DNA from: Escherichia phage vB_EcoM_PhAPEC2
Length of the DNA stretch: 64,000 nucleotides
Reading direction: 5' to 3' (one strand)
Sequence record: NC_024794.1
Shown: positions 1-64,000 of the stretch, in pieces
Layout of the letters: each line of letters starts with the position of its first letter
Numbering within the stretch: the first letter of the stretch is position 1
Translations under genes and position numbers: made by a program
The notes under the pieces: generated by a model
What the model was told of the DNA's origin: nothing
Databases searched by the model: none
The model's input: the letters and a program-made list of their open reading frames with translations, nothing else

Positions 1-2214
1 TTATTTGGCCGCTTCCACGGCCTTCATGAATTTAACGATTTGAGCGACCTGTTCTTTGGAAAGAGTACCACGTCGTCCCATGTATTCTGACACAATATGA
101 TAATTGGTTTCGAATTCAATAACCATTTTATCATCATTATCGTAAGCATTATCTTTAAGCTTATCGAAAATTTTAGCACACAATTCTAACTTCCTGTTCA
201 GGTCTCTGTTATCAGCGCCTGCGAATCGATTCCATCCCCAACGATTATTTACTGTTGAAAGTTTTGCGAAATCTTTACTGATTTCTTTGTTCTTAGAGCT
301 AAAATACTTACTAAGAAAGTTAAGCTCTTCATTACGAGTAATATGATTCAAATAAGGCTGTGCTCTACGACTTGGTGATACATACTCATCATAATCTACT
401 TTATCGATTAGCATAATATAGTCATTAATTGATTTTTCAAACAAGCATTCTACTTCACCAAGTTTACGAACTTTCTTAGCAATCTGTGGGCGAACTACAG
501 TGAACTCTTTAATACCTGACAAATCAGCAATACGGGTCAAAAAATTGGAGTCATAGTTCAACCAACCTTTATCTGCGTCAAGACATTCAGCGTTAGAACG
601 ATTACGAATTACAACATAACCTTGAATCTCATCAGCTTTACTGGCCGGAATAAAGAGATCTTCTGATACCCAAACATCGTTTTCATTCTTAAAAAACCGA
701 TGAGCACTTGGGGATTTAGGACGAGGCTGCGATGAACGTTCTTTAACTTCAATCCATGGTTTAACTAATGCAAGAATTTCAGAGGTCTTATAAAATTTAA
801 GGCTATCACCAGCGAAAATAACCTTTAATCGTTCCAGAAGTTTCATTGCAACTTCATCTTCTGGGTTAATGAATAATACGCTACTACCCCATCCGGAAGG
901 AACCTTATCAACGAGTGTTGATGCATCGGTGGAAGTCAAAGCATCGTTCAGAGCACGCATCATTGGTACGCGGCCTTTCACATCGTCAATAACAATATCA
1001 ATATGCTTACGACTAATACCTAGCAGGCTATTAATTGAAATAGTTGCAGACGAGCTTCCGCTTTCACGAATACGACGAAGTCGTGGGTCTGAAACGATAT
1101 CATATACAACACCAAGGTTGCACCATTCGGGACCCATTTTAAAACGTTTGTACAACTCGGAATAAGTTAGTTGTTCTTTAGAATATTTCAGTGATTCAAT
1201 ATTAGAACCGGCTTTTTCCATGTATTTACGAGCAGAGTAACCAAGAGAATCGATTTCACGGAATACATGACGTGGATATTCACAATCAATCCATTTCTTA
1301 GAATCTTCAGCAAATAATTTTGCATCGATTTCTGCAACACGTTTATGGATATTTGCTACTGTGCGTTTATCAAATGACAATGCTTCACGAGACGGGGCTA
1401 CATCTAGTTCACCCATAGGGAATTTAATATAAGCTGTAGTGCATCGCGTCATCATCCATGTTTGTTCTTTAATAACACTTCCGATTGGATATACAATACC
1501 ACCATAAACAGCCATGATATTACCACGTTCACCCCATGGAGCTTCCTTGGCTAAATAAACATCATCGAATTCCGGGAAGTATTTGATATCTTTAACACCA
1601 CGAACTTCTGCGATATCACCTAGAGGACGCATAACATATGCAATTTCAGATGCGAACTTTTCAAAATCTTCTGGGTTAACCGGTACAACTACTTCTACAC
1701 CCGTACGGTCATCAGGACCCATCTTATCTACAAAGGTTGGCTTAATTTGTGGACCCGTGTCATCTTGGTAGATTACGTAACCACGAACTTCACCGTTGTG
1801 ATAAGACGTAAGGTTAAACGTATCGGTATATGCTAGTGGAGCTTTAGAGCCGAGTCCGAATCCACCAATGAAATCGTTACTCGATGTTTTAGTTGAAGCA
1901 AAATATGAGTTATAGATTCCTGGCTCTTCGTCATTACCTCGAATGGTGAAATCACTCATACCAGGACCAAAGTCTCGAACTACAAAACGTGGGTCTAAAC
2001 GACCTGGAGCCTGAACAATAAACTTATCAGTGCAACCATTAAGAATTTGACCATCGATACAGTTTGTGATTAATTCACGTACACAAGCCAATTCTTTGTT
2101 TGTATAAAGGTCATTAGACAAAATCTTATAAACTTTGCTATTGCCTTGAATAGTGAATGCTGTGCTCTTACCACCTGAACCAATAATCGTTTCTTTAGCC
2201 GTTTCAATAATCAT
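1..2214 (-). CDS. rIIA: rIIA protein (membrane-associated, N-terminal GHKL/HATPase-like fold)
   Basis: 737-aa ORF; N-terminus MIIETAKETIIGSGGKS...ELITNCIDG matches my memory of T4 rIIA; first gene of the conventional T4 map. Confidence 0.9.
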   Translation of the reverse strand: MIIETAKETIIGSGGKSTAFTIQGNSKVYKILSNDLYTNKELACVRELITNCIDGQILNGCTDKFIVQAPGRLDPRFVVRDFGPGMSDFTIRGNDEEPGIYNSYFASTKTSSNDFIGGFGLGSKAPLAYTDTFNLTSYHNGEVRGYVIYQDDTGPQIKPTFVDKMGPDDRTGVEVVVPVNPEDFEKFASEIAYVMRPLGDIAEVRGVKDIKYFPEFDDVYLAKEAPWGERGNIMAVYGGIVYPIGSVIKEQTWMMTRCTTAYIKFPMGELDVAPSREALSFDKRTVANIHKRVAEIDAKLFAEDSKKWIDCEYPRHVFREIDSLGYSARKYMEKAGSNIESLKYSKEQLTYSELYKRFKMGPEWCNLGVVYDIVSDPRLRRIRESGSSSATISINSLLGISRKHIDIVIDDVKGRVPMMRALNDALTSTDASTLVDKVPSGWGSSVLFINPEDEVAMKLLERLKVIFAGDSLKFYKTSEILALVKPWIEVKERSSQPRPKSPSAHRFFKNENDVWVSEDLFIPASKADEIQGYVVIRNRSNAECLDADKGWLNYDSNFLTRIADLSGIKEFTVVRPQIAKKVRKLGEVECLFEKSINDYIMLIDKVDYDEYVSPSRRAQPYLNHITRNEELNFLSKYFSSKNKEISKDFAKLSTVNNRWGWNRFAGADNRDLNRKLELCAKIFDKLKDNAYDNDDKMVIEFETNYHIVSEYMGRRGTLSKEQVAQIVKFMKAVEAAK

Positions 2215-2226
2215 ATTTTTCTCTCA

Positions 2227-2427
2227 TCACAAGTTACGTTTAAAAATTTCTGCTACTTCAAGAAGTTCTTCTTTAGTAGCTGTATCGGTTTGTATTTTAT
2301 ATCGAATTTCTTTAAAGCGTTCTTTAAAGGACTCTGCTGACTCGATATCAAAAAATCTTTGGATAAGACGGAATTCCCGGAGCACTGCTTTATCAAAAAG
2401 TTCCAAGTCCACGTTATATGTTCTCAT
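2227..2427 (-). CDS. hypothetical protein (rIIA.1 position)
   Basis: 66-aa ORF immediately upstream of rIIA, same strand. Confidence 0.5.
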   Translation of the reverse strand: MRTYNVDLELFDKAVLREFRLIQRFFDIESAESFKERFKEIRYKIQTDTATKEELLEVAEIFKRNL

Positions 2428-2519
2428 AATATTCTCTTCAGTAGATTCCTAGGGCACTATTACTAAAGACCATATAATTTATCATCTTATATGTAATAGT
2501 GCCTCAGGCTATTCAGGAT

Positions 2520-3620
2520 TTACGCTGTGAAGATTTTATCCCACATCGCAACAACTGCATCTCGATTATACTTCTTCCATACTGCTTCAGCACGTTTAAC
2601 TCGAGCTTCGTATGTGTCAGTGAATTCTAATACAGCTTTTGTGTAAAGCGCAACTACTTCTTTCTTAGGAGTAGAGGAATCAATTTCTACACGCACAGTA
2701 TCTGGGTCGTATTCGAATGTCGCATGAGGATAATCCTTAAAAACTAACTGGATTACAGGGACACCTTTAGAGATGGCTTCAATAGAACTATTCTCTACCG
2801 TACCTGTGTCAGGACACGTATTAATAAGTGCTTTAGCTGTTTTAAGACGTTCCATGATTTCACTGTGTGGAGCATCAATAATAACAGGATATTTAGCTGG
2901 TGGTGCCCATTTGCTTGGACAATAACCAATACCATTTTCGCCTAGTGCTTTAATTGCTTCAAGAGCAACATCAGTACGACGCATTTTAGTGTCATAACGT
3001 TGTGCACTAATAATCAGATCAGTCGCTGGAAGAACTTCAGGTTTCTCATTCAAACAAATAACCGGATAATCTTCGGCTTCAAACAATGGATTTGCTCGCC
3101 AATAATCATAATCAATTTTGTCAGTAAGAGCTGAAGTCATATGACAATATTTACGTTCAAATTCACGGAAGGCTTTAGTAGGAGCATAACTCTTACCACC
3201 ATTCTTATGAATTTGAATAGTCTGGTCCCAAATTTGAACAATGCCACGAGATACCGGTTCAAATGGTGTTGCCATAAAATTCTTATGAACTTTAGAGAGA
3301 CCTGCGTCTTTAATTGCCTGAACGGTTAGTTTAGTCGGTTCCATAGTAACAACAAAATCGTATTCATGGATGCCGGCTAGTTCAACAATCTTACGAGCCA
3401 TAGTATAACTCATACCTAGACTGAATTTTGTCAGATGACCAACAGGATGGTGTGTAACTTTCCAATCACCAAACGTGTCATTATCAAAGCCGATATAATC
3501 AATATCAGCACCGATGGATACAAGATATTTCAACACATTTAAATGTACTGCTTCAAGACCACCTTGTACACGGTCAGGGTTAAATGGGACTGCACGAGAT
3601 GGGATAAACATAACTTTCAT
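2520..3620 (-). CDS. GT-B (GT4-like) glycosyltransferase; candidate hmC sugar (arabinosyl) transferase
   Basis: 366 aa; C-terminal EX7E-like motif TGTVENSSIEAISKGVPVI typical of GT4 retaining glycosyltransferases; third ORF from the rIIA end, matching the position of the RB69 ORF003c-type transferase as I recall it. Confidence 0.6.
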   Translation of the reverse strand: MKVMFIPSRAVPFNPDRVQGGLEAVHLNVLKYLVSIGADIDYIGFDNDTFGDWKVTHHPVGHLTKFSLGMSYTMARKIVELAGIHEYDFVVTMEPTKLTVQAIKDAGLSKVHKNFMATPFEPVSRGIVQIWDQTIQIHKNGGKSYAPTKAFREFERKYCHMTSALTDKIDYDYWRANPLFEAEDYPVICLNEKPEVLPATDLIISAQRYDTKMRRTDVALEAIKALGENGIGYCPSKWAPPAKYPVIIDAPHSEIMERLKTAKALINTCPDTGTVENSSIEAISKGVPVIQLVFKDYPHATFEYDPDTVRVEIDSSTPKKEVVALYTKAVLEFTDTYEARVKRAEAVWKKYNRDAVVAMWDKIFTA

Positions 3621-3629
3621 AATTAAGCC

Positions 3630-3665
3630 TTATTAAAATTAAAATGAAGCTCCCGAAGGAGCTTA
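3630..3665 (-). terminator. intrinsic terminator after gene 39
   Basis: minus strand AAGCTCC-UUCG-GGAGCUU hairpin starting at the stop codon, then U-rich tract. Confidence 0.55.
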
Positions 3666-5480
3666 GGACATCCATTCTTTACGAAGTTCTGAATCATCAC
3701 CCAACAACATTTCAAAGAGTTCTTTCCAATTTTCAGGAAGTTTAACTACGTCGTACACAGGGTTCTGAATCATTTCACGATATTCTGACTTTTCAAGGGA
3801 GCCTAATCCCTTGATGTATCGAATACTATGCTTAGGCAGTGTATCTTTAACTTCTTCATACTCAGCTACAGTATAAAACCATTTTTGAGTTTTGCCAATT
3901 TGTGCAATAATTACAGGCGTTTTAACAAAGCGAATACGTCCTTGTTCAAACAATTCAGGCCAATTACTAAAGAAAGCAAGCAAAGCCGGATAGATACTTC
4001 CAAGACCGTCATGATCGGCATCGGTCATAATTGCAATATTACGATAGTTCGTATTCTCTGCCTTTTCACCAAGAATAAGACCTGTGATAGCACAGATATC
4101 AAAGAGCTCTTTGTTCTTCATCATATCGGCATATGACATACCCCAGCTATTCATCACCTTACCACGTAATGGGAATCCGCCATGTAGTTCACGGTCACGA
4201 ACATCAATGAGATAACCAATTGCCGAATCACCTTCTGTTAAGAACAATGTCGTATCTGCATCTTTACCACATTGGTTAGCTTTAATATGCTTATGAACCT
4301 TAGCTTTAGTTGCCTTTTTAGCTGCTTTAGTTTCTGCAGCCTTTTCTGCCGCCAATTTACGAGCTAATGCTGCTTCAACAATAGGCATAATCAAGGCTTC
4401 GTTTTTAAGAAGTGCCTGAGCAATTTTCTTAGCATCTAATTGGATATGATTACGAATATCACCATACGTTGACGTTAAACGTTCTTTAGTCTGAGAATCA
4501 AAACGCATGTTGCTCATGTCTCTAATAAACATCAACATTGTGAGGCATTCTTTAACACGAGCTTTAGTGACTTCAATACCCTTATATTTCTTTTTAATAC
4601 CCGGCAAAAGATGTTCGCAGATATCATCCATTACACATTCAACATGATGACCACCGTTTTTAGTATGGATGTTATTCACATAAGTTAAATGACGGAAGCC
4701 ATCTGGTGATGTTGTGAATGCTATAGAGACTTTATCATTTTCTTGAATGATGTTATCTTCACCAAATTGTTTAGCAAATCGTTTAAAATTACCATCAACC
4801 TTTTTACCATTAAATGTGAACTTGATATCAGGATAAACGACTGCTAATGTTTGAAGTCGGTCTAAAGTAATATCTAAATAAATTTGAGATAAATTATGCT
4901 CTTCAAATGAAGTGAAATCAGGAGTGAAGATTACTTTAGTGCCTTTACCTTTAGATTTCTTAGAAGACCATGATTTGTTTTCCATTCCATTTGAACAGTT
5001 AACAGTGATTTCATTTTCGCCATCTGACGTGATGCCTGTAAACAACGTAGAGAAGATATTAGTTAAACTACTCCCGACGCCATTCATACCACCAGTCTTG
5101 CGTTCAGAGTCATCACCAAAGTTACCACCAGCCTTTGGAATAGTCCAGGCTGCTACAGGCCCAGGAATTTGTTCACCTGTTTGGTCGGTAACTAAACCTT
5201 GAGGAATACCACGTCCGTTATCTTCCACCGAAACTTGATTATTTTTAATTTGCACATCAATTTTATTTGCAAACTTAAATGATGTACGAATAGCTTCATC
5301 AACCGAGTTGTCAATAATCTCATCGATTAATTTAACCAGACCAGGAACATATTCAACTTGTTGATATTTACCAAACAAAAAACGCTCATGTGCTTCTTTA
5401 GCCGAAGAACCAATATACATACCACTACGTTTCTTAATATGTTCTACATCTGACAATACCTTAATTTCATTTTTAATCAT
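3663..5480 (-). CDS. 39: DNA topoisomerase II large subunit (GyrB-like ATPase + Toprim), single uninterrupted ORF
   Basis: 605 aa; GHKL motif IDEIIDNSVDEA, Toprim LFLTEGDSAIGY; SD AGGAG before ATG; MotA-type middle promoter upstream. Confidence 0.9.
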   Translation of the reverse strand: MIKNEIKVLSDVEHIKKRSGMYIGSSAKEAHERFLFGKYQQVEYVPGLVKLIDEIIDNSVDEAIRTSFKFANKIDVQIKNNQVSVEDNGRGIPQGLVTDQTGEQIPGPVAAWTIPKAGGNFGDDSERKTGGMNGVGSSLTNIFSTLFTGITSDGENEITVNCSNGMENKSWSSKKSKGKGTKVIFTPDFTSFEEHNLSQIYLDITLDRLQTLAVVYPDIKFTFNGKKVDGNFKRFAKQFGEDNIIQENDKVSIAFTTSPDGFRHLTYVNNIHTKNGGHHVECVMDDICEHLLPGIKKKYKGIEVTKARVKECLTMLMFIRDMSNMRFDSQTKERLTSTYGDIRNHIQLDAKKIAQALLKNEALIMPIVEAALARKLAAEKAAETKAAKKATKAKVHKHIKANQCGKDADTTLFLTEGDSAIGYLIDVRDRELHGGFPLRGKVMNSWGMSYADMMKNKELFDICAITGLILGEKAENTNYRNIAIMTDADHDGLGSIYPALLAFFSNWPELFEQGRIRFVKTPVIIAQIGKTQKWFYTVAEYEEVKDTLPKHSIRYIKGLGSLEKSEYREMIQNPVYDVVKLPENWKELFEMLLGDDSELRKEWMS

Positions 5481-5499
5481 GTTGTCTCCTCGTTATGAA

Positions 5500-5531
5500 G
5501 GTATTCTATCATCCGAAATCTAAAGCAAAAA
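5500..5531 (-). promoter_or_regulatory. MotA-dependent middle promoter for gene 39
   Basis: minus strand TTTTGCTTTA (MotA box), 12 nt, TAGAAT, then SD and ATG; MotA box overlaps terminator U-tract. Confidence 0.6.
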
Positions 5532-5546
5532 GGGCCGAAGCCCTTA
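5524..5546 (-). terminator. intrinsic terminator
   Basis: minus strand AAGGGC-UUCG-GCCCUU followed by UUUUU. Confidence 0.6.
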
Positions 5547-5969
5547 TTTAAATTTAATTTTCTGAAGTGCATCAATTGCAGCCAAACGCCCTTGTTCACT
5601 TTTAACTGTAATGACCACATCGCCTGATACGATCACCGAACCATCAACAAATTCTATAGAACCTTTTTTGAAATCGACAGCTGTATCTGGTTCTGGAACT
5701 TCTTCAAAGAATTTAAATTCTGCACCATAAAGCAGAATATCACCTTGCATACTATGAATAGTTCGGCCATAATCGCCTACGGCTTCTACAGCAATAATCG
5801 AAACGCCGTAACCAATCATCTCTTCCACAATAAAATCTTTAGACAATAAAGTAGTATGCAGATTAGTATTAAGACGTTTACCAGTCGTATTAAGAAGTCT
5901 CAAGAAATTATCTTCCTGTCCTTTGATAATACGATATTTCTTACCAACTTCAAAACCTTTAAAAGCCAT
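5544..5969 (-). CDS. hypothetical protein
   Basis: 141-aa ORF with SD AAGAAGGG; followed by UUCG-hairpin terminator. Confidence 0.55.
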   Translation of the reverse strand: MAFKGFEVGKKYRIIKGQEDNFLRLLNTTGKRLNTNLHTTLLSKDFIVEEMIGYGVSIIAVEAVGDYGRTIHSMQGDILLYGAEFKFFEEVPEPDTAVDFKKGSIEFVDGSVIVSGDVVITVKSEQGRLAAIDALQKIKFK

Positions 5970-5971
5970 AA

Positions 5972-6151
5972 TTAACCCTTCTTAAGTAAGTCGTAAAAAC
6001 CACCGTTCACATGTTTAGGAGCAGAAGCCCGACGAGTAGACAGACGATGACATTCAGGGCAAACATCGTTTTCTCGTTCAGAAATCCTTTTAATTTTTTC
6101 ATATTCATGACCACAATCTTCAGATTGACATTTATAGTCGTATAACGGCAT
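5972..6151 (-). CDS. small zinc-ribbon protein (CxxC...CxxC)
   Basis: 59-aa ORF not in track (below 60 aa); [18 protein letters not shown]...CPECH; start overlaps upstream stop (TAATG). Confidence 0.45.
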   Translation of the reverse strand: MPLYDYKCQSEDCGHEYEKIKRISERENDVCPECHRLSTRRASAPKHVNGGFYDLLKKG

Positions 6152-6564
6152 TATTGTTCCTTAAAGTGAGCTTTCAACATTTGATACAAAGACCATGCCT
6201 GGTCGTTATTTTCGATAGTAATCGTCATCACAGGAAATTCAGACAATTCGTCAAGTTCACCAGAATCTTGCTCTTCAGACGCTTGATACGGATTTCCAAC
6301 TTCGTCAAAGAACTCTGCTTCGTTCGTGGAGAGCCAGATAAAGTTTTCATCAAGGATATCACCGCCTGTTGCGTATCCAACCATGCCAGTAGATGTCACA
6401 ATTTTAGTAGGACGTCCAAGATGGTCAACATCTAATACTTTAAATGGTTCCATGCCAAGACGTCGTGCATAAATCCCATTATCAGTGTGGTTTTTAATAA
6501 ACTCTTCTTGGACACGTTTATCTTTAAATTGGTACCATGAGTTAACGCGGAATTTATTAGCCAT
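6151..6564 (-). CDS. hypothetical protein
   Basis: track ORF 6151..6582; likely start at internal Met (MANKF) overlapping upstream stop as TAATG with SD AAGGAAA. Confidence 0.5.
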
Positions 6565-6791
6565 TAGTAAGTTTCCTTCCAATAAGTTGTACCATTTTCA
6601 GTGATTTCACGGAAGATACCATAGATAGGCATTTCATCACCGAGTTTTTCGTAAACGTAAACCACTTCAGTGTAGCATAAAAATTCAGTCCAGTTTTTCT
6701 GTACAACAACTAAATCAGGATTAAACAGAACATCTTCAAACTCATCGATGTTTGAATCAGTAGTTACGTTTTTAATGATTTGACGTTTCAT
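6564..6791 (-). CDS. hypothetical protein
   Basis: 75 aa, strong SD AAGAGGAGAA, early promoter upstream. Confidence 0.5.
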
Positions 6792-6807
6792 AATATTCTC
6801 CTCTTGT

Positions 6808-6850
6808 TTTTGATAGGTCTATAGTATCATAGACCATAGTTGTTGTACAT
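6808..6850 (-). promoter_or_regulatory. early (sigma70-type) promoter
   Basis: minus strand TGTACA, 17 nt, TACTAT, then SD AAGAGGAGAA. Confidence 0.45.
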
Positions 6851-7374
6851 CATTTTAGCAAAATAAAATCAACTTGTTCTGCCAATGAACGTCTGAACAT
6901 TAATTGACAGCTTCCGAGGATGAAATCAGGTGCTTCATAGACCGCGATGTAGTATCCTTTAGCTTTCAAGAGTTCAACATCCACCTGGTCATCAAACCAT
7001 GCATAAACCGCGTCAACACTTTCAAATCCAAAATAGAACCCTTGAGCCCAATCTTCACTCAATTCAAATGTGTGCTCAATTCTATGGTATCTTAAGATAT
7101 TTTGTTCAAGGAGTTTGTCTTCATTTACTGTAGGACGATTAGGGACATTATAGTTGTCGCCGTGATGGTAGAAGTTACCTGAGATTATTCCATGTTTATC
7201 AAGGAACTCCCATGTTTCTTCAGAGTTGTCGGTGCCTGACCAACCGTATGGCGAACGAGGTTCTTTATTCCAAGAGGTTTCCCAAATTCTGACGGCTTTA
7301 CCGTCTTCGATAGCAATTCCTGGTAATGATTCACGTTGAGTACAAAAACTACGTTCTACGCGGTAAACTAACAT
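6850..7374 (-). CDS. hypothetical protein
   Basis: track ORF 6850..7431 reads through a promoter; SD GGAGAA precedes internal ATG (MLVYRVERSF). Confidence 0.6.
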   Translation of the reverse strand: MLVYRVERSFCTQRESLPGIAIEDGKAVRIWETSWNKEPRSPYGWSGTDNSEETWEFLDKHGIISGNFYHHGDNYNVPNRPTVNEDKLLEQNILRYHRIEHTFELSEDWAQGFYFGFESVDAVYAWFDDQVDVELLKAKGYYIAVYEAPDFILGSCQLMFRRSLAEQVDFILLK

Positions 7375-7394
7375 ATTATTCTCCTCTGGTTGAT

Positions 7395-7431
7395 ATGGAT
7401 ATAATACCAAAACCAGAGGAGAAGTAAACAA
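7395..7431 (-). promoter_or_regulatory. early promoter with anti-SD spacer
   Basis: minus strand GTTTAC, TTCTCCTCTGGTTTTGG, TATTAT; spacer is reverse complement of the downstream SD region. Confidence 0.55.
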
Positions 7432-7433
7432 CT

Positions 7434-7853
7434 TTATGCGAAAGCAGCTGGGCTATATTTTTTAATTTGGAATTCAGGAACTACCATGAACTGTCCAGCG
7501 AAAACGATGTTATAAAGCTTAACACCATCTTCTACCCAACGGTCGCTAATAAATCCAGCGATTTGCTTAGTTTTCCACGGTGTTCCATCAGTTGCCGCAG
7601 CAATAGTGAATTCATGGTCTTTTTCAACAGAAACTGATCTGCATAGTCCCCATTTGAACGCTTTTTCTTCCGGTTCAATGAACTGGCTTGAGACGTAGCC
7701 AATATTACCATTAGCATCACGAACTTTAACTTGGTTACGACCAAAAACCGGATCACTCACAGAAAGAACTTCAACCAACTTCCCGGCAACTTTAGAGCGA
7801 GAAGCAACAGATACATATACGTAATCACCTGTAGAGAGATTTACAATATTCAT
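7434..7853 (-). CDS. hypothetical protein, tandem paralog family member A
   Basis: 139 aa; shares C-terminal block GFISDRWVEDGVKLYNIVFAGQF with the two following ORFs. Confidence 0.6.
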   Translation of the reverse strand: MNIVNLSTGDYVYVSVASRSKVAGKLVEVLSVSDPVFGRNQVKVRDANGNIGYVSSQFIEPEEKAFKWGLCRSVSVEKDHEFTIAAATDGTPWKTKQIAGFISDRWVEDGVKLYNIVFAGQFMVVPEFQIKKYSPAAFA

Positions 7854-7862
7854 AATAATTCC

Positions 7863-8318
7863 TTAAGCTTTACGAGGAGACACATAGCGAGTGATTTCAG
7901 ATTCTTTAACAACTCGGAAGTCACCTAAGAATACGATATTATATAACTTTTCACCATCTTCAACCCATTGGTCACTAATGAAGCCACACATAGTATCAGT
8001 TTTGCTTGGATAACCGTATTCATCGATGAAGTCAAATTCTTTATCAGTCTGGAATTCAACACCTTTACACAAGGCCCATTTGAACTGTACATTAGGCTCA
8101 GTAGAAGCAAAAGCACCACTCACACGAGTTTCCAGGAATTTAGGACTTACGTAAGCGTACTGAGTATCCTGACGTCCAAAACTAGGAATGATTCGAACTT
8201 TAACTTCTTTAATACGTCCCGTGCCATTTGTGCGAAGTCCGACAACTTCAACCAGACGACCTGCGGCTTTAGAACGGGATGCAGTTGATACACGCTTAAT
8301 TTCACCAATAGTAATCAT
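7863..8318 (-). CDS. hypothetical protein, tandem paralog family member B
   Basis: track ORF 7863..8381; real start likely MITIGEIKRV; conserved VSTASRSKAAGRLVEV and GFISDQWVEDGEKLYNIVFLGDF blocks. Confidence 0.6.
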   Translation of the reverse strand: MITIGEIKRVSTASRSKAAGRLVEVVGLRTNGTGRIKEVKVRIIPSFGRQDTQYAYVSPKFLETRVSGAFASTEPNVQFKWALCKGVEFQTDKEFDFIDEYGYPSKTDTMCGFISDQWVEDGEKLYNIVFLGDFRVVKESEITRYVSPRKA

Positions 8319-8345
8319 AATTTCTCTCTCTTTGTTTAAATTGAA

Positions 8346-8380
8346 TTCACTATACTCCATCCATCCTTGGATGTACAACA
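8346..8380 (-). promoter_or_regulatory. early promoter (cassette variant)
   Basis: minus strand TTGTAC, ATCCAAGGATGGATGGAG, TATAGT. Confidence 0.45.
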
Positions 8381-8875
8381 TTAATTAAGGATATTAACCA
8401 CAGCACTACGCGGAACTACACTAAAATCACCTGCATGAACTACGTTCAGAAGTTCAACACCGTCTTCAATCCACTGATCAGTTACCCATCCACTCACTGG
8501 ACCTGCAAACGGACGATGAATTGAAACAGCTTTACACAACAAATCAGTAGGCTCAATAGGCTTAATCAGAGTACCGTACATACAAGCGATATCCATATCA
8601 ATACAGATGTCTTTAACGGGTTCTACTTCTTCAATCAACAGTTCAAAGTCGGTGCTTGGAAGGGCGGTAGTAGAAATTGTACCATATGAATTTTTAATTT
8701 CTAAGAATAACCAAGGACCTTCAGCTTGTTTGATGAAGTTAACAATAGTGAAACTATTACCTTGAGTGGCACCTAAAATTTCACAAAACTTTTCATAAGC
8801 TCGCACTGAAGCACCGTACCAGTTGATTTGTTTTTCGTCTTTCAGGATGTAAGTAGCCGTAGTATTGATATTCAT
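8381..8875 (-). CDS. hypothetical protein, tandem paralog family member C (divergent N-terminus)
   Basis: track ORF 8381..8917; start moved to MNINTTATY because the upstream Met lies inside the promoter; C-terminal GWVTDQWIEDGVELLNVVHAGDF. Confidence 0.55.
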   Translation of the reverse strand: MNINTTATYILKDEKQINWYGASVRAYEKFCEILGATQGNSFTIVNFIKQAEGPWLFLEIKNSYGTISTTALPSTDFELLIEEVEPVKDICIDMDIACMYGTLIKPIEPTDLLCKAVSIHRPFAGPVSGWVTDQWIEDGVELLNVVHAGDFSVVPRSAVVNILN

Positions 8876-8899
8876 AATGGTTTCCCGTTTGGTTAAGAT

Positions 8900-8936
8900 A
8901 GAAAGATTATACTCCAACCATCCTTGGTTGTAAACC
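8900..8936 (-). promoter_or_regulatory. early promoter (duplicated cassette copy 1)
   Basis: minus strand GTTTAC, AACCAAGGATGGTTGGAG, TATAAT. Confidence 0.55.
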
Positions 8937-8940
8937 GGTT

Positions 8941-9618
8941 TTATCGCTGTTTTACACTTAACGGGTCAGGATTCTCAGGGACATCTTCAAGGCCAAGCGC
9001 ATAACGCTGAGCATATTTTAACATCAAAATATCTTTAGCACAATCATGAATACTATCATGAGCAACGAATCCTTTTAGCGTACCCATCGGTAATGGACAC
9101 ATACTTAATCCTCGTGTCAACGAGTAAGCTTCGATTGCCGTACGAATATCGCGTTGAGCCCAGAATTTAACCGGTTCTAATTTATCAGTATCAATATCTG
9201 GTTCAAGAACACCTTCATCACGATAGAGGTCACGAATCAAATCAACCAATATCGGGAAGTCAAAGCTCATACCACGGCACCACATCTGTGATTTCCATTG
9301 GTCAACTTTATTATCTCGGCAATAGTCTAAAAAGATTTTAATGCCTTCAAGCGTAGTGACATCATCTTCAGACGGAGCCAGGTTTTTACGCGCTTCAGCC
9401 GATTGTTCTTTCCACCATTTCATAGTGGATTTAGCGAAAACTCTCTTCCCTTTCTGAGAAGCTAAATTAAATTTAATTCGCTTACCTCGTTGAACAAGTT
9501 CTTCAAATGATTCAACAACTTCAGGGTCGGAATTATATGCAATAACCGCAAGGTCAATAACAGCCGCTTTTGATGTATTGCCGAATGTTTCAAAATCTAT
9601 AATAACGTCAGTGCTCAT
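8941..9618 (-). CDS. dexA: exonuclease A (DEDDh 3'-5' exonuclease)
   Basis: 225 aa; IIDFETFG exo motif; position upstream of dda as in T4. Confidence 0.8.
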   Translation of the reverse strand: MSTDVIIDFETFGNTSKAAVIDLAVIAYNSDPEVVESFEELVQRGKRIKFNLASQKGKRVFAKSTMKWWKEQSAEARKNLAPSEDDVTTLEGIKIFLDYCRDNKVDQWKSQMWCRGMSFDFPILVDLIRDLYRDEGVLEPDIDTDKLEPVKFWAQRDIRTAIEAYSLTRGLSMCPLPMGTLKGFVAHDSIHDCAKDILMLKYAQRYALGLEDVPENPDPLSVKQR

Positions 9619-9627
9619 AATTTTCTC

Positions 9628-10941
9628 TCAAATAAAATGGACGTCAAAACGACCACGAGTCGTGCCGACATACAATAACTGTTTAGCTAATTCTGAATCT
9701 GCATAATGGATACACGGTGTATAAACAAAGGCCGTGTCAACAGACATACCCTGGGCCTTATGGAAGGTTGATACTGGTAGTGCCTTCACCTTAGTGAACA
9801 TGCGTTTAGCATCCCAGAATTCGCTCCATGGAGCTTTACCACCTTTATTCCAAAATTTGTATGTTTCTGCGGCCTTAGCCAAAAACAAATTGAATTTATA
9901 AAGCTCTTCTTCAGAAGAAATAACCTTTATATCTTCTCGGATATATTCTTCATCATCCCCATATGTTTCTACTGTAAGATTCCAGTATCGTATCATATAT
10001 TCGCCTGAAACACCACGTGCTTTAACGAATGTAGACGTTTCTACAGCATCTCGAATACGAACGAATTGCCCGTTATTGAAAAGCATTTCGGTCATATTTT
10101 TACCATCTAGCTTATATGTCTTAGTAAATGGCTCTTGTAGAACAATGACTTCGTCTTTAATAAATGGTTTTTCTGTTTCAAGAAGTTTTCGGCGAATAAT
10201 TGAATTTAACTTGTCCACCGACTTATTTGTGAATGCCATCATTCGATTTTCGAAAAGGTCTTCAGGAGTTTTAACGACGTTAAAATAGTTCATCATATAC
10301 GATTTAAGGTCTGTATATCCATGAACACCGTGCCCATCAACTACTTTATCGTAAATCCATTTGCCATTACGAATATCAGTCGCAACATCAATAATTGGTG
10401 CATTGCTACGTTTAACTTCTGTAAGGTTGCATTGCACGAAGTCTTTGTGAGTGAAGAAAGGACTTAGATACGCAGTTGATTCGCCTGGGTCTACCGGACG
10501 AATCTGGCATCGGTCGCCGATTCCAATTACTGTACACCATTTAGGGATACTAGCTAACATTATTTTAAACAGAGAACGGTCGCACATTGATGCTTCATCA
10601 AATAACAGTACACGACACAAGGCTAAGTCGGGAACCTTTTTCTGTTCAAACAATACGTTTTCTTCGTATGTAGTTGGGTTGATTTTAAGAATGCTATGAA
10701 TAGTCGATGCTTCTTGACCCGCAAGTTTGCTTAGAACCTTTTTAGCAGCATGTGTAGGGGCTGCTAAAATAATACCTGATTCTCCAGAAGAAATAAGGGC
10801 TTCAACGATGAATCTAGTAAGGGTTGTTTTACCTGTACCAGCGGGCCCATTAATAGTTACGTGATGTTTCTTTTCTTTAATAGCTTTCATAACAACGTTG
10901 AAGGCGTTTTTCTGACCTTCAGTCAAATCATCAAATGTCAT
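9628..10941 (-). CDS. dda: Dda DNA helicase (SF1)
   Basis: 437 aa; Walker A GPAGTGKTT; T4 Dda is 439 aa. Confidence 0.9.
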   Translation of the reverse strand: MTFDDLTEGQKNAFNVVMKAIKEKKHHVTINGPAGTGKTTLTRFIVEALISSGESGIILAAPTHAAKKVLSKLAGQEASTIHSILKINPTTYEENVLFEQKKVPDLALCRVLLFDEASMCDRSLFKIMLASIPKWCTVIGIGDRCQIRPVDPGESTAYLSPFFTHKDFVQCNLTEVKRSNAPIIDVATDIRNGKWIYDKVVDGHGVHGYTDLKSYMMNYFNVVKTPEDLFENRMMAFTNKSVDKLNSIIRRKLLETEKPFIKDEVIVLQEPFTKTYKLDGKNMTEMLFNNGQFVRIRDAVETSTFVKARGVSGEYMIRYWNLTVETYGDDEEYIREDIKVISSEEELYKFNLFLAKAAETYKFWNKGGKAPWSEFWDAKRMFTKVKALPVSTFHKAQGMSVDTAFVYTPCIHYADSELAKQLLYVGTTRGRFDVHFI

Positions 10942-11249
10942 CGTAAAGTCCCTGCAATTGGAATACTAACAATACGGCCTGTGTCCAGGATTCGTTGATA
11001 CAATCTTTGCGTCTCCGCATCTAGTTTAATGTGTTTCATTTCGAGCTTATTAAACCAGAACTTACGCGGAGTTTCGACCATTCTTAGAACTCCCATTTTT
11101 AAATCTGTTTTATACTGTGTTTTCAAAGTATCGAAAACTTTATCTGCAATATCCTTTCTAAAAAATACTGCAGGACGATGCTCATCAAGTGGAACCGGGA
11201 CAGTAAATCCTTCCATATCTCGATAAACTATTGCATATACATAAACCAT
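10938..11249 (-). CDS. hypothetical protein (dda.1 position)
   Basis: 103 aa; ATGA overlap with dda. Confidence 0.55.
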   Translation of the reverse strand: MVYVYAIVYRDMEGFTVPVPLDEHRPAVFFRKDIADKVFDTLKTQYKTDLKMGVLRMVETPRKFWFNKLEMKHIKLDAETQRLYQRILDTGRIVSIPIAGTLR

Positions 11250-11251
11250 AA

Positions 11252-11998
11252 TTAACCTTTAATCAGTTGGAATAATGATGCGCTAAGTGGTAAGCCACGT
11301 TTCAATTTTAATTTACCAATGAAACCAATCTTTTCAAAACGTTGCAGACCTTGGATAACTTTATCATATGTATCGAAAAGCGATTCAGCATCAGTTAATT
11401 TAGTTTTAGTTTTCCAGTCAGAGCCTTTAAGAAGAACGTTGAGTTTAGTAAGTTCATGGCCTTCTGCTTGATGTGAGCCATTAATGCGTGCTTTCAAAGC
11501 AACAATTCTAAGTTTAGATTCGTTAGATAAAGGTTGATTTTTCATCATGTTCGCCATATGCTTAACACGATTTTCACGTTTTGCTCGGATTTTTAAAATA
11601 GTACCATAAACCTTTTTAATTTGGGCCCATTTCTTCTCGTCGAGATTAAGTTTCTCTACTTTACGAGCAGAAGGATTAGCGATACGTCTTGCAATGGCAT
11701 CACGTTTCTCAATAAGTTCTTCTAATGTTAAATCAGAACGAGCCGTGTTATATTTTTTCTTAACTGGGATAACATTACCTTTAATGTAGCCTATATCATT
11801 ATTAAAACGTTCTAAGGATAATTTCTCACCTTCAACAGAGTTATTAAAAGATTCACCTGAGTAAGCGCAGACCTTTTGATCAAGAATGTTTTTAAGGTAA
11901 TTAAAGTCTAAGTTAAAATCCTTAGAGCGTCTCTTCGCAGAAGCCCTGGTGTGGTCGAGACGACGATTGATTTTGTTAATTTTATTATTTGATAACAT
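11252..11998 (-). CDS. srd: hypothetical protein at Srd position
   Basis: 248 aa, basic; assignment by synteny (dda - srd - modA in T4) only. Confidence 0.4.
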   Translation of the reverse strand: MLSNNKINKINRRLDHTRASAKRRSKDFNLDFNYLKNILDQKVCAYSGESFNNSVEGEKLSLERFNNDIGYIKGNVIPVKKKYNTARSDLTLEELIEKRDAIARRIANPSARKVEKLNLDEKKWAQIKKVYGTILKIRAKRENRVKHMANMMKNQPLSNESKLRIVALKARINGSHQAEGHELTKLNVLLKGSDWKTKTKLTDAESLFDTYDKVIQGLQRFEKIGFIGKLKLKRGLPLSASLFQLIKG

Positions 11999-12044
11999 AA
12001 TATTTTCCTCTGTCTTACGGACGTTAAGGTCATTTAGCTGATAA

Positions 12045-12078
12045 GCTTATAATATCATGCCCTCAGGTAGTGTACACT
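12045..12078 (-). promoter_or_regulatory. early promoter upstream of srd-position gene
   Basis: minus strand GTGTAC, 17 nt, TATTAT. Confidence 0.45.
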
Positions 12079-12151
12079 CTTTTTTCATAAAATGCTTTAA
12101 TTTTTTATGTGTTATAATGGTTCTGAGTTCCATCCGGTTATTCCAATTCAG

Positions 12152-12760
12152 TCAGTAACTGACAATAGTCAGATTCCAGATTGTATAACGTCCATCTTGA
12201 ATAATAGAATCTACACGCAGTGTAGTCCCTATAGGGAGCATAAATTCACATTCGTCAGATATAAGTCTAGCATTAGACCGTCTTGTCGCTTCAGGGAAAG
12301 CTCCATTGAACTCACAAGATGGCGCAGCCAGAATCATGTTAAGCATATGTTCACGGAAGTTGAAAGCAAATGGTGCATCTTTGATGCAGAACATATTAAA
12401 TGTTCCGTAAAAATTATACGAAGCAAAGTTACGTGCTACACCGAACACTGGGCTGAAGCTCATTACTCTGTCAAATTTAATAATACTACCAATACCTTTA
12501 TCATCGAGTGTGGCCATAGTTTTCTTAGAGATTCCACGATACATTGTCTCAGGAACAGAAGACGTCCAATTTCTACGAACGATTGAACTTAAATCTTGTT
12601 GGATGCTATCAGGCTTGTTTTCCATACACTGCCATAGTACACTTTGTTCAATGTCGCTGAATTGCTCATCGATTTTGTACTGAAGCATATCTTGATAATC
12701 CGGGCATTGAGCACGACGAACCATTTCTTCAATTTCACACTCGTTATACGGCATAAACAT
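12152..12760 (-). CDS. modA: Mod-type ADP-ribosyltransferase
   Basis: 202 aa; R / S-x-S / E-x-E triad candidates (YRGIS, SFSP, ECEFML); synteny with T4 modA. Confidence 0.6.
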   Translation of the reverse strand: MFMPYNECEIEEMVRRAQCPDYQDMLQYKIDEQFSDIEQSVLWQCMENKPDSIQQDLSSIVRRNWTSSVPETMYRGISKKTMATLDDKGIGSIIKFDRVMSFSPVFGVARNFASYNFYGTFNMFCIKDAPFAFNFREHMLNMILAAPSCEFNGAFPEATRRSNARLISDECEFMLPIGTTLRVDSIIQDGRYTIWNLTIVSY

Positions 12761-12774
12761 TTAGGTTTCTCCTG

Positions 12775-12812
12775 TGGTTGATAAAAGTATAGTATCATCG
12801 TCTGTAGAGTTT
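12775..12812 (-). promoter_or_regulatory. early promoter upstream of modA
   Basis: minus strand GTGTAC-like -35, about 18 nt, TACTAT, then SD GGAGA. Confidence 0.4.
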
Positions 12813-12817
12813 GTACA

Positions 12818-13399
12818 CTAAAAATTCAACATTTTCAAATGAATGATTTTGTATAATCGAGATAAAGGGTCATATTCTAAGTCTTCAATTTCCACAATCT
12901 CAAATCGAGAGATGCCTGAGACCATGTACTCTTGTTCAGATTCAATCATATCTAGGACGTCAACACGCTTTTCTTCCATAACATGCTTAGGGTTCTTTCC
13001 GGCGAGTACAATGTTAACCATGTTTTGGTAGTAATCAAAAATGAATGGAGCATTCCTGAGACTAAGAATAGTGTACGTCTGATATTCCCATCTCCCGGAG
13101 AATTGACGAGCTGTGCTGAAATCAGTTGTGAACGATGTTACTCGTCCAGGAGACCAATGGCATCCAACAGAAAGAAGGGAAAGACGTTCTACTTCTTCTG
13201 GAGTTACACCACGGTAGAGTTCTACTGGTACTGTAGAAGTCATATGCTTACGAACAAGATGGTCTAATTCATAGTGGAAATCCGGGTCTTCCTTAGAATC
13301 GGTGCAAGCCCAGAGAATGTTTTGTTCTTGGCGGGTGAATTTGCTATCAATCAGATTTGTTAGGTATTCACGTTCTTGAAGTTCAGATTGACATGTCAT
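12818..13399 (-). CDS. modB: Mod-type ADP-ribosyltransferase
   Basis: 193 aa; YRGV, FSTAR, EQEYMV motifs; paralogous to preceding ORF. Confidence 0.6.
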   Translation of the reverse strand: MTCQSELQEREYLTNLIDSKFTRQEQNILWACTDSKEDPDFHYELDHLVRKHMTSTVPVELYRGVTPEEVERLSLLSVGCHWSPGRVTSFTTDFSTARQFSGRWEYQTYTILSLRNAPFIFDYYQNMVNIVLAGKNPKHVMEEKRVDVLDMIESEQEYMVSGISRFEIVEIEDLEYDPLSRLYKIIHLKMLNF

Positions 13400-13615
13400 G
13401 ATAGACCTCCATTTAAAGATAAGCCTATCATAACACGAGAGGAGGGAATGTAAACTACTTTTTAAGCTTTCCTACTAAAGGTCCATCAGGACCAGGTTGT
13501 TCTAACATGAATAAGGATGCTTTAAAAAGCAATGTCAACCCTTTCACCATTCGATACCATGTCTCAAAGTCTTTTTCCTTGATTTCTAGTAAGAATTTCT
13601 CTTTAAATTTCTCTT

Positions 13616-13804
13616 TCATTTCCAAGGACTCCATGGTGGAGGGTCGTCATAATAAGAGGCAAGGTCTTTCAGGGCTTCAACAGGTAAACTAAAGCCGTGT
13701 CGTTGTATAATACTATCTAGTTCATCAACAAGTTCACTACGATGCACTTTAGGAGCCTCAACTTCAGGCTCGTCAAACATACTCATAAGGTCCATATTAT
13801 TCAC
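13616..13804 (-). CDS. hypothetical protein
   Basis: 62-aa acidic ORF, overlaps next gene end. Confidence 0.4.
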   Translation of the reverse strand: MNNMDLMSMFDEPEVEAPKVHRSELVDELDSIIQRHGFSLPVEALKDLASYYDDPPPWSPWK

Positions 13805-14261
13805 CTAAATAAAAACTAGGCTGCTCGGAGAATGTTTCTAGCGCTACACCTTTTGTCTTAAAAAATTTCCAAATAGCTCGTTGCAAATGGATTAAATCTG
13901 CTAATGATGTAATAAAGTATTTTTTGGCAAAATACTTATGGTCTCGCTTTTCAAACAGATCTAAACGCTTTTCAGGATTCACATAAACTGCATTTTCAGT
14001 AGATTCATAACCTAAGTCCTTTATGCCTTCTTCAAGACTAAACGGAGAATTTTTAGAACGAGTAATAGCTCCAACTCGCTCTACACGAATTTTGTAACCT
14101 TTAGGAATCTGCAATTTGCAGAATTCTTCTACGATATATTGCGGATTATTTAGACTTTTGTTAATGAGAATAGCTATTTCTAGTGGAGTCTTATCTTCCA
14201 CTGGTATATGTTTAAACGACTTGGCTTCAAGCAAATACATTTTAAATAGCATAGCATCCAT
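13797..14261 (-). CDS. hypothetical protein
   Basis: 154-aa ORF, same strand. Confidence 0.55.
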   Translation of the reverse strand: MDAMLFKMYLLEAKSFKHIPVEDKTPLEIAILINKSLNNPQYIVEEFCKLQIPKGYKIRVERVGAITRSKNSPFSLEEGIKDLGYESTENAVYVNPEKRLDLFEKRDHKYFAKKYFITSLADLIHLQRAIWKFFKTKGVALETFSEQPSFYLGE

Positions 14262-14440
14262 TATAATTTCCTCGATGGTTCACCCATATAAAGTTTTACA
14301 ATACGTTCGCCTTCATCTTCGACGAGCTTCTCTTCATGCTTCTGGAGTTCTTTGACCATTTTCTCTTCAAAAACATCTAACCAATCTTCTGGTTCGACTC
14401 CATCATTCCAGCTTTTAAACCATTTTACTATTCTGTTCAT
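14261..14440 (-). CDS. hypothetical protein
   Basis: 59-aa ORF not in track; ATGA/TAATG coupling on both sides. Confidence 0.4.
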   Translation of the reverse strand: MNRIVKWFKSWNDGVEPEDWLDVFEEKMVKELQKHEEKLVEDEGERIVKLYMGEPSRKL

Positions 14441-14748
14441 TCACAGCTCCCTGAGCTTGAACCACAATCAGAATAACTTGACCCAGAATCACCAGGCCAA
14501 GACGATACGTATGAATGATTATAACTTGAAGAGTTTGAAGCAGACTTAGGACGAACAACTTCTTCCATCATTCCGTCACCGATATATTCCCAACTTTTTT
14601 CGTGTGTATCAGGAATAGGCATCACACCTTCGCCTGGTTTAACAGCAAACAACTTCTTCAGCATCGTAAGCATTAATTGTTCCTCGAACAAAACGAACAC
14701 CGCCATCATCCCAACGGATTTCGGCATTAAATTTGACGTCTTCACCAT
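14437..14748 (-). CDS. hypothetical protein (Ser/Gly/Cys-rich C-terminus); start uncertain
   Basis: 103-aa track ORF overlapping the next ORF in another frame; true start probably an internal Met. Confidence 0.3.
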   Translation of the reverse strand: MVKTSNLMPKSVGMMAVFVLFEEQLMLTMLKKLFAVKPGEGVMPIPDTHEKSWEYIGDGMMEEVVRPKSASNSSSYNHSYVSSWPGDSGSSYSDCGSSSGSCE

Positions 14749-14866
14749 CCATCATGAAAGAATGTACCACAACATCATCATAGTATCCAAGACCGTACTT
14801 TAATGAAACTTCTTGAGCAATCAAAGCACCTAATGTGTTATTAGGTTTAATCCAACGATTTAACAT
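14639..14866 (-). CDS. hypothetical protein
   Basis: 75 aa; SD AAGAGGAGAA; early-type promoter upstream. Confidence 0.5.
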   Translation of the reverse strand: MLNRWIKPNNTLGALIAQEVSLKYGLGYYDDVVVHSFMMDGEDVKFNAEIRWDDGGVRFVRGTINAYDAEEVVCC

Positions 14867-14884
14867 ATTGTTCTCCTCTTGAGT

Positions 14885-14925
14885 AAGTAAGAATATCTTA
14901 ACACAGTTTTTAGTGGTTGTAAACT
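14885..14925 (-). promoter_or_regulatory. early promoter
   Basis: minus strand GTTTAC, 17 nt, weak -10, then SD AAGAGGAGAA. Confidence 0.35.
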
Positions 14926-14934
14926 CTAGAAACG

Positions 14935-14960
14935 AAAAAAGGAATCCCGAAGGATTCCTT
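14935..14960 (-). terminator. intrinsic terminator after soc
   Basis: minus strand AAGGAAUCC-UUCG-GGAUUCCUU followed by UUUUUU. Confidence 0.7.
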
Positions 14961-14967
14961 AAATTAT

Positions 14968-15204
14968 TTAACCGCTTACTGGTGTAGGGGTAAACATTGC
15001 AGCGTTCTTAGTTTTCCAAGTTGCTGCATCAGAAACGACATCAGAATAAGCTGCCTTTTCTGATGGAAAGATTTGGTAATGGGAATCTGCAATTCGATGT
15101 TCGTTTGAATAAATCTCAAACGGTACAGAAACTTCCATACCTTTAACTTCTTTGCCTTCACCAGCCGGACGTGTAAAGGTTTTGATATTAACGTAACCAC
15201 CCAT
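14968..15204 (-). CDS. soc: small outer capsid protein Soc
   Basis: 78 aa; GYVNIKTF...HYQIFPSEKAAYS matches T4 Soc; late promoter TATAAATA about 30 nt upstream; strong terminator downstream. Confidence 0.85.
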   Translation of the reverse strand: MGGYVNIKTFTRPAGEGKEVKGMEVSVPFEIYSNEHRIADSHYQIFPSEKAAYSDVVSDAATWKTKNAAMFTPTPVSG

Positions 15205-15229
15205 AATTAACTCCTTTGTTGTTTAATTA

Positions 15230-15245
15230 CAGGTGTATTTATAAC
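15230..15245 (-). promoter_or_regulatory. late promoter (TATAAATA) for soc
   Basis: exact TATAAATA on the minus strand about 30 nt upstream of the soc ATG. Confidence 0.7.
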
Positions 15246-15249
15246 TTAA

Positions 15250-15771
15250 TCAGTAACCATTATCCTGACGTTCAAAGTTGTGTTGGTTTTTCAAGTAGTA
15301 AAGTTTAAAGATTTCTTCAGCAGAAAGACCCAGACCTTGGAACATATTTAGAACGAAATGCAGAATATCAATCATTTCAAATTTAATTTCAAGCTGGTCT
15401 TCAGGAGACAGTTCATCGATACGACGATTTCGATATTCAGCATGTTGTGCTTTCCATGGCTTCCATACAGAGCTAGCGGCTTTCTCACCATTGCTCATAC
15501 CGCCAAGTGAAGTCAACAATTCACGGAATTCATCATCAATATAATCTTTCTGATTACGCAGCCAATCAACAACATCGCCAGCAGTGGCCAATTCATCAGG
15601 ATGTTTGTTATGTTCAGGCTTGTCATTTGCCAGACGAACCTGTAAAGATTTCTGCATATCAAGCATTACCTGCAGTGGGTCTTTATCTTCGTGAATCAGA
15701 GCATTAAAATAAGCTTCTTCTGCTTTATCAACACCAGAAATAAGTTGTGAACATTCGTTAAAGTGTGCCAT
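15250..15771 (-). CDS. 56: dCTPase/dUTPase (dCTP pyrophosphatase, MazG-like)
   Basis: track ORF 15250..15786; MAHFNEC start as in T4 gp56; conserved EIKFE..DI.HFVLNMF block. Confidence 0.8.
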   Translation of the reverse strand: MAHFNECSQLISGVDKAEEAYFNALIHEDKDPLQVMLDMQKSLQVRLANDKPEHNKHPDELATAGDVVDWLRNQKDYIDDEFRELLTSLGGMSNGEKAASSVWKPWKAQHAEYRNRRIDELSPEDQLEIKFEMIDILHFVLNMFQGLGLSAEEIFKLYYLKNQHNFERQDNGY

Positions 15772-15860
15772 TATTTTTCCTTTCAATTCAGTATAAGAGA
15801 GTTAATTCTAACATTAATTTTATAAAGCGTAATAAATAATAAGGTAACTAAGGAGATATT

Positions 15861-16058
15861 ATGTTTAAACTTCCATCGTTAATCAACGCTATTAAAGGCA
15901 ATAAAAAGAAAACTGCTATCGCCGCAATAGTTGTAGGTGGCATTATTTCATGGAACTTCGGTATCGCACCATTATTAGTTGCTAATGGTATTATAGTTCC
16001 TTCTGTTCCATTGGATACTGTAGTTGATTTGGCCTTTGCTATTATAGGGCTTGTTTAA
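15861..16058 (+). CDS. small hydrophobic membrane protein (plus strand)
   Basis: 65 aa, two predicted TM helices; consensus SD TAAGGAG 7 nt before ATG; sits in 56/61 intergenic space, not antisense to a gene. Confidence 0.45.
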   Translation: MFKLPSLINAIKGNKKKTAIAAIVVGGIISWNFGIAPLLVANGIIVPSVPLDTVVDLAFAIIGLV

Positions 16059-17077
16059 ATCTTAGAATAATGAGATAATCTCATTTTAGCATGCAACCCA
16101 CTTGAAATATTCTGTTTCATATATTCTAAAATTTCTTGTGGTGTTGCATTTTCTTTCATTACCATATCATTCACATCCTTTGAATTCCATGGAGCTCTAT
16201 CCCAGAACATGACACGTTCGCCTGCATCAACTAATCGCTTCATACGAGCTATAGTATCCGGATGCCTAGGTTCATTATCCATTACCCATACCCGACGTTC
16301 TTTAAATGGTACCACATCTAAATCTATTGAGCCGCCTGTAATAGCGATTGCATTGGGTATAAATAAACTATCAATAGGGCCTTCCATTACCCAGACGTCC
16401 CCTTCCTTAACACGTTCAACACCGTAAATTTTTGTTGCAGACTCAAACGCTTTAATAGTGATATATTTCTGAGGAGCATCTTTACGAAGTGCACGTCCTT
16501 GGAATGACTCGGCCTTCCCATCTTTATTAAAAATAGGAATCACTAAACGTGGTTCGGGAATCTCTTTCTTATACGTACCCGGTTGAATCTTGTTGACCAA
16601 TTTAGGCCATTCTAATGTGAACCATAATCTGTTCCATGATTCTTTAGGAATACACCGAGACTTAACATATTTCACAATAGGATGCTCTTCAGGCAGCTTG
16701 TCTAGACGAGAACAAGACGGCAAAGAATTTATAGTCTTTTTCTCTGGCTCCGGTTTAGCTTCAGGAACCTTTTCAATCTTTGGTTCCATTCTAGCTTTTT
16801 CTTTACGAACTTCCATTAGATATTCGCGATAAAGCTCTTCATCATACTCTTTTAAGTATCCAGAAATTGTATTATGATATTGGCAGTTATAACAATGTAC
16901 ATTGCCAGGAGTACCACCGTAATACCATCCGCGGGCTTTCATTGCATCTGTCTGAGAGTCGCCACAAACTGGACAACGAAATGTTAATTTAAATGTGCTT
17001 GAATTATTGATTTGTCTAAAACGAGGGAGGTGAGAAAACGCACGATAAGCAAATTCATTATCTATCCATTCAGCCAT
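16055..17077 (-). CDS. 61: DNA primase
   Basis: 340 aa; zinc ribbon CPVCGDS...CYNC; closely matches remembered T4 gp61. Confidence 0.9.
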   Translation of the reverse strand: MAEWIDNEFAYRAFSHLPRFRQINNSSTFKLTFRCPVCGDSQTDAMKARGWYYGGTPGNVHCYNCQYHNTISGYLKEYDEELYREYLMEVRKEKARMEPKIEKVPEAKPEPEKKTINSLPSCSRLDKLPEEHPIVKYVKSRCIPKESWNRLWFTLEWPKLVNKIQPGTYKKEIPEPRLVIPIFNKDGKAESFQGRALRKDAPQKYITIKAFESATKIYGVERVKEGDVWVMEGPIDSLFIPNAIAITGGSIDLDVVPFKERRVWVMDNEPRHPDTIARMKRLVDAGERVMFWDRAPWNSKDVNDMVMKENATPQEILEYMKQNISSGLHAKMRLSHYSKI

Positions 17078-17116
17078 AGTATTCTCCAGAGGCCTTAAAT
17101 TAATAAGGCCATCATA

Positions 17117-17584
17117 TCACAACTTATTAATATTTACTTTAATTCGCTTTCTTTTCTTGGAAGGAATTTGTTCTGGACCTTTATTTACGACTGCACCTGT
17201 AGTTGTTCCTGATGCAATAGCTTGAGGACTGCCGCCTGAATCACCAGCAACCATATCCTCAAATAAAGGGAGTTCTTTAAATATTTCTTTCTGTTGTTCT
17301 TCCGTAATGTTATAGCGTGAAGCTACAGCACTCCAGGCAGACATCATTGAGGCCATTCCATTAAGACCCGGAACAGTGCTCATCATTCGCTTCATTGAAC
17401 GAACTGAAGCATGAAAAGGTGTATACGCCGCTTTTTCTTCGGGAGTAGAAGGACGTTTAAGAACACTTCCACGTTCATCGATGATTTTGGCGTCGTATGC
17501 TTTCCATTCGGTAAAAGGTTTTTGCATTAGTCGAATAAACTTATATGCGTAAACAGAATCTATTGCAGTGTTAATAATACCCAT
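17117..17584 (-). CDS. hypothetical protein (61.1 position)
   Basis: track ORF 17117..17611; SD AGGAGGT precedes internal Met (MGIINTAID). Confidence 0.55.
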   Translation of the reverse strand: MGIINTAIDSVYAYKFIRLMQKPFTEWKAYDAKIIDERGSVLKRPSTPEEKAAYTPFHASVRSMKRMMSTVPGLNGMASMMSAWSAVASRYNITEEQQKEIFKELPLFEDMVAGDSGGSPQAIASGTTTGAVVNKGPEQIPSKKRKRIKVNINKL

Positions 17585-17603
17585 AGGTACCTCCTGAGTA
17601 TAT

Positions 17604-17801
17604 TTAATCAATTACAAAGATTGCTTTGTCACCATTTATATCTGTGACTTCATATGTAGTGCCTTCATACTGTGGAATATTCCAAATTACACCATCATTA
17701 GCTTTTACGCTAATATGGCATTGGTGTTTTGAAACAACTTCGTAATCTTCAAAACTTGTAAAAACACTAATTTTAGAACCAGTGCAAATTGCAGTAGTCA
17801 T
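17604..17801 (-). CDS. hypothetical protein
   Basis: 65-aa ORF. Confidence 0.45.
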   Translation of the reverse strand: MTTAICTGSKISVFTSFEDYEVVSKHQCHISVKANDGVIWNIPQYEGTTYEVTDINGDKAIFVID

Positions 17802-17802
17802 T

Positions 17803-18462
17803 TTAACCTCGATTCATAAATGCATTAAATATTTGGTCATCAACAGAAATTTCTAATTCGACTTCAATTGCTTCGGCCTTTTCTTCAGGTGGTAATTCGT
17901 ATCCACACACTACAATTTTTTCATCGATATCAAAATATGCAGAAGCAATACGATTAATGTTATTTTCAGTTAAGTCCAAATCAACATCAACATCTTTTTG
18001 GCCTACACTTAAAGGATAACTAATACGGGTTATTTTATTATCTTTAACAAAGAGTCCACCAACATACTCTGTACTACGTTTGAAGTCTACACGTTTCCGA
18101 ATTGAAAGATATGATACATCTTTACCGTGAGCTCGGCTCATAGGACATAATGAATAACTAGAATAAGAGATGTCAAATCCTACACCTTCAATATGAGCCA
18201 ACGTGTCATGGTTAAACCAATTATAATCATATGCCAAATCCATTATATTGTAATATGTGAAAGGCACCGGATTAACATCATATGTTGTACCTTTAAAATC
18301 TGCCCAGGCAACGATTTCGTTATCTTTAACAATTACAAAAATTACACCAAGATGGTATCCGTTATTATTTTCATTCGGCGTTATATTATAACATTGCGCA
18401 TTAGGAAATTTACCATATTTAAATGGTGCGTTTTTGTGCATGTAATAAATCATATTATTCAC
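17803..18462 (-). CDS. hypothetical protein
   Basis: 219-aa ORF. Confidence 0.55.
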   Translation of the reverse strand: MNNMIYYMHKNAPFKYGKFPNAQCYNITPNENNNGYHLGVIFVIVKDNEIVAWADFKGTTYDVNPVPFTYYNIMDLAYDYNWFNHDTLAHIEGVGFDISYSSYSLCPMSRAHGKDVSYLSIRKRVDFKRSTEYVGGLFVKDNKITRISYPLSVGQKDVDVDLDLTENNINRIASAYFDIDEKIVVCGYELPPEEKAEAIEVELEISVDDQIFNAFMNRG

Positions 18463-18748
18463 CTGTGATTTCGGTTACGATATCTTTGTTATCGAAATTA
18501 GGGTCACAATACAAGACATAGTTGTACTGCATGATACCACCAGACTTAAGTTGTTCAACAACTTTATTAACCATATTAGGACGGTCTCGTTTAGTGATGT
18601 TCATGATATCAGAGAAGATTTGTTGTTCAACATCTTCTTGATTTGCAGACATTGACCACTCACAGAGGTCTTTATCATAACCTGCCGTAACTGGAGCCGG
18701 TGCACATGATACTGCAAGTAAGATTGCTGCCAATGATAACTTTTTCAT
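18455..18748 (-). CDS. sp: spackle-like periplasmic protein (signal peptide)
   Basis: 97 aa; signal peptide MKKLSLAAILLAVSCAPAPVTA; GYDKDLCEWSM...YNYVLYCD matches my memory of T4 Sp. Confidence 0.55.
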   Translation of the reverse strand: MKKLSLAAILLAVSCAPAPVTAGYDKDLCEWSMSANQEDVEQQIFSDIMNITKRDRPNMVNKVVEQLKSGGIMQYNYVLYCDPNFDNKDIVTEITGE

Positions 18749-18811
18749 TTTAGCTCCTTAGTTGATTTGATAGGACTACTATACTATAGTCCATCTATAA
18801 TGTAAACAAGT

Positions 18812-19060
18812 TTATTCTTTTTCGCGAATAATAATTACTTGTTGAGGCTGCTGAGCAGATTTCTTTTCGGCAACGATAGACCAAATTAAAGTTCCAATCC
18901 AACCAACCATCGTCCAGTTAAAGAGTAAAGATACAAAGAAGATTGCTGTTGTGCTTTTTGTGCCACGAATAAGTGCGATTACCCAAGGCAACATGTAAAT
19001 GATGATTGAACCAATACCTGCGATTAAAACTGCTACTGAACTAGCTACGAATAATTCCAT
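18812..19060 (-). CDS. small membrane protein
   Basis: 82 aa, two hydrophobic helices; SD AAGAGGAAA. Confidence 0.5.
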   Translation of the reverse strand: MELFVASSVAVLIAGIGSIIIYMLPWVIALIRGTKSTTAIFFVSLLFNWTMVGWIGTLIWSIVAEKKSAQQPQQVIIIREKE

Positions 19061-19067
19061 GTTAATT

Positions 19068-19115
19068 TCCTCTTGATTTGTTATGTTTATAGTATCTTGT
19101 TTTAACTTTGGTGTA
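19068..19115 (-). promoter_or_regulatory. early promoter
   Basis: minus strand GTTTAC, 17 nt, TACTAT. Confidence 0.45.
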
Positions 19116-19121
19116 AACCAA

Positions 19122-19490
19122 TTAATTAAATTTGTTTAAACGTTCAATACACTGGATGTAGTTATTCGCGATTTGTTTCTGGGTAGGCTCTTTACCAGTT
19201 GTTTCAACATAGCGAATGAATGCGATTTCAGTAGCCTGTAAACAATGCTCTTTAACACGTTGTTCTTTTGTCAATGCTACAGTATCAGAATCACGATAAC
19301 GTTGAGCATGAGCATCAGCTTGAATCATTCGATTACCTACAGTAACCGGGTCTTCCACTTCAACTTTAGGTTGTTCATATTGTTTAACATTCGGATTGTA
19401 AATCAGTTGGCCAACGTTATTAGGGATAAAGCCATGGGCACCACATCCGGTTAATCCAAATACCATTGCTAAAGCGATTAATTTTTTCAT
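19122..19490 (-). CDS. putative lipoprotein
   Basis: 122 aa; signal peptide with lipobox LTGC. Confidence 0.55.
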   Translation of the reverse strand: MKKLIALAMVFGLTGCGAHGFIPNNVGQLIYNPNVKQYEQPKVEVEDPVTVGNRMIQADAHAQRYRDSDTVALTKEQRVKEHCLQATEIAFIRYVETTGKEPTQKQIANNYIQCIERLNKFN

Positions 19491-19504
19491 TTCAATTTCC
19501 TCTG

Positions 19505-19555
19505 TAGTTGATAGAAAGATAGTAACACAGTATGCGGTGCTTGTAAACAGTTATT
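19505..19555 (-). promoter_or_regulatory. early promoter
   Basis: minus strand GTTTAC, 17 nt, TACTAT-like, SD AGAGGAAA. Confidence 0.4.
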
Positions 19556-19560
19556 TAAAA

Positions 19561-19770
19561 TTATCGAAAATCTGCTTCGAAAACTTTCTCGTCATTAACA
19601 AATGCTTTAACCAGTGCACTGTTCACTTCAGCAAGTTGTACCGCAACCCACTCGATTTCTTCACGGTCGCCTGATAACATGATATCTTTAGTGAACATCT
19701 CACCGCTTTTAAACCAACCAATAAAAGTAACTTTAGTTAATTTGCTCATATTTCCTCGCAAAATGCCCAT
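19561..19770 (-). CDS. small protein, possibly Dmd-like
   Basis: 69 aa; FIGWFK..MFTK..VKAFVNDEKV resembles my recollection of T4 Dmd; tentative. Confidence 0.35.
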   Translation of the reverse strand: MGILRGNMSKLTKVTFIGWFKSGEMFTKDIMLSGDREEIEWVAVQLAEVNSALVKAFVNDEKVFEADFR

Positions 19771-20063
19771 TCAGCGTGATAAACTGTAGCACCTTTAGTA
19801 TCATTCATTTGAACTACGTCTACCGGAGAAATTACTCGATAGAGACGTGGTTCACCTCCATAAGAGCGTGCTGCTCGTCCTGCATAAATCTTTGCTAAAC
19901 CGATATCTTCAGTAAAGAATACACGATCCAAGTTTTTCTTACGTCCAGTTTCAGACAGAACTCCTGTTTCCTCAGGAGGACAAAGCATGTTTTCGATGTT
20001 AGCTGAACTACTTGAACCGTGATAAAAAATCTTAAATTCTGCTTTACAATCGATGGTTTTCAT
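19746..20063 (-). CDS. hypothetical protein
   Basis: 105 aa; SD GGAGAA; early promoter upstream. Confidence 0.5.
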   Translation of the reverse strand: MKTIDCKAEFKIFYHGSSSSANIENMLCPPEETGVLSETGRKKNLDRVFFTEDIGLAKIYAGRAARSYGGEPRLYRVISPVDVVQMNDTKGATVYHAEWAFCEEI

Positions 20064-20071
20064 TTTGTTCT

Positions 20072-20112
20072 CCAGTAGTTGATATGTCTATAATAACACA
20101 ACTACTGGAGAA
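20072..20112 (-). promoter_or_regulatory. early promoter with anti-SD spacer
   Basis: minus strand GTTTAC, TTCTCCAGTAGTTGTGT, TATTAT; 13-bp inverted repeat with the SD region. Confidence 0.55.
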
Positions 20113-20118
20113 GTAAAC

Positions 20119-20493
20119 TTAAAAATGTAATTTAGATACGTCTGCGTTGATTTCGTTTTGGTTCGCGTCATATGCAATTAAACGAACCGCTTTAGACGGG
20201 TCATTCAATGCATAGAAATGATGGAACATTGCTCGAACGATATCACCATTTACGAGTTCTACCTGGATAGGAGAACCTTTTTCGAGTTGGAAATGTTCAT
20301 AAGCTTTGATGGTTCGTAGATAATCAAGTTTTTGATTTCCGGCTCCAACAATTTGTACGATACGTTTGCCCATGTTTTCCATACGAGATACAATAGTTTT
20401 AGGAGCAAGAATAACGTAGGTTGCCAGTGGAGAAACTACTTCAACAGTTGTGTTTTCGGTGATTGCAGTAAAAATTGCTTGAGACATATTCAT
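20119..20493 (-). CDS. hypothetical protein
   Basis: 124 aa; SD AAGAGGAAAA. Confidence 0.5.
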   Translation of the reverse strand: MNMSQAIFTAITENTTVEVVSPLATYVILAPKTIVSRMENMGKRIVQIVGAGNQKLDYLRTIKAYEHFQLEKGSPIQVELVNGDIVRAMFHHFYALNDPSKAVRLIAYDANQNEINADVSKLHF

Positions 20494-20519
20494 AATGTTT
20501 TCCTCTTGGTTGGTGTAAG

Positions 20520-20553
20520 TACATCATATCATGCCTAGAGGAAGATGTAAACC
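20520..20553 (-). promoter_or_regulatory. early promoter
   Basis: minus strand GTTTAC, 18 nt, TATGAT. Confidence 0.45.
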
Positions 20554-20555
20554 CC

Positions 20556-20580
20556 GAAAGGAGACCGAAGTCTCCTTTTT
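20556..20580. terminator. UUCG-type hairpin after gene 41 (possibly bidirectional)
   Basis: GGAGAC-CGAA-GTCTCC; T-run follows on plus strand, A-run precedes on minus strand. Confidence 0.35.
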
Positions 20581-20581
20581 A

Positions 20582-22024
20582 TTAAAATTTTAACTCATTG
20601 GCTAAGCTATCTAGGTCAGCCCGTGTTGCTTTGGCTTTACCTACGCGTTCCGTACGATTCACCTCTGCCTGACGCATCTGAGCACCTGCGTTTTCATTTA
20701 CTGTGTTAGGTGTGTTCATGCCTTCTTGCTCAATCTCAATCCATTTCTGGTTGCCTTTACGTACACCCATCAGGAATTTATTCCACTTATTCTTATCACC
20801 ATATCGTGATTTGATTTGTTTGATAAGTTGTTGTTCAGCTTGTGCAAGTTCTTCGGTTTCAATTACGGCCAACATGAAATCTGCCGTTGCTGGTAAACCT
20901 GCTGATTCTGCGATATCACTCATGTTCATGTCTGAAGCATCCCATGCTGCACGTCCTACTTGAGCTGCAGTCCATAGAACTGTTTCAGATTCTACTGCTA
21001 ATGCACGAAGTTCTTCTGCGATAGCTTTAACTAATGTGTAGCTATTTTCAGTGTAAACTCTGATACGACAAGACCCACAAATACCTAAGTAATCAACCAT
21101 GATTACAGATGGCACAAAGTTCTTCTTGAGTTTCAATTCATTAAGCAATGCACGGAATGTATTAGCATTAGCTCCGCCAGTAGGATACTGTTTAACTACT
21201 AAACGTCCTAATGTTGTTTTTGAACGCCATTTTTCCATCTTGGCTTTATATTCAGCATAAGATACGTTACCATCATCGATATCATCGAGTGATACGTCAA
21301 GCATGTTTGCATCTATACGCTTAGCACAAACTTCTTCGGCCATTTCCATGGAAATATAAAGAACGTTATGACCTGTTTGAAGATAATCTGCAGCAAGTGA
21401 ACAAAGGCCTAAAGATTTACCAACGTTAACACCGGCCATTAAAACATTCAGTGTACCGGTTTCAGCACCACCTTTAGTGATTTTATTCAGAATGTTTAAT
21501 TTGAACGGGACCTTACGTGCTTTATTTAGATAAGAAAGCCAGCGTGCTTCGTAGTCTTCCATCCAGTCATGTCCAACATAACTATCAAACGAAATTGAAA
21601 GTGCTTGACGCATAATATCAGGAATAGCTCCTACATCAGGCATTTTCTTGTTACGTTGTTCTGGAGGTAGTTCAGCATTAGTCTGAATCTCAATGATTTT
21701 GGATGTAGCATTATACATCGCTTTTTGCTGGACATATTTCTCAGTTTCTTTAACCAACCATTCGTGGTCTTCAGGAGTATCAGCCAATTTTTCAATTAGG
21801 TCTGAAGTTCCTTTATATTCGGCTTCAGTTAAAGAACTGTTATCTAAAGCCACCTTTAATGCATTGATAGATGGCATTGCATTATATTCGTTAACGTGGC
21901 TCTTTATAATTTTAAAGACGTTTTTTGCCGGTCCACGCTCAAAATACTCAGAATCCATATAAGGCCAGACCTTAGAAAAATAAGCCTGGTCGTATACTAG
22001 ATGAGACAAAATAATTTCTACCAC
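20582..22024 (-). CDS. 41: replicative DNA helicase (DnaB-like)
   Basis: 480 aa; GTG start with SD AAGGAG; matches remembered T4 gp41 along its length. Confidence 0.92.
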   Translation of the reverse strand: MVEIILSHLVYDQAYFSKVWPYMDSEYFERGPAKNVFKIIKSHVNEYNAMPSINALKVALDNSSLTEAEYKGTSDLIEKLADTPEDHEWLVKETEKYVQQKAMYNATSKIIEIQTNAELPPEQRNKKMPDVGAIPDIMRQALSISFDSYVGHDWMEDYEARWLSYLNKARKVPFKLNILNKITKGGAETGTLNVLMAGVNVGKSLGLCSLAADYLQTGHNVLYISMEMAEEVCAKRIDANMLDVSLDDIDDGNVSYAEYKAKMEKWRSKTTLGRLVVKQYPTGGANANTFRALLNELKLKKNFVPSVIMVDYLGICGSCRIRVYTENSYTLVKAIAEELRALAVESETVLWTAAQVGRAAWDASDMNMSDIAESAGLPATADFMLAVIETEELAQAEQQLIKQIKSRYGDKNKWNKFLMGVRKGNQKWIEIEQEGMNTPNTVNENAGAQMRQAEVNRTERVGKAKATRADLDSLANELKF

Positions 22025-22033
22025 GATAACTCC

Positions 22034-22375
22034 TTAAAAGAATTTAAATTTTTTCTTGGTTCGTTCATTAAAAGCTTGTTGTACTTGCATTGTAACACAT
22101 TTTTCAACATGTGGTGCAAGTTCTGCTTTTCTGTCCTGGTCAAGAACTGCAAAGTCCATTACGATTTTACCATCAACCCAGTCTAGTTTTGTAATATAGA
22201 CTATATGATGGGAACCGTCTTCAAGTGTAATCAGAATCTCTTGAATGACATTTTCCATTGCTGAACGGATAATTTTAAGAGATTCATTAAACACTCGTTC
22301 TTTGCGAATGTCTTCCCCTTCCGAAGAAGGGGATTCATCAACGATTTCTAGATTTAAATCATCGAGATTATTCAT
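22034..22375 (-). CDS. 40: hypothetical protein at gene 40 position
   Basis: track ORF 22034..22396; likely start at internal ATG overlapping the uvsX stop; synteny only. Confidence 0.45.
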   Translation of the reverse strand: MNNLDDLNLEIVDESPSSEGEDIRKERVFNESLKIIRSAMENVIQEILITLEDGSHHIVYITKLDWVDGKIVMDFAVLDQDRKAELAPHVEKCVTMQVQQAFNERTKKKFKFF

Positions 22376-23540
22376 CGAAATCTTCCATTTCGTCAAGGTC
22401 GTTTTCTATATCTGCTGCAGACGGAGCATCAGAAGTTTTAACCGGAACTTTAGTTGTTGCTTTGCAATTAATAAGGTCGTTAACAGCGTCATCAACTTCT
22501 TTAATAGAAGAGATAGCACCTAGTTTATATTTAGTTTCAATTGCATCTCGGAAAGGTTTGTGTTTAAACAAAGGTCCCCAGAATTCTACACAATCAGTAG
22601 CTTTAGCACGCCACGATTTCTCTTCACGAATCATTTCGCCTGTTTCTTCGTCAAGGAATTCACGAGCATACCAGCCGGCTTTAGGCTTAACAACAAATCC
22701 AATTTCAGTTGCCATTTCTAACAAGCCACTGAATGGGTCGATACCACCATCAAAATTAACTGTGATTGGGAAAGTAGATTTTTCTTTAACTGTACGAGAT
22801 TTTTCTGCTTTCAACGTGAAGTCATAACCGGTCAATTCTGTACCTTCTTTAACCTGACGTTTAGAGATAAAGAATACAGTGTTAGCAGAGTAAAGAATAC
22901 CTGTACCACCACCCATAATCTCTTTAGGATACAATCCGCCAATTTCCATTGCGGTATGGTTAATTGCAACACACGGAATATCTTTAATAGTCAGATACGG
23001 GGTCACAATGCGGAACAGAGATTTAAGTGCCTTAGCACGAGACATATCACCTACAACTTTCTCGTTCAATGCATCTTCGGTTTCTTTCTTAGATGCAGTA
23101 TTACCGATTGAATCGATAAAGATAATAACTTTATCACCGCGTTCAATAGCGTCAAGCTGATTAGTCATATCAACTTTAAGTTGTTCGACAGATTGAATCG
23201 GAGTATGAACTACACGGTCTAAATCAACACCCATTGAACGAAAATAAGATTCCGAAGCACCGAATTCTGAGTCATAAAACAAACAGATTGCATCTTTATA
23301 TTTCTTCATATACGCTGCAACCATAGTCAGCCCAAACAACGTTTTAAAGTGTTTAGAAGGAGCAGCAAAAATAGTTAAGCCTGATTGCAATCCTGCATTC
23401 AGAGCACCACCTAGTGCAATATTCAACATCGGAATACGAGTAGGGACTTCATCACGATTATTAAACAGCTTAGACTTAGTCAAGTCTGCAGTCATTTTAG
23501 AAGTAGAAGCTTTAATCAGACGAGATTTTAAATCAGACAT
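22368..23540 (-). CDS. uvsX: UvsX recombinase (RecA-like)
   Basis: 390 aa; N-terminus MSDLKSRLIKASTSK; RecA core motifs. Confidence 0.92.
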   Translation of the reverse strand: MSDLKSRLIKASTSKMTADLTKSKLFNNRDEVPTRIPMLNIALGGALNAGLQSGLTIFAAPSKHFKTLFGLTMVAAYMKKYKDAICLFYDSEFGASESYFRSMGVDLDRVVHTPIQSVEQLKVDMTNQLDAIERGDKVIIFIDSIGNTASKKETEDALNEKVVGDMSRAKALKSLFRIVTPYLTIKDIPCVAINHTAMEIGGLYPKEIMGGGTGILYSANTVFFISKRQVKEGTELTGYDFTLKAEKSRTVKEKSTFPITVNFDGGIDPFSGLLEMATEIGFVVKPKAGWYAREFLDEETGEMIREEKSWRAKATDCVEFWGPLFKHKPFRDAIETKYKLGAISSIKEVDDAVNDLINCKATTKVPVKTSDAPSAADIENDLDEMEDFDE

Positions 23541-23638
23541 TGTATTTTTCCATAGGCATCATTATATTTTACTCATGTTTAAAAGATAAGATGATTATAT
23601 ACTAAGGGTTATACAGCATTTAAAACTTTAAATGGCTC

Positions 23639-24187
23639 TTAACGGGCCCATTTGATGATTTCTGTAATCAAACCATTACGTTCGCTTGCATTAAATCCTA
23701 TAACTTTGTTAGCACCATCATGATTAAGTAATTGATACGTTTGGATTTTGTTATGAATTGCAAACTCTTCAAAATGTGAAATGACTGTATTAAAACCGAA
23801 TGAAGACAAAGTAATAAGGTCGTCTTCAAAACTTTCAGTCATTTCGTTACGTGTTAAAATAATTGTGAACACATCATGGTTTTGGCAAAGACGAACATAA
23901 TCCTGCTCATAAACATCAAGAACAGAGTCCGCATCTTGTCGAATACGTCCATAAACCCAGTTACTAATATATCCACGGTCTAACAGATAAATCTTAGTAG
24001 GGTCTAAATAATTCAACATCGTTTCGAAACAGCCAACTTCATTTCGAGACTTAACATCGAAACGTCCATCAACTGTTCGTTTAGGGAAATCAATCTTTAC
24101 ATATCTTTCACTAATTTCCATTATGTCATTAATGAAAGTTGTTTTACCGGCATTATCCGGGCCATCTACTAAAATAATTTTAGCCAT
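23639..24187 (-). CDS. P-loop kinase (NMP-kinase fold)
   Basis: 182 aa; Walker A GPDNAGKTT, LLDRGY motif; occupies the slot where T4 has beta-glucosyltransferase. Confidence 0.5.
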   Translation of the reverse strand: MAKIILVDGPDNAGKTTFINDIMEISERYVKIDFPKRTVDGRFDVKSRNEVGCFETMLNYLDPTKIYLLDRGYISNWVYGRIRQDADSVLDVYEQDYVRLCQNHDVFTIILTRNEMTESFEDDLITLSSFGFNTVISHFEEFAIHNKIQTYQLLNHDGANKVIGFNASERNGLITEIIKWAR

Positions 24188-24188
24188 T

Positions 24189-25091
24189 TTATTCCTCGAT
24201 TACGACATCTTCGTATTTAGGTATATTATACGGTGAAGAAATTAAAGCATTAAAGTAGATGAACTCACCAAGACCTGGATGGAATACTTCTTCAGGATTT
24301 TCGAAATATTGAATCTTCGGACGTCCTTTAAGAATTTGATAGTACTCAGTTTTAGTTGGATTAAAAATTCGAATCAGCGCTTCTTCAGGATACTTATTTC
24401 TGTCGAAACTATTATTTGGATCAGTTATATAAAGCGGTTGACCTAATTGAATTGCGCATTCAACAACTTGTTCAAAACGATAGCATGGGTCACTAATTCG
24501 AAATGGATGAAAAATACCATCTAGATGAATAGGAGCCAAATCACCTACAAGACGCTGCATGATGGAAGGACGTATAACTTTCTGAGTTACGATAATCTTA
24601 TTACCATCTGCACCTGCGTTAACCAGCACTTCTTTTTGACGTTCATTCAACACAGTAGTTTGAAGTGAACGATTAACTGACAACATATCGGTTTTTAAGA
24701 ATTCGTCAATATAAAAACGTGGTTTATTAGGGTCTGCCGTGATATTGAAATTGAATTCTACATCAAAAGCGCCGTCATATCCAGTGATATCTGTTATTAG
24801 AAAATCACAATCATAATAAGCAATTAATGAATCAACCACAAATTCATTTTCAGACCAGAAATATTTACGAGTGTTATACGCGTTATCTTTATACCATAAT
24901 GGAACAAACTTAAATTCCGGGAAAAGACGTTCACATTCTTTAATATCAGATGCATTACGTGGATATGTAATCACATCACCTGGATTAGCACGGTGCAAAT
25001 GAAGTTGGAAGTTGCCATCCTTAAGGATAGCATACTGTCCAGTTTCATAAGACCGCATACTCAAAATAGGTACGCGGAATTTATTAGCCAT
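24189..25091 (-). CDS. hypothetical protein (300 aa) in the beta-gt slot
   Basis: TAATG-coupled to gene 42; no motif recognised. Confidence 0.5.
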   Translation of the reverse strand: MANKFRVPILSMRSYETGQYAILKDGNFQLHLHRANPGDVITYPRNASDIKECERLFPEFKFVPLWYKDNAYNTRKYFWSENEFVVDSLIAYYDCDFLITDITGYDGAFDVEFNFNITADPNKPRFYIDEFLKTDMLSVNRSLQTTVLNERQKEVLVNAGADGNKIIVTQKVIRPSIMQRLVGDLAPIHLDGIFHPFRISDPCYRFEQVVECAIQLGQPLYITDPNNSFDRNKYPEEALIRIFNPTKTEYYQILKGRPKIQYFENPEEVFHPGLGEFIYFNALISSPYNIPKYEDVVIEE

Positions 25092-25807
25092 TAGTCAAGA
25101 AATCCTTTAACATAATCAAAATCACGTTCAAACACATGGGCACTTACCATGGTATGAGTATAATCACCAACTTCTACACCGCATTCGTTAGCGATATAAT
25201 GAAGTAATTTTCCTTGGAGATAAAAATCCAACTGCATAACAACAGCACAGTTCTGAGAACGCATATGGCAGTGGGTATAAAGCTTACCATCGCGAATATA
25301 ATAAGTCACTGAGTCAGTACATGGATATTCAAGCGTTTCGTCCGAATCAAGCAAAGCCTGATCAGAACTTTCTAGAATTTGGAACACAACTCTTCGAGAG
25401 TTAGGCTTCTCTTTAAGTTCTTTTAGAAGAGCTGGTAATTGGGCCGCAATGCGAGGACCGTAGAAAGTGTTGAAGTTCGCAGGCAAAACATCTGATTTAG
25501 GTTTAGAAATAAATTTAGCGACATTAGGATATGCCTTAAATGCTTCTTCTGCATCAGTACCACCAGAAATCATAAACTTCCAGAAGTCTTCGGCATATTC
25601 ATAAGAGATGCGGTTAATACGTGGGTCGGTCATTTTGAATGATGATGGAGTGTCAACAACTACTGTCATAGACCCAATTTCATTACAACGTCCAATACGA
25701 GAATCAGTTACGAATTCCGGGTTTTCTAAAATTTCACGATTGACTGCTTTAAATGCGGCTTGAAAATCTGCGGCTTTGATATATTTCATTGTGTTATGTT
25801 TTCCCAT
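25091..25807 (-). CDS. 42: dCMP hydroxymethylase (thymidylate-synthase fold)
   Basis: 238 aa; CTDSVTYYIRDGKLYTHCHMRSQN and AHVFERD align to remembered T4 gp42 (CTNTVQYLIRD...NMRSND, LHVYSRH). Confidence 0.85.
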   Translation of the reverse strand: MGKHNTMKYIKAADFQAAFKAVNREILENPEFVTDSRIGRCNEIGSMTVVVDTPSSFKMTDPRINRISYEYAEDFWKFMISGGTDAEEAFKAYPNVAKFISKPKSDVLPANFNTFYGPRIAAQLPALLKELKEKPNSRRVVFQILESSDQALLDSDETLEYPCTDSVTYYIRDGKLYTHCHMRSQNCAVVMQLDFYLQGKLLHYIANECGVEVGDYTHTMVSAHVFERDFDYVKGFLD

Positions 25808-25849
25808 GTTTACCTCAATACAATTTATTATATACTCAATTCATAAAGC

Positions 25850-26089
25850 TTATTTGAATTTCTTGGCAATGTTGATATAACGTAAAGCTTCAGAATCTAT
25901 ACTTCCAAGAACACTATGAAGGAATGCATCAGTGTAGTATTCCAATTGAACAGGTTCTTTAATCACTTTAGCCGCTTTGGTTTCAAACAGGCCCATAAGG
26001 GCCTTTTTAAGAATTTGTTCGTTAGTGTTCAGTTTAATAGTCAAAATCTCTTCATTAAGTTTATAATTAAAAGTTTTTCTAGAAATCAT
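25850..26089 (-). CDS. hypothetical protein
   Basis: 79 aa; ATGA-coupled to downstream gene. Confidence 0.45.
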   Translation of the reverse strand: MISRKTFNYKLNEEILTIKLNTNEQILKKALMGLFETKAAKVIKEPVQLEYYTDAFLHSVLGSIDSEALRYINIAKKFK

Positions 26090-27261
26090 TCCGGGTACCT
26101 CAAAGCGTCATCAGAGTTAGTTATATCAATAATAGATATGGAGTTTTCTGCTAACCCGTTTTTAGATAATTGACGTTTATAATACCTTTCACAATATGTA
26201 CACGTTGACCCACAGATTTCATTAGCACAATCAAAATCTGGATGTCTGAACCACCTTTTTTCTAAAAAGCCATCTAACAAAGAGGTTTCAATATTTACTG
26301 TATGTGAAAACTCAGTCTCATTTTCAAGAGTGAAAATAGTCTCTAAAGGCTTCCACAGTTCTAACAAATTACCTTCAAACTTTTCAGAAGCGTATGCTTC
26401 AAGAACTTTCAAAATGTAGTCTGTGCTACCTGTACGTCCTGAAACTTTGAATTGAGTGATACCAATATCATTATAAAGTTTCAAATCTTGTGGACGAACA
26501 AAACGAGTTCTCAACCAGTTAAATGGGTCTGTATCACGAGCTTTAATACAGTGCTGCATTGGATATCCGTTTAAGGATTTAGCATCATCAGCTGTAACAT
26601 CAGTACTATGGAAAATATAGCAAGAGTCACGATAGCTACAATGTGTTGTATACCCTTTACCAGCATTAGAACAGAACTCATTTACAAGAACTTCAAATAT
26701 TATATTGTTCTTATTGCAAAACTCTGCTGCACGCTTCAGGAAAGAAACTGAACGGTTCTTATGAATTCCGCAACAGACCTTTTTGATATTATATTGGTCA
26801 TGCAAGTATTTGATTTGAGTTACAGCATCGACATGTAGAATTGTTGAAACTTCAATCTCAATGTCTTTATTGACTTCACGAACAATTTCCATAACAACAG
26901 GGTTAGCGATAGTAATACGCCATACACCTATTGACCAAAGATACTGAACATAATCCTGAATAGCTTTCTTCTTCCACTCAACTAGTTCTCTTTTTGAACC
27001 AGGATTTATCGTGTTGAGTGTATAGTTAAAGCAAATACCTAATTCGTTACAACGTTTAACGTAATCTTCTAACATCTTTTTGTCAACGTCAGGAAGCCTA
27101 AAATCAGGTCTGGCTGCTACAAAAGCCATTTCTCTTGTAGAGCCGTATACTTCGTTTATCAAGCTATTAGGATAAGTTTTATTGAGCTCTACGATTTTAT
27201 CAAGAAGAGCTAAATCAAAATTCGTTCCAATTTTAAAAGTATTCATTTTTTTGCATCTCAC
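26086..27261 (-). CDS. U32-family-like protein (putative Fe-S enzyme)
   Basis: 391 aa; cysteine cluster EFCSNAGKGYTTHCSYRDSC and KVSGRTGS resembling the U32 KIEGR signature; assignment from motif memory. Confidence 0.45.
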   Translation of the reverse strand: MRCKKMNTFKIGTNFDLALLDKIVELNKTYPNSLINEVYGSTREMAFVAARPDFRLPDVDKKMLEDYVKRCNELGICFNYTLNTINPGSKRELVEWKKKAIQDYVQYLWSIGVWRITIANPVVMEIVREVNKDIEIEVSTILHVDAVTQIKYLHDQYNIKKVCCGIHKNRSVSFLKRAAEFCNKNNIIFEVLVNEFCSNAGKGYTTHCSYRDSCYIFHSTDVTADDAKSLNGYPMQHCIKARDTDPFNWLRTRFVRPQDLKLYNDIGITQFKVSGRTGSTDYILKVLEAYASEKFEGNLLELWKPLETIFTLENETEFSHTVNIETSLLDGFLEKRWFRHPDFDCANEICGSTCTYCERYYKRQLSKNGLAENSISIIDITNSDDALRYPE

Positions 27262-27302
27262 GTTAATTGATGCGATGGTTTTTGCAGGTCTTACTTAAAT
27301 TA

Positions 27303-27689
27303 TTATAGATTCGGTTTATATGATTTAAATGTTTCGAATTCGCCTTTATTCATAAGAGCTTTGAATTCGTCAGGACGCATAGCTTTGTCGTCGATAATCC
27401 AATCATATACTGGTTTATGTGTTAGCAAATTATGGTACTTCAAGCCAATGTTTGCCAAGTTCTGAATCAGACTTGGGAGAATGTCAATTGCTATACGACC
27501 AGGACCTACTGACTTCATACCGCGAGCAGTGTAAAGCGTTATGGTATGCCCTGCATCATACAGGGCATTAATGGCAGACACCATTTCGACGTCTGGTTTG
27601 AAGTTCACGTAATCACGATTGTTATTCCACTCTGTTATACAATCATCGACATCAAAACAAAGATTAAGCATGTTTTCTACACGGTGCAT
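27303..27689 (-). CDS. small HAD-superfamily phosphatase
   Basis: track ORF 27303..27704; HAD motif I FDVDDCIT near N-terminus, later IIDDKA; start probably overlaps upstream stop. Confidence 0.55.
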   Translation of the reverse strand: MHRVENMLNLCFDVDDCITEWNNNRDYVNFKPDVEMVSAINALYDAGHTITLYTARGMKSVGPGRIAIDILPSLIQNLANIGLKYHNLLTHKPVYDWIIDDKAMRPDEFKALMNKGEFETFKSYKPNL

Positions 27690-29374
27690 TAGATTCGTTC
27701 CCATTGATGAGTGATATCGCCACCGATTGGACGATAAGAAACACCAGTTTCTTTATCAGTTAGTACCCATTTACCAGGATTTTTTGTAATCAGAGTAGCC
27801 GTTACAGGTTCTGCTACGTCATAACTAATAGAGCCGTCCTGAAGTACACGGCCCATGTTACGTAATTGCTTAGTCAGAAGTTCCATACCTTTATAATATG
27901 CGGCTACCGCTTTAAGTGGATTATTCTTGAAATAACCACCTAATGCAATCCAGATAATTGCCACAGCCAAATGATGATACTCGTTAAACGAACTCATCTT
28001 TCCATATTTGTAAACTAATGGATTGATGTTAATAGTCACATTACAAGTTGTTTCATCAATAGTAAACTGTCCCCAGGTCGGATTAGCGTTGAATTCATCA
28101 TAACCTGAAACAGCATAAAGCACTTTAGCTTCATCGTACAATTTTGGCCCGTAAATCTTGGTTTCGCCAAAATATCCACGAGGGTCGATAAACTTGACTT
28201 CGCCGTTATCAGTAATCATAGTATTACTGAAGTTAGGGTCACCATGAATAACAGAGTACTGTCCCTGAGAACGGTTATGATAACGAATAAGGTGTTCTAA
28301 AGCTTGTTTCAGCATTGGCTTCAGACGCCCAATCTTAGTGTAGTTCACATGGGTGATTTTACCAAATGAATCAATCAATGGTTGAATGCTTTCACAACGA
28401 TCAATAACTTTCGTATAGAATTCTTTAGTGAAATCACGACGAACAGTTTCAGGACTTACAAAATAAGTGTCTGTGCTGAATTTCAGTGCATCTAAAATTG
28501 CATCAACAATTTGTGGACGAGCAAGACTTGATTTGGATTTAATATATTCAAATGCCGGCTTACCTTTAATGCGTTCCATTTCAAAGTTATTTTCATTAAC
28601 AGAAACTAACTGAGGAACTGAATCTGATTTCACTTTAAGATACCATGAAATCTCATCTTTCTGAAGAGCTCGACCCTGTTCGGTTAATGCGAATTTAGTT
28701 ACAGTTTCTTCACCAATTTCAACTGCATTAAAACTACGATTAAGTTCACGAACTTCATGAGCTTTTTCAAGTTTAGGCATATCACCTAAATCAATTAGAT
28801 TCATAAGCTCTGATTTATTGAATGCGCTGCCGTAAAGGAATTCTACGAAATCACGTCCTTTGCAGTATTCATGAATTTCCTCATCGGTAGAACCCATATA
28901 GAATTCCCAGTCTTTGAACTGATAAATTCCTACAACATTACCACCTGTTGAACCTACGTTAGTGATATTTTCACCGTCGAAATTATATCGACATTCGTCA
29001 CCCTTAACATAGATTGCGTTAACATTCCAAGACCATGAACCAAAATCGGGAATAATATCACACCAGTTAACAATTACATTATGACCGTCTAAATCTTTGT
29101 GTAATTTAGCAAGAGCATAAGCAGAACCGTACGCTTCATCAACTGTACGAATAGTCACATTGAACCCTTCTTGCTCACAATAAGCTCGAACAGTTTCAGC
29201 AAATTTTGAATGAACTACTACAATAATTTCATCTGCGCCAAGGTCAGAATAAATTGTATACAAATTGCTCAGAATAGTGTCTTGTTTATAGTTAACAAGC
29301 ACCTTAGGAATATGATGCGTTATTGGATATAAACGAGTTGCCAATCCAGCACCAAGAATAACAGCTTTTTTCAT
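27689..29374 (-). CDS. bifunctional sugar-1-phosphate nucleotidyltransferase (RmlA-like) / APH-like sugar kinase
   Basis: 561 aa; N-terminal ILGAGLATRLYPIT (G-x-G-T-R-L-x-P-x-T signature); C-terminal HGDPNFSNTMI (Brenner HGD...N kinase loop). Confidence 0.7.
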   Translation of the reverse strand: MKKAVILGAGLATRLYPITHHIPKVLVNYKQDTILSNLYTIYSDLGADEIIVVVHSKFAETVRAYCEQEGFNVTIRTVDEAYGSAYALAKLHKDLDGHNVIVNWCDIIPDFGSWSWNVNAIYVKGDECRYNFDGENITNVGSTGGNVVGIYQFKDWEFYMGSTDEEIHEYCKGRDFVEFLYGSAFNKSELMNLIDLGDMPKLEKAHEVRELNRSFNAVEIGEETVTKFALTEQGRALQKDEISWYLKVKSDSVPQLVSVNENNFEMERIKGKPAFEYIKSKSSLARPQIVDAILDALKFSTDTYFVSPETVRRDFTKEFYTKVIDRCESIQPLIDSFGKITHVNYTKIGRLKPMLKQALEHLIRYHNRSQGQYSVIHGDPNFSNTMITDNGEVKFIDPRGYFGETKIYGPKLYDEAKVLYAVSGYDEFNANPTWGQFTIDETTCNVTININPLVYKYGKMSSFNEYHHLAVAIIWIALGGYFKNNPLKAVAAYYKGMELLTKQLRNMGRVLQDGSISYDVAEPVTATLITKNPGKWVLTDKETGVSYRPIGGDITHQWERI

Positions 29375-29404
29375 GTTGAAGTCCTCATTGGTAAGTAGGA
29401 GTAT

Positions 29405-29433
29405 TGTACACTATTCTAGTTAAAGCATTCATA
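29405..29433 (-). promoter_or_regulatory. MotA-type middle promoter for the nucleotidyltransferase/kinase gene
   Basis: minus strand AATGCTTTA, 12 nt, TACAAT, about 25 nt before the SD. Confidence 0.45.
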
Positions 29434-29559
29434 CTTTGCTTGTAGTCCAATCATAATCCATCCAATTACAAGTGTTGGAATCATTACTGGAGCCGTTAAG
29501 CTCCAGTAGATAGTCATGACAAGCATCAATAGTAAAAGTCCTATTGTTATTGCTTTCAT
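29416..29559 (-). CDS. small membrane peptide
   Basis: 47-aa hydrophobic ORF not in track; ATGA-coupled to the isomerase stop. Confidence 0.35.
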   Translation of the reverse strand: MKAITIGLLLLMLVMTIYWSLTAPVMIPTLVIGWIMIGLQAKYECFN

Positions 29560-30191
29560 TGTTCGCCTCGTAACATGGCACCTAGTGCACCGCCCGGGTG
29601 GAACTTAAGGAAATCATTAGAGGTAAATCCACGCTCAGACGAAAGGTTGATAGCGAACGTATCGATAAGCGCTAACAACAATGTAGTAGACATTGTCGGA
29701 GCTAAAGAGTTCTCGTCAACTTCTACCGCGATACCGGTACAGAACGTATAATCAAAAAGAGCTTCGTATTCTTGTGGAATGTCAGGGTTACAATGTAACA
29801 GAATCTGTTTAACCTGAGGACGAATCATACGAAGATGCTTAGCCACGCCTATCATTTCTTCAGTTTTACCAGAACGACTAATATGAATCAACACATCATT
29901 AGGCGCAATGAATCCTGCATCACCGTGAGAATAATGCCCAGTGTTCAAGTACATACTAGGGATACCGAGTGAAGCAAATGTCTCAGAAGCTTTAGTTGCA
30001 ATATTAGCATTCTTACCAACACCTGTAATAATTACTCGGCTTTCATAATTACTAAGTCCCGGGCGTCGAAGAGTTTCTAGAATAGCGTTATAACGAGCAG
30101 GGTTTTGACTAATTACTTTGGCCATAGCGGCCAAAGAAGAAGCTTGTTTTATGATTGCGTCAATAGCGATAGTAATAGGAGTAGTTTTCAT
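29556..30191 (-). CDS. SIS-domain sugar-phosphate isomerase, KdsD/GutQ-like arabinose-5-phosphate isomerase without CBS domains
   Basis: 211 aa; GVGKNANIATKASETFASLGIPS, HGDAG, ISRSG, LAPTMSTT, RGFTSNDF, HPGGALG all parallel E. coli KdsD SIS domain. Confidence 0.75.
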   Translation of the reverse strand: MKTTPITIAIDAIIKQASSLAAMAKVISQNPARYNAILETLRRPGLSNYESRVIITGVGKNANIATKASETFASLGIPSMYLNTGHYSHGDAGFIAPNDVLIHISRSGKTEEMIGVAKHLRMIRPQVKQILLHCNPDIPQEYEALFDYTFCTGIAVEVDENSLAPTMSTTLLLALIDTFAINLSSERGFTSNDFLKFHPGGALGAMLRGEQ

Positions 30192-30231
30192 ATTTCTCTC
30201 ATTTAATTAGTTTACCGTCCATGGCATTATA

Positions 30232-32943
30232 TCAAAAATCGAACATATCGAACAGAGATGCTTTCTTCTCGTAATCGAGTTTCGCTGCTGATGTGAATCC
30301 TTCAAGTGGTTTAATAAATGTCTTCTCAAGGAGAACAGTGTAGTCCATCCAATGAAGTACATCGTCTTTAATTAAATCTGTGATTTCAGTACCAGAAGGC
30401 CATGCGATACATTTATCACCGAATGGGTTTCCTTCGCGTAAAGGCAGAACATATACTTTTTCACCTTCTACAACTTGCGGTGCATCGATATTACCTTTGA
30501 TAGCTCGGTTATATGTCAGAATTCCACGAATATGGAACGGGCATTTGGGACCAGGGAATCCACCAACGTCATATTTAGCAATGTTATTCGCAGAAGATAC
30601 CGACGCGATGCTAATATAATTCAATTGATGGAATTCTTTTTCAAACTCTTTAAAATATTCTTGTAATGATTCTTCACCTTCTTGAAGCATACGACGAATA
30701 CATTCTTTAAGAGCTTTCTGAACCGCTTTAGGTGTACTTGATTTCTGAGTCTCTAGACCCATGATTTTGAGTTTAGGCTCAGCGTAACGAGTACCTTCCA
30801 TATCCCACACGTTTAATGCATAACGTTTCTTACCGGTCCAGAATCCACCAATACCTTTAGAACCGAGCGGAGGCCCAGCGATAGCTTCTCGGTCCATGAA
30901 CATTAAGTGTTGTTTATTGTTCATGTATTCACACATTTCACGGAAACCTCTATCAATAGCTGGTTCCATACGTTCACGTGCAAACTTATCTAAGAAGTCT
31001 ACCCAATGGTTAGTATCACGGAATTTAGATTCACCAACCTTATCAATAATTTTATCTGCAGATACATAAATGGAGTCTGTATCACCATAAAGAACGAAAG
31101 CTTCACCTTCCGTACCGCAAACTTCATTCAGATATTCATTAACTTTACGTTCAATCCACTGTAAAGCCATTTGCCCGAATGTTGTGATTGCAGTTGCATT
31201 GCGCAAATCGTAATAACGGAACCAAACGTTTCCAAGTGCACCATAAAGCGAGTTGATGAGCAATTTACGGTTAATCTGTGCAGTCATACCTGCAACTTCA
31301 GTACGTTGAGCTCTAAACAACATTTCATTAAGAGATTTAGCAGACAACTTTTTAATCTTTTCTTTAATCTCATCACTGAAGTCGAAACGATAATCAACAT
31401 CTAATGGTTCGTCAACAGAAAGATTAGGATTATGCAATGCCTCTTTAATTATTTCACCATTACGTTGAGCTGCAAGCATGTAACCTTTATGTTCTTTACG
31501 TTGATTAAAGACTTTAGTGATTTCGGTTGGAACTACACCATCACGGTCTTTATAATACATCATGCCGTTAGGAGAGCAACTGTACACATCTGAAGGACGT
31601 TCAGCGATTGCGTTAATATAATCATGCAATGGAGCTACTTTAAACGTTCCTGCTATTGTTTCTGGGCTAATATTCACTTGGCGAATAATACTTGGATACA
31701 GAGATGTAAGGTCGAAACTCATTACATATTTGTATCGATTTGGAATAGGTTCCTTAACAAAAGCGCCAGGATAAGGTTGAACCGGGTGAGAACGACCTTG
31801 TGGAATCACCTTGTTCTGCTCTTTAAGGCTATTAAAAATAATAGCATCCCATGTTTTAATTGGGCTAAACACAGATTGAATCTGTATCTTAGCATAATAA
31901 CCCATGTCCAAACTCAAGTTGATGAACTGACGCTTAGCATCAATTTGCAATACACGATACACGTCGATAATGTTATAAGAAATATATCGTTGGTGATTGC
32001 TTTCACGAAGTTTAGAAATAGGGCCGTCATATTTCAGTTTACCAACGTTCAATTCAAATTCTGAAATGTAATCCAGAGAATAGGACGGTTGATTGGTAAA
32101 AGAGAATTTTTTGTAAAGGTCAATGTAATCAAGAACAGAGATACCGAACAATGTAATGATTTCACGAGAACCATACATGTTTTCGATAACTTTAACACGA
32201 GTTTTACGATGAGGTGATAAACGTTTCGCAGTAGATTCGCCAAAAATATTCTTGATTCGGTTATACACATATGGAATATCAAATGACTCAACGTTCCATC
32301 CAGTCAAAATGACAGGAGTTTTCTGTTGCCAGAAGTTGAGATATTCCATCAATAATTCTTTTTCATTATCAAACGGCATATAAACGATTTTGTCGATAAT
32401 TTCGGATGGAACTTCATCACCACCTTGTTCTTGAAGCTTAGCCGCAATTTCGATAGACCATTCTTCTACATTACCATATGGAGAATTCAATAGATCAAAT
32501 ACGTAGAACCTGTCGTCAATTGAGTCATAATGGGTGATAGCATCAATAGGATGTTTTGCTTGTGACGGCTCAGGGAACCCGTCCGGAGATGTTACTTCGA
32601 TGTCGAAGTTAGCCACACGAATTTTTGTATGGTCGTATTTGATTTCATAGTTATAAGTGTCAGACAAATACGCCAATTTAAAATCGTCCATGCCAAGTGC
32701 TTCAAGTCCGATATCTTCCATGCGTTTAATCCATTGGGAGGCATCACGCATATTAGCGAACAACTTACGAGCACACGGTTTACCGTAGATATCGAAATAT
32801 TTCGTAGCCTGACTTTCTGGACAATGAGCAAACAGTGATGGTTTATATTCTACTTCACGAGTACGTTCACGGCCATTAGAATCGATGTAACGTTCAAAAA
32901 TTGAATCACCAATCTGTTCAACCGTTAAGTAAAATTCTTTCAT
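30232..32943 (-). CDS. 43: DNA polymerase (family B) with 3'-5' exonuclease
   Basis: 903 aa; matches remembered RB69 gp43 almost residue for residue (FDIPYVY, YGDTDS). Confidence 0.97.
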   Translation of the reverse strand: MKEFYLTVEQIGDSIFERYIDSNGRERTREVEYKPSLFAHCPESQATKYFDIYGKPCARKLFANMRDASQWIKRMEDIGLEALGMDDFKLAYLSDTYNYEIKYDHTKIRVANFDIEVTSPDGFPEPSQAKHPIDAITHYDSIDDRFYVFDLLNSPYGNVEEWSIEIAAKLQEQGGDEVPSEIIDKIVYMPFDNEKELLMEYLNFWQQKTPVILTGWNVESFDIPYVYNRIKNIFGESTAKRLSPHRKTRVKVIENMYGSREIITLFGISVLDYIDLYKKFSFTNQPSYSLDYISEFELNVGKLKYDGPISKLRESNHQRYISYNIIDVYRVLQIDAKRQFINLSLDMGYYAKIQIQSVFSPIKTWDAIIFNSLKEQNKVIPQGRSHPVQPYPGAFVKEPIPNRYKYVMSFDLTSLYPSIIRQVNISPETIAGTFKVAPLHDYINAIAERPSDVYSCSPNGMMYYKDRDGVVPTEITKVFNQRKEHKGYMLAAQRNGEIIKEALHNPNLSVDEPLDVDYRFDFSDEIKEKIKKLSAKSLNEMLFRAQRTEVAGMTAQINRKLLINSLYGALGNVWFRYYDLRNATAITTFGQMALQWIERKVNEYLNEVCGTEGEAFVLYGDTDSIYVSADKIIDKVGESKFRDTNHWVDFLDKFARERMEPAIDRGFREMCEYMNNKQHLMFMDREAIAGPPLGSKGIGGFWTGKKRYALNVWDMEGTRYAEPKLKIMGLETQKSSTPKAVQKALKECIRRMLQEGEESLQEYFKEFEKEFHQLNYISIASVSSANNIAKYDVGGFPGPKCPFHIRGILTYNRAIKGNIDAPQVVEGEKVYVLPLREGNPFGDKCIAWPSGTEITDLIKDDVLHWMDYTVLLEKTFIKPLEGFTSAAKLDYEKKASLFDMFDF

Positions 32944-32997
32944 TTAATTTCCTTTAGACGAGTTATTGTCTTTTGTTTGTTGATGAACTTATTATAC

Positions 32998-33022
32998 TCC
33001 AAATGGGACCGAAGTCCCATTG
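32998..33022 (-). terminator. stable UUCG hairpin between regA and gene 43
   Basis: minus strand AAUGGGAC-UUCG-GUCCCAUU then UUGGAG; only partly U-rich. Confidence 0.4.
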
Positions 33023-33024
33023 CT

Positions 33025-33393
33025 TTAATTACCAATTGTATATTTTGCTTTCAAAGTCCAGTCATCTTTCTGTTTAAAAGAGATAACTCGGAAGTTATTA
33101 GTCAGGCTAAATAGATCTTCACGAGCAGAGTCTTCAATAACAATCAATCCCCAGTCTTCAAGCAACTGAGCAATCGAATCACGCCGCTGATAGTCTTCAC
33201 CATCAATATCAACTTGTCGTCCGTCCATACGCAGCATTTCTTTAAAGTGGACGATATAGTACTTACCTTGCTTTTGGAGGATATGACAAGACTGGTAAAG
33301 GACTTTATCCTTGTTATTAGCGATGCCCATACGGGTCAGAGTCTCTTTGACTTTCAGAAAATCTTCAGGGTTCTTCAATTTAATTTCAATCAT
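33025..33393 (-). CDS. regA: translational repressor RegA
   Basis: track ORF 33025..33402; MIEIKLKNPEDFLKVKETLTRMGIANNKDKVLYQSCHILQK matches T4 RegA. Confidence 0.9.
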   Translation of the reverse strand: MIEIKLKNPEDFLKVKETLTRMGIANNKDKVLYQSCHILQKQGKYYIVHFKEMLRMDGRQVDIDGEDYQRRDSIAQLLEDWGLIVIEDSAREDLFSLTNNFRVISFKQKDDWTLKAKYTIGN

Positions 33394-33395
33394 TT

Positions 33396-33959
33396 TTACC
33401 ATTCCAATGCTAATTTTTTAAATTGTTTTTGTTCTTTCACATTTTTTGTAACTTCTTTGAGAAATTCATCAGTGACCATGGCCTTCAGTTCTTTAAGGAC
33501 TATTGGCAACTTGTTATTTTTTTCAAGGAGCCGCTTATACTCGGTAGCATCATTCATGTTGATTGTGTAACGTTTCATCAACAGTTTGATAACTAGTAAC
33601 TCTGAAGTGTCTTCGACTAGTTTAGCCCATTTAGAGAATCGACGACCACGCGGAATTGCCGCCATCATGTAGTTGAAGTGCGCTTCATCACTTAATTCAG
33701 AACCGACTAAGTTCATCATGTAAACAGCTGGCATACATTCTGGGAACTGGGATAATGAGTTCTCAACCATAAATTTTGAGTAGTCGACCTGAGCAATTGA
33801 CATAGATTTCTTTTCATTAATAGCATTAATGATTTTAAAGAATTCATTCTCAGGTTTTTCTTTAAACATATCAGCACATTTTTGAATCGCATCAGCGTCA
33901 TTAGACTTCCATGCAATTTGGTGCTCGTTAAGTTGGGCGTCATCATCAAATAAGTTCAT
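33396..33959 (-). CDS. 62: clamp-loader small subunit
   Basis: 187 aa; synteny regA-62-44-45. Confidence 0.85.
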
Positions 33960-33960
33960 A

Positions 33961-34923
33961 TTATTTCCAAGTCAGTTCGCAGGTCAGTTGAAGAAGCATA
34001 TACATAACATGTAATTCAATATTACTAGCTAGTCCATGAAACTTATTATTTTCGCCTGCAATTTCGTAAAGCGAAATAATACTTTTACCAGGTGCAACTT
34101 GGTCATAACATTCTGAAACTAATTTATCGATGAACCATGAATAATCTGCAGCATATTTTGGAGCTAATGCACGAAGCTGTTTGATATCTTTGTTCTTCAT
34201 TGCTTCGATAACATCAGAGACTGTGCCACGGTCATTAGTTACGATAGACAGAATACCTGCATCAAGAACACCTTTAGACGAGTACTGGTCTAATTGTCCA
34301 ATTGTACGACGAAAGTCCGGGAAGTTCTTTTTAACCAGAGCTGCAACAACTTTCATATCAGCGATTTCGATATTTTCATTCTTACAGATTTCAACCATAC
34401 GATGAATCATTTTCTTCATCATCGAGATTTTATCTTCTTCGGTTGGACGTCCGAATTCGATAACTCGACAACGACTACGTAATGGTTCAATAATTCCATC
34501 GATGTTGTTGGCAGTAATAATAATAGAACAGTTACTAGAGAATTCTTCCATAAACGTACGAAGGTGACGTTGTGATTCGGCGAGGCCACTACGGTCAAAT
34601 TCATCAATAACAATAACTTTCGGCTTGCCTTCCATTGAGACTGAACGAGCGAATGCAGTTAACGGACCACGCACAAAATCAATCTTACAATCAGAACCGT
34701 TGACGAACATCATTTCGGCATTGATATCATTACATAATGCTTTTGCTACAGTTGTTTTACCTGTGCCGGGAGAAGGAGAGTGCAAAATAATATGAGGAAG
34801 TTTTCCTTTAGATACTAAAGACTTGAATGTTTCATGGTCATACGCAGGCAGAATACATTCGTCAATGGAAGAAGGACGATATTTCTGTTCTAGAATGTGC
34901 TCTTTGGAATTGATAGTAATCAT
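33961..34923 (-). CDS. 44: clamp-loader large subunit (AAA+)
   Basis: 320 aa; Walker [15 protein letters not shown] Walker B. Confidence 0.9.
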
Positions 34924-34998
34924 GTAATTTTCCTCATTATCATTAAACTGGAGGATTTCTCCTCCATAATCGTACTACATTAAACGTAAAGCTTTGAC

Positions 34999-35685
34999 TT
35001 AGAAGTCGTGAGTAGAATCGGCTTCCATCGCAATAACATAACTCACTTGAGAGCTTTCAAACTTGGCTGCAACTTTATCACCAGCTCCCCACAACATTAC
35101 TTTATAGTTACCTGGCTGAATTTTCATATTAGCCATATTGATTACGAAGTTAAAGTTGTTAGAACCATCATAATCGGTAAGAGTCAAAGAATACTTAGGA
35201 CGAGTCAAGCCAGAATCTTCAACTTTATTGTAACCGTTGATAACAATTTTACCATCTTTATTTGTAATAGCAATTGTATCAATCTGAAGGCCACGTGAAA
35301 CTCGAAGCAATTGTTGAAGGTCTTCAGCTTTAATTTCAGTAATCACAGAAGCCACTGGGAATTGAATTGGCTTATTAGGAAAAACAATGGTGCTCTTGTC
35401 AGCGGCAGGCCAATAAACTGTGGAACGTGTATCTGCAATTTTAATATTGCCATCAGTGTGCATTGAAATTTCAGCATCATCAGACACTAGACTCAAAATG
35501 CTTAAGAAGCTATTCAAATCATAAAGTGCTACGTCAAAATCAATTTCATCAGAGATATTTGCTTCCGCATAAGTGGTGCCATTAACTGCACGAGTCATAA
35601 TAAATTTACCTTGACTCAGCAGAATGCCGGAGTTAATAGAGGCAAAGTTTTTCAGAATAGCGATAGTATCTTTAGACAGTTTCAT
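34999..35685 (-). CDS. 45: sliding clamp
   Basis: track ORF 34999..35700; MKLSKDT... matches T4 gp45 (228 aa). Confidence 0.9.
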   Translation of the reverse strand: MKLSKDTIAILKNFASINSGILLSQGKFIMTRAVNGTTYAEANISDEIDFDVALYDLNSFLSILSLVSDDAEISMHTDGNIKIADTRSTVYWPAADKSTIVFPNKPIQFPVASVITEIKAEDLQQLLRVSRGLQIDTIAITNKDGKIVINGYNKVEDSGLTRPKYSLTLTDYDGSNNFNFVINMANMKIQPGNYKVMLWGAGDKVAAKFESSQVSYVIAMEADSTHDF

Positions 35686-35727
35686 TTTATTTCCTTTCAA
35701 GACAATTCAAAGTTTATAACAAATTTA

Positions 35728-36144
35728 TTATGCAGCAACCATCTGCTTTTTAATAGCTTCAGGCAGTGATTCAATATATTCTGGAATTTTAGAAGCAACA
35801 ATTTCGCCAGCTGCAATTAGTTGTTCGTCGGCATCAACACAATAGAAATCTTCCAGACGCTCAGAACCGTCTTTATCAAGAACGATTTTAGCACCTGCTT
35901 CAATAGAATCTTTATAGTGCTTACGCATCAGATGAATCCACATATCAGATACATCATTATCAATAAAACCATAAATCATAAAACGAGTTTCTTGTGGCAA
36001 AGATTGGAGTTTTTTAGCACTTGCGTCATCACAATGCAGGACCCATGCTTTACGAACACGATTATGGTTATGTGGGTTAGCGTCAGTACGGATAGAAGTA
36101 ACTTTCAGATCAGCAGCAGTGAAACCTTTAGCAGTAGTAAACAT
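35728..36144 (-). CDS. rpbA: RNA polymerase-binding protein RpbA (by position)
   Basis: 138-aa ORF downstream of gene 45 as in T4. Confidence 0.5.
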   Translation of the reverse strand: MFTTAKGFTAADLKVTSIRTDANPHNHNRVRKAWVLHCDDASAKKLQSLPQETRFMIYGFIDNDVSDMWIHLMRKHYKDSIEAGAKIVLDKDGSERLEDFYCVDADEQLIAAGEIVASKIPEYIESLPEAIKKQMVAA

Positions 36145-36156
36145 ATTATTTCTCTC

Positions 36157-36345
36157 TTATTCGTAGAAGTCGGTAACTGTCCATGCGGAATTGCGATTAG
36201 ACATTATTTTATTATACTCATCTTTAAAAGCAGATTTGAGCATTTGTTCAGTAACAATATGTTCTTCACCTGAAAACGTATTGGTCAAAACATATTTTTT
36301 AATTTCAGGGACAACAAGAAGATGTTGGCCGGTTGAATACTCCAT
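36157..36345 (-). CDS. hypothetical protein (45.2 position)
   Basis: track ORF 36157..36357; SD GGAGAA precedes internal Met. Confidence 0.45.
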   Translation of the reverse strand: MEYSTGQHLLVVPEIKKYVLTNTFSGEEHIVTEQMLKSAFKDEYNKIMSNRNSAWTVTDFYE

Positions 36346-36399
36346 GTTGTTCTCCATTTAATTTGATGTGGTCATTATAACCACATCATGTTAAAGCGT

Positions 36400-38088
36400 T
36401 TATGAAACAGTCATTACCGTAAATCGTCCAACTTTGCTCATCTGAAGATGTTGTCCATAACGTTGAGGGTCATGGTCTCGATGAGAGATAATGAACACGT
36501 TAGTATTTTGTAAACTTCCAAGAATGGTATCTATAGCCTTAACAGCTTCAGAATCTACAGCGCCGTCAAAAACCTCATCAAGAATCAACGTGTTGATTTT
36601 AACACCGGAGACCTTTTCAGCAATATCTCGCCATGTAAACAACAATGCGATATCGATACGTGCCTTTTCACCTTGACTAAATGAAGCATAACTAAAATCT
36701 TCACGACCACGTGATTTTATAGATTCATTGAATTCTTCGTCAATAGAAAACACGTAATCAGCTTCCATGATTTTAAGATAATAGTTAATCTGCTTGTTGA
36801 ACAGAGGCACGTATTTTTTAATGATAGCACCTTTAATACCAGAATCTTTTAACATATCTGTGATAATACCACGATGGTATTTTTCAAGAACGATATCTGA
36901 TTTTGTTTTAATGATTTTATCAAGTTCTTTTTGAAGCAAAGCTATTTCATCGGCATGGTCGATAAATTCCGCCGAGGCTTGTTCTATTGCAGCTTTAACT
37001 TTCTTAGCTTTATCAATAGTGGCAATCATTGCTTGTTTCTTGGTACGAATATCAGATGCAAGGTCCTGTTTAGTCTTAACATTAGCTCTATATTCGTCCA
37101 CTAGGACACTCAGATTATCTCTGTGACAGGTAAGTTGCTCGAATGAGTGATTACATTCATGAAGCTTATCGGTAATCTTAGAGACAATAGGATCACCCTG
37201 GTGCAACTGTGATGCACAAGTAGGACATGTACCGCCATCATGATACATCTTAATAACTTTGTTATATGAGTCAATTTTAGATTTAATCAAGAATGCTTCT
37301 TGTCCTATCTTGTTGAATGCCTCGGTAGGGTCTTCATCAAGAACGATATTAAGTAGTCGCTCATTAGCTTCTTCGATTTCTGCTTTTAATGAACGAGCTT
37401 CTTTGGCTAGGTCGTCATACATATTCTGTAGACGAGCTACATTATCACCAGATAATTTCTTTTGACGTTCGATATTCTCGTTATAAATCTTAATTTGTTG
37501 GATAACACCATCTTTCTTAGCATCGAGAACTTGTCCCTGGGAATTAAGTTCTCGAACTTGAGACTTATTGATTTTATCCATTTCAGCGAGTGTGCCGACT
37601 TCTAAAAGGTCTTCGACAAGTTTTCTACGAGCAGGGGTGCTAAGAGCCATGAAAGGGGTATACCCTGCCGTCCCAAGCACAACGATTTGTTTAAAAGACG
37701 CATATGACATTCCGATGCTACGTTCAAATTCTTCTTGGAAGTCACGACTGCTGGCAGATTCATCGAGACGAACACCGTCAACGGAGATTTCGAAAATATT
37801 GGGCTTTTGTCCACGTCTAATGAAGTATTTTTTATCATCGAATTCCATCCAAAGCTCAACTAAGAGCTCTTTCTTGTTCGTGCTATTAATGATTTGTCCT
37901 TTCTTAACATCACGAAATGGTTTACCGAAAAGTCCGAAAGTAATGGCTTCTAACATCGTAGATTTACCACCGCCATTTTTACCAGTGATTAATGTCTTTT
38001 GGACTTTATCTAATTGGATATCAATAGGATTCCCACCTACCGACATGATGTTTTGATAACGAACACGATTTAATTTAAATGATTTCAT
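36400..38088 (-). CDS. 46: recombination nuclease subunit (Rad50/SbcC-like ATPase)
   Basis: 562 aa; Walker A GKNGGGKST, coiled-coil middle, zinc hook-like CPTC. Confidence 0.9.
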   Translation of the reverse strand: MKSFKLNRVRYQNIMSVGGNPIDIQLDKVQKTLITGKNGGGKSTMLEAITFGLFGKPFRDVKKGQIINSTNKKELLVELWMEFDDKKYFIRRGQKPNIFEISVDGVRLDESASSRDFQEEFERSIGMSYASFKQIVVLGTAGYTPFMALSTPARRKLVEDLLEVGTLAEMDKINKSQVRELNSQGQVLDAKKDGVIQQIKIYNENIERQKKLSGDNVARLQNMYDDLAKEARSLKAEIEEANERLLNIVLDEDPTEAFNKIGQEAFLIKSKIDSYNKVIKMYHDGGTCPTCASQLHQGDPIVSKITDKLHECNHSFEQLTCHRDNLSVLVDEYRANVKTKQDLASDIRTKKQAMIATIDKAKKVKAAIEQASAEFIDHADEIALLQKELDKIIKTKSDIVLEKYHRGIITDMLKDSGIKGAIIKKYVPLFNKQINYYLKIMEADYVFSIDEEFNESIKSRGREDFSYASFSQGEKARIDIALLFTWRDIAEKVSGVKINTLILDEVFDGAVDSEAVKAIDTILGSLQNTNVFIISHRDHDPQRYGQHLQMSKVGRFTVMTVS

Positions 38089-38339
38089 ATGTATTCTCTT
38101 CGAATGAAGTCCTCTACATATTTTAACATGTCATCTCTATCAGCAAAATATTCATCCAGTTCTGCATACATAACAACACCTGGCGCGTACTCACAGGTAA
38201 CATACATTGTTCCAAAGAAACGAGGAGTTGATTCCTCGTAATTCTCGGTCCATTCAACGATACCAATATAACCGTCACCAATACTAAATTCATGACGATG
38301 GATTTCATAATCAGTCTTCGTCATTATATGCATCCTCAA
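38085..38339 (-). CDS. hypothetical protein (46.1 position)
   Basis: 84 aa; ATGA overlap. Confidence 0.5.
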   Translation of the reverse strand: MRMHIMTKTDYEIHRHEFSIGDGYIGIVEWTENYEESTPRFFGTMYVTCEYAPGVVMYAELDEYFADRDDMLKYVEDFIRREYI

Positions 38340-38568
38340 TACACGCTTCAGCCATTTTAAGAATAGAGCCAGGAGTATCGTTGTCCATTATATTAAAGCT
38401 AAATTCAATAGCCCAGTCGGTGCAGACATGAACTGCTTTAACTTCATTGCCTTCAACGCGTAATGGCTCAATCCAATACTTGATAGTGTTCTCGAATCCA
38501 TCATCATCTTTAACGTCCATTTCAACTTCAAGCCTGAGTCCAGCATTGTTAAATTCATCTAAAGTCAT
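38311..38568 (-). CDS. hypothetical protein (46.2 position)
   Basis: 85 aa acidic; ATGA overlap with 47. Confidence 0.5.
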   Translation of the reverse strand: MTLDEFNNAGLRLEVEMDVKDDDGFENTIKYWIEPLRVEGNEVKAVHVCTDWAIEFSFNIMDNDTPGSILKMAEACIEDAYNDED

Positions 38569-39584
38569 TGTGTTGCCTCAATATAAAGTTCGTTGGAATA
38601 TTTGACCAGCGCTTCTCTGTCTTCGTCTGAGATATCTGGAATCGCGTCAATATATTCTTTAATGATATCTTGAAGTGATTTAATCTCGATTTCCTGGTCA
38701 TCATCAGATTCAACACTGTTATCAACTTTAGAAACCATACGAAGAGAGTGAACTACTTTTTCAAGTTCAGATTCAAACTTAGTCAACTCTGAATCAATTT
38801 CTGATACTATAACACGTACGGCTAGATTAGTATAATCAGAATAATTGATTTTGCCTTTAAACGGATAAGTGATTCGTCGATGCCATGTTGTTTCATTAGG
38901 AATAAATTCCATACGTTCAACATCAGTGTCAAATACCCAGAATCCGCGCGGGTCGTTCTCATCACCTGCAGTAAGGGTCCATGGTGTCCCAATATATTTG
39001 ACGTTAGCAGCTTCAGAGATTGTGTGGAAGTGGCCGGACCAGACTTGTTTATAGGTCTTTAAGAAATCAGGTTCAAGCCCATGAGACTTCATTCCTTTAT
39101 AGAAATAAAAACCATTCAGTTCCCAGTGCCCAACACAATACGCGGCAGAAGAAGTCTTGATGTGCTCTAAGATTTCACCTGTATTTTCTTCACACATCCA
39201 TGGAACGATATCAATCAGACATCCGTCAAAATCTACAGTAGTTGGATGCTCGTAAATAGTAAAGTTTTCAAATTGAGTTAACAATTCAGAAACAGTGTTA
39301 GGTGTTATTGTATTCTTAAACGCCATGTCATGGTTTCCTATCGTGACATGAACGTGAATGCCTGCTTTAGAAATCATATCAACGATTTCACGATTGAATT
39401 CCATTGTACGATGTGTTATTGCTTTACGGACGTCAAACCAATCACCGTACTGAATCCAAGTTTTAATCCCGTGTTTCTTAGAGTATTCAATTGCTTGACG
39501 AATACCATCACGTTGAATATCTTGAACCCACGGGTCGTCTTGTTTGACTCCGATATGGAAGTCGCCTAAGTGCAAAATTTTCAT
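38565..39584 (-). CDS. 47: recombination nuclease subunit (Mre11/SbcD-like phosphoesterase)
   Basis: 339 aa; LHLGDFHIG, GNHD motifs; MotA-type promoter upstream. Confidence 0.9.
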   Translation of the reverse strand: MKILHLGDFHIGVKQDDPWVQDIQRDGIRQAIEYSKKHGIKTWIQYGDWFDVRKAITHRTMEFNREIVDMISKAGIHVHVTIGNHDMAFKNTITPNTVSELLTQFENFTIYEHPTTVDFDGCLIDIVPWMCEENTGEILEHIKTSSAAYCVGHWELNGFYFYKGMKSHGLEPDFLKTYKQVWSGHFHTISEAANVKYIGTPWTLTAGDENDPRGFWVFDTDVERMEFIPNETTWHRRITYPFKGKINYSDYTNLAVRVIVSEIDSELTKFESELEKVVHSLRMVSKVDNSVESDDDQEIEIKSLQDIIKEYIDAIPDISDEDREALVKYSNELYIEATQ

Positions 39585-39602
39585 ATTATTTCCTCATTAG
39601 TT

Positions 39603-39640
39603 AATTCATTCTATCATCCGTTTATAAAGCAAAAAAGGAA
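39603..39640 (-). promoter_or_regulatory. MotA-dependent middle promoter for genes 47/46
   Basis: minus strand TTTTGCTTTA, 11 nt, TAGAAT, then SD AGGAA and ATG of gene 47. Confidence 0.6.
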
Positions 39641-39655
39641 CTCCGAAGAGTTCCT
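39630..39655 (-). terminator. intrinsic terminator
   Basis: minus strand GGAACUC-UUCG-GAGUUCC followed by UUUUUU. Confidence 0.6.
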
Positions 39656-39827
39656 ATCCACATAGTACACCGTACAGAGGCTCATTTGAACTTTTAAATC
39701 GAATGGGCTTGTATGTAATAGTTCCTTCGGCTTTAGCTTTATCATAAGACTCTTTAAAACGTCTCATTCTTTCTGCTTTGCCTTTACGGATTTTATCGAA
39801 ATTTTCAGAGGTCAGGTCATTCGTCAT
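39654..39827 (-). CDS. hypothetical small basic protein
   Basis: 57-aa ORF not in track, followed by UUCG terminator. Confidence 0.35.
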   Translation of the reverse strand: MTNDLTSENFDKIRKGKAERMRRFKESYDKAKAEGTITYKPIRFKSSNEPLYGVLCG

Positions 39828-39866
39828 GCATAATCACCTCTCAGAAAATACCTAAATCGATTTCTC

Positions 39867-40088
39867 TCATCGTTTCCACCATTTCTTAACTTGAAATGAA
39901 TCGACCCACACGAGTTGTTTTGGGTCTGCCTTTACAATAGGCGGACAAATTTCTGTAATAGAACTGTCGTGATATTCCTTTTCAGAAATTTTAACACAAA
40001 GAGGACCTCCCAATTTAAGGGTGAACCCTGCGTTCAGCTTCAGACGTTTAAACTTTGTTTGAACTAGCGCCATTAATGATGTCCTCAA
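39867..40088 (-). CDS. hypothetical protein
   Basis: 73-aa ORF; start uncertain. Confidence 0.4.
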   Translation of the reverse strand: MRTSLMALVQTKFKRLKLNAGFTLKLGGPLCVKISEKEYHDSSITEICPPIVKADPKQLVWVDSFQVKKWWKR

Positions 40089-40371
40089 TAGCCTGACGAG
40101 TAGTAACCCACTGGATTTTAATTAACTTGTCATTATATGGTTGTCGTAGAATATCCCGAGATTTCTTAATAGCATATTCGTAAGCTTCGAAGTTGTTTTG
40201 AATTGCTGCTTCTTGAGCATGAGCATAAAGACGGTTTAGTTCAAAACGATTCTTTTTAAGAATCTTTTCGGATTTTTTACGTGCTTCAGCTTCATTTTTC
40301 TTTTGGATTTCTTGTAGCATTTTAGCTACTGCATCTTCTGCTTCTTTATTTTCAATAATCTCGGTAGTCAT
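40048..40371 (-). CDS. hypothetical protein
   Basis: 107-aa ORF. Confidence 0.5.
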   Translation of the reverse strand: MTTEIIENKEAEDAVAKMLQEIQKKNEAEARKKSEKILKKNRFELNRLYAHAQEAAIQNNFEAYEYAIKKSRDILRQPYNDKLIKIQWVTTRQAIEDIINGASSNKV

Positions 40372-40372
40372 A

Positions 40373-40588
40373 TTATCTCATTAAATTAAAATAAAAACGT
40401 CCATCCTCTTCAATACAGAACTCATACTCAACCGGAGTCCCATTTATCGAAAATGACACGTCATGTGGGTTCAAAGGGTCGATGTCAAAATTAATTTTAA
40501 ATTCACGACCCAACAGTTTTACCAAATAAGGGATTGCTTCGTCAAAAGGTTCTTCTAAGTAGTTAGAGATGTCAATTGTCATCCTCAT
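40373..40588 (-). CDS. hypothetical protein; start uncertain
   Basis: track ORF 40373..40666 overlaps the 3' end of gene 55; internal Met taken. Confidence 0.35.
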
Positions 40589-41147
40589 ATAAAAAATCCA
40601 AACTAGGCGAATCGCTAACAACTTCCTTCTTTTCAGCCCCAGGAGCTTTATAAGCGGATTCTTCATAATGCGTCATTTTATCGTAGATGTCTTGAATAAA
40701 CGTTTCATCTACCAACGCTACCATATCATCGTCATGACTGTCGTAGACATTATGAACGAAGTAACTATATTTCTTTGCAACTTCCTTACGTTCTTTTTTG
40801 ATACGTTGGACAAAAGCATTAAAACAAGCTCGAGTTATGTATGCATGTGGGTTATTGTACTTAGTTTCGTCGAAATTATGAAGTCCCTTAATAGAGGCTT
40901 CAATCCCATCTGCAATCATCTCCTGCTTCCAAGACTGGGTATATCCTGAAAAGTTGAAACGTTTGGACAGGCCTTCGGCGATAAGCATAATTGCTAAACC
41001 GATGGTATCATTCTGACGAATAATTTTGTTTGGGTCTTTATTATTTAAGAGCTCCTTTTTCCACTCGATTATAGCGGCGAGAAGCTCTTTATTATTCACA
41101 TAGTTATTTTTAGGTTTTTGTTCGGTCATAAGTATCTCTTGGCTCAA
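40572..41147 (-). CDS. 55: late-transcription sigma factor
   Basis: 191 aa; closely matches remembered T4 gp55 ([44 protein letters not shown]). Confidence 0.9.
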
Positions 41148-41284
41148 TTCATAGGTCTATTATATCATAATATTTAGAGACCTATCTTAAAGCACGAGAT
41201 ACTATCAAAGATACGTAACTTTTATAAAGTTGTCGACTTAAAATTCACCAAACTTTTCTTCGGATATAGTGATTCGAGATAGTT

Positions 41285-41512
41285 TCATTTTAGTTCCTTT
41301 GCTGCTTCAAGAGCAGCATCCAGCGAATCAAATTGGTCAACGAAATCAATATTCAACGCATCGTCAACCGTAGCATATAACCACCATTGTTTGAATTCAT
41401 ATTCTAGGATAAATCCAGGCCCTTCAATCTGAGGAAGACCTAGGCTATTTGTACCAACTTCGTAACCAGCTAGACGCAAGTCATTAATCAAAGTTTCTGT
41501 TAATACGCTCAT
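41285..41512 (-). CDS. hypothetical protein
   Basis: 75 aa; ATGA overlap. Confidence 0.5.
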   Translation of the reverse strand: MSVLTETLINDLRLAGYEVGTNSLGLPQIEGPGFILEYEFKQWWLYATVDDALNIDFVDQFDSLDAALEAAKELK

Positions 41513-41841
41513 TTTACCGCCTTAACAATTTTCAGGTCAACGAATTTTTTCTTACGTTGATTTTTCATACGACGGATAGTCTTTTCAGAGATTTCATGTT
41601 TCTGATAAGCTTTAGATTCAACACCAAATGCAGCAACGTCAAATTCAGAAAGAATATATTGTACTAGAATTTCACGAATAGAATTACGTCCAATTTTCTG
41701 GTCGTGTTTTTGCATGATTTCATAAAGACGGAATTCCCACGCGTCAAGAACTTGAGGAGTAACAATATTGCCGGATTCCAGAAGAGCAACAACTTTATCG
41801 AAAGCGAAAGAATTAACTACGTTTTTGATTTTAGTAGACAT
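41509..41841 (-). CDS. hypothetical protein
   Basis: track ORF 41509..41880; first Met lies inside a consensus sigma70 -10; SD GAGGAAAA precedes MSTKIKNVV. Confidence 0.5.
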   Translation of the reverse strand: MSTKIKNVVNSFAFDKVVALLESGNIVTPQVLDAWEFRLYEIMQKHDQKIGRNSIREILVQYILSEFDVAAFGVESKAYQKHEISEKTIRRMKNQRKKKFVDLKIVKAVK

Positions 41842-41874
41842 ATTATTTTCCTCGGTTATTTTATTATCCAATGA

Positions 41875-41908
41875 GAGCATTATACTCTGCTCTCAAGAGT
41901 TTGTAAAT
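41875..41908 (-). promoter_or_regulatory. sigma70-consensus promoter
   Basis: minus strand TTTACA, 17 nt, TATAAT. Confidence 0.5.
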
Positions 41909-41910
41909 CG

Positions 41911-42111
41911 TTATCCGAACTTTTTAGCGCCTTTCCAGCCTTCGTACATAACTGCACAAGTCAGTAGTACAGCGTGCTGGCATTCTTTGTATTTGTAAAT
42001 CCAGAACCAGCGTAAGAAGTCTTCGTCCTCAACACCGTTGAGTTTCATGTTCGCGAAGAATTCAGCTCGTTCTTCGCGAAGTTTTTGAGATAACATAGAT
42101 TCAGGATTCAT
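41911..42111 (-). CDS. hypothetical protein
   Basis: 66 aa; ATGA overlap. Confidence 0.5.
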   Translation of the reverse strand: MNPESMLSQKLREERAEFFANMKLNGVEDEDFLRWFWIYKYKECQHAVLLTCAVMYEGWKGAKKFG

Positions 42112-42242
42112 TTTATATTCCAGACCCCATTTTCATCGATGAACTTAATCCAGTCATTTACAGACCATTTAGTTGTATCACCCTTTGGATTAACATTTAA
42201 AGTATATAATCCCTGCTTAAAAAGCATTCGTTTGATATTCAT
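42108..42242 (-). CDS. hypothetical small protein
   Basis: track ORF 42108..42335; SD GAGGAAATT precedes internal Met (MNIKRMLFKQ). Confidence 0.4.
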   Translation of the reverse strand: MNIKRMLFKQGLYTLNVNPKGDTTKWSVNDWIKFIDENGVWNIK

Positions 42243-42249
42243 AATTTCC

Positions 42250-42543
42250 TCAACTGTAACGATAACATTCGTTAGCTTTACGTTTGGCTTCAGTATGAGA
42301 AGTATTATAATCATACTCTTCTTTACTGTAAACATCCTTTTTCAACTTACGAACTTCTTTGCGGAGTTGTCGATTCATTTCATTCTTGACTTCAGAATCA
42401 ACGCCTTTCGTACGTTTCCATTTATCTGAGCGGAAAATGTTTTCAACCATGTCTTTGTGGCTAACACCGTCAGGAGCTTTACGCTTACCAAAATAGTCGT
42501 AATCACGAACTTTCAAATCTTTACGACGATATGTTTTACCCAT
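42250..42543 (-). CDS. hypothetical basic protein
   Basis: track ORF 42250..42573; SD GAGGT precedes MGKTYRRKDLK. Confidence 0.5.
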   Translation of the reverse strand: MGKTYRRKDLKVRDYDYFGKRKAPDGVSHKDMVENIFRSDKWKRTKGVDSEVKNEMNRQLRKEVRKLKKDVYSKEEYDYNTSHTEAKRKANECYRYS

Positions 42544-42550
42544 AAGTACC

Positions 42551-42799
42551 TCAGAGGTTGATTGATACAACACGTTTGATAAAATTCACTTCACTTACTG
42601 AAAGGTCTTTAAGACCGATTGATTCTAAACGCTGAGTAAGCGTCAACATCGGGATATAATCCCATTGGGTTTTATTTGCTTGATAAGTACGAACGCCATT
42701 AGCAATTTCAACATGCAAATCGGAAATGGTAACGAATACCGGTCGCTCGTCATTAACTTTAAGGGTTAGAACAACTTTCTTTGAATCTAAACTAATCAT
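42551..42799 (-). CDS. hypothetical protein
   Basis: 82 aa. Confidence 0.5.
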   Translation of the reverse strand: MISLDSKKVVLTLKVNDERPVFVTISDLHVEIANGVRTYQANKTQWDYIPMLTLTQRLESIGLKDLSVSEVNFIKRVVSINL

Positions 42800-42978
42800 G
42801 GCTTAATTTCCTTCGCAATTGAACAGAAGATACCACGGTCACAAAGCATTTCGCCAATTTCTGGATATTTGATTGAACGGTACCAAACATCCAGGCTTGA
42901 AACTCTGGTTATCTGTACTGCATTACCGTTGACAGAATAGTACTGGTCAACCTTAATTTCTTTATCTTCAATTGTCAT
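42796..42978 (-). CDS. hypothetical protein
   Basis: track ORF 42796..43098; SD AGAGGAAAA precedes MTIEDKEIKV. Confidence 0.4.
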   Translation of the reverse strand: MTIEDKEIKVDQYYSVNGNAVQITRVSSLDVWYRSIKYPEIGEMLCDRGIFCSIAKEIKP

Positions 42979-43143
42979 TTTATTTTCCTCTATAGTAGAT
43001 GGTTTAATCTTAACACATCTATTGAGGATGTAAACTGTTTTATGAAAATATTTTCGATTTGAGAGGGGCACAAGGAGATAGTGAAGTGAAGATTCCAATG
43101 GATTATATTAGAAATGAGATAAAGAAGACCAGGCGGCACCTGG

Positions 43144-43467
43144 TCAATCTTCTATGATATCAGAGTCATATCCTAATGAAATCAAGGACTTTTTAAACTC
43201 TGCAATATTCTTTTGTTTCTTATCATTTAAAAATATGACAGGATAACGAATATTAAGTGAAGTGAATCCTGCACGTTTAGCAAGAGATACGATTAAAGGA
43301 CGGTCATATTCAATCTTACCATTATTAGTGAGGACTTTATAAAATGTATAAGGAGCATTGAGCTCCTTTAAAAGTTTTGTAACAGTATAACATCCTGGAC
43401 AACGTCCAACTTCTTCAGGGATGCCATAGATTTCAATCTTGTTCTTTAAGTTCGAGTTTTGTTCCAC
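43144..43467 (-). CDS. glutaredoxin/NrdH-like redoxin (start uncertain, possibly GTG)
   Basis: C-terminal 100 aa has thioredoxin-fold pattern IEIYGIPEEVGRCPGCY...YPVIFLND; no ATG after upstream stop. Confidence 0.45.
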   Translation of the reverse strand: MEQNSNLKNKIEIYGIPEEVGRCPGCYTVTKLLKELNAPYTFYKVLTNNGKIEYDRPLIVSLAKRAGFTSLNIRYPVIFLNDKKQKNIAEFKKSLISLGYDSDIIED

Positions 43468-43750
43468 GAGAAATAATTCCTTGGTAAGCCCAATAAGGAG
43501 GATTAACAGAATCCTCACCAGAGTTTTCTTCAGGAAAATAAACCTGGATAACGAAGCCGGATTCATCAAAGGTAAAATAAACCGTAGGCAGTTCACCTAA
43601 CAAATCGGCACGAGCGTTGATTTCTTCGAGGTCTTGTTCACGTCCAGCCCAGAAGCTTGGGTTCAGACTACATTCATAGAAATAATAGTCATTACCGAAC
43701 ATATCAAAACCATTCCAACTCTCTACTACATACCGCTCAAAACTAATCAT
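43433..43750 (-). CDS. hypothetical protein
   Basis: 105-aa ORF. Confidence 0.5.
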   Translation of the reverse strand: MISFERYVVESWNGFDMFGNDYYFYECSLNPSFWAGREQDLEEINARADLLGELPTVYFTFDESGFVIQVYFPEENSGEDSVNPPYWAYQGIISRGTKLELKEQD

Positions 43751-43752
43751 AA

Positions 43753-43968
43753 TTAAGCCTTTTTATCAAGAACAGAATTCAGTTTATTAGTAATTTTGTC
43801 CAAACGTTCATTGAATTCGCTGGAGGATAAACCCTTTTCTGGAGAAATTAAACTAATCACGAAAAATACACCAGTAAAAGGAATAAGAAAAATAGCTCCA
43901 ACTGCCATAAACAAAAAGAACGTTACAGTTGTAAGAAAATCAGCTAAACCTTTACGAAATTTGTACAT
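43753..43968 (-). CDS. small membrane protein
   Basis: 71 aa, two TM helices; SD AAGGGTAAAT. Confidence 0.5.
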   Translation of the reverse strand: MYKFRKGLADFLTTVTFFLFMAVGAIFLIPFTGVFFVISLISPEKGLSSSEFNERLDKITNKLNSVLDKKA

Positions 43969-44078
43969 ATTTACCCTTAATTAACTAAGCATTGATAATC
44001 ATTAAACTATATTGCGAATAAAATTCTGGACCAAAACGAAAAATCATATCATTTATAGTATCCATAATGTAATTCAAT

Positions 44079-44549
44079 TTAATCATGTTTCCACACCCCA
44101 TCGGTATTTGACCAAAGTCGCTGATTATCTGATCCTCGCCACAGTTTTTTGGTCGGAAGATTTTTCTCATACTTCCCATCAATAATAACATCAACATATT
44201 TAAGCATTTCTAGTTGTTTAATATCTTCAAACTTATATCCTGTCCACAACCAAATGCTTTTATTGGGATAAAGATTTTTTACTGTTTGAGCAATGCAATG
44301 AATAACATCTCGGTTATCAGGATAGAGAGGGTCACCTCCGGTTATAGTTAATCCTTCTATATAATCATTATTCAAACATTCAATTAATTGTTCTAGTGTT
44401 TCACCAGTGAATGGAGCACCATTTCTAGCATTCCATGTTGATTTATTATAACACCCTTCGCATTTATGCAAACAACCTGTAACGAAAAGAACGACCCTGC
44501 AACCAGGGCCATTCACAAAATCGCAAGGGTAAAATCTATCATAATTCAT
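44079..44549 (-). CDS. nrdG: anaerobic ribonucleotide reductase activase
   Basis: 156 aa; Cys cluster CLHKCEGCYN; adjacent to nrdD. Confidence 0.85.
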   Translation of the reverse strand: MNYDRFYPCDFVNGPGCRVVLFVTGCLHKCEGCYNKSTWNARNGAPFTGETLEQLIECLNNDYIEGLTITGGDPLYPDNRDVIHCIAQTVKNLYPNKSIWLWTGYKFEDIKQLEMLKYVDVIIDGKYEKNLPTKKLWRGSDNQRLWSNTDGVWKHD

Positions 44550-46363
44550 TGGTGTTTAACCCTATGCATGATTTCTTTATTTTTACCGAGATTAAATCCG
44601 CGTTCGTTCGGATTTCCAAGATAACCGCATGTTCTTCTTATGGTGTTCATCTTTTTAGGATCAGTTTCTCCACAAACTGAACAAACAAATCCGTTTTCAG
44701 TAGGAGTCATTTCATGGGTACTTCCACATGTAAAACATTTATCTACTGGCATATTAACACCAAAATAATCTAAATGTTGTGCAGCATAATCCCACACGGC
44801 CTCAAGACCTTTTAAATTGTTTTTCATGTCAGGTAATTCAACATAAGAAATGTGACCACCTGTCGCAATGAAATGATATGGCGCTTCACGAGAAATCTTT
44901 TCAAACGGAGTAATATTTTCTTCTACTGAAACATGGAAACTGTTAGTGTACCAGCCTTTATCGGTAACATCTTTTACGCTTCCATATTTTTCTGTGTCGA
45001 GTTTACAGAAACGATAACACAAGTTTTCAGCAGGAGTAGAATATAAACTAAAAGCAAATCCAGTTCTTTCGGTCCACTGTTTAAGATGAGCATTCATTTT
45101 AGTTAAAATTTCTTGTCCAATATCACGGCCAACAAGAATATTCAATTCGTGAATACCAATGTATCCTAGGGACACTGAACTTCTACCGTTTTTAAATAAC
45201 TCAATTATATCGTCATCAGGTTTAAGACGAACCCCGAATGCACCTTCTTGGTAAAGAATAGGAGCAACAGTAGCTTTAACACCCTTTAAAGAACTAATTC
45301 TACACATCAAGGCTTCAAAACACAGATCCATTCGTTCATTAAATAGCTCAACAAATTTCTGTTCATTGAACTGTGTTCCAATATAAGAATCTAATGCGAT
45401 ACGAGGAAGATTCAGTGTTACAACGCCAAGATTATTACGACCGTCAAGAATTTCATTTCCAGTTGAATCTTTCCATACGCTCAAGAAACTACGACAACCC
45501 ATTGGAGAAACAGGAACAGATGAACCAGTGATAGCTTTATTATTCTTAACCGAAATAATGTCAGGATACATTCTTTTGCTTGCACATTCTAATGCAAGTT
45601 GTTTAATATCATAGTTCGGATCATCTTTATAAAGATTAACACCTTCTTCAACAAACATAACAAGTTTAGGAAAAATAGGAGTTATTCCATCACGACCAAG
45701 ACCTTTAATGCGGTTTTTAAGAATTGCCTTCTGAATCATTCGTTCAGTCCAGTCAGTTCCTGTACCAAATGTAATTGTCACAAAAGGCGTTTGTCCGTTT
45801 GAACTAAAGAGAGTATTTACTTCATACTCATAAGCTTGAAATGCGTCATAGACATCTTTTTCTGTTTTGGATTGAGCATAATTCAACGCATCAGCGATTT
45901 GCCATTTTTCTGCATCCTCAATATGTTTTGCATAGGTGCGTTTAACATAAGGAGAAAGAACTTTATCGACATTCGCAAATGTAGTTCCGCCATACTGGTG
46001 AGAAGCAACTTGTGCAGTAATTTGTGCCATAATTGCAGTAGCAACACCAATCGATTTAGGCGTTTCAATTTGAGCATTGCCTAATTTAAATCCATTCTCA
46101 AGCATCCCCTTTAAATCGACTAAACAACAATTGGTAAACGGAAGAGCAGGAGAATAATCAATATCATGCATGTGAATGATTCCGCTTTCATGCGCATGCA
46201 TAATAAAAGACGGGACCATATTTTTGGCAATGTGCTTAGACACAATACCAGCCATAAGGTCCCGTTGAGTTGGAAAAACACGAGAATCTTTATTAGCATT
46301 CTCGTTCAAAAGATCTTTATTAGTTTTATAAATTAATCCTTCAATTTCTTTTTCAATTTTCAT
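44546..46363 (-). CDS. nrdD: anaerobic ribonucleoside-triphosphate reductase (glycyl radical), uninterrupted
   Basis: 605 aa; C-terminal zinc ribbon CFTCGS...CSVCG and glycyl radical region RRTCGYLG. Confidence 0.92.
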   Translation of the reverse strand: MKIEKEIEGLIYKTNKDLLNENANKDSRVFPTQRDLMAGIVSKHIAKNMVPSFIMHAHESGIIHMHDIDYSPALPFTNCCLVDLKGMLENGFKLGNAQIETPKSIGVATAIMAQITAQVASHQYGGTTFANVDKVLSPYVKRTYAKHIEDAEKWQIADALNYAQSKTEKDVYDAFQAYEYEVNTLFSSNGQTPFVTITFGTGTDWTERMIQKAILKNRIKGLGRDGITPIFPKLVMFVEEGVNLYKDDPNYDIKQLALECASKRMYPDIISVKNNKAITGSSVPVSPMGCRSFLSVWKDSTGNEILDGRNNLGVVTLNLPRIALDSYIGTQFNEQKFVELFNERMDLCFEALMCRISSLKGVKATVAPILYQEGAFGVRLKPDDDIIELFKNGRSSVSLGYIGIHELNILVGRDIGQEILTKMNAHLKQWTERTGFAFSLYSTPAENLCYRFCKLDTEKYGSVKDVTDKGWYTNSFHVSVEENITPFEKISREAPYHFIATGGHISYVELPDMKNNLKGLEAVWDYAAQHLDYFGVNMPVDKCFTCGSTHEMTPTENGFVCSVCGETDPKKMNTIRRTCGYLGNPNERGFNLGKNKEIMHRVKHQ

Positions 46364-46833
46364 TTTAAACTCTTTCTAAGCTGCTTTTTGAATGAAGCTA
46401 TTAATTGTGTTTTAGTGTCAGATTCATTATATTTAAATCCTCTTTGAAGCATCTCAGTCATCATTTCCTCTTTACCTAGTCTTGAGAACTCTTTAGTTTT
46501 GTCTGGAACAAAATTAGGATGGATATTATTATCAGAATAATCTTGTTTCAAATAAGCAAGAAGAGCTTCAAGCCATTCTAGGTAGTCGACATCACGGCCT
46601 TTAAGACCAGAACGGTTGAACTTATGCTTCATTTGGCCTTCTGCTGCGTTGCACAGATTACAGAGTAATCCACGAACTCTACCTGCTTTTGGCCCGTTTA
46701 ATTCGTGGTCGTGGTCAAGATGGTTACCTTGAACATCAGGGTCTAATTCACGGTGGCAAATAGGACACTTACCGTTCTGTGCATCATAAAATTTTTGTTT
46801 TTCTTCTTTATATTTTGAGCCTGATAATAACAT
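46360..46833 (-). CDS. 49: endonuclease VII (Holliday junction resolvase)
   Basis: 157 aa; zinc site CPICH...HLDHDH; matches T4 gp49 length. Confidence 0.88.
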   Translation of the reverse strand: MLLSGSKYKEEKQKFYDAQNGKCPICHRELDPDVQGNHLDHDHELNGPKAGRVRGLLCNLCNAAEGQMKHKFNRSGLKGRDVDYLEWLEALLAYLKQDYSDNNIHPNFVPDKTKEFSRLGKEEMMTEMLQRGFKYNESDTKTQLIASFKKQLRKSLK

Positions 46834-46868
46834 GATAAACCCTTACCTTAAATAGATAAGGGTATTTA

Positions 46869-47282
46869 TTAACTTAAACGTCTTTCTAAATATTCAATGT
46901 ATTCTGCGGCTGCTTGCATCAGGTTACCTTCATAGCCGTCGTTATTTTCTTGTCCGGCTAATTTAGCTAATGCATAAGAAATTCGTTCACCTTCGAATTC
47001 ACCAAGTCCACCATCACAAACTACTTGGTCAATTTCTTCGAGTTCATCTATTGAATGGGATTCCCAGAAGCACCAAAGAGAAGTATCACGGTCATAGATG
47101 CAAAGTTTCTCACCTGTGTTCAACATCACTTCGATAATGCCATGGCCGCCATAACCATCTTCAGTAGTAGTACCAATTACCTTGATGATCGTATCTTTCT
47201 TTAATTCAGGAAACTTGAATTGTAGTTCTTCATCTTCTTTAACAATCTTGAACCATTTACCGCGAGTTTCAGAAATATTCAT
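46869..47282 (-). CDS. hypothetical protein (pin position)
   Basis: track ORF 46869..47411; internal Met taken; T4 has pin here. Confidence 0.4.
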   Translation of the reverse strand: MNISETRGKWFKIVKEDEELQFKFPELKKDTIIKVIGTTTEDGYGGHGIIEVMLNTGEKLCIYDRDTSLWCFWESHSIDELEEIDQVVCDGGLGEFEGERISYALAKLAGQENNDGYEGNLMQAAAEYIEYLERRLS

Positions 47283-47283
47283 A

Positions 47284-47481
47284 TCAATATTCTCTATAAA
47301 AGTTACGATGAGAACGTTTAGCTTTGCGAAGCTGTCGTTTAGTAGGACGAACTGTAAATGGTTGTCCGGAGAAAAAATTCGGATCGGTTTTAATAAGCAA
47401 ATACCAATCATGTTTGCCGTTTTTTAATAAACGGTACAATAATTTAACTTGCATAATAATCTCTTCCCATTTCCATATCAA
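47284..47481 (-). CDS. hypothetical basic protein
   Basis: 65-aa ORF. Confidence 0.4.
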   Translation of the reverse strand: MIWKWEEIIMQVKLLYRLLKNGKHDWYLLIKTDPNFFSGQPFTVRPTKRQLRKAKRSHRNFYREY

Positions 47482-47582
47482 TTAATTCATTTATTGAAGG
47501 TTCATCATAACATGGTTCTTCGTCGTTGTAAACTGTTTCGACGTCTGGCTCGACAGTCTCCCATCGAGCAGAATACCACGGT

Positions 47583-47918
47583 TTAACCCCGGAGTTTATT
47601 GAGCTCTTCATAATCAATCCAGGATTCTAGCCCTGACGGCAGGTCACATTCAATGTTCCACAGAAGCTCTTCAATGGCTTGCAGGCGATTATATTCTTCA
47701 ACAGTAATAGTAACCATTGTTTCAGGCTTTTTAACCATCATGTCATTCATCAGAATGTACAGGTCTTCACAAACAGCCGGGTCGTCCCATGTCCATATTT
47801 CAGCATCTCGAACCAATGAAGTCGGAATCGAATTTAAAACTTCAAGCTTAGTAGGAGCGTCAGGACCGAGAAGAGTTGCTACAAATTTATATGCTTTGGT
47901 GAAATCAATATTGTTCAT
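47583..47918 (-). CDS. hypothetical protein
   Basis: 111 aa; ATGA overlap with nrdC. Confidence 0.5.
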   Translation of the reverse strand: MNNIDFTKAYKFVATLLGPDAPTKLEVLNSIPTSLVRDAEIWTWDDPAVCEDLYILMNDMMVKKPETMVTITVEEYNRLQAIEELLWNIECDLPSGLESWIDYEELNKLRG

Positions 47919-48178
47919 TTAAAATATTCTCGCAGTTGGTCAAATCCACCAATGTGACTTCCGTCAGGAGCAAACACTTGAGGCATAGTCAATCCGACTT
48001 GTGATTCACGTCCAAGCTTAACCAGAAGCTCAGCAATTTTCTCATCATCAAACACACCTTTTTCTGGCATAACATTAATGAATTCAAATGGCTGTTTCTT
48101 AACAGTCAGCAATCGTTTTGCATTATCACAATAAATGCATTTATGAATAGTAGAGTCATACCCGTACACTTTAAACAT
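47915..48178 (-). CDS. nrdC: phage thioredoxin/glutaredoxin
   Basis: 87 aa; CIYCDNAKRLL active site; near-identical to remembered T4 NrdC. Confidence 0.85.
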   Translation of the reverse strand: MFKVYGYDSTIHKCIYCDNAKRLLTVKKQPFEFINVMPEKGVFDDEKIAELLVKLGRESQVGLTMPQVFAPDGSHIGGFDQLREYFK

Positions 48179-48585
48179 TATTTTTTCCTTTCATCGATTA
48201 AATACGCAACACCAAATACAATACATGTAATAAAACCTGTGATACCGATAGAGAACATCAACACTGTACCAAAGAACCAAATCAGATTATCTTTAGTAGT
48301 TTGTTTGATATCCATCTCACGAATTTCTATAGCTATCGTATCACCTTTATTCAGAAGCGTATAAAACGACGGTGATACATGCCTGTCAAAAACTCGACCT
48401 TGTTCATCTTTATAAACTGCAATAAATTCCAATTTAGAATATTTTCCTGTAGATTGGCCTGAGATTAATTCTACTACCTCCACAGGAATTACTTTAGTTT
48501 CCATGTAAGTATTCTGGCTGTTCCAAATGAATGGAATAATGGCAAAAACTAAAGCTGCGATAAAACAACGAAGGCTATATCTCAT
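48178..48585 (-). CDS. membrane protein
   Basis: 135 aa; N- and C-terminal hydrophobic helices. Confidence 0.55.
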   Translation of the reverse strand: MRYSLRCFIAALVFAIIPFIWNSQNTYMETKVIPVEVVELISGQSTGKYSKLEFIAVYKDEQGRVFDRHVSPSFYTLLNKGDTIAIEIREMDIKQTTKDNLIWFFGTVLMFSIGITGFITCIVFGVAYLIDERKK

Positions 48586-48890
48586 TATAATGTTCTCTCA
48601 AATTTGTGGAAGCATTTACGGCATTTCAATTTCAAGTTATCAGTGGTCCAGTTAACCAGTTGGACTTGGATAGTTCCACATTCCGGGCATGGATGTTTTG
48701 CTGCCGATTTGGCAGCATTTTCACGTCGTTCAACCATTTTCATTATTTCGTTCCATGCCGGAGGAACGAACTCTTCTTCACCGTGGATTTTATCTCGCTG
48801 AACAAATTCAATCTTTGAACTATCGTCAATAAACTTAACCAAGCCATGACTAGTGCTCATATCAATATCCTCTAAAAGACGTAGTTTCAT
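48585..48890 (-). CDS. zinc-ribbon protein
   Basis: 101 aa; CPECG...CRKC. Confidence 0.55.
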   Translation of the reverse strand: MKLRLLEDIDMSTSHGLVKFIDDSSKIEFVQRDKIHGEEEFVPPAWNEIMKMVERRENAAKSAAKHPCPECGTIQVQLVNWTTDNLKLKCRKCFHKFERTL

Positions 48891-49840
48891 TATAACACCT
48901 CAATGGCATTTCGTAAACCGTCCGCTTTCGCATTCAGAGCTTTTAACGATTTAGTTTGTTCTTTAATCTGGGCTTCGACTTCTTTCAGACGAGATTTGAG
49001 GTACTCACGTTCTTCGCTCAAGTTGTCAACTTTTTCTACTTTAGGTTCTTTAATAGTCTTAAGTTTATACTCGTTAGGGTTCTTCAGCTTAATTCGGGTA
49101 CGAGAACTGAATAACATTGAACCGTTATCTTCGGATTCGTCGAACGTTTCAACAACATCCATAGTCTCTAACAATGTAATAAGTTTATAAGACAACGAAC
49201 GAATAGTTTTGTTGTGCTTATTAATTTCTTCGGCTTTCATAGTACCGAGATTACGTGAGTAGTAATAAGGAACCTGGATATCAATTGACAATGATGCGTT
49301 ACCATTACCAGTTGGTTTGAATACTGCAGTAACCCAATCTTTAACATGAACTTTATTTGTACGGCCATCACCGCCAGTGAATAATTTACGAGAATGTTTA
49401 AAAAGCATATTCACTTGTTTATTGAATTCACAAGCAAATTTATCAGCAAATTTAGTTTCAGGAATGGTAGATAACCAATCAGCCAAATGAGTCTTTTTAA
49501 CATCATTAACAATAGTGAATTCAACCAAATCGGTTTTAGATGTCACAGATTTAATAAAGCTCGGTTTCATAAAGTTTTTAATGTTATCGCGAGCTACAGT
49601 AGAAGATAATAAACGAGAACGTTTGAACCATTGAAGCAGCGTCCCTAGTGAATGAGAATATGCATTTTGAGTATCTTTACAGATATGATTTTCTTGGCCT
49701 GTGTATGTACCAAAATCGCGAAGAATACCACTTACTACATCTCGGTGTGGAACATCAAATCCTAGTGCACCAACAGCGCGCTGGGCACGAACGTTAGCGA
49801 TAAGACCGGCAAAGTATTCAATGTAATGTGAACGTGTCAT
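48890..49840 (-). CDS. hypothetical protein with C-terminal coiled coil
   Basis: 316 aa; own copy of the duplicated promoter cassette upstream. Confidence 0.6.
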   Translation of the reverse strand: MTRSHYIEYFAGLIANVRAQRAVGALGFDVPHRDVVSGILRDFGTYTGQENHICKDTQNAYSHSLGTLLQWFKRSRLLSSTVARDNIKNFMKPSFIKSVTSKTDLVEFTIVNDVKKTHLADWLSTIPETKFADKFACEFNKQVNMLFKHSRKLFTGGDGRTNKVHVKDWVTAVFKPTGNGNASLSIDIQVPYYYSRNLGTMKAEEINKHNKTIRSLSYKLITLLETMDVVETFDESEDNGSMLFSSRTRIKLKNPNEYKLKTIKEPKVEKVDNLSEEREYLKSRLKEVEAQIKEQTKSLKALNAKADGLRNAIEVL

Positions 49841-49864
49841 AATATTTTCCTCTCGTTAAGATAG

Positions 49865-49899
49865 ATTCATTATACTCCAACCATCCTTGGTTGTAAACC
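49865..49899 (-). promoter_or_regulatory. early promoter (duplicated cassette copy 2)
   Basis: minus strand GTTTAC, AACCAAGGATGGTTGGAG, TATAAT; identical to 8900..8936 copy. Confidence 0.55.
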
Positions 49900-49902
49900 G
49901 TT

Positions 49903-50862
49903 TTATGATTTTAATGCATTCATTGCGTTAAAAAGTTTAGAATACTGCAACTGGAGATTCGTTACAACACTTTGAGCATCACGAAGCTTAGCTTGTGCTT
50001 TGTCAAGTTCAACGGACAGTTGGTCTACAGTAGCCTTGATTTGGTTGTAATGATAATCTTCGGCCGGAAGAAGGTCATTAGAAACATTTAGTTTTACTGC
50101 CGACAGTTTGCACACATTTGGCAAACATTTAAACATATCGGGTTGTGCCGGAGAATATGCGCTTAGAACCTCTGCATTACCGACTGGTGTTGCTGTGATA
50201 TTGCCTTCGAACGTTGCATTTTCCTTTTTAAGATTTTGATAGTATTCAGAGTCTTTGTGCCACCATGGCGCAGGAACCTTTTTACCAATAGATACACGAG
50301 CCTGGATAGCGATATGGCCCTTATTCTTGATAATGTCGATAATATTAAGCTCACGAGAATAAATCGCTTTAATCTGGTGGATATTATCACCTAAAACTTC
50401 CAACGCTTGGTGGAATACACGAGCAACGTTATCATTCTTAGGTTTATACGTGAGAGTGAACTCGTTCTCACTGATAACCATGATTTCCAACTTATCGTAA
50501 GTATATTTCAAATGTTTCATGTTAATTGCTTGAGGACGAATACGAGAAGCAATGGCCATCAAATTGTTAAGGTTATTTCTGAACTGTTTAGCAAAATATT
50601 GTCCATAACCGCCAATACAAAAATTACGAAGTTTCTGTTTGGCTAATAAACGGCTGAACTCACCATTTTTAATGAACTCTTTAACGGGTGTGTTAGTAAC
50701 GCATTCAAATTGAGTAAACTTACGAGAAGTAATCCCGTAATATGAACAGATTTCCTCAATCTCTTCAGGAGTCTTTACAGGCATACGGATAGGATTAGGT
50801 CCTGTGGTATATGCGTTCGAGGTAAATTCTTTGATAAGTTCTCTACGTGTAATAGAAGCCAT
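49903..50862 (-). CDS. hypothetical protein with C-terminal coiled coil
   Basis: 319 aa; own copy of the duplicated promoter cassette. Confidence 0.6.
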   Translation of the reverse strand: MASITRRELIKEFTSNAYTTGPNPIRMPVKTPEEIEEICSYYGITSRKFTQFECVTNTPVKEFIKNGEFSRLLAKQKLRNFCIGGYGQYFAKQFRNNLNNLMAIASRIRPQAINMKHLKYTYDKLEIMVISENEFTLTYKPKNDNVARVFHQALEVLGDNIHQIKAIYSRELNIIDIIKNKGHIAIQARVSIGKKVPAPWWHKDSEYYQNLKKENATFEGNITATPVGNAEVLSAYSPAQPDMFKCLPNVCKLSAVKLNVSNDLLPAEDYHYNQIKATVDQLSVELDKAQAKLRDAQSVVTNLQLQYSKLFNAMNALKS

Positions 50863-50884
50863 TTTATATTCCTCATGTTGAAAA

Positions 50885-50919
50885 ATTTATTATACTCCAA
50901 CCATCCTTGGTTGTACATC
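50885..50919 (-). promoter_or_regulatory. early promoter (duplicated cassette copy 3)
   Basis: minus strand TGTACA, ACCAAGGATGGTTGGAG, TATAAT. Confidence 0.55.
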
Positions 50920-51916
50920 ATTCCTTAAGAAGTTTTACTACTTGAATAAGATTAGCTCGTTCTGTTTTATTTTTACCGTTTAAGCCTGCTAATCGTGAGA
51001 TCTCATCGTCAGTCTGTTGAATAGTTACATTAAGTTCGTTAATCAAAGCTTCAAAGTATTTGATTTGCTCAGCATGTTTTGATTCAAATTTCTGAACCGG
51101 AATAACGTCTTGGTTTAGTTCATCAATAAGGTCTTTAAGAGCATCTTCTTGGTTGATATCATATTCAACTTCTTTTATTTCTTCAACGAGCTCGTCTTTA
51201 TATCTAACGTCTTTTAGTCCTGGAGCTGGTCCTGAAATCTCTTCTTTAAGAGTACAAACATACCCAATACGGTATCCAATACCCAGGAACGGCTTGATAT
51301 CAACTTCGTCGATAAATCCACAATGTTTAAGACCAGAGCCGATTAGGTCAAAATATCCTTGACGTCGTCCTTCAAACGTTACACGAACTACTAAGACGGT
51401 TTTACCTGCAACCTTTTGAAGCTCACATTTATAAAAGTCAGTTGAACCTGAATAACGTGGATGAGTTTTAAAGTTCATCTGACGATCTAGGCCCATTTGT
51501 AAACGTGCTGTTACGGCCATAAAACGTGTTTGGTTCTCGTTAAGATGAGCAACAATCCATTTCAAAGGCATTTTACCCTGTTCACGTCCGAACAAATCAG
51601 TACGTCCTAGATTACGCAGGATGTTGTTAGAGTTAATCATCGACAGAACGTTAAGTTTATTCAGCGCGCTGAAGATTCCATCAGCCATTGATTTTCCATA
51701 ACCTTTACACGCTTTAATAAGTGCTCGCGGCAGATTAGTATAGATTTCAGACGGCATATGAAAATCAAATTTTCTAACCAATAATTGATGAACTTGGATA
51801 GCAATTTGCTCATAATTAAGTGCTCTGCGATCGTTATGGTCTTTAAACCACACTTTAATCTGTGAAGCACATAAACCGTTAATTTCATGTTTTATCGCAT
51901 CAGATGTAATGCTCAT
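50918..51916 (-). CDS. hypothetical protein with C-terminal coiled coil
   Basis: 332 aa; degenerate copy of the promoter cassette upstream. Confidence 0.6.
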   Translation of the reverse strand: MSITSDAIKHEINGLCASQIKVWFKDHNDRRALNYEQIAIQVHQLLVRKFDFHMPSEIYTNLPRALIKACKGYGKSMADGIFSALNKLNVLSMINSNNILRNLGRTDLFGREQGKMPLKWIVAHLNENQTRFMAVTARLQMGLDRQMNFKTHPRYSGSTDFYKCELQKVAGKTVLVVRVTFEGRRQGYFDLIGSGLKHCGFIDEVDIKPFLGIGYRIGYVCTLKEEISGPAPGLKDVRYKDELVEEIKEVEYDINQEDALKDLIDELNQDVIPVQKFESKHAEQIKYFEALINELNVTIQQTDDEISRLAGLNGKNKTERANLIQVVKLLKE

Positions 51917-51978
51917 AACTATTTCCTCAGATTGAATTGGAACTCAAAACCATTATAACCCGTCCTTGGGTAAAGCGT

Positions 51979-52506
51979 TTATGCGTGAACCGTCTTTAAA
52001 CGTTCTTCAAATTTCCGAAGAGTACTAATACGTTCTGCTTTCTGTTTTGTATAGTTTGCAATACGTTCTGAAGTGAGAGCGTATCGTTCGTTTACTGTTT
52101 CTTTCATGAAGTCAGGGATTTCACGAGAAGCTTTAATTTCATCAAACTTATCGAGTACTGCCTGGTCTTCAGCGATTAAATTTTCGTACATCTCGATATC
52201 TTTCTTGATAAACTCGATATCTTCCTGGGTTACTTTGGATAAACGAGATGCTTTATCCTTTTTGTACTGCTCGTTAGTTTCACGAGACCAGAATAATGTA
52301 CGTTTTTTGTTGGTGTTTTTGTAGACTTCCACAATTCCAACTGAATCGATGATAACAATCCAATTCCAGCGAGATTTGAAAATCTGACCTCCGTCCACGG
52401 TAATCTCGTTACCATAAGCAACGTCATTAAAGAACTTGCTTTGTGCTTCAGATTTAAATTTACCGTCGTTATAATTTACCAGGTTGAAAATATCTTTAGC
52501 GTTCAT
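51979..52506 (-). CDS. hypothetical protein
   Basis: 175 aa; SD GGAGGT. Confidence 0.55.
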   Translation of the reverse strand: MNAKDIFNLVNYNDGKFKSEAQSKFFNDVAYGNEITVDGGQIFKSRWNWIVIIDSVGIVEVYKNTNKKRTLFWSRETNEQYKKDKASRLSKVTQEDIEFIKKDIEMYENLIAEDQAVLDKFDEIKASREIPDFMKETVNERYALTSERIANYTKQKAERISTLRKFEERLKTVHA

Positions 52507-52514
52507 GTTTTACC

Positions 52515-52558
52515 TCCAGTAGTTGATAGGTCTATAATAACATAACCATAGACCTTGT
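52515..52558 (-). promoter_or_regulatory. early promoter
   Basis: minus strand GTTTAC, 17 nt, TATTAT followed by AGACCTATCAA. Confidence 0.5.
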
Positions 52559-52564
52559 AAACAA

Positions 52565-52852
52565 CTAAAAGAAACTTTTTTCGGTATTTTTTCCACTGAA
52601 CCAAACAGACTTCGGGATTTTTTGTAATTTTTCAGATTTAAGTTTCTCTTCCCGTTCTTTCTTATATACACCCTTGTCGTACTGGAGCATCTCTATGGCA
52701 TTCTTTTGCAAACGATCTAAGGTAATTAAGGCTTTAGTTTTTCCTTTCAAGGAAGAGTCCTGGCGAACTTCCTCGCTATATTGCATCGTAGAACTAACCA
52801 TACGATGAGCATACAGTTCTACTGCGGCTTTAATTTTTTGCATAAAATCCAT
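52565..52852 (-). CDS. hypothetical protein
   Basis: 95 aa; SD AAGAGGA. Confidence 0.5.
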   Translation of the reverse strand: MDFMQKIKAAVELYAHRMVSSTMQYSEEVRQDSSLKGKTKALITLDRLQKNAIEMLQYDKGVYKKEREEKLKSEKLQKIPKSVWFSGKNTEKSFF

Positions 52853-52990
52853 AACATATCCTCTTCGATTTGTACATCATTATTTTTAAATATTTCTATG
52901 CCCTCAGTAAGTTCCTGGTGTCCTTCTTTGAGGTAAGCCATATGATTATTCATCTTTATGGCTTTTGTTACCTCAGAACTTCCTGTAAGC

Positions 52991-53971
52991 TTATTTCAGT
53001 AAAGTTACTTCAGAGATTTCCTCCCAACCATCCTTATCAGTTGAAATAAAATCTGCTACATAAAGAGCCGTACGTAATGATACATTGCGAAGACGAGATA
53101 CGTTAGCCTTCATCCAGGACAATGCTTTGTACGTTTCAGCATCAGTCAAGCCACGTTTCTGCATCATGTCAGTAGATAATATTACATCTTCAACTCGAAC
53201 CATAATCTCTTCATTAGAGTGTACTCCAAGGTCGAGATACACTGAACGAGATACTAAAGCTTGAAGGTGTGGAGCAAGTTTCGAACCGCGTTCTAACTCT
53301 TTATCGATATCAACGTTTGTAATGAAAACGATAGTACCTTCAAACTCAAATTCTTTATCAATACCCTTATCATCGAGATAAGATGACGCAGTGCTCCAAC
53401 AAACTTTGCGTTTATCTCCGGTATCTAATGCTGCTTTAAGAAGGTTCAAGATGTCCATATCTGAGAATACGTCAACGTCGTCGATTAAGAGAACGCTGTC
53501 TGCATCACGGTTGAGCCAAAGTTGTTCGTAAAGGCCAATACCAGAGATTTTACCATTAATGCTTTTGTATTTGATGAAACCGTTATCATTAGCGTTATTA
53601 AGTGCTTTATCCAGAGAATACGTCTTACCAATACCAGCTGCACCTGAAATAATGAGTGAACGAATTTTGCCATCGATAATGCCATTCGTCATCATGTTCA
53701 TTACTTTAAAGCGTTTGTTGATACGAGTTTTCATATCTTCAGTGCTTTCAACAACTGCAACTGGTGACGTCTCAACTCCTTCCATTACGATGTCTGATTT
53801 GAAGACCCATACTCCACGTTCAGAACCATCGATCATAACGAAAATTTTACCATCACCTAAGTGGGAACATTCAGGATTAAGCTTTGCCGGGAACCATGTC
53901 TTTGTGGCAACATAAGAACCAGAGATTTCGTTATTACGATAGATACCTTTTTTGATTTGAACGTTGAACAT
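52991..53971 (-). CDS. P-loop NTPase (Walker A/B)
   Basis: track ORF 52991..53992; SD GGAGAA precedes internal Met; Walker A GAAGIGKTY, Walker B LLIDDVD. Confidence 0.6.
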   Translation of the reverse strand: MFNVQIKKGIYRNNEISGSYVATKTWFPAKLNPECSHLGDGKIFVMIDGSERGVWVFKSDIVMEGVETSPVAVVESTEDMKTRINKRFKVMNMMTNGIIDGKIRSLIISGAAGIGKTYSLDKALNNANDNGFIKYKSINGKISGIGLYEQLWLNRDADSVLLIDDVDVFSDMDILNLLKAALDTGDKRKVCWSTASSYLDDKGIDKEFEFEGTIVFITNVDIDKELERGSKLAPHLQALVSRSVYLDLGVHSNEEIMVRVEDVILSTDMMQKRGLTDAETYKALSWMKANVSRLRNVSLRTALYVADFISTDKDGWEEISEVTLLK

Positions 53972-53995
53972 TTTATTCTCCAATTTACTCATTTT

Positions 53996-54038
53996 GTTTC
54001 GATAGGTCTATAATAACATGTTTAAAGCAAAAGTAAAC
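53996..54038 (-). promoter_or_regulatory. early promoter with embedded MotA-box-like sequence
   Basis: minus strand GTTTAC TTTTGCTTTA AACATGT TATTAT. Confidence 0.5.
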
Positions 54039-54040
54039 AA

Positions 54041-54259
54041 TTATTTGCGACGAGATTTTTTGGTAAGAGGTTTAAAGAACACTGCTTTACCGGCTGGGGT
54101 TAAGGTGACTCGTAATGCATTACCGATTCCTAAGGATGCTTTAACCAAACCTTTAGCTTTCAGTTCACCGAATGCTTGACGTTGGTCTGCATCACGAGTG
54201 TTAACCATAAGACCTTTATCACCTGCTTCACGAATCATTTCTAACATTTTGGTTTTCAT
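54041..54259 (-). CDS. small basic protein
   Basis: track ORF 54041..54316 reads through a promoter; SD AAGAGGAGAA precedes MKTKMLEMIREAG. Confidence 0.5.
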   Translation of the reverse strand: MKTKMLEMIREAGDKGLMVNTRDADQRQAFGELKAKGLVKASLGIGNALRVTLTPAGKAVFFKPLTKKSRRK

Positions 54260-54263
54260 TTTG

Positions 54264-54310
54264 TTCTCCTCTTGTTTTGATAGGTCTATAATAACATATC
54301 CTAAAAACAT
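54264..54310 (-). promoter_or_regulatory. early promoter
   Basis: minus strand GTGTAC, 17 nt, TATTAT, AGACCTATCAA, SD AAGAGGAGAA. Confidence 0.45.
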
Positions 54311-54339
54311 GTACACTACTTTTTAAAAATATTTTTACC

Positions 54340-54363
54340 CCCTAAAGGGCCCGAAGGCCCTTA
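54340..54363 (-). terminator. UUCG hairpin terminator
   Basis: minus strand AAGGGCC-UUCG-GGCCCUU then UUAGGGGGUAAAAAUAUUUUU. Confidence 0.45.
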
Positions 54364-55353
54364 TCATTTATAGTATGAATTGTGGTTTTCTAAATAGACT
54401 TGCTCAAGGAAATCATCCCAGAAACTCATATCTACTTTTTGTTGCATACCGTTCTTAGCGGCTTGTTCCGATGCTTGTTCAACTTGGCCAACGATATCTT
54501 CTAGGAATTCTTGTACAGTTTTAAACGTATGTTTACCAAGCTTAACATCGAGAATAAATGGAGCATCCTGAAGTGGGTAAACAAGGTCACCGGTTTTGTA
54601 AATTTCCAATAGTTGAAGTCCACCACGACATGCATGACTCAATGCTTTCCAGTCAATACCTTCGTTGGCTTCGGCCTTACGAGCACGTTCACCATAGTTC
54701 TCTTCCAGTTTAACCAGGATGGCATTGAACTCTTTATTGGTTAACGTGTCTTGGAATTTACGGTCCAACAGATTATAGAACGTTTGCTTACCCGTTTTCT
54801 CGTTTTCGGTTTCAACCCACGAAGCAAATTCACCTACAGGCAGAACATTCTTCATATGTGATAAACGAATTACTGCACCATTATCAAAGTATTGTCCCCA
54901 TTCATTAGAACGTTTAAGGGCTTGACGAAGAGCAGCCAGTCGAGAACCCTTGACGCCGTATTTAGAAGCTTGCTTACGGACATACCCTAAATAAGATTTC
55001 ATGTTAGTGGTATAGAAACGAGACCTGTTGTCTTGAATATACTTCCACACGTCAGGCAAATCAGATTTAATTACTAGACTTTGTGGAGTGTGAAGCATAT
55101 CTAATGCGACAGTTTCACCATCCGCAGCTAGTTTAAAGAAATATTTGAGACTATATAACTCATGGTCCACGTCGTCTTTTGTGTTCTTAGAAGATGTGTT
55201 ATTCGTGTTCTTGCTCATATGTTCTTTAACGTTACCGGTCAAGATATCACGAGCATGAGGGACATAAATTTCTTTAAAATCGACGTCAGATTCAGGAGTA
55301 GACGTTCCATAAAGGTGGCTACCAAAGTAGCCTTTCATAATTGTTTTCATCAT
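54364..55353 (-). CDS. Pol-beta-superfamily nucleotidyltransferase-fold protein
   Basis: 329 aa; N-terminal GYFGSHLYGTSTPESDVDF fits the G-S-x(n)-D-x-D minimal nucleotidyltransferase signature. Confidence 0.5.
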   Translation of the reverse strand: MMKTIMKGYFGSHLYGTSTPESDVDFKEIYVPHARDILTGNVKEHMSKNTNNTSSKNTKDDVDHELYSLKYFFKLAADGETVALDMLHTPQSLVIKSDLPDVWKYIQDNRSRFYTTNMKSYLGYVRKQASKYGVKGSRLAALRQALKRSNEWGQYFDNGAVIRLSHMKNVLPVGEFASWVETENEKTGKQTFYNLLDRKFQDTLTNKEFNAILVKLEENYGERARKAEANEGIDWKALSHACRGGLQLLEIYKTGDLVYPLQDAPFILDVKLGKHTFKTVQEFLEDIVGQVEQASEQAAKNGMQQKVDMSFWDDFLEQVYLENHNSYYK

Positions 55354-55823
55354 TTAGCCTTATATTCAAGAGTAGGACAGACTTTTTCTTTACGAGCTTT
55401 AAGGTATTCACCTATTAATGATTTCTTACGTTCAATAGGCTCAAGTCCATTTTTAATTCGTTCTTGGTTTTGTGCAATGAGCTCAACTTCTTTATAATAC
55501 TTCCGCTCTCTGTATAAGTCGATTAGCCACGGTATGCCTAATACTAAAACTATAGAAATACCAACACATAATGCAATGAATAAAACACCTACACCAATTG
55601 AGGCCGGAACTAATGTCCATAAACTACTAAAGACAAAGAATTTAGTTAAAATTTCCTGGCCAACGATTGTGGCCGCTGCTAAAATCGCAAATCCAATAAT
55701 CGAAACAAACAATACCGGGAGAAACGTTTTCCAAAAATAAGCACACAACGTTTTCGGTCGATTCCATGTACTATTAAACGCGGCATAAATTTTAAAGTGC
55801 CAAGAGTTTTCATTGATAATCAT
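55350..55823 (-). CDS. membrane protein
   Basis: 157 aa; several hydrophobic helices; ATGA-coupled. Confidence 0.55.
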   Translation of the reverse strand: MIINENSWHFKIYAAFNSTWNRPKTLCAYFWKTFLPVLFVSIIGFAILAAATIVGQEILTKFFVFSSLWTLVPASIGVGVLFIALCVGISIVLVLGIPWLIDLYRERKYYKEVELIAQNQERIKNGLEPIERKKSLIGEYLKARKEKVCPTLEYKAK

Positions 55824-55832
55824 AATAATTCC

Positions 55833-56378
55833 TTATTTCAAAGTTGGTATAATAGAATCAAGATAAGCTTTAAGAGCAACTGCTTCATCTTTGTCTAATG
55901 TAATGATATGTTGACGAAGGTCATCAATTTGACGAATAACTACGACATCACCATCTTCATAAGAAGGATTAACTCCTAGGACTGTTGTATAGTCAGGGCG
56001 GTCCTGATTTGTAATAAAAGCATTACGGCATTTAGCCCATTGAAGTTTGGCCTTTTTGGCTGTTTCAGATTCCATTAATTCTTTCACCTTAGTGACGAAT
56101 GTTTTCCAATTATTAATAGAAAAACATTCATCTTCGGTTTCGATATTGGCCGCATTGTAAAGACCAGGATAAAAACGAACTTGGAGGTCTTCACCAATGT
56201 TAATTACCTCTCGACGACGTCCAGACTGATTGAGTTTCAAAATCTTGTCCAGTTCCATAGGAAGAATAGTAGCAGCATCATCTTCTTGTGTCAGAACGTA
56301 CACATAACCACGTTTTTCAATACATAAATCACCGAACAGCTCGGTTGTTTCAATTACGGTTTTCATATTATTCACCAA
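55833..56378 (-). CDS. hypothetical protein
   Basis: 181-aa ORF; start may be internal Met (MKTVIETT). Confidence 0.5.
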   Translation of the reverse strand: MVNNMKTVIETTELFGDLCIEKRGYVYVLTQEDDAATILPMELDKILKLNQSGRRREVINIGEDLQVRFYPGLYNAANIETEDECFSINNWKTFVTKVKELMESETAKKAKLQWAKCRNAFITNQDRPDYTTVLGVNPSYEDGDVVVIRQIDDLRQHIITLDKDEAVALKAYLDSIIPTLK

Positions 56379-56646
56379 TTAAAGTTTCAACAAAATTCAC
56401 CAAAGCATTCTGGCAAGCGTCAACCTGATTTCTATAAAAATTAAATAATATCCATCAATTTATTAGCTTGTTCACGGGTCATTTTACCATACTCGTTTCA
56501 ATAAGATTCACTATGCCGTTTACCATGTTATAAGTAAACATCGGATAATTGTATTGTACTACAACATAAGCGATAAGCAAAAGTTTCATTTTGTTCTCCA
56601 TTTGTTTTGGTAGGATTACTATATCATAGTCCTACCAAGACGTAAA

Positions 56647-56937
56647 CTACCGATTATGTTTTAAAATACTATAAAGAGCTTCTACTTGGCTTGCATCCAG
56701 GTAAATAACATCATCATCTTGCTCAATGGAAATTCCGCCAGTATTACCTTCAACGAAATTACATTCGCATACTTCAACAGTGCGATATACATCACCAACT
56801 GGATGCTCAGGCTCCAGAACAATCACACCATCTTCAGAACAACCGCTTGGGTCATATAACATTACAGTTTCCTCGCTAACCATGAAAAGAATAAACCAAT
56901 TAAAACAGGTCCTACAGCCATTGTTAACCAAGCCCAA
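56647..56937 (-). CDS. hypothetical protein
   Basis: 96-aa ORF. Confidence 0.4.
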   Translation of the reverse strand: MGLVNNGCRTCFNWFILFMVSEETVMLYDPSGCSEDGVIVLEPEHPVGDVYRTVEVCECNFVEGNTGGISIEQDDDVIYLDASQVEALYSILKHNR

Positions 56938-57125
56938 GGTTCAAGATAATAAATCATCTCATGCTCCTGTGCCATCAGTTTCTTGGTTCACGTTTAAAAA
57001 TTTCATCATGCATTGATTGACAACCAACACAATATATCACCACCATATCATCTTCAGCGCTTTCAGGTAAAAGTTCAAGTACGCCGTCTTCAGATTTTCC
57101 AGTATAATCGTAAAGCATAATATCC

Positions 57126-57305
57126 TCACATAATCTCGTTAACATACATTTGCAATTCGGTGTGAGCTTCGGCCATCTTTTTCATAGCTCTGTTAATGTC
57201 GATGTCTCCATCTTCGCAACCATGAGCATTTTCCCAATCAGATACCGCATTAGCGTACTCTTCAATCAAAAACATTAACTTAGAAATTTTTTCTTTACGT
57301 GACAT
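57126..57305 (-). CDS. hypothetical protein
   Basis: track ORF 57126..57344 reads through a promoter; SD GAGGAGAA precedes MSRKEKIS. Confidence 0.45.
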   Translation of the reverse strand: MSRKEKISKLMFLIEEYANAVSDWENAHGCEDGDIDINRAMKKMAEAHTELQMYVNEIM

Positions 57306-57307
57306 AA

Positions 57308-57357
57308 CGTTCTCCTCTAGTAAGTAAAGACTACTATAACACAACCTGTGGAGAAGT
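57308..57357 (-). promoter_or_regulatory. early promoter with anti-SD spacer
   Basis: minus strand GTTTAC, TTCTCCACAGGTTGTGT, TATAGT. Confidence 0.5.
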
Positions 57358-57369
57358 AAACTGCTAAAT

Positions 57370-57402
57370 GCAAAAAAGCCCCAACCTTTCGGAAGGGGCT
57401 AG
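57370..57402 (-). terminator. intrinsic terminator
   Basis: minus strand AGCCCC..GAAAGG..GGGGCU hairpin followed by UUUUUU. Confidence 0.6.
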
Positions 57403-57406
57403 TAAA

Positions 57407-57709
57407 TTAGATAGATGTAGGCTCTAATTTTATTTTCATGAACTCGGCAAATTGTCTGGCAGTTTTTATGCCTTGTTCCTGGCATTCAAATGCATCATCA
57501 CAGGGGCTATTTTTGTAATGCTTTGCCATATAGTTATAAAATTTTTCAGAATTCTCAACATTTTGAATTTCGAACAAAGTATATACGTTTTTAATCCCTG
57601 ATTCCATAAAGTTATCAAAGTACGGGTCAACATATGCAGTGCCAACAATAGGAGTCGTTGCTGCAAAAAACCCCAGCATCGCCACAATGGCTATCGCTCT
57701 TAAGGCCAT
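57407..57709 (-). CDS. secreted protein (signal peptide)
   Basis: 100 aa; N-terminal MALRAIAIVAMLGFFAATTPIVGTA; terminator downstream. Confidence 0.5.
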   Translation of the reverse strand: MALRAIAIVAMLGFFAATTPIVGTAYVDPYFDNFMESGIKNVYTLFEIQNVENSEKFYNYMAKHYKNSPCDDAFECQEQGIKTARQFAEFMKIKLEPTSI

Positions 57710-57721
57710 ATAGGCCTCCTG

Positions 57722-57934
57722 TTAATTTTGGCCAGTATTTATTTTTCGCCTTTGGACGGCCTTAACATCTGCGAGGTATTTTTCCAGCTTGCGCTTGCGT
57801 GTATAATCAGCTTTAGAACCAGTTTGACGGATATCCTCGTTTAAATGAGAAATAGAATGTCCTAATTCTCTTCGGATTTCATCCAATTGGGTTACAGTAA
57901 GATTACGAAGTTGTCTTTCGTTTAATTGCTGCAT
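57722..57934 (-). CDS. hypothetical protein
   Basis: 70 aa; TATAAATA-like element upstream. Confidence 0.45.
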
Positions 57935-57961
57935 ATATACCTCTTGGTTAGATATTAGTAT

Positions 57962-58543
57962 TTATAACAACCCTGTCAAATCATTCCAATGCTTCCGGCA
58001 TAATGACACATATCTATCGGTATCACCAATTTCAATTTGACTGCCATCTGTAATTGGAAGTCCGTCTTCCGTGACTCTAGCTACCATTGTGGCCTTTTTA
58101 CCACAATGACAGACACCTTTAAGTTCAACAAGCTTATCGGCAATAGCCATTAATGCTTGAGAACCTTCAAATAGATTACCTTTAAAATCTGTTCGTAGAC
58201 CATATGCCATTACCGGCACATTGTATACGTCAACAATACGACTAAGTTGATACACCTTTTCAGTAGTTAAGAACTGAGCTTCGTCAACAAATACACAGTG
58301 AATATCCTTTTGCGCTGCAGCCCATTTATAGAATTCAAAGATATCCATGTCTTTTGTAATTATATTGGCATCCTGACGAATACCAATACGAGAGACTATT
58401 TCACCTTTTGAATCACGAGTATCAATAGCCGGTTTAAGAACTAATACACCCATGCCACGTTCTTTATAGTTGTGTGCGGCAGTAAGTAATGAAGCAGACT
58501 TACCAGCGTTCATAGCGGCATATGTAAAAATTAAACTAGCCAT
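57962..58543 (-). CDS. tk: thymidine kinase
   Basis: 193 aa; P-loop AAMNAGKS, zinc site CHCGKKA...CRKH. Confidence 0.9.
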   Translation of the reverse strand: MASLIFTYAAMNAGKSASLLTAAHNYKERGMGVLVLKPAIDTRDSKGEIVSRIGIRQDANIITKDMDIFEFYKWAAAQKDIHCVFVDEAQFLTTEKVYQLSRIVDVYNVPVMAYGLRTDFKGNLFEGSQALMAIADKLVELKGVCHCGKKATMVARVTEDGLPITDGSQIEIGDTDRYVSLCRKHWNDLTGLL

Positions 58544-58552
58544 AAGAGTCCC

Positions 58553-58735
58553 TTATAGTGAATTCACGTAGTCAATGAGTTCTTGTTCTTTCCTGTCAAA
58601 TGATTCCATCAATGCTTGATATTCTTCATCTGTTAAAGGAGCATATTCATCGTACGCATTGGTGGCTGCTTGCTCATCCAATAGGTCATGGATAAGTTCG
58701 AACAGTTTAGTTTTCTCTTCTTTAGTCAATTTCAT
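58553..58735 (-). CDS. hypothetical acidic protein
   Basis: 60 aa. Confidence 0.45.
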   Translation of the reverse strand: MKLTKEEKTKLFELIHDLLDEQAATNAYDEYAPLTDEEYQALMESFDRKEQELIDYVNSL

Positions 58736-59226
58736 TTAGGTTCCCAATCGACAATCACAATTTCTAGTTTAGTGGAATACGTATCTAAAATCTCTTCAAT
58801 GACATCCCAGTTTCCACCACCAATACCTGCACCAATTCTTGGCATATAAATTACAGGCTTTGTTATCTTATTCTTTCCGAATTCATTTAATTCTATTATA
58901 CAATTCATTAAAGCAGAGTACTCAAAATTAGGTCCAGGCTCAAACTGTGTATAAAGATTAAAGCAATAAGCTTTATGGGTCTTAAAATATTTTTCATAAA
59001 CCGAATAAGTCCCGAGTTTAGACTCGTCTCCGAATTCGGTTTGAAGTTTATCGGCTTCTAAAATTTTTGGATAAGCCTTTGCTAATTGTCCTGCCACACC
59101 AGCGCCCATTGTATGAAAACAATTACACCCATGAGCAATATTATTACCTTTAGAAAACAGGGCGACAATATCGCCCTTGATATAGTTTTTAATCACTTGC
59201 TGCAAGTCCTCTAGTATAAGAGTCAA
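58732..59226 (-). CDS. macro-domain-like protein (possible ADP-ribose binding/hydrolase)
   Basis: 164 aa; NNIAHGCNCFHTMGAGVAGQL resembles macro-domain glycine-rich loop; from motif memory. Confidence 0.45.
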   Translation of the reverse strand: MTLILEDLQQVIKNYIKGDIVALFSKGNNIAHGCNCFHTMGAGVAGQLAKAYPKILEADKLQTEFGDESKLGTYSVYEKYFKTHKAYCFNLYTQFEPGPNFEYSALMNCIIELNEFGKNKITKPVIYMPRIGAGIGGGNWDVIEEILDTYSTKLEIVIVDWEPK

Positions 59227-59536
59227 CTAGGCGGTCTACCATAGAATTGCATGCTGCCTTATCTTTAGGTTCCGCCACCGAGCATTCTAATATTTGCCAT
59301 TTTTTATGATATCGTTTAATTAAGGTAGACGCCTTGAACCTACTAGACGCCCCATCTTTTTCTCCGTCTTTATACGCATATAATAATTTTTGTGAAAAAT
59401 CTACTTTACACTCTTGACTTTTACCACAATAATCAGACGCCGTTCTGTTTGTATACTCCGTTACATCAGTATATGTAGTATTAGCAAAAGCGTTAAATGA
59501 AACCAAGCCAACTATTAAAGCCAACATTTTGGTCAT
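59189..59536 (-). CDS. secreted Cys-containing protein
   Basis: 115 aa; signal peptide MTKMLALIVGLVSFNAFA; ATGA-coupled. Confidence 0.5.
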   Translation of the reverse strand: MTKMLALIVGLVSFNAFANTTYTDVTEYTNRTASDYCGKSQECKVDFSQKLLYAYKDGEKDGASSRFKASTLIKRYHKKWQILECSVAEPKDKAACNSMVDRLVDSYTRGLAASD

Positions 59537-60075
59537 TCTTTTATTTCCAGTAGTTTATTTGATTTAAGGTAATTAGCCTTTTCTAGGACTTCAGAAGCAT
59601 ATTTACTTCCAGCACTTGTCTTCCATCCTGCATTATATGAGGATATAGCTTTTCTTATATCCCCATTATGTATATTTAACCAATAAGAAAATTCGATATA
59701 AGCCCATCTGGCTGAATTAGACCGCTTAGATAGCATTTTCTTAATTTGGGCATCAGTCATATTATAACCAAGCTGGTTAATTCTTGCCCTCATTGTTGGT
59801 AGATAATTTTGGAACATTCCATACGCATGGTGACCTTTCTTATCTTTAAGATTAATACCGGCAGATGATTCCTGCCATAGTATTGCGGCCATTATGTATC
59901 CAAGTCCTTTCTTATGCATATTTTCATGCGTTTTAAATTTTCCGTCCTTAGAAAACTGTTCCCCAAACTGATAAGCATAATTCAAGTTATCGAGTTGGAC
60001 ATTACTAAAAGTATGCTCGGAGCTATGTGCTGATAATGAAAGAGCAAATAGACCAGCGAGTAGTGCTTTTCTCAT
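59533..60075 (-). CDS. secreted lytic transglycosylase-like protein (SLT domain)
   Basis: 180 aa; signal peptide; SLT motifs QESSAG, AYGMFQ, SYNAGW. Confidence 0.6.
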   Translation of the reverse strand: MRKALLAGLFALSLSAHSSEHTFSNVQLDNLNYAYQFGEQFSKDGKFKTHENMHKKGLGYIMAAILWQESSAGINLKDKKGHHAYGMFQNYLPTMRARINQLGYNMTDAQIKKMLSKRSNSARWAYIEFSYWLNIHNGDIRKAISSYNAGWKTSAGSKYASEVLEKANYLKSNKLLEIKE

Positions 60076-60083
60076 GTTTACCT

Positions 60084-60542
60084 CTAGATTTTAATCACTG
60101 CTTTAGAAGCTTTTCCTGGTAGTCGTTTATTGTTAATAATAGCCATTCTGCATTGAAGAGTCTTCATTTTGAATGCTGGATTTTCGCGACAAACTGTAAG
60201 TCCTAACCAAAGATTTCCATCAGTTATTTCTAAACGGCCTGGGCGATATTCGACACCTTCGACAAAATCTTCATCAACATCTGGACGTGCCGGCATTGAT
60301 AAAAATTCTGTAACTTCTTTAACATGATTTTTTACTTTACGAAATAATTCAAAAACGTAATTCTCATCTATTTCTCTTTGGATGGCACGATCTAAGAGAT
60401 GTTGAGAATACTTGATATGAAAGCCTGGTAGTCCAAGAGACTTTGCAGCATCTTTTATACCGGCATTGATTTGACGAAACTCCGTTTCAAAGATTCGACG
60501 GAGTTTATTGCGGCGGATAAAAACGTCTGAATTGATAGTCAT
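60084..60542 (-). CDS. regB: RegB endoribonuclease
   Basis: 152 aa; near-identical to remembered T4 RegB (FIRRNKLRR..EITDGNLWLG..CRMAIIN). Confidence 0.88.
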   Translation of the reverse strand: MTINSDVFIRRNKLRRIFETEFRQINAGIKDAAKSLGLPGFHIKYSQHLLDRAIQREIDENYVFELFRKVKNHVKEVTEFLSMPARPDVDEDFVEGVEYRPGRLEITDGNLWLGLTVCRENPAFKMKTLQCRMAIINNKRLPGKASKAVIKI

Positions 60543-60545
60543 TTT

Positions 60546-60598
60546 GATTTCTCCTCTAGTTGACAGGTCTATAGTAACACAACTAGAGGAGAAGTAAA
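60546..60598 (-). promoter_or_regulatory. early promoter of regB with anti-SD spacer
   Basis: minus strand GTTTAC, TTCTCCTCTAGTTGTGT, TACTAT; 13-bp perfect inverted repeat with the SD-containing leader. Confidence 0.55.
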
Positions 60599-60603
60599 CT
60601 ACT

Positions 60604-60819
60604 TTATTGATAAAATGGAGTTAAAGCCCAAGATTCTTTAGATACCATATTGGCGAAATGCCTCATCTCTTCGATTTGGCGACGACGCTGGTCAGCATAG
60701 TCTTCTTCGCCTTCTTCCTTACAATCTTCAAGGTCTTCTTCAAGATACTTTAAGTATTCACTACAAATTTTGTTGACCTTTTCTTGAAAGTCCAATAACC
60801 CAGTAATACTAGAAGCCAT
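60604..60819 (-). CDS. hypothetical acidic protein
   Basis: 71 aa. Confidence 0.5.
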   Translation of the reverse strand: MASSITGLLDFQEKVNKICSEYLKYLEEDLEDCKEEGEEDYADQRRRQIEEMRHFANMVSKESWALTPFYQ

Positions 60820-61064
60820 TAGTATTTTTCCTCAGGTCGAAATACCGCGCGACAAGCCCACATACTAGCTTCCTTTAGACGCTCTTTAGCGCAGTTAAGT
60901 TGGGACAAAGCCGTCAGAGCTTCAGGAGTATTTGCTGATAATGCTTCTTCTGCCAGGGCGTCCAGAATAAGTCCTAAACGAACTTCGGCATCTTTAATAG
61001 CGTTCACTTTACCGATTTTATCATCGGTATGTGGCTTGTAGCCTTTGATGTCTTCAATCGACAT
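60819..61064 (-). CDS. hypothetical protein
   Basis: track ORF 60819..61232; internal Met (MSIEDIKG) overlaps upstream stop. Confidence 0.45.
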   Translation of the reverse strand: MSIEDIKGYKPHTDDKIGKVNAIKDAEVRLGLILDALAEEALSANTPEALTALSQLNCAKERLKEASMWACRAVFRPEEKY

Positions 61065-61278
61065 AAGGAATTTCCTCATCGGTGGCAAGGTCATATTCGA
61101 CCAATTGGATAGGCTCATTAATACCATATCCACGTACAGTGATATCGGTTGTCGGATATTTTCCAGTAATATCACCCGTTCTAAATGCTTCAATGAATGA
61201 TTGCTCGCCTGAGCAACTAAACCAGGCGGCAAAACATTTTAAAACATCTTCAGACCCTTCTATAACCAATTTAGCCAT
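61054..61278 (-). CDS. hypothetical protein
   Basis: 74 aa; TAATG-coupled to GrcA-like gene. Confidence 0.45.
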   Translation of the reverse strand: MAKLVIEGSEDVLKCFAAWFSCSGEQSFIEAFRTGDITGKYPTTDITVRGYGINEPIQLVEYDLATDEEIPYVD

Positions 61279-61640
61279 TATAGACTCTCAGTAAAGGTAC
61301 GAGCGATAACGTCGCGCTGTTGTTCCGGAGTCAGAGAGTTAAAGCGAACTGCATATCCGGATACACGGATGGTCAGCTGCGGATATTTTTCCGGATGCTT
61401 AACTGCATCTTCCAGAGTTTCACGACGCAGAACGTTAACGTTCAGGTGTTGACCACCTTCAATTTTAACTTTAGGTTGATGTTCAATTTCAATTTCACGA
61501 GCATGCAAACCGTAGAAAATTTCTGGGTCTACAATAGCGTCTTCTTTAAAAGTCTTAGAGACAATAATCCGGGCTTGAGTACCGTCTTCAAAATAAATAG
61601 TGCCTTTATGTGCACCTTCAAGAATTTGATATGCTTTCAT
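61278..61640 (-). CDS. autonomous glycyl-radical cofactor (GrcA/YfiD-like)
   Basis: 120 aa; C-terminus [31 protein letters not shown] is the glycyl-radical signature of PFL/GrcA. Confidence 0.8.
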
Positions 61641-61646
61641 ATAACC

Positions 61647-61955
61647 TCAATTAGAAAATAAATTTATCCAAGATTTTTCTTTAATCAAAAATGGGTCGGA
61701 ATTAAACGCCATTAAACTTTGAGTGATTAATCCCTTAAATGGCCCATCAATAAATTCCATTTTGAAATGCGGAATACTAGTCATCATCCGTGCATTAGGA
61801 GCAGTACAAAGAACCTGCTGCCCGGCGAACGGACCTTTAGTCAAACGATATCGTTTAGGTTTAAAATGGTAAATCTCGTAATTTTCTACAAGAGCCCTTT
61901 TATTGCATACTGGGCTGTTATAACAATACTCAAAAACTTCAATAGTGGTCATCAT
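61647..61955 (-). CDS. hypothetical protein
   Basis: 102 aa. Confidence 0.5.
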   Translation of the reverse strand: MMTTIEVFEYCYNSPVCNKRALVENYEIYHFKPKRYRLTKGPFAGQQVLCTAPNARMMTSIPHFKMEFIDGPFKGLITQSLMAFNSDPFLIKEKSWINLFSN

Positions 61956-62491
61956 TGCATTCCAATCACAAAAAATTGAGGACGAGCATTACCGCCGATG
62001 CAATATTTGCTTTTGCAGCAGTGCTGTACTGTTTTAATGTGGACATTGTAAATCTTATCCATATCGGGAGCTTTAATAGGCTCGTCAATTATATACAGAA
62101 TACGAGAAAGCGTTAATCCACGGAATTTAGAACCTTCATTGCCAATAAAACTACGAACAGAATCAGTAAATAAACGGAATCGAATATCATCGCTAGAATA
62201 ACGAGAAAATTCTTTTTCAATGTTGCCAGCAGAAATTTTAGCATAAGCTGAAGTATTAGAAAGAACAATAACTGTTCCACCGTCGTGCAGCCAATTAACA
62301 GCAAAATTAGTTACTGCGGTCGATTTACCTGATTGTCTGCCGCCGTCTAAACGAAGTGTACAGTACTGCTTGAGTACGTCTTCAAATGGTGGGACATAAC
62401 CATTCTTACAAATTTCTTCTACTCTAGCATCAGAATGGTGTGTAAAAGCATTCATCAGGGATAGATAAGGTCCGGTTAAAAATGTTCTCAT
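61952..62491 (-). CDS. hypothetical protein with P-loop-like motif
   Basis: 179 aa; GGRQSGKST. Confidence 0.5.
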   Translation of the reverse strand: MRTFLTGPYLSLMNAFTHHSDARVEEICKNGYVPPFEDVLKQYCTLRLDGGRQSGKSTAVTNFAVNWLHDGGTVIVLSNTSAYAKISAGNIEKEFSRYSSDDIRFRLFTDSVRSFIGNEGSKFRGLTLSRILYIIDEPIKAPDMDKIYNVHIKTVQHCCKSKYCIGGNARPQFFVIGMQ

Positions 62492-62670
62492 TTAGTTTCT
62501 CTTTTAGATTGGGGCCATTCCGTGGCGCATGAATTGTCCATTTCTGTATTTACCCATTACCGCACTTGGGCTCGACCTTATTACAGGTTGGCGGGAATCC
62601 CTCATAGAATCATGAGGTCCAGGTTGTTCCCATATTATTTAAATGTAAATAGGTCTAAGTATTAGCTTTA

Positions 62671-63249
62671 TTAATTACCACGGGCCGCATTAGCAACGGC
62701 GTAAGCATACTGAACATTAGCGTCCTTAAACGTACCTTTAGAGGTATCTATTTCTGCCTTAAAGCCGCCTTTAGCCATAACATCGGCAAATTCTTTACGG
62801 AAAGCCATTGCATCAAGACCTTTCCATGATGATTTATGCTTGGCAAATTCAAGACCGGCGTAGTTGACAGCTTTAGCCAATTTATTATCAATGACCCATT
62901 TACCGGCTTTAGGCACAAACTTCGGGCCTTTTTGTTTAGAGAACAGTTTTAAATTCCAGCGACGAAGATCACTATCGGCTTTAACAAAAGCTGCGTCTAA
63001 GTTACTAGCAACAACATCTTCAATATGAGCAAATTTAAGTCCGTCAACTTCAATATTTAGATCGTTACGCCAACGTAGTCCTTCCCAAGCGAAGGCTTTA
63101 AAATCAGAAGCTTTTGTGGCTAGATATCGTTCAAGTGGAGCAGTTTTAGGGTCAAAGCCGTTTCCGCCACGATAATTCCACTCGTCCTTATTAATGCCTT
63201 GAGCTTTTCCTGCAAAGGCCTCGGCGATAAATTCTTTATACGTTTTCAT
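62671..63249 (-). CDS. capsid internal protein (IP-type, capsid-targeting leader)
   Basis: 192 aa; N-terminus MKTYKEFIAEA matches the T4 IP capsid-targeting sequence MKTYQEFIAEA. Confidence 0.6.
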   Translation of the reverse strand: MKTYKEFIAEAFAGKAQGINKDEWNYRGGNGFDPKTAPLERYLATKASDFKAFAWEGLRWRNDLNIEVDGLKFAHIEDVVASNLDAAFVKADSDLRRWNLKLFSKQKGPKFVPKAGKWVIDNKLAKAVNYAGLEFAKHKSSWKGLDAMAFRKEFADVMAKGGFKAEIDTSKGTFKDANVQYAYAVANAARGN

Positions 63250-63312
63250 TTTTGTTTCCTTGTTTGTTTTGATAGAGTAATTATACCATATTAATACTTA
63301 AGCGTAAACAAT

Positions 63313-63429
63313 TTAAGCTTTATCGCCAGAAATAATTCCGAAGTTGTTAAAATCGTATCCAATATCGTCAACATCTACTTTAGGACCTTTGGCATCTGCT
63401 TCAATGATAAATTCTTGATACATTTTCAT
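63313..63429 (-). CDS. micro-ORF with capsid-targeting leader (putative internal peptide)
   Basis: 38 aa not in track: MKMYQEFIIEADAKGPKVDVDDIGYDFNNFGIISGDKA; SD TAAGGA upstream. Confidence 0.45.
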   Translation of the reverse strand: MKMYQEFIIEADAKGPKVDVDDIGYDFNNFGIISGDKA

Positions 63430-63435
63430 TTTTCC

Positions 63436-63849
63436 TTAGTAAATTGATTTACCATAGTATTTGTACCAAGTCGGACGTTGAGCAATTTTTTCATCTAAGC
63501 GTGCTTGACTTATCGCAATGGACGCTTCGGACGGGACATAATTATTACGAAATTCGGCAGGGATGTCGGAAATATCCTGGACTGTCGTGTCCTTGATTTT
63601 GAAACCACGTTTCAAACATTCAGCGATTAGCTCGATTTGTCGTAAACGTAAAAATTCGAGTTTGTCGTAAAAGAATGTTACGTGACCTGTGCCTAAGATA
63701 AATGTTGGAGAGATTTTAAAATCCTTTACACGTTTACCATTTTGAACATGTTTACGGACTGCACCGAATACACGAGGTAATTCGCGATACTCAGCCATAA
63801 GATGTTGGTCGGCCAGTTCAGAAACAAGTGTTAAATTGATACGAGTCAT
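63436..63849 (-). CDS. denV: endonuclease V (pyrimidine-dimer DNA glycosylase)
   Basis: track ORF 63436..63861 (TTG artefact start); [31 protein letters not shown] matches T4 DenV; SD GGAGGA. Confidence 0.9.
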
Positions 63850-63851
63850 AA

Positions 63852-63905
63852 TTTCCTCCAAGTAGTTGATGAATGTATAGTATCAAAACTCTTGGAGGAA
63901 GTAAA
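63852..63905 (-). promoter_or_regulatory. early promoter of denV with anti-SD spacer
   Basis: minus strand GTTTAC, TTCCTCCAAGAGTTTTGA, TACTAT; inverted repeat with leader CTTGGAGGAA. Confidence 0.5.
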
Positions 63906-63906
63906 C

Positions 63907-64000
63907 ACTATTTTTCTGAAGCGCCTGAAATATATTTTTCAAGACGTTGTTTCATTAGCGAGCCGTTCTTAGCGATTTCTTCTGGCTTATCGCACATACG
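63907..64000 (-). CDS. 3' end of a gene whose start lies beyond the window
   Basis: open frame running off the right edge, ending ...ISGASEK then TAG. Confidence 0.35.

Follow-up and report, generated by a model that had tools for sequence, protein, structure and literature searches.

The open reading frame at positions 61278..61640 on the minus strand of the 64,000-nucleotide stretch of Escherichia phage vB_EcoM_PhAPEC2 DNA analysed here (NC_024794.1; the window) can be identified as the vs.6 gene of a T-even phage. Its predicted product is an autonomous glycyl-radical cofactor, very likely (probability about 0.85) a spare part that restores the oxygen-cleaved pyruvate formate-lyase (PFL) of the host. 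The gene itself is apparently a chimera, in which an old phage-specific N-terminal half has been joined to a radical domain recently copied from Escherichia grcA by homologous recombination. The gene is already known; its characterisation in T4 dates from 2001, and many records annotate it.

The gene is an intact ORF of 120 codons that opens with ATG at 61638-61640 and closes with TAA at 61278-61280, and it encodes a small stand-alone protein flanked by separate ORFs. A predicted Shine-Dalgarno sequence, GAGG (61645..61648, minus strand), overlaps the TGA stop codon (61647-61649) of the upstream and translationally adjacent vs.7 orthologue (61647..61955, minus strand; PHROG 2049, 2e-48; JS09 and T4 annotation). 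Downstream, the start of the vs.5 orthologue (61054..61278, minus strand; PHROG 1986 and annotation) overlaps the vs.6 stop codon as TAATG. The two overlaps indicate that vs.6 sits packed in a co-directional operon. An ORF of 113 amino acids on the plus strand (61320..61661) is an antisense shadow of vs.6 and was ignored. When positions 60000-64000 were scanned for promoters, seven promoter-like sites were returned against 11.4 expected by chance and none stood above chance, and a terminator scan of the same interval gave weak stems inside coding sequence and nothing else. The GC content of the window as a whole is 0.37.

A stretch of 2.1 kb around vs.6 has 94-98% DNA identity to RB69/JS09-type Escherichia phages (Mosigvirus, Straboviridae), and in Mosigvirus genomes the ORF is often labelled 'autonomous glycyl radical cofactor' with the note 'vs.6'. 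Judged by sequence, the window belongs to an RB69/JS09-like T-even phage of the Mosigvirus lineage and the ORF is the syntenic, positional orthologue of T4 vs.6 (Y06I, NP_049730). The gene order vs.8-vs.7-vs.6-vs.5-vs.4-vs.3-regB is common to PhAPEC2, T4 and JS09, and both regB and the Acb2/Tad1-type vs.4 were recognised by Pfam in the window. The T4 protein also has 120 residues and shares 95% amino acid identity with that of PhAPEC2. Five of the six differing residues lie in the N-terminal half, and the sixth is H73 of the T4 radical domain, where PhAPEC2 and E. coli both have R. The DNA flanking vs.6, however, is only 65-90% identical between the two phages.

The C-terminal half of the protein contains a Pfam Gly_radical domain (PF01228), which scored 67.2 bits where the cut-off is 22.2 (E = 2.1e-18). 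The glycyl-radical fingerprint noticed in the preliminary description proved to be residues 92-116 (61293..61367, minus strand), each of them intact, with RVSGYAV at residues 92-98. The predicted radical-bearing glycine is G95 (codon GGA, 61356..61358, minus strand), which in alignments to 6OWR and 1H16 falls on G102 of GrcA and G734 of PFL (numbering as in PMC12338860). The glycine of the RVSGY motif, on whose conservation the preliminary description had staked its reading, is invariant in an alignment of 67 homologues from diverse phages and bacteria, and so is the whole of R92-N101. Among solved structures PDB 6OWR, which is the autonomous glycyl radical cofactor of E. coli, gave the best match (E = 1.8e-42), and the C-terminal domain of E. 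coli PFL (1H16, residues 696-759) was matched at 3e-26 by phmmer. Other glycyl-radical enzymes matched at 1e-12 or weaker. The C-terminus had been described as near-identical to both GrcA and PFL. This is borne out for GrcA, whose residues 68-127 are 100% identical to vs.6 residues 61-120 over 60 residues, but was too generous for PFL, for which the phmmer alignment falls clearly short of identity and the fold search gave 76%.

Over its full length the protein matched PHROG 1209 (7.7e-63, residues 1-120 on profile positions 1-121). With the bacterial GrcA equivalog model TIGR04365 (spare_glycyl) it scored 158.6 bits against the curated cut-off of 170, with residues 18-120 aligned. The score stays below the cut-off because the N-terminal half is divergent, and the protein is therefore filed in the phage Vs.6/Y06I subfamily represented by PHROG 1209 and not as a strict GrcA equivalog. 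Like E. coli GrcA it is a stand-alone protein of about 14 kDa with the same radical glycine and the same last 60 residues, but it is seven residues shorter, and in its N-terminal half, where 43 of 60 codons have changed, the similarity is weak. With the C-terminal domain of PflB (1H16/2PFL, residues 696-759) it has the fingerprint and the strand, radical-loop and helix layout in common, although there the domain is part of a 759-residue enzyme. Hence the product carries every structural hallmark of the GrcA/YfiD family, and on these sequence comparisons it very probably works like GrcA.

An AlphaFold model built on the 67-sequence alignment gave YfiD (6OWR) and PFL (1MZO) as best PDB matches in Foldseek. 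The C-terminal half of the model reached only moderate confidence (pLDDT 61-78). Residues 1-50 were modelled at pLDDT 87-89 and are beta-rich, and the phage N-terminal half is thus confidently predicted to be a small beta-rich folded unit. In a fold search on this half, the KOW/SH3-like matches were weak (E about 0.06-0.3) and none was meaningful.

The two halves of the gene differ sharply in their relation to E. coli grcA. Codons 1-60 (61461..61640, minus strand; MKAYQILEG...) are AT-rich, with a GC content of 0.34, and can be aligned to GrcA only from residue 18-21 or so. Their nucleotide identity to grcA is 46.7%, 43 of the 60 codons show nonsynonymous differences, dS is saturated and dN is 0.73. 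The last 60 codons have a GC content of 0.48-0.49 and are 96.7% identical to grcA, with six synonymous and no nonsynonymous differences (dS 0.146, dN 0). Base-by-base alignment places the host-identical tract, which comprises the glycyl-radical domain, at 61288..61460 on the minus strand. It begins exactly at the GAA codon of E61 (EGGQHLN...), runs for 173 nt with three mismatches into codon 118 and fades over the last three codons; codons 61-118 share 98% DNA identity with grcA.

Each of 5,426 complete E. coli genomes contains, in grcA, a match of about 97% to the 3' half of vs.6. Of the 81 grcA loci listed from a panel of at least 80 bacterial genomes of different species, K. pneumoniae and Salmonella not being part of it, those of Escherichia were closest to the tract (96-98%). 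Citrobacter was the next genus at 90.6%, and most others lay at 80-87%. Two further genes were considered as donor and rejected. The first, E. coli tdcE, aligns with the 3' half at 75% nucleotide identity as against 97% for grcA; as to the second, pflB, a pflB-type metagenomic sequence is only 86.7% identical to the corresponding tract of a Klebsiella phage described below. T4 vs.6 shows the same chimeric build, its 3' half being 97.8% identical to E. coli grcA. The identity profile of T4 against PhAPEC2 mostly runs at about 65-90%, falls lower where the two genomes are more divergent, and rises to a peak of 95-100% precisely on the host-identical tract.

The N-terminal half is nonetheless a real and constrained coding region, as is indicated by a dN/dS of about 0.12 between PhAPEC2 and T4 and by the MKAYQ start which it has in common with T5-like phages. 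Both halves of vs.6 are under purifying selection. In the searchable literature, a search that did not extend to key T4 reviews, we found no mention of this mosaic structure.

A role for the product can be proposed by analogy with its two best studied relatives. According to PMC8683613, which cites Wagner 2001, the PFL-activating enzyme installs a glycyl radical on T4 Y06I, as it does on E. coli YfiD, and Y06I then makes oxygen-cleaved PFL active again by forming a complex with it. Y06I and YfiD are named there as the only two spare-part proteins reported to be validated. Residues 61-127 of YfiD share the fold of PFL residues 693-759, comprising one barrel strand, the radical loop and a helix, and replace that segment in the damaged enzyme (PMC8683613). 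YfiD residues 1-60 are disordered by NMR and dispensable for catalysis but improve binding and radical installation (PMC8683613). In vivo, the radical resides on G102 of GrcA and is handed to Cys419 of PflB (PMC12338860).

Applied to PhAPEC2, the mechanism would begin with cleavage of active host PflB by oxygen at the radical glycine G734. The small phage protein would then dock on the cleaved enzyme, its C-terminal domain (residues 61-120) taking the place of PflB residues 696-759 or thereabouts, and the host PFL-activating enzyme PflA, a radical SAM protein, would put a radical on G95. Transfer of the radical from G95 to Cys419 of PflB would allow the conversion of pyruvate and CoA to acetyl-CoA and formate to resume. 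These steps come from studies of the two relatives, Y06I and E. coli GrcA, rather than of the PhAPEC2 protein. We nevertheless rate the mechanism as very likely because the inserted domain is exactly the E. coli GrcA sequence. Repair of oxygen-cleaved host PFL, as the preliminary description had suggested, thus finds support in the orthology with a T4 protein reported to do so. Neither a PFL gene nor a PFL-activase gene was found in the PhAPEC2 region examined, which means that the phage must rely on those of the host. The pay-off would be that fermentative production of ATP, acetyl-CoA and formate is sustained during micro-aerobic infection in a host whose own protein synthesis has stopped, since PFL supplied with a part made by the phage would stay active across pulses of oxygen.

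Host PFL is not the only conceivable partner. The protein might serve a broader range of host glycyl-radical enzymes or another one, for example TdcE (2-ketobutyrate formate-lyase), besides or instead of PflB. The alignment of the 3' half to tdcE mentioned above is in keeping with this, GenBank sometimes labels phage homologues '2-ketobutyrate formate-lyase', and repair of other glycyl-radical enzymes by GrcA-like proteins has been raised as a speculation (PMC8683613). However, experimental support exists for rescue of PFL only (PMC8683613), the donor of the tract is grcA and not tdcE or pflB, and the other classes of glycyl-radical enzyme match the phage protein weakly. We therefore consider such a role unlikely. 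A second option, less likely still, is that the protein acts as a decoy or inhibitor that occupies host PFL or titrates the PFL-activase, thereby shutting down or redirecting fermentation. What speaks for it is the phage-specific N-terminal half, which is predicted to be folded where its YfiD counterpart, the part governing binding and activation, is disordered, so that the phage protein could bind differently. But Y06I is reported to reconstitute active enzyme (PMC8683613), the radical domain is without amino acid change from that of E. coli GrcA, and the radical glycine G95, which would not have to be intact in an inhibitor, is invariant, as is its fingerprint.

In the Klebsiella T-even phage PP889492 the N-terminal half of vs.6 has a GC content of 0.36 and the C-terminal half one of 0.57. 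The latter carries the signature LLDAVEH in place of E. coli LEDAVKH; the E. coli and Klebsiella radical domains differ at two residues only (E77L and K81E). A scan of metagenome contigs with a degenerate pattern recovered 77 loci, and one bacterial-type grcA allele, present in 21-24 of the recovered contigs, encodes exactly the GrcA protein of K. pneumoniae (GRCA_KLEP7), in which LLDAVEH is likewise found. The tract of the Klebsiella phage is 93.3% identical to this K. pneumoniae-type allele as against 83.9% to E. coli. A phage-type metagenome contig of 165.7 kb (L102) matches the same allele at 95.0% overall and contains a mismatch-free run of 158 nt that starts from the same GAA codon. For a second phage-type contig (L097) the best match, at 94.4%, was to an allele encoding the GrcA of Raoultella ornithinolytica.

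Searches of the phage records with the 3' halves of bacterial grcA genes gave a corresponding picture. The E. coli query found 627 phage records at 95-99% identity, those listed being Escherichia phages plus one Yersinia-named and one Salmonella-named phage. The K. pneumoniae query found 80 at 95-99%; among the best 30 of these all but one were Klebsiella-named, with KPV15-like genomes of about 165-168 kb. With the S. enterica query no phage record reached 95% or more, the best, at 91.8%, being in E. coli phages. Tracking of the host is thus not universal. Pseudotevenvirus (including RB43), Karamvirus, Slopekvirus, T5-like, Aeromonas, Vibrio and jumbo phages were 70-85% identical to any bacterial allele tested.

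The Klebsiella- and Raoultella-type tracts, which begin at the same 5' boundary, argue for independent replacements of phage sequence by that of the host. That the radical domain has been replaced independently in T-even phages of Escherichia, Klebsiella and Raoultella, always from the same codon, is in our estimate largely shown. On the simplest reading, an old phage gene homologous to grcA has had its 3' half replaced by that of the grcA gene of the resident host, in separate events of which there were at least two and probably three. The direction would have been from host to phage, since codon usage in the tract is that of the host and the tract sorts by bacterial genus. The replacements may be adaptive or a neutral consequence of homology. 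Measured on YfiD, the common 5' boundary falls seven residues into the structured half (residues 61-127). It is also the point from which conservation between phage and host is high enough for recombination. Phage copies of a host metabolic gene with host-exchanged segments, that is mosaic genes following the host, are familiar from intragenic recombination between host and phage in cyanophage photosynthesis genes (psbA). There the gene, the host and the phage family are different, and in vs.6 the exchange is confined to one functional domain with the same boundary codon in three host genera.

A tract so close to host DNA (97-98% identity) looks like a recent pick-up, and in the searchable literature we found no in vivo phenotype of vs.6 in any phage. 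Both would fit captured host DNA without function, a hitch-hiking 'moron' of no benefit to the phage. The distribution and conservation of the gene make this very improbable. A vs.6 homologue was detected by tblastn in 1,587 of 50,697 phage records. The carriers range from T-even-type phages of Escherichia, Shigella, Klebsiella, Enterobacter, Citrobacter, Cronobacter, Yersinia, Aeromonas and Vibrio to T5-like siphoviruses and jumbo phages, and it is the full-length gene, including the non-host N-terminal half, that has been kept. The gene was present in all six T4-like genomes compared in 2006 (PMC1524935). The low dN/dS of the N-terminal half and the intact ORF, tightly packed in its operon, likewise argue against a passenger without function.

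The window also encodes a class III ribonucleotide reductase and its activase, as the preliminary description had correctly recognised at 44079..46363. The reductase gene nrdD (44546..46363, minus strand) was identified by Pfam NRDD (PF13597, 3.5e-171) together with Gly_radical, and nrdG (44079..44549, minus strand) by Fer4_12 (3.3e-48) and Radical_SAM. These matches, like those of vs.6, lie far outside what chance would give. The NrdD of the phage is sensitive to oxygen and, like PFL, is cleaved at its glycyl radical, so that vs.6 might instead supply a spare part for this enzyme. The idea would draw on the presence of both genes in the window, on phages that place the vs.6 homologue beside or between nrdD and nrdG, and on a 2006 comparative paper (PMC1524935) whose authors, going by the Pfam domain in common, guessed at an involvement in nucleotide metabolism. 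Such a direct role is rejected because similarity between Vs.6 and PhAPEC2 NrdD is undetectable (best BLASTP E = 6, off the RRTCGYLG radical loop), the Vs.6 domain being residue for residue that of GrcA and a close match to PFL.

An indirect connection could run through the product of PFL. Most of the class III ribonucleotide reductases characterised so far use formate as reductant, and the NrdD of T4 has been discussed as having a site for it (PMC4493059). Restoration of host PFL by vs.6 would therefore plausibly support the phage's own NrdD. In Aeromonas phage Ah1 the vs.6 homologue directly follows nrdD-nrdG, and in Salmonella jumbo phage PHA46 it lies between nrdD and nrdG. The 2,924 phage records with nrdD include examples from vs.6-carrying groups, namely T-even, T5-like, Aeromonas and Vibrio phages. 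In the PhAPEC2 window vs.6 and nrdD/nrdG are 15 kb apart, so that the link between formate and NrdD is a hypothesis based on synteny in other phages. The joint 'investment' of the phage in nrdD/nrdG and vs.6, proposed in the preliminary description, is a plausible inference. A more far-reaching proposal would be that the tract is repeatedly overwritten by the grcA of the current host as an adaptive fit to the local PFL and PFL-activase, the real job of the protein being to provide PFL-derived formate to phage NrdD. We put this forward tentatively and hold it to be doubtful as a whole.

A repair part for a fermentation enzyme of the host, carried alongside an anaerobic nucleotide reductase of their own, would suit the life of T-even phages in the gut, where oxygen fluctuates. 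The assignment is of value for annotation, as many GenBank records and PHROGs label the family 'hypothetical', 'unknown function', 'pyruvate formate-lyase' or 'acetyltransferase'. The chimeric genes may serve as a natural domain-swap series for the role of the N-terminal half of spare-part proteins, and the host-matching tract would represent a clear natural case, in phages whose DNA is modified, of gene conversion from host to phage that is confined to a single functional domain.

The DNA of vs.6 was compared with E. coli grcA, and approximately 98% identity was observed in the 3' half of the gene (61288..61460, minus strand) and 47% in the 5' half. The host-like tract was of the Klebsiella type in T-even phages of Klebsiella and of the Raoultella type in those of Raoultella, with an identical 5' boundary (loci L004, L161 and L093 together with the phage-type contigs L102 and L097, which carry the Klebsiella-type and Raoultella-type tract, respectively). 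No grcA tract of the Salmonella type was found in the phage collection. On the bacterial side, we observed a grcA copy on a large plasmid or chromid of Klebsiella sp. WOUb02 ('plasmid unnamed4', 275 kb; L082). A contig labelled 'Vagococcus sp. WN89Y' (L062) is probably a contamination or mislabelled, because it is assigned to a Firmicute, yet its grcA is of enterobacterial type and groups with the Klebsiella protein.

The phage-specific half of Vs.6 (residues 1-50, 61491..61640) was predicted by AlphaFold to form a confident beta-rich unit with pLDDT values of 87-89, whereas the N-terminal half of E. coli YfiD has been reported to be disordered by NMR. A fold search with this half returned weak KOW/SH3-like matches and nothing stronger. 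The family, including the gene at 61278..61640 and its counterparts in phage records, is annotated inconsistently. PHROG 1209 carries the label 'unknown function', GenBank entries for the homologues read hypothetical, acetyltransferase, or either pyruvate formate-lyase or 2-ketobutyrate formate-lyase, and the Vs.6 score of 158.6 lies just below the NCBIfam GrcA cut-off of 170.

Among the neighbouring genes, the vs.4 orthologue (60819..~61085, minus strand), two genes downstream of vs.6, matched Pfam Acb2_Tad1_hairpin (1.7e-17), the family of phage cyclic-nucleotide sponges directed against CBASS-type defence. The vs.8 orthologue (61952..62491, minus strand) weakly resembles large terminase of the T4 type in its N-terminal, P-loop region (phrog_2, 2.2e-5; Pfam Terminase_6N, E = 0.0076, under the family cut-off). 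Two further minus-strand ORFs, 62671..63249 and 63313..63429, begin with MKTYKEFIAEA and MKMYQEFIIEA, which are similar to the leader that targets the internal head proteins of T4 and lies at their N-terminus. The longer ORF matches T4 ipIII at 94.5% identity over its 3' end but not over the rest; the shorter one (38 aa) looks truncated. Upstream of regB, 64 nt of intergenic DNA (60537..60600) also matched the T4 denV-ipII intergenic region (84.6%), suggesting a repeated regulatory element.

As in T4, the start of nrdD is overlapped by the gene for recombination endonuclease VII (gp49; Pfam 1.1e-31 and 4.8e-20; 46360..46833, minus strand). In the window, vs.6 and the anaerobic reductase genes are 15 kb apart, whereas in two other phages the vs.6 homologue directly adjoins them, the gene order being nrdD-nrdG-vs.6-nrdC-nrdH in Aeromonas phage Ah1 (L087, 367..3384) and nrdD-vs.6-nrdG in Salmonella jumbo phage PHA46 (L088, 1177..3824).

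Follow-up and report, generated by a model that had tools for sequence, protein, structure and literature searches.

The 38-aa open reading frame (ORF) located directly after denV in Escherichia phage vB_EcoM_PhAPEC2 is most probably a decayed deletion allele of the gene known in phage RB69 as ORF125c, and its product a remnant that in all likelihood has lost its function, next to an ipIII gene that is intact. According to the comparisons presented here, a deletion of 144 bp between two 8-bp repeats removed residues F18 to K65 of the parental protein. The remnant may still be packaged into the head and trimmed to an acidic peptide of 28 residues, most likely as a functionless by-product of gene loss at an accessory locus of the use-it-or-lose-it kind. 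In the original prediction, which was made from the letters of the same DNA, both the 38-aa and the 192-aa ORF of this region were put forward as candidate injected anti-defence effectors. This view stands for the 192-aa ORF, since T4 IPIII is a known effector, and for the capsid-targeting sequence (CTS) of the 38-aa ORF, but not for the 38-aa ORF as an effector, given that it is a deletion derivative.

Exact-sequence look-up identified the products of both ORFs as deposited proteins of vB_EcoM_PhAPEC2, a member of Mosigvirus. The window, i.e., the whole stretch of 64,000 nucleotides from record NC_024794.1 that was analyzed, includes part of the classical polymorphic internal-protein (IP) array of the T-even phages. 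The order of the array is e - ip5-like - denV - ip - ip - vs.8, and comparison of the window with 10 related loci places both ORFs in the array, in the neighbourhood of e, denV and vs.8 (Table 1). The original prediction spoke of two CTS genes and overlooked a third one, which is Ip5-like and situated upstream of denV. The fragment of this gene present in the window, ending in ...KPEEIAKNGSLMKQRLEKYISGASEK, matches moha_59 and phrog_3499 ('internal head protein'). In relatives the gene encodes 93 aa starting with MKTYSEFLSES..., and its homologue in phage VR20 is annotated as ip5. In the array region PhAPEC2 and phage moha share approximately 97% identity. All of the closest phage genomes match the region as at least two pieces, with spans longer than that of the window. 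[quoted passage not shown] The hypervariability of this array of CTS-bearing cassettes around denV has been known since 1994, the polymorphic IP locus being credited to Repoila et al. (1994, EMBO J 13:4181) in the citations given by PMC12373910 and PMC3012670.

Table 1. Features of the internal-protein array in the window and cassette sets accompanying the deletion allele.
Feature	Position	Strand	Basis
ipIII orthologue (internal protein III / Ip3), 192 aa, intact	62671..63249	-	T4 IPIII and PHROG matches
CTS-coding first 10 codons of ipIII, MKTYKEFIAE	63220..63249	-	CTS pattern match
Early-type sigma-70 promoter-like site upstream of ipIII	63280..63308	-	TTTACG / 17 nt / TATAAT, TG
38-aa ORF, in-frame deletion allele of RB69 ORF125c-type 86-aa gene	63313..63429	-	Alignment with moha, p000v, Lutter, RB69
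Deletion junction, sole remaining copy of GTCCTAAA	63379..63386	-	Two copies 144 bp apart in moha-type parent
CTS-coding first 10 codons of 38-aa ORF, MKMYQEFIIE	63400..63429	-	Pattern match
Shine-Dalgarno-like AAGGA overlapping denV stop	63433..63437	-	Direct sequence reading
denV (endonuclease V)	63436..63849	-	Pfam PF03013 Pyr_excise, E=6.6e-14; denV label in all relatives
Third CTS gene, Ip5-like, 3' end only	63908..64000	-	Cut by window end
Cassette set, window: remnant-ipIII			
Cassette set, phiEC1: remnant-Ip10-ipIII			
Cassette set, 172859UKE1 and UGJNEcP1: remnant-Ip10-IP109			
Cassette set, JS09 and TU01: remnant-Ip10-ipII-denV fragment			

ORF reading confirmed the 38-aa ORF with the predicted start, MKMYQEFIIEA, directly downstream of denV; it begins 6 nt past the denV stop codon. 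The Shine-Dalgarno sequence (SD) that had been assigned to it is present as well, as the AAGGA that overlaps this stop codon, 3 nt ahead of the first ATG of the ORF and 9 nt ahead of the second. Annotators are split as to which ATG is the start, resulting in 36 or 38 aa for the ORF and in 84 or 86 aa for the parent. The claim that the ORF is unannotated is wrong, since the exact 38-aa sequence matches a protein deposited in GenBank for PhAPEC2 (AHV82821.1 / YP_009056704.1, 'hypothetical protein PhAPEC2_112'). Furthermore, the annotations of JS09, 172859UKE1 and UGJNEcP1 include 36-aa versions starting at the second ATG, and the ORF has a PHROG of its own with 38 positions (phrog_35655, E=1.8e-30). 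No promoter-like site belonging to the 38-aa ORF itself was found, and it is probably co-transcribed with denV.

The place behind denV is taken in moha, p000v and RB69 by an 86-aa gene, ORF125c in RB69, which carries the RefSeq label 'internal head protein' and whose product reads MKMYQEFIIEADAKGPKFKVKAF...ASPKVDVDDIGYDFNNFGIISGGKA. Compared to moha, p000v and Lutter, the window lacks a single block (alignment A1), and the 38-aa ORF is equivalent to the 86-aa gene minus one in-frame block of 144 bp, i.e., the 48 codons F18-K65. The ORF sits at the orthologous position with the same flanks, in the same slot directly 3' of denV and with the same SD, leader and C-terminal tail. Its product is identical or nearly identical to residues 1-17 and 66-86 of the ORF125c-type protein, so that what remains is the leader with the seven residues that follow it and, from the C-terminus, the last 21 residues. 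Unlike the ORF125c family, it is without residues 18-65, which include the core FKV.AF.GDAEDFG..KRNGY, the most conserved motif of the family, and it carries G36D. It is not an intact member of this family, as the whole core FKV.AF.GDAEDFG..KRNGY.F..G.GKEI.T.AKR.EIA is gone. The flanks in the window together with both retained segments are 99.4% identical over 161 nt to moha-/phiEC1-type sequences, and the match spans 305 versus 161 nt, consistent with a loss of 144 bp. In the moha gene the 144-bp block is flanked by two perfect copies of the 8-bp direct repeat GTCCTAAA, located at nt 43 and nt 187. The deletion allele of phiEC1 is the moha allele minus exactly 144 bp and otherwise unchanged. 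Since the first copy of the repeat is imperfect in p000v, Lutter and RB69, the alignments point to a moha-like allele as the substrate of the deletion.

The polarity of the change follows from the distribution of the parent, which was detected as a gene of 86-87 aa in approximately 216 phage records (tblastn). It is intact in Mosigvirus, in the Gaprivervirus VR20 (VR20_119) and in the Gelderlandvirus phages STP4-a and S16, and its mature part exhibits dN/dS values of 0.08-0.19 at a dS of approximately 1-2. Judging from these substitution patterns, the parent is under purifying selection. It is conserved in four genera. Because the gene is intact in other genera with low dN/dS, the long form is ancestral and represents a real, constrained gene. 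The family is small, forming 11 clusters at 90% identity. In a spread sample of tblastn rows (n=60), 53 genes were intact-looking, four frameshift-like and two deleted. Among the broken alleles, out-of-frame tails are found in P0045, P0047, P0049 and P0050, P0044 carries a second, different in-frame deletion, and in Lutter the ORF125c-type gene is split into two CDS by expansion of a T-run. Such a pattern bears the signature of a dispensable accessory gene, retained in most lineages and lost in some. According to the original prediction, the micro-ORF should be kept in close relatives; this expectation largely failed, as most of them carry the 86-aa gene instead and several have it frameshifted.

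As regards the role of the intact protein, its family can reasonably be considered a candidate for another anti-defence protein that is injected. The curated annotation of VR20 names the neighbours ip5, ip10 and ip7 and leaves the ORF125c-type gene as 'hypothetical'. An AlphaFold2 model of the intact parent, built on a 4-sequence alignment, reached a mean pLDDT of 56, i.e., low confidence, and at most suggests that the predicted strands are all located within the deleted block. A sequence search of the PDB returned nothing for the intact parent nor for the other protein queried. Literature searches returned nothing on ORF125c, on Mosigvirus virion proteomics or on the names Ip5/Ip7/Ip10, and no virion proteomics for PhAPEC2 or the ORF125c family; they likewise yielded no expression data on the intact or the deleted form.

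The junction sequence created by the deletion is present in 9 phage records and the deletion allele also in roughly 55 contigs of public assemblies; a pattern derived from the window matched 4 IMG/VR contigs. All sequences with the 38-aa form belong to Mosigvirus and are near-identical to the moha type, and the ORF is unbroken in all nine or more genomes with the deletion. Genomes with the deletion do not group together when compared over 560 nt of upstream flank, their denV backgrounds being diverse, and the allele is found beside four different downstream cassette sets (Table 1). The allele is therefore more than a single recent accident, and on these sequences either one origin with spread by recombination or recurrent deletion at the repeat would account for its distribution. 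The copy in the window carries G36D at parent position 84, where six intact homologues have an invariant G. Other remnants show Y4H, affecting a targeting determinant, F30L, affecting an invariant phenylalanine, and D21G, and all four changes are absent from the intact genes. In total, the sequenced remnant alleles display approximately four non-synonymous changes versus one synonymous change, which would fit relaxed constraint, with numbers far too small for a dN/dS test.

Gene loss of this kind could also be favoured in its own right. The deletion and frameshift alleles would then be positively selected because losing the ORF125c-type protein is advantageous, and the remnant would be debris; possible reasons include sensing of the injected protein by the host, or headful packaging that rewards the shedding of unneeded DNA. 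The gene has been inactivated independently, by two in-frame deletions and several frameshifts, and the backgrounds of the deletion allele are diverse. Moreover, the C-terminal part of P0009 resembles a different, JK45-like parent type, which suggests recurrence or spread by recombination, and T4 readily sheds ipIII and accessory genes in its vicinity when packaging is constrained (PMC9391042). However, most genomes keep the gene intact with a low dN/dS, and the 8-bp repeat here and the T-run in Lutter, as mutational hot spots, would provide recurrent loss without selection. In addition, we know of no host defence that senses the ORF125c-type protein. We thus regard selected loss as unlikely and decay of a dispensable gene as the better description of the 38-aa ORF.

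The leader of the remnant deserves separate attention. As had been predicted, the leaders of both ORFs are of the T4 type: T4 IPII and IPIII both start with MKTYQEFIAEA, and the CTS determinants Y4, F7, I8 and E10 are present in both ORFs. A degenerate pattern for CTS-coding DNA matched exactly two sites in the 64-kb window as compared to none in 100 shuffles, and chance can therefore be discounted. In IPIII the first 10 residues suffice for incorporation into the head; residues 4 and 7 are the main determinants of targeting, residues 8 and 10 those of processing (PMC9026906). CTS fusions also bring foreign proteins into the head (PMC9026906, PMC3012670). Since the deletion has left the leader, the SD and the reading frame in place, the remnant is probably still translated, and since the CTS determinants are kept it may be made, packaged and cleaved. 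If it is translated during prohead assembly, packaging followed by cleavage behind E10 would be plausible. The predicted gp21 cleavage at this site would release 28 residues, ADAKGPKVDVDDIGYDFNNFGIISGDKA, with a mass of 2.94 kDa (2942 Da) and a pI of 4.1, in agreement with the peptide of about 28 residues proposed originally. Retention of this peptide in the head is uncertain, as small cleavage fragments mostly exit the prohead, those of 2.5 kDa and 3.9 kDa staying inside (PMC9026906, Table 1 therein). The latter two, fragments of gp22 and gp67, respectively, are similar in size to the predicted 2.9-kDa acidic product, but they stem from essential scaffold and core proteins and not from a CTS-led accessory gene.

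A functional and selected mini internal protein, with the CTS delivering the 28-residue peptide for injection and action on a host target, would agree with several of these observations, namely the in-frame nature of the deletion, the preserved CTS determinants and SD, and the occurrence of the allele in at least 9 phage records and roughly 55 contigs as well as in several genetic backgrounds. The tail is 62% invariant in intact homologues from four genera, and T4 heads do hold peptides of 2.5 and 3.9 kDa (PMC9026906). Even so, this possibility appears improbable to us. The ORF derives from a larger gene under purifying selection that is intact in 53 of the 60 sampled rows (~88%), and the deletion takes away the most conserved motif along with all beta-strands predicted by the low-confidence model. 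The copy in the window has G36D at an invariant position, Y4H and F30L occur elsewhere, and other lineages carry frameshifts in this gene. Furthermore, most small fragments are reported to exit the prohead (PMC9026906). An exhaustive HMMER search with the 38-mer against 1.84 billion representatives recovered family members and two uncharacterised repeat proteins. The latter were rejected as homologues, a weakly similar 18-residue motif being insufficient, and apart from this weak repeat-motif likeness the tail was found in no other protein context among the 1.84 billion representatives, which also speaks against a mini internal protein.

The tail itself was not junk in the parent, since its C-terminal 21 residues (62% invariant among six intact homologues) are about as invariant as the deleted core (65%), and some residual activity of the remnant's tail is conceivable. 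That the tail, VDVDDIGYDFNNFGIISGxKA, alone still binds the target of the family, be it as a short linear motif, as a decoy against a defence protein or otherwise, seems to us slightly less probable again than a selected mini internal protein. If true, no smaller injected phage effector would be known. Finally, a sequencing or assembly artefact of one genome, for which only the small size of the ORF speaks, is refuted by the identical junction in 9 independently sequenced records and in many metagenome and assembly contigs.

The relationship of the 38-aa ORF to the named internal proteins was also considered. A truncated ipII was rejected as its origin, as only leader residues 1-11 align with T4 IPII (BLASTP): 9 of the 11 leader residues are identical and the general locus is the same, with nothing shared beyond the leader. 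T4 IPII belongs to phrog_7857 and the parent of the 38-aa ORF to phrog_2667, which the leaderless parent matches at E=6.5e-12. The latter PHROG also holds Ip7. In pairwise BLASTP between the parent and VR20 Ip7 the leader alone aligns, and phrog_2667 may simply hold both families. Homologues of Ip10 and Ip5 occur as neighbours in relatives.

With respect to the 192-aa ORF, its extent and its start, MKTYKEFIAEA, were confirmed by ORF reading. In a full-length comparison its product was identical to T4 IPIII at 176 of 192 positions (92%, E=4e-133), and it matched phrog_5341 ('internal virion protein') over positions 1-192 of 192 (E=3.8e-117). The exact sequence is deposited for PhAPEC2 as AHV82820.1 ('internal head protein') and carries this label in moha as well. 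The ipIII genes of T4 and of the window share the locus and, with the exception of Q5K, the CTS; the proteins measure 193 and 192 aa, respectively, and the mature part of the latter is basic (pI 9.6) like that of T4 IPIII. The gene order differs, being e-ipIII-ipII-denV-vs.8 in T4 and e-ip5-like-denV-(remnant)-ipIII-vs.8 in the window. By homology to T4, the 10-residue CTS would direct the product to the prohead core, and the product would then be cleaved by the gp21 protease. It would subsequently be injected with the DNA and inhibit a GmrSD-type type IV restriction enzyme. The anti-restriction role of ipIII is known biology of a characterized gene. T4 without ipIII does not plate on E. coli ECOR17, and plasmid-borne ipIII rescues T4 ipIII mutants on this host even without the CTS (PMC9391042). 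It was further demonstrated that T4 Ip3 is a specific inhibitor of the GmrSD-type type IV restriction enzyme of ECOR17, and that two other GmrSD variants are inhibited, one by Ip1 and one by Ip2 (PMC12373910). The proposal of an injected anti-defence effector was therefore correct for this ORF, but it had already been established for T4 IPIII in these two studies.

The region in front of ipIII offers a second example of turnover in the array. The early-type promoter-like site located there has 10 of 12 consensus matches and an extended -10 TG; as a consensus match it is putative, and a promoter is annotated at the same position in phage Lutter. Unlike that of T4, the ipIII of the window is preceded by the putative early-type promoter and the leader that in phiEC1 are found in front of Ip10. 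The promoter, the SD and the first approximately 23 nt are identical to the pre-Ip10 region of phiEC1 and are followed by the body of ipIII (alignment A4), placing a past recombination joint within the first 24 nt of ipIII. Since the sequence of the window switches here from the pre-Ip10 type to the ipIII body, the Ip10 cassette must have been lost by crossover in the repeated CTS-coding sequence. Regarding late expression, no late promoter TATAAATA was found within 62300-64000. T4 carries two TATAAATA motifs just upstream of gene e, and the late promoters of T4 upstream of e would read through the IP array. The equivalent of these promoters is located beyond the window end. The GC-richer spacer at 62492-62670 was examined for a structured RNA or a tRNA, and both were rejected, as the spacer contains no tRNA and no Rfam match at E<=1, has a folding z-score of 0.34 and codes for the N-terminal 33 residues of Vs.8.

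Taken as a whole, the turnover of the 38-aa ORF is ordinary gene turnover in a phage locus long known to be hypervariable. Little of this is new, given that ipIII is characterized, the array is known to be variable and the micro-ORF was already in GenBank. The locus shows how CTS-coding repeats and short repeats serve as recombination joints for the gain and loss of cassettes, and these joints agree with the polymorphic IP locus of Repoila et al. (1994), to the extent that it is described in later citations. PhAPEC2 carries the remnant and moha the intact gene at approximately 97% identity, and the two phages therefore form a natural knockout/wild-type pair for finding the target of ORF125c. 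We consider this pair the most useful lead of the analysis for establishing the role of the ORF125c-type protein.

In the window, vs.8, which lies downstream of the internal-protein gene ipIII, is split into two pieces (coordinates of this and the other features are listed below). Sequence comparison identified the 33-aa ORF MRDSRQPVIRSSPSAVMGKYRNGQFMRHGMAPI, which ends at a stop codon, as the N-terminus of T4 Vs.8 (219 aa), and after this stop the P-loop ORF begins anew at MRTFLTGPYLSL. In the related phage TU01 both parts are annotated together as a single 217-aa CDS. An RNA element in the GC-richer "spacer" after ipIII was thus ruled out; the stretch is a coding remnant of vs.8.

Features at the internal-protein locus in the window and in related phage loci (L005, L008, L009)
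Feature	Location	Strand	Remark
vs.8 remainder, 179-aa P-loop ORF	window 61952-62491	-	restart at MRTFLTGPYLSL
vs.8 5' part, 33-aa ORF	window 62504-62605	-	N-terminus of T4 Vs.8
ipIII promoter, SD and leader	window 63226-63312; L005 2600-3030	-	Ip10-type upstream region; strand given for the window
Third CTS-bearing gene, Ip5-like	window 63908-64000, continues past window end	-	phrog_3499
denV 5' fragment, duplicate	L008 (JS09) 3357-3494; L009 (TU01) 3366-3494		between ipII and vs.8

Upstream of denV, a third gene bearing the T4-type capsid-targeting sequence (CTS) is cut by the window edge. It matches phrog_3499; the counterpart in relatives encodes 93 aa with the N-terminus MKTYSEFLSES. JS09 and TU01 also carry a short duplicate of the 5' part of denV, labelled "endonuclease V", which looks like the scar of a rearrangement that took denV out of the place it occupies in T4, where the genes run e-ipIII-ipII-denV-vs.8.

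Regarding the ORF125c-type gene, the intact 86-aa parent of the 38-aa remnant, start-site annotation is divided between 84 and 86 aa for the parent and between 36 and 38 aa for the remnant (loci L001 and L006-L009). The SD lies 3 nt from the first ATG and 9 nt from the second. In phage p000v, ACG replaces the first ATG (L002 2072-2074), and the start must therefore be the second (MYQEF...). More distant homologues (MKTYQEF..., MKTYEEF...) possess the first ATG only.

The 90%-identity cluster containing the 84/86-aa protein also includes DenV proteins of 137-143 aa and has a DenV as its representative, and the cluster of the 38-aa ORF includes one 424-aa ENA member. These members look like clustering artefacts, probably arising from gene calls fused across denV and the downstream ORF, and cluster sizes there are thus not readable as allele counts. 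In addition, two uncharacterised proteins, P0064 (589 aa) and P0065 (736 aa), neither with a Pfam match, contain at least seven copies of the motif V(G)V(D/N)DTGYDVKFFGATSG. It is weakly similar to the C-terminal tail retained in the remnant, VDVDDIGYDFNNFGIISG (E about 8e-5 library-wide), a likeness that may reflect chance or short-motif resemblance.

Finally, Ip10 in phages phiEC1 and p000v was found to be preceded by the same promoter, SD and leader as ipIII in the window. Judging from this shared sequence, it appears that a crossover in the 5'-terminal ~24 nt of the sequence coding for the CTS removed the Ip10 cassette, in which case the leader would itself be a recombination joint.
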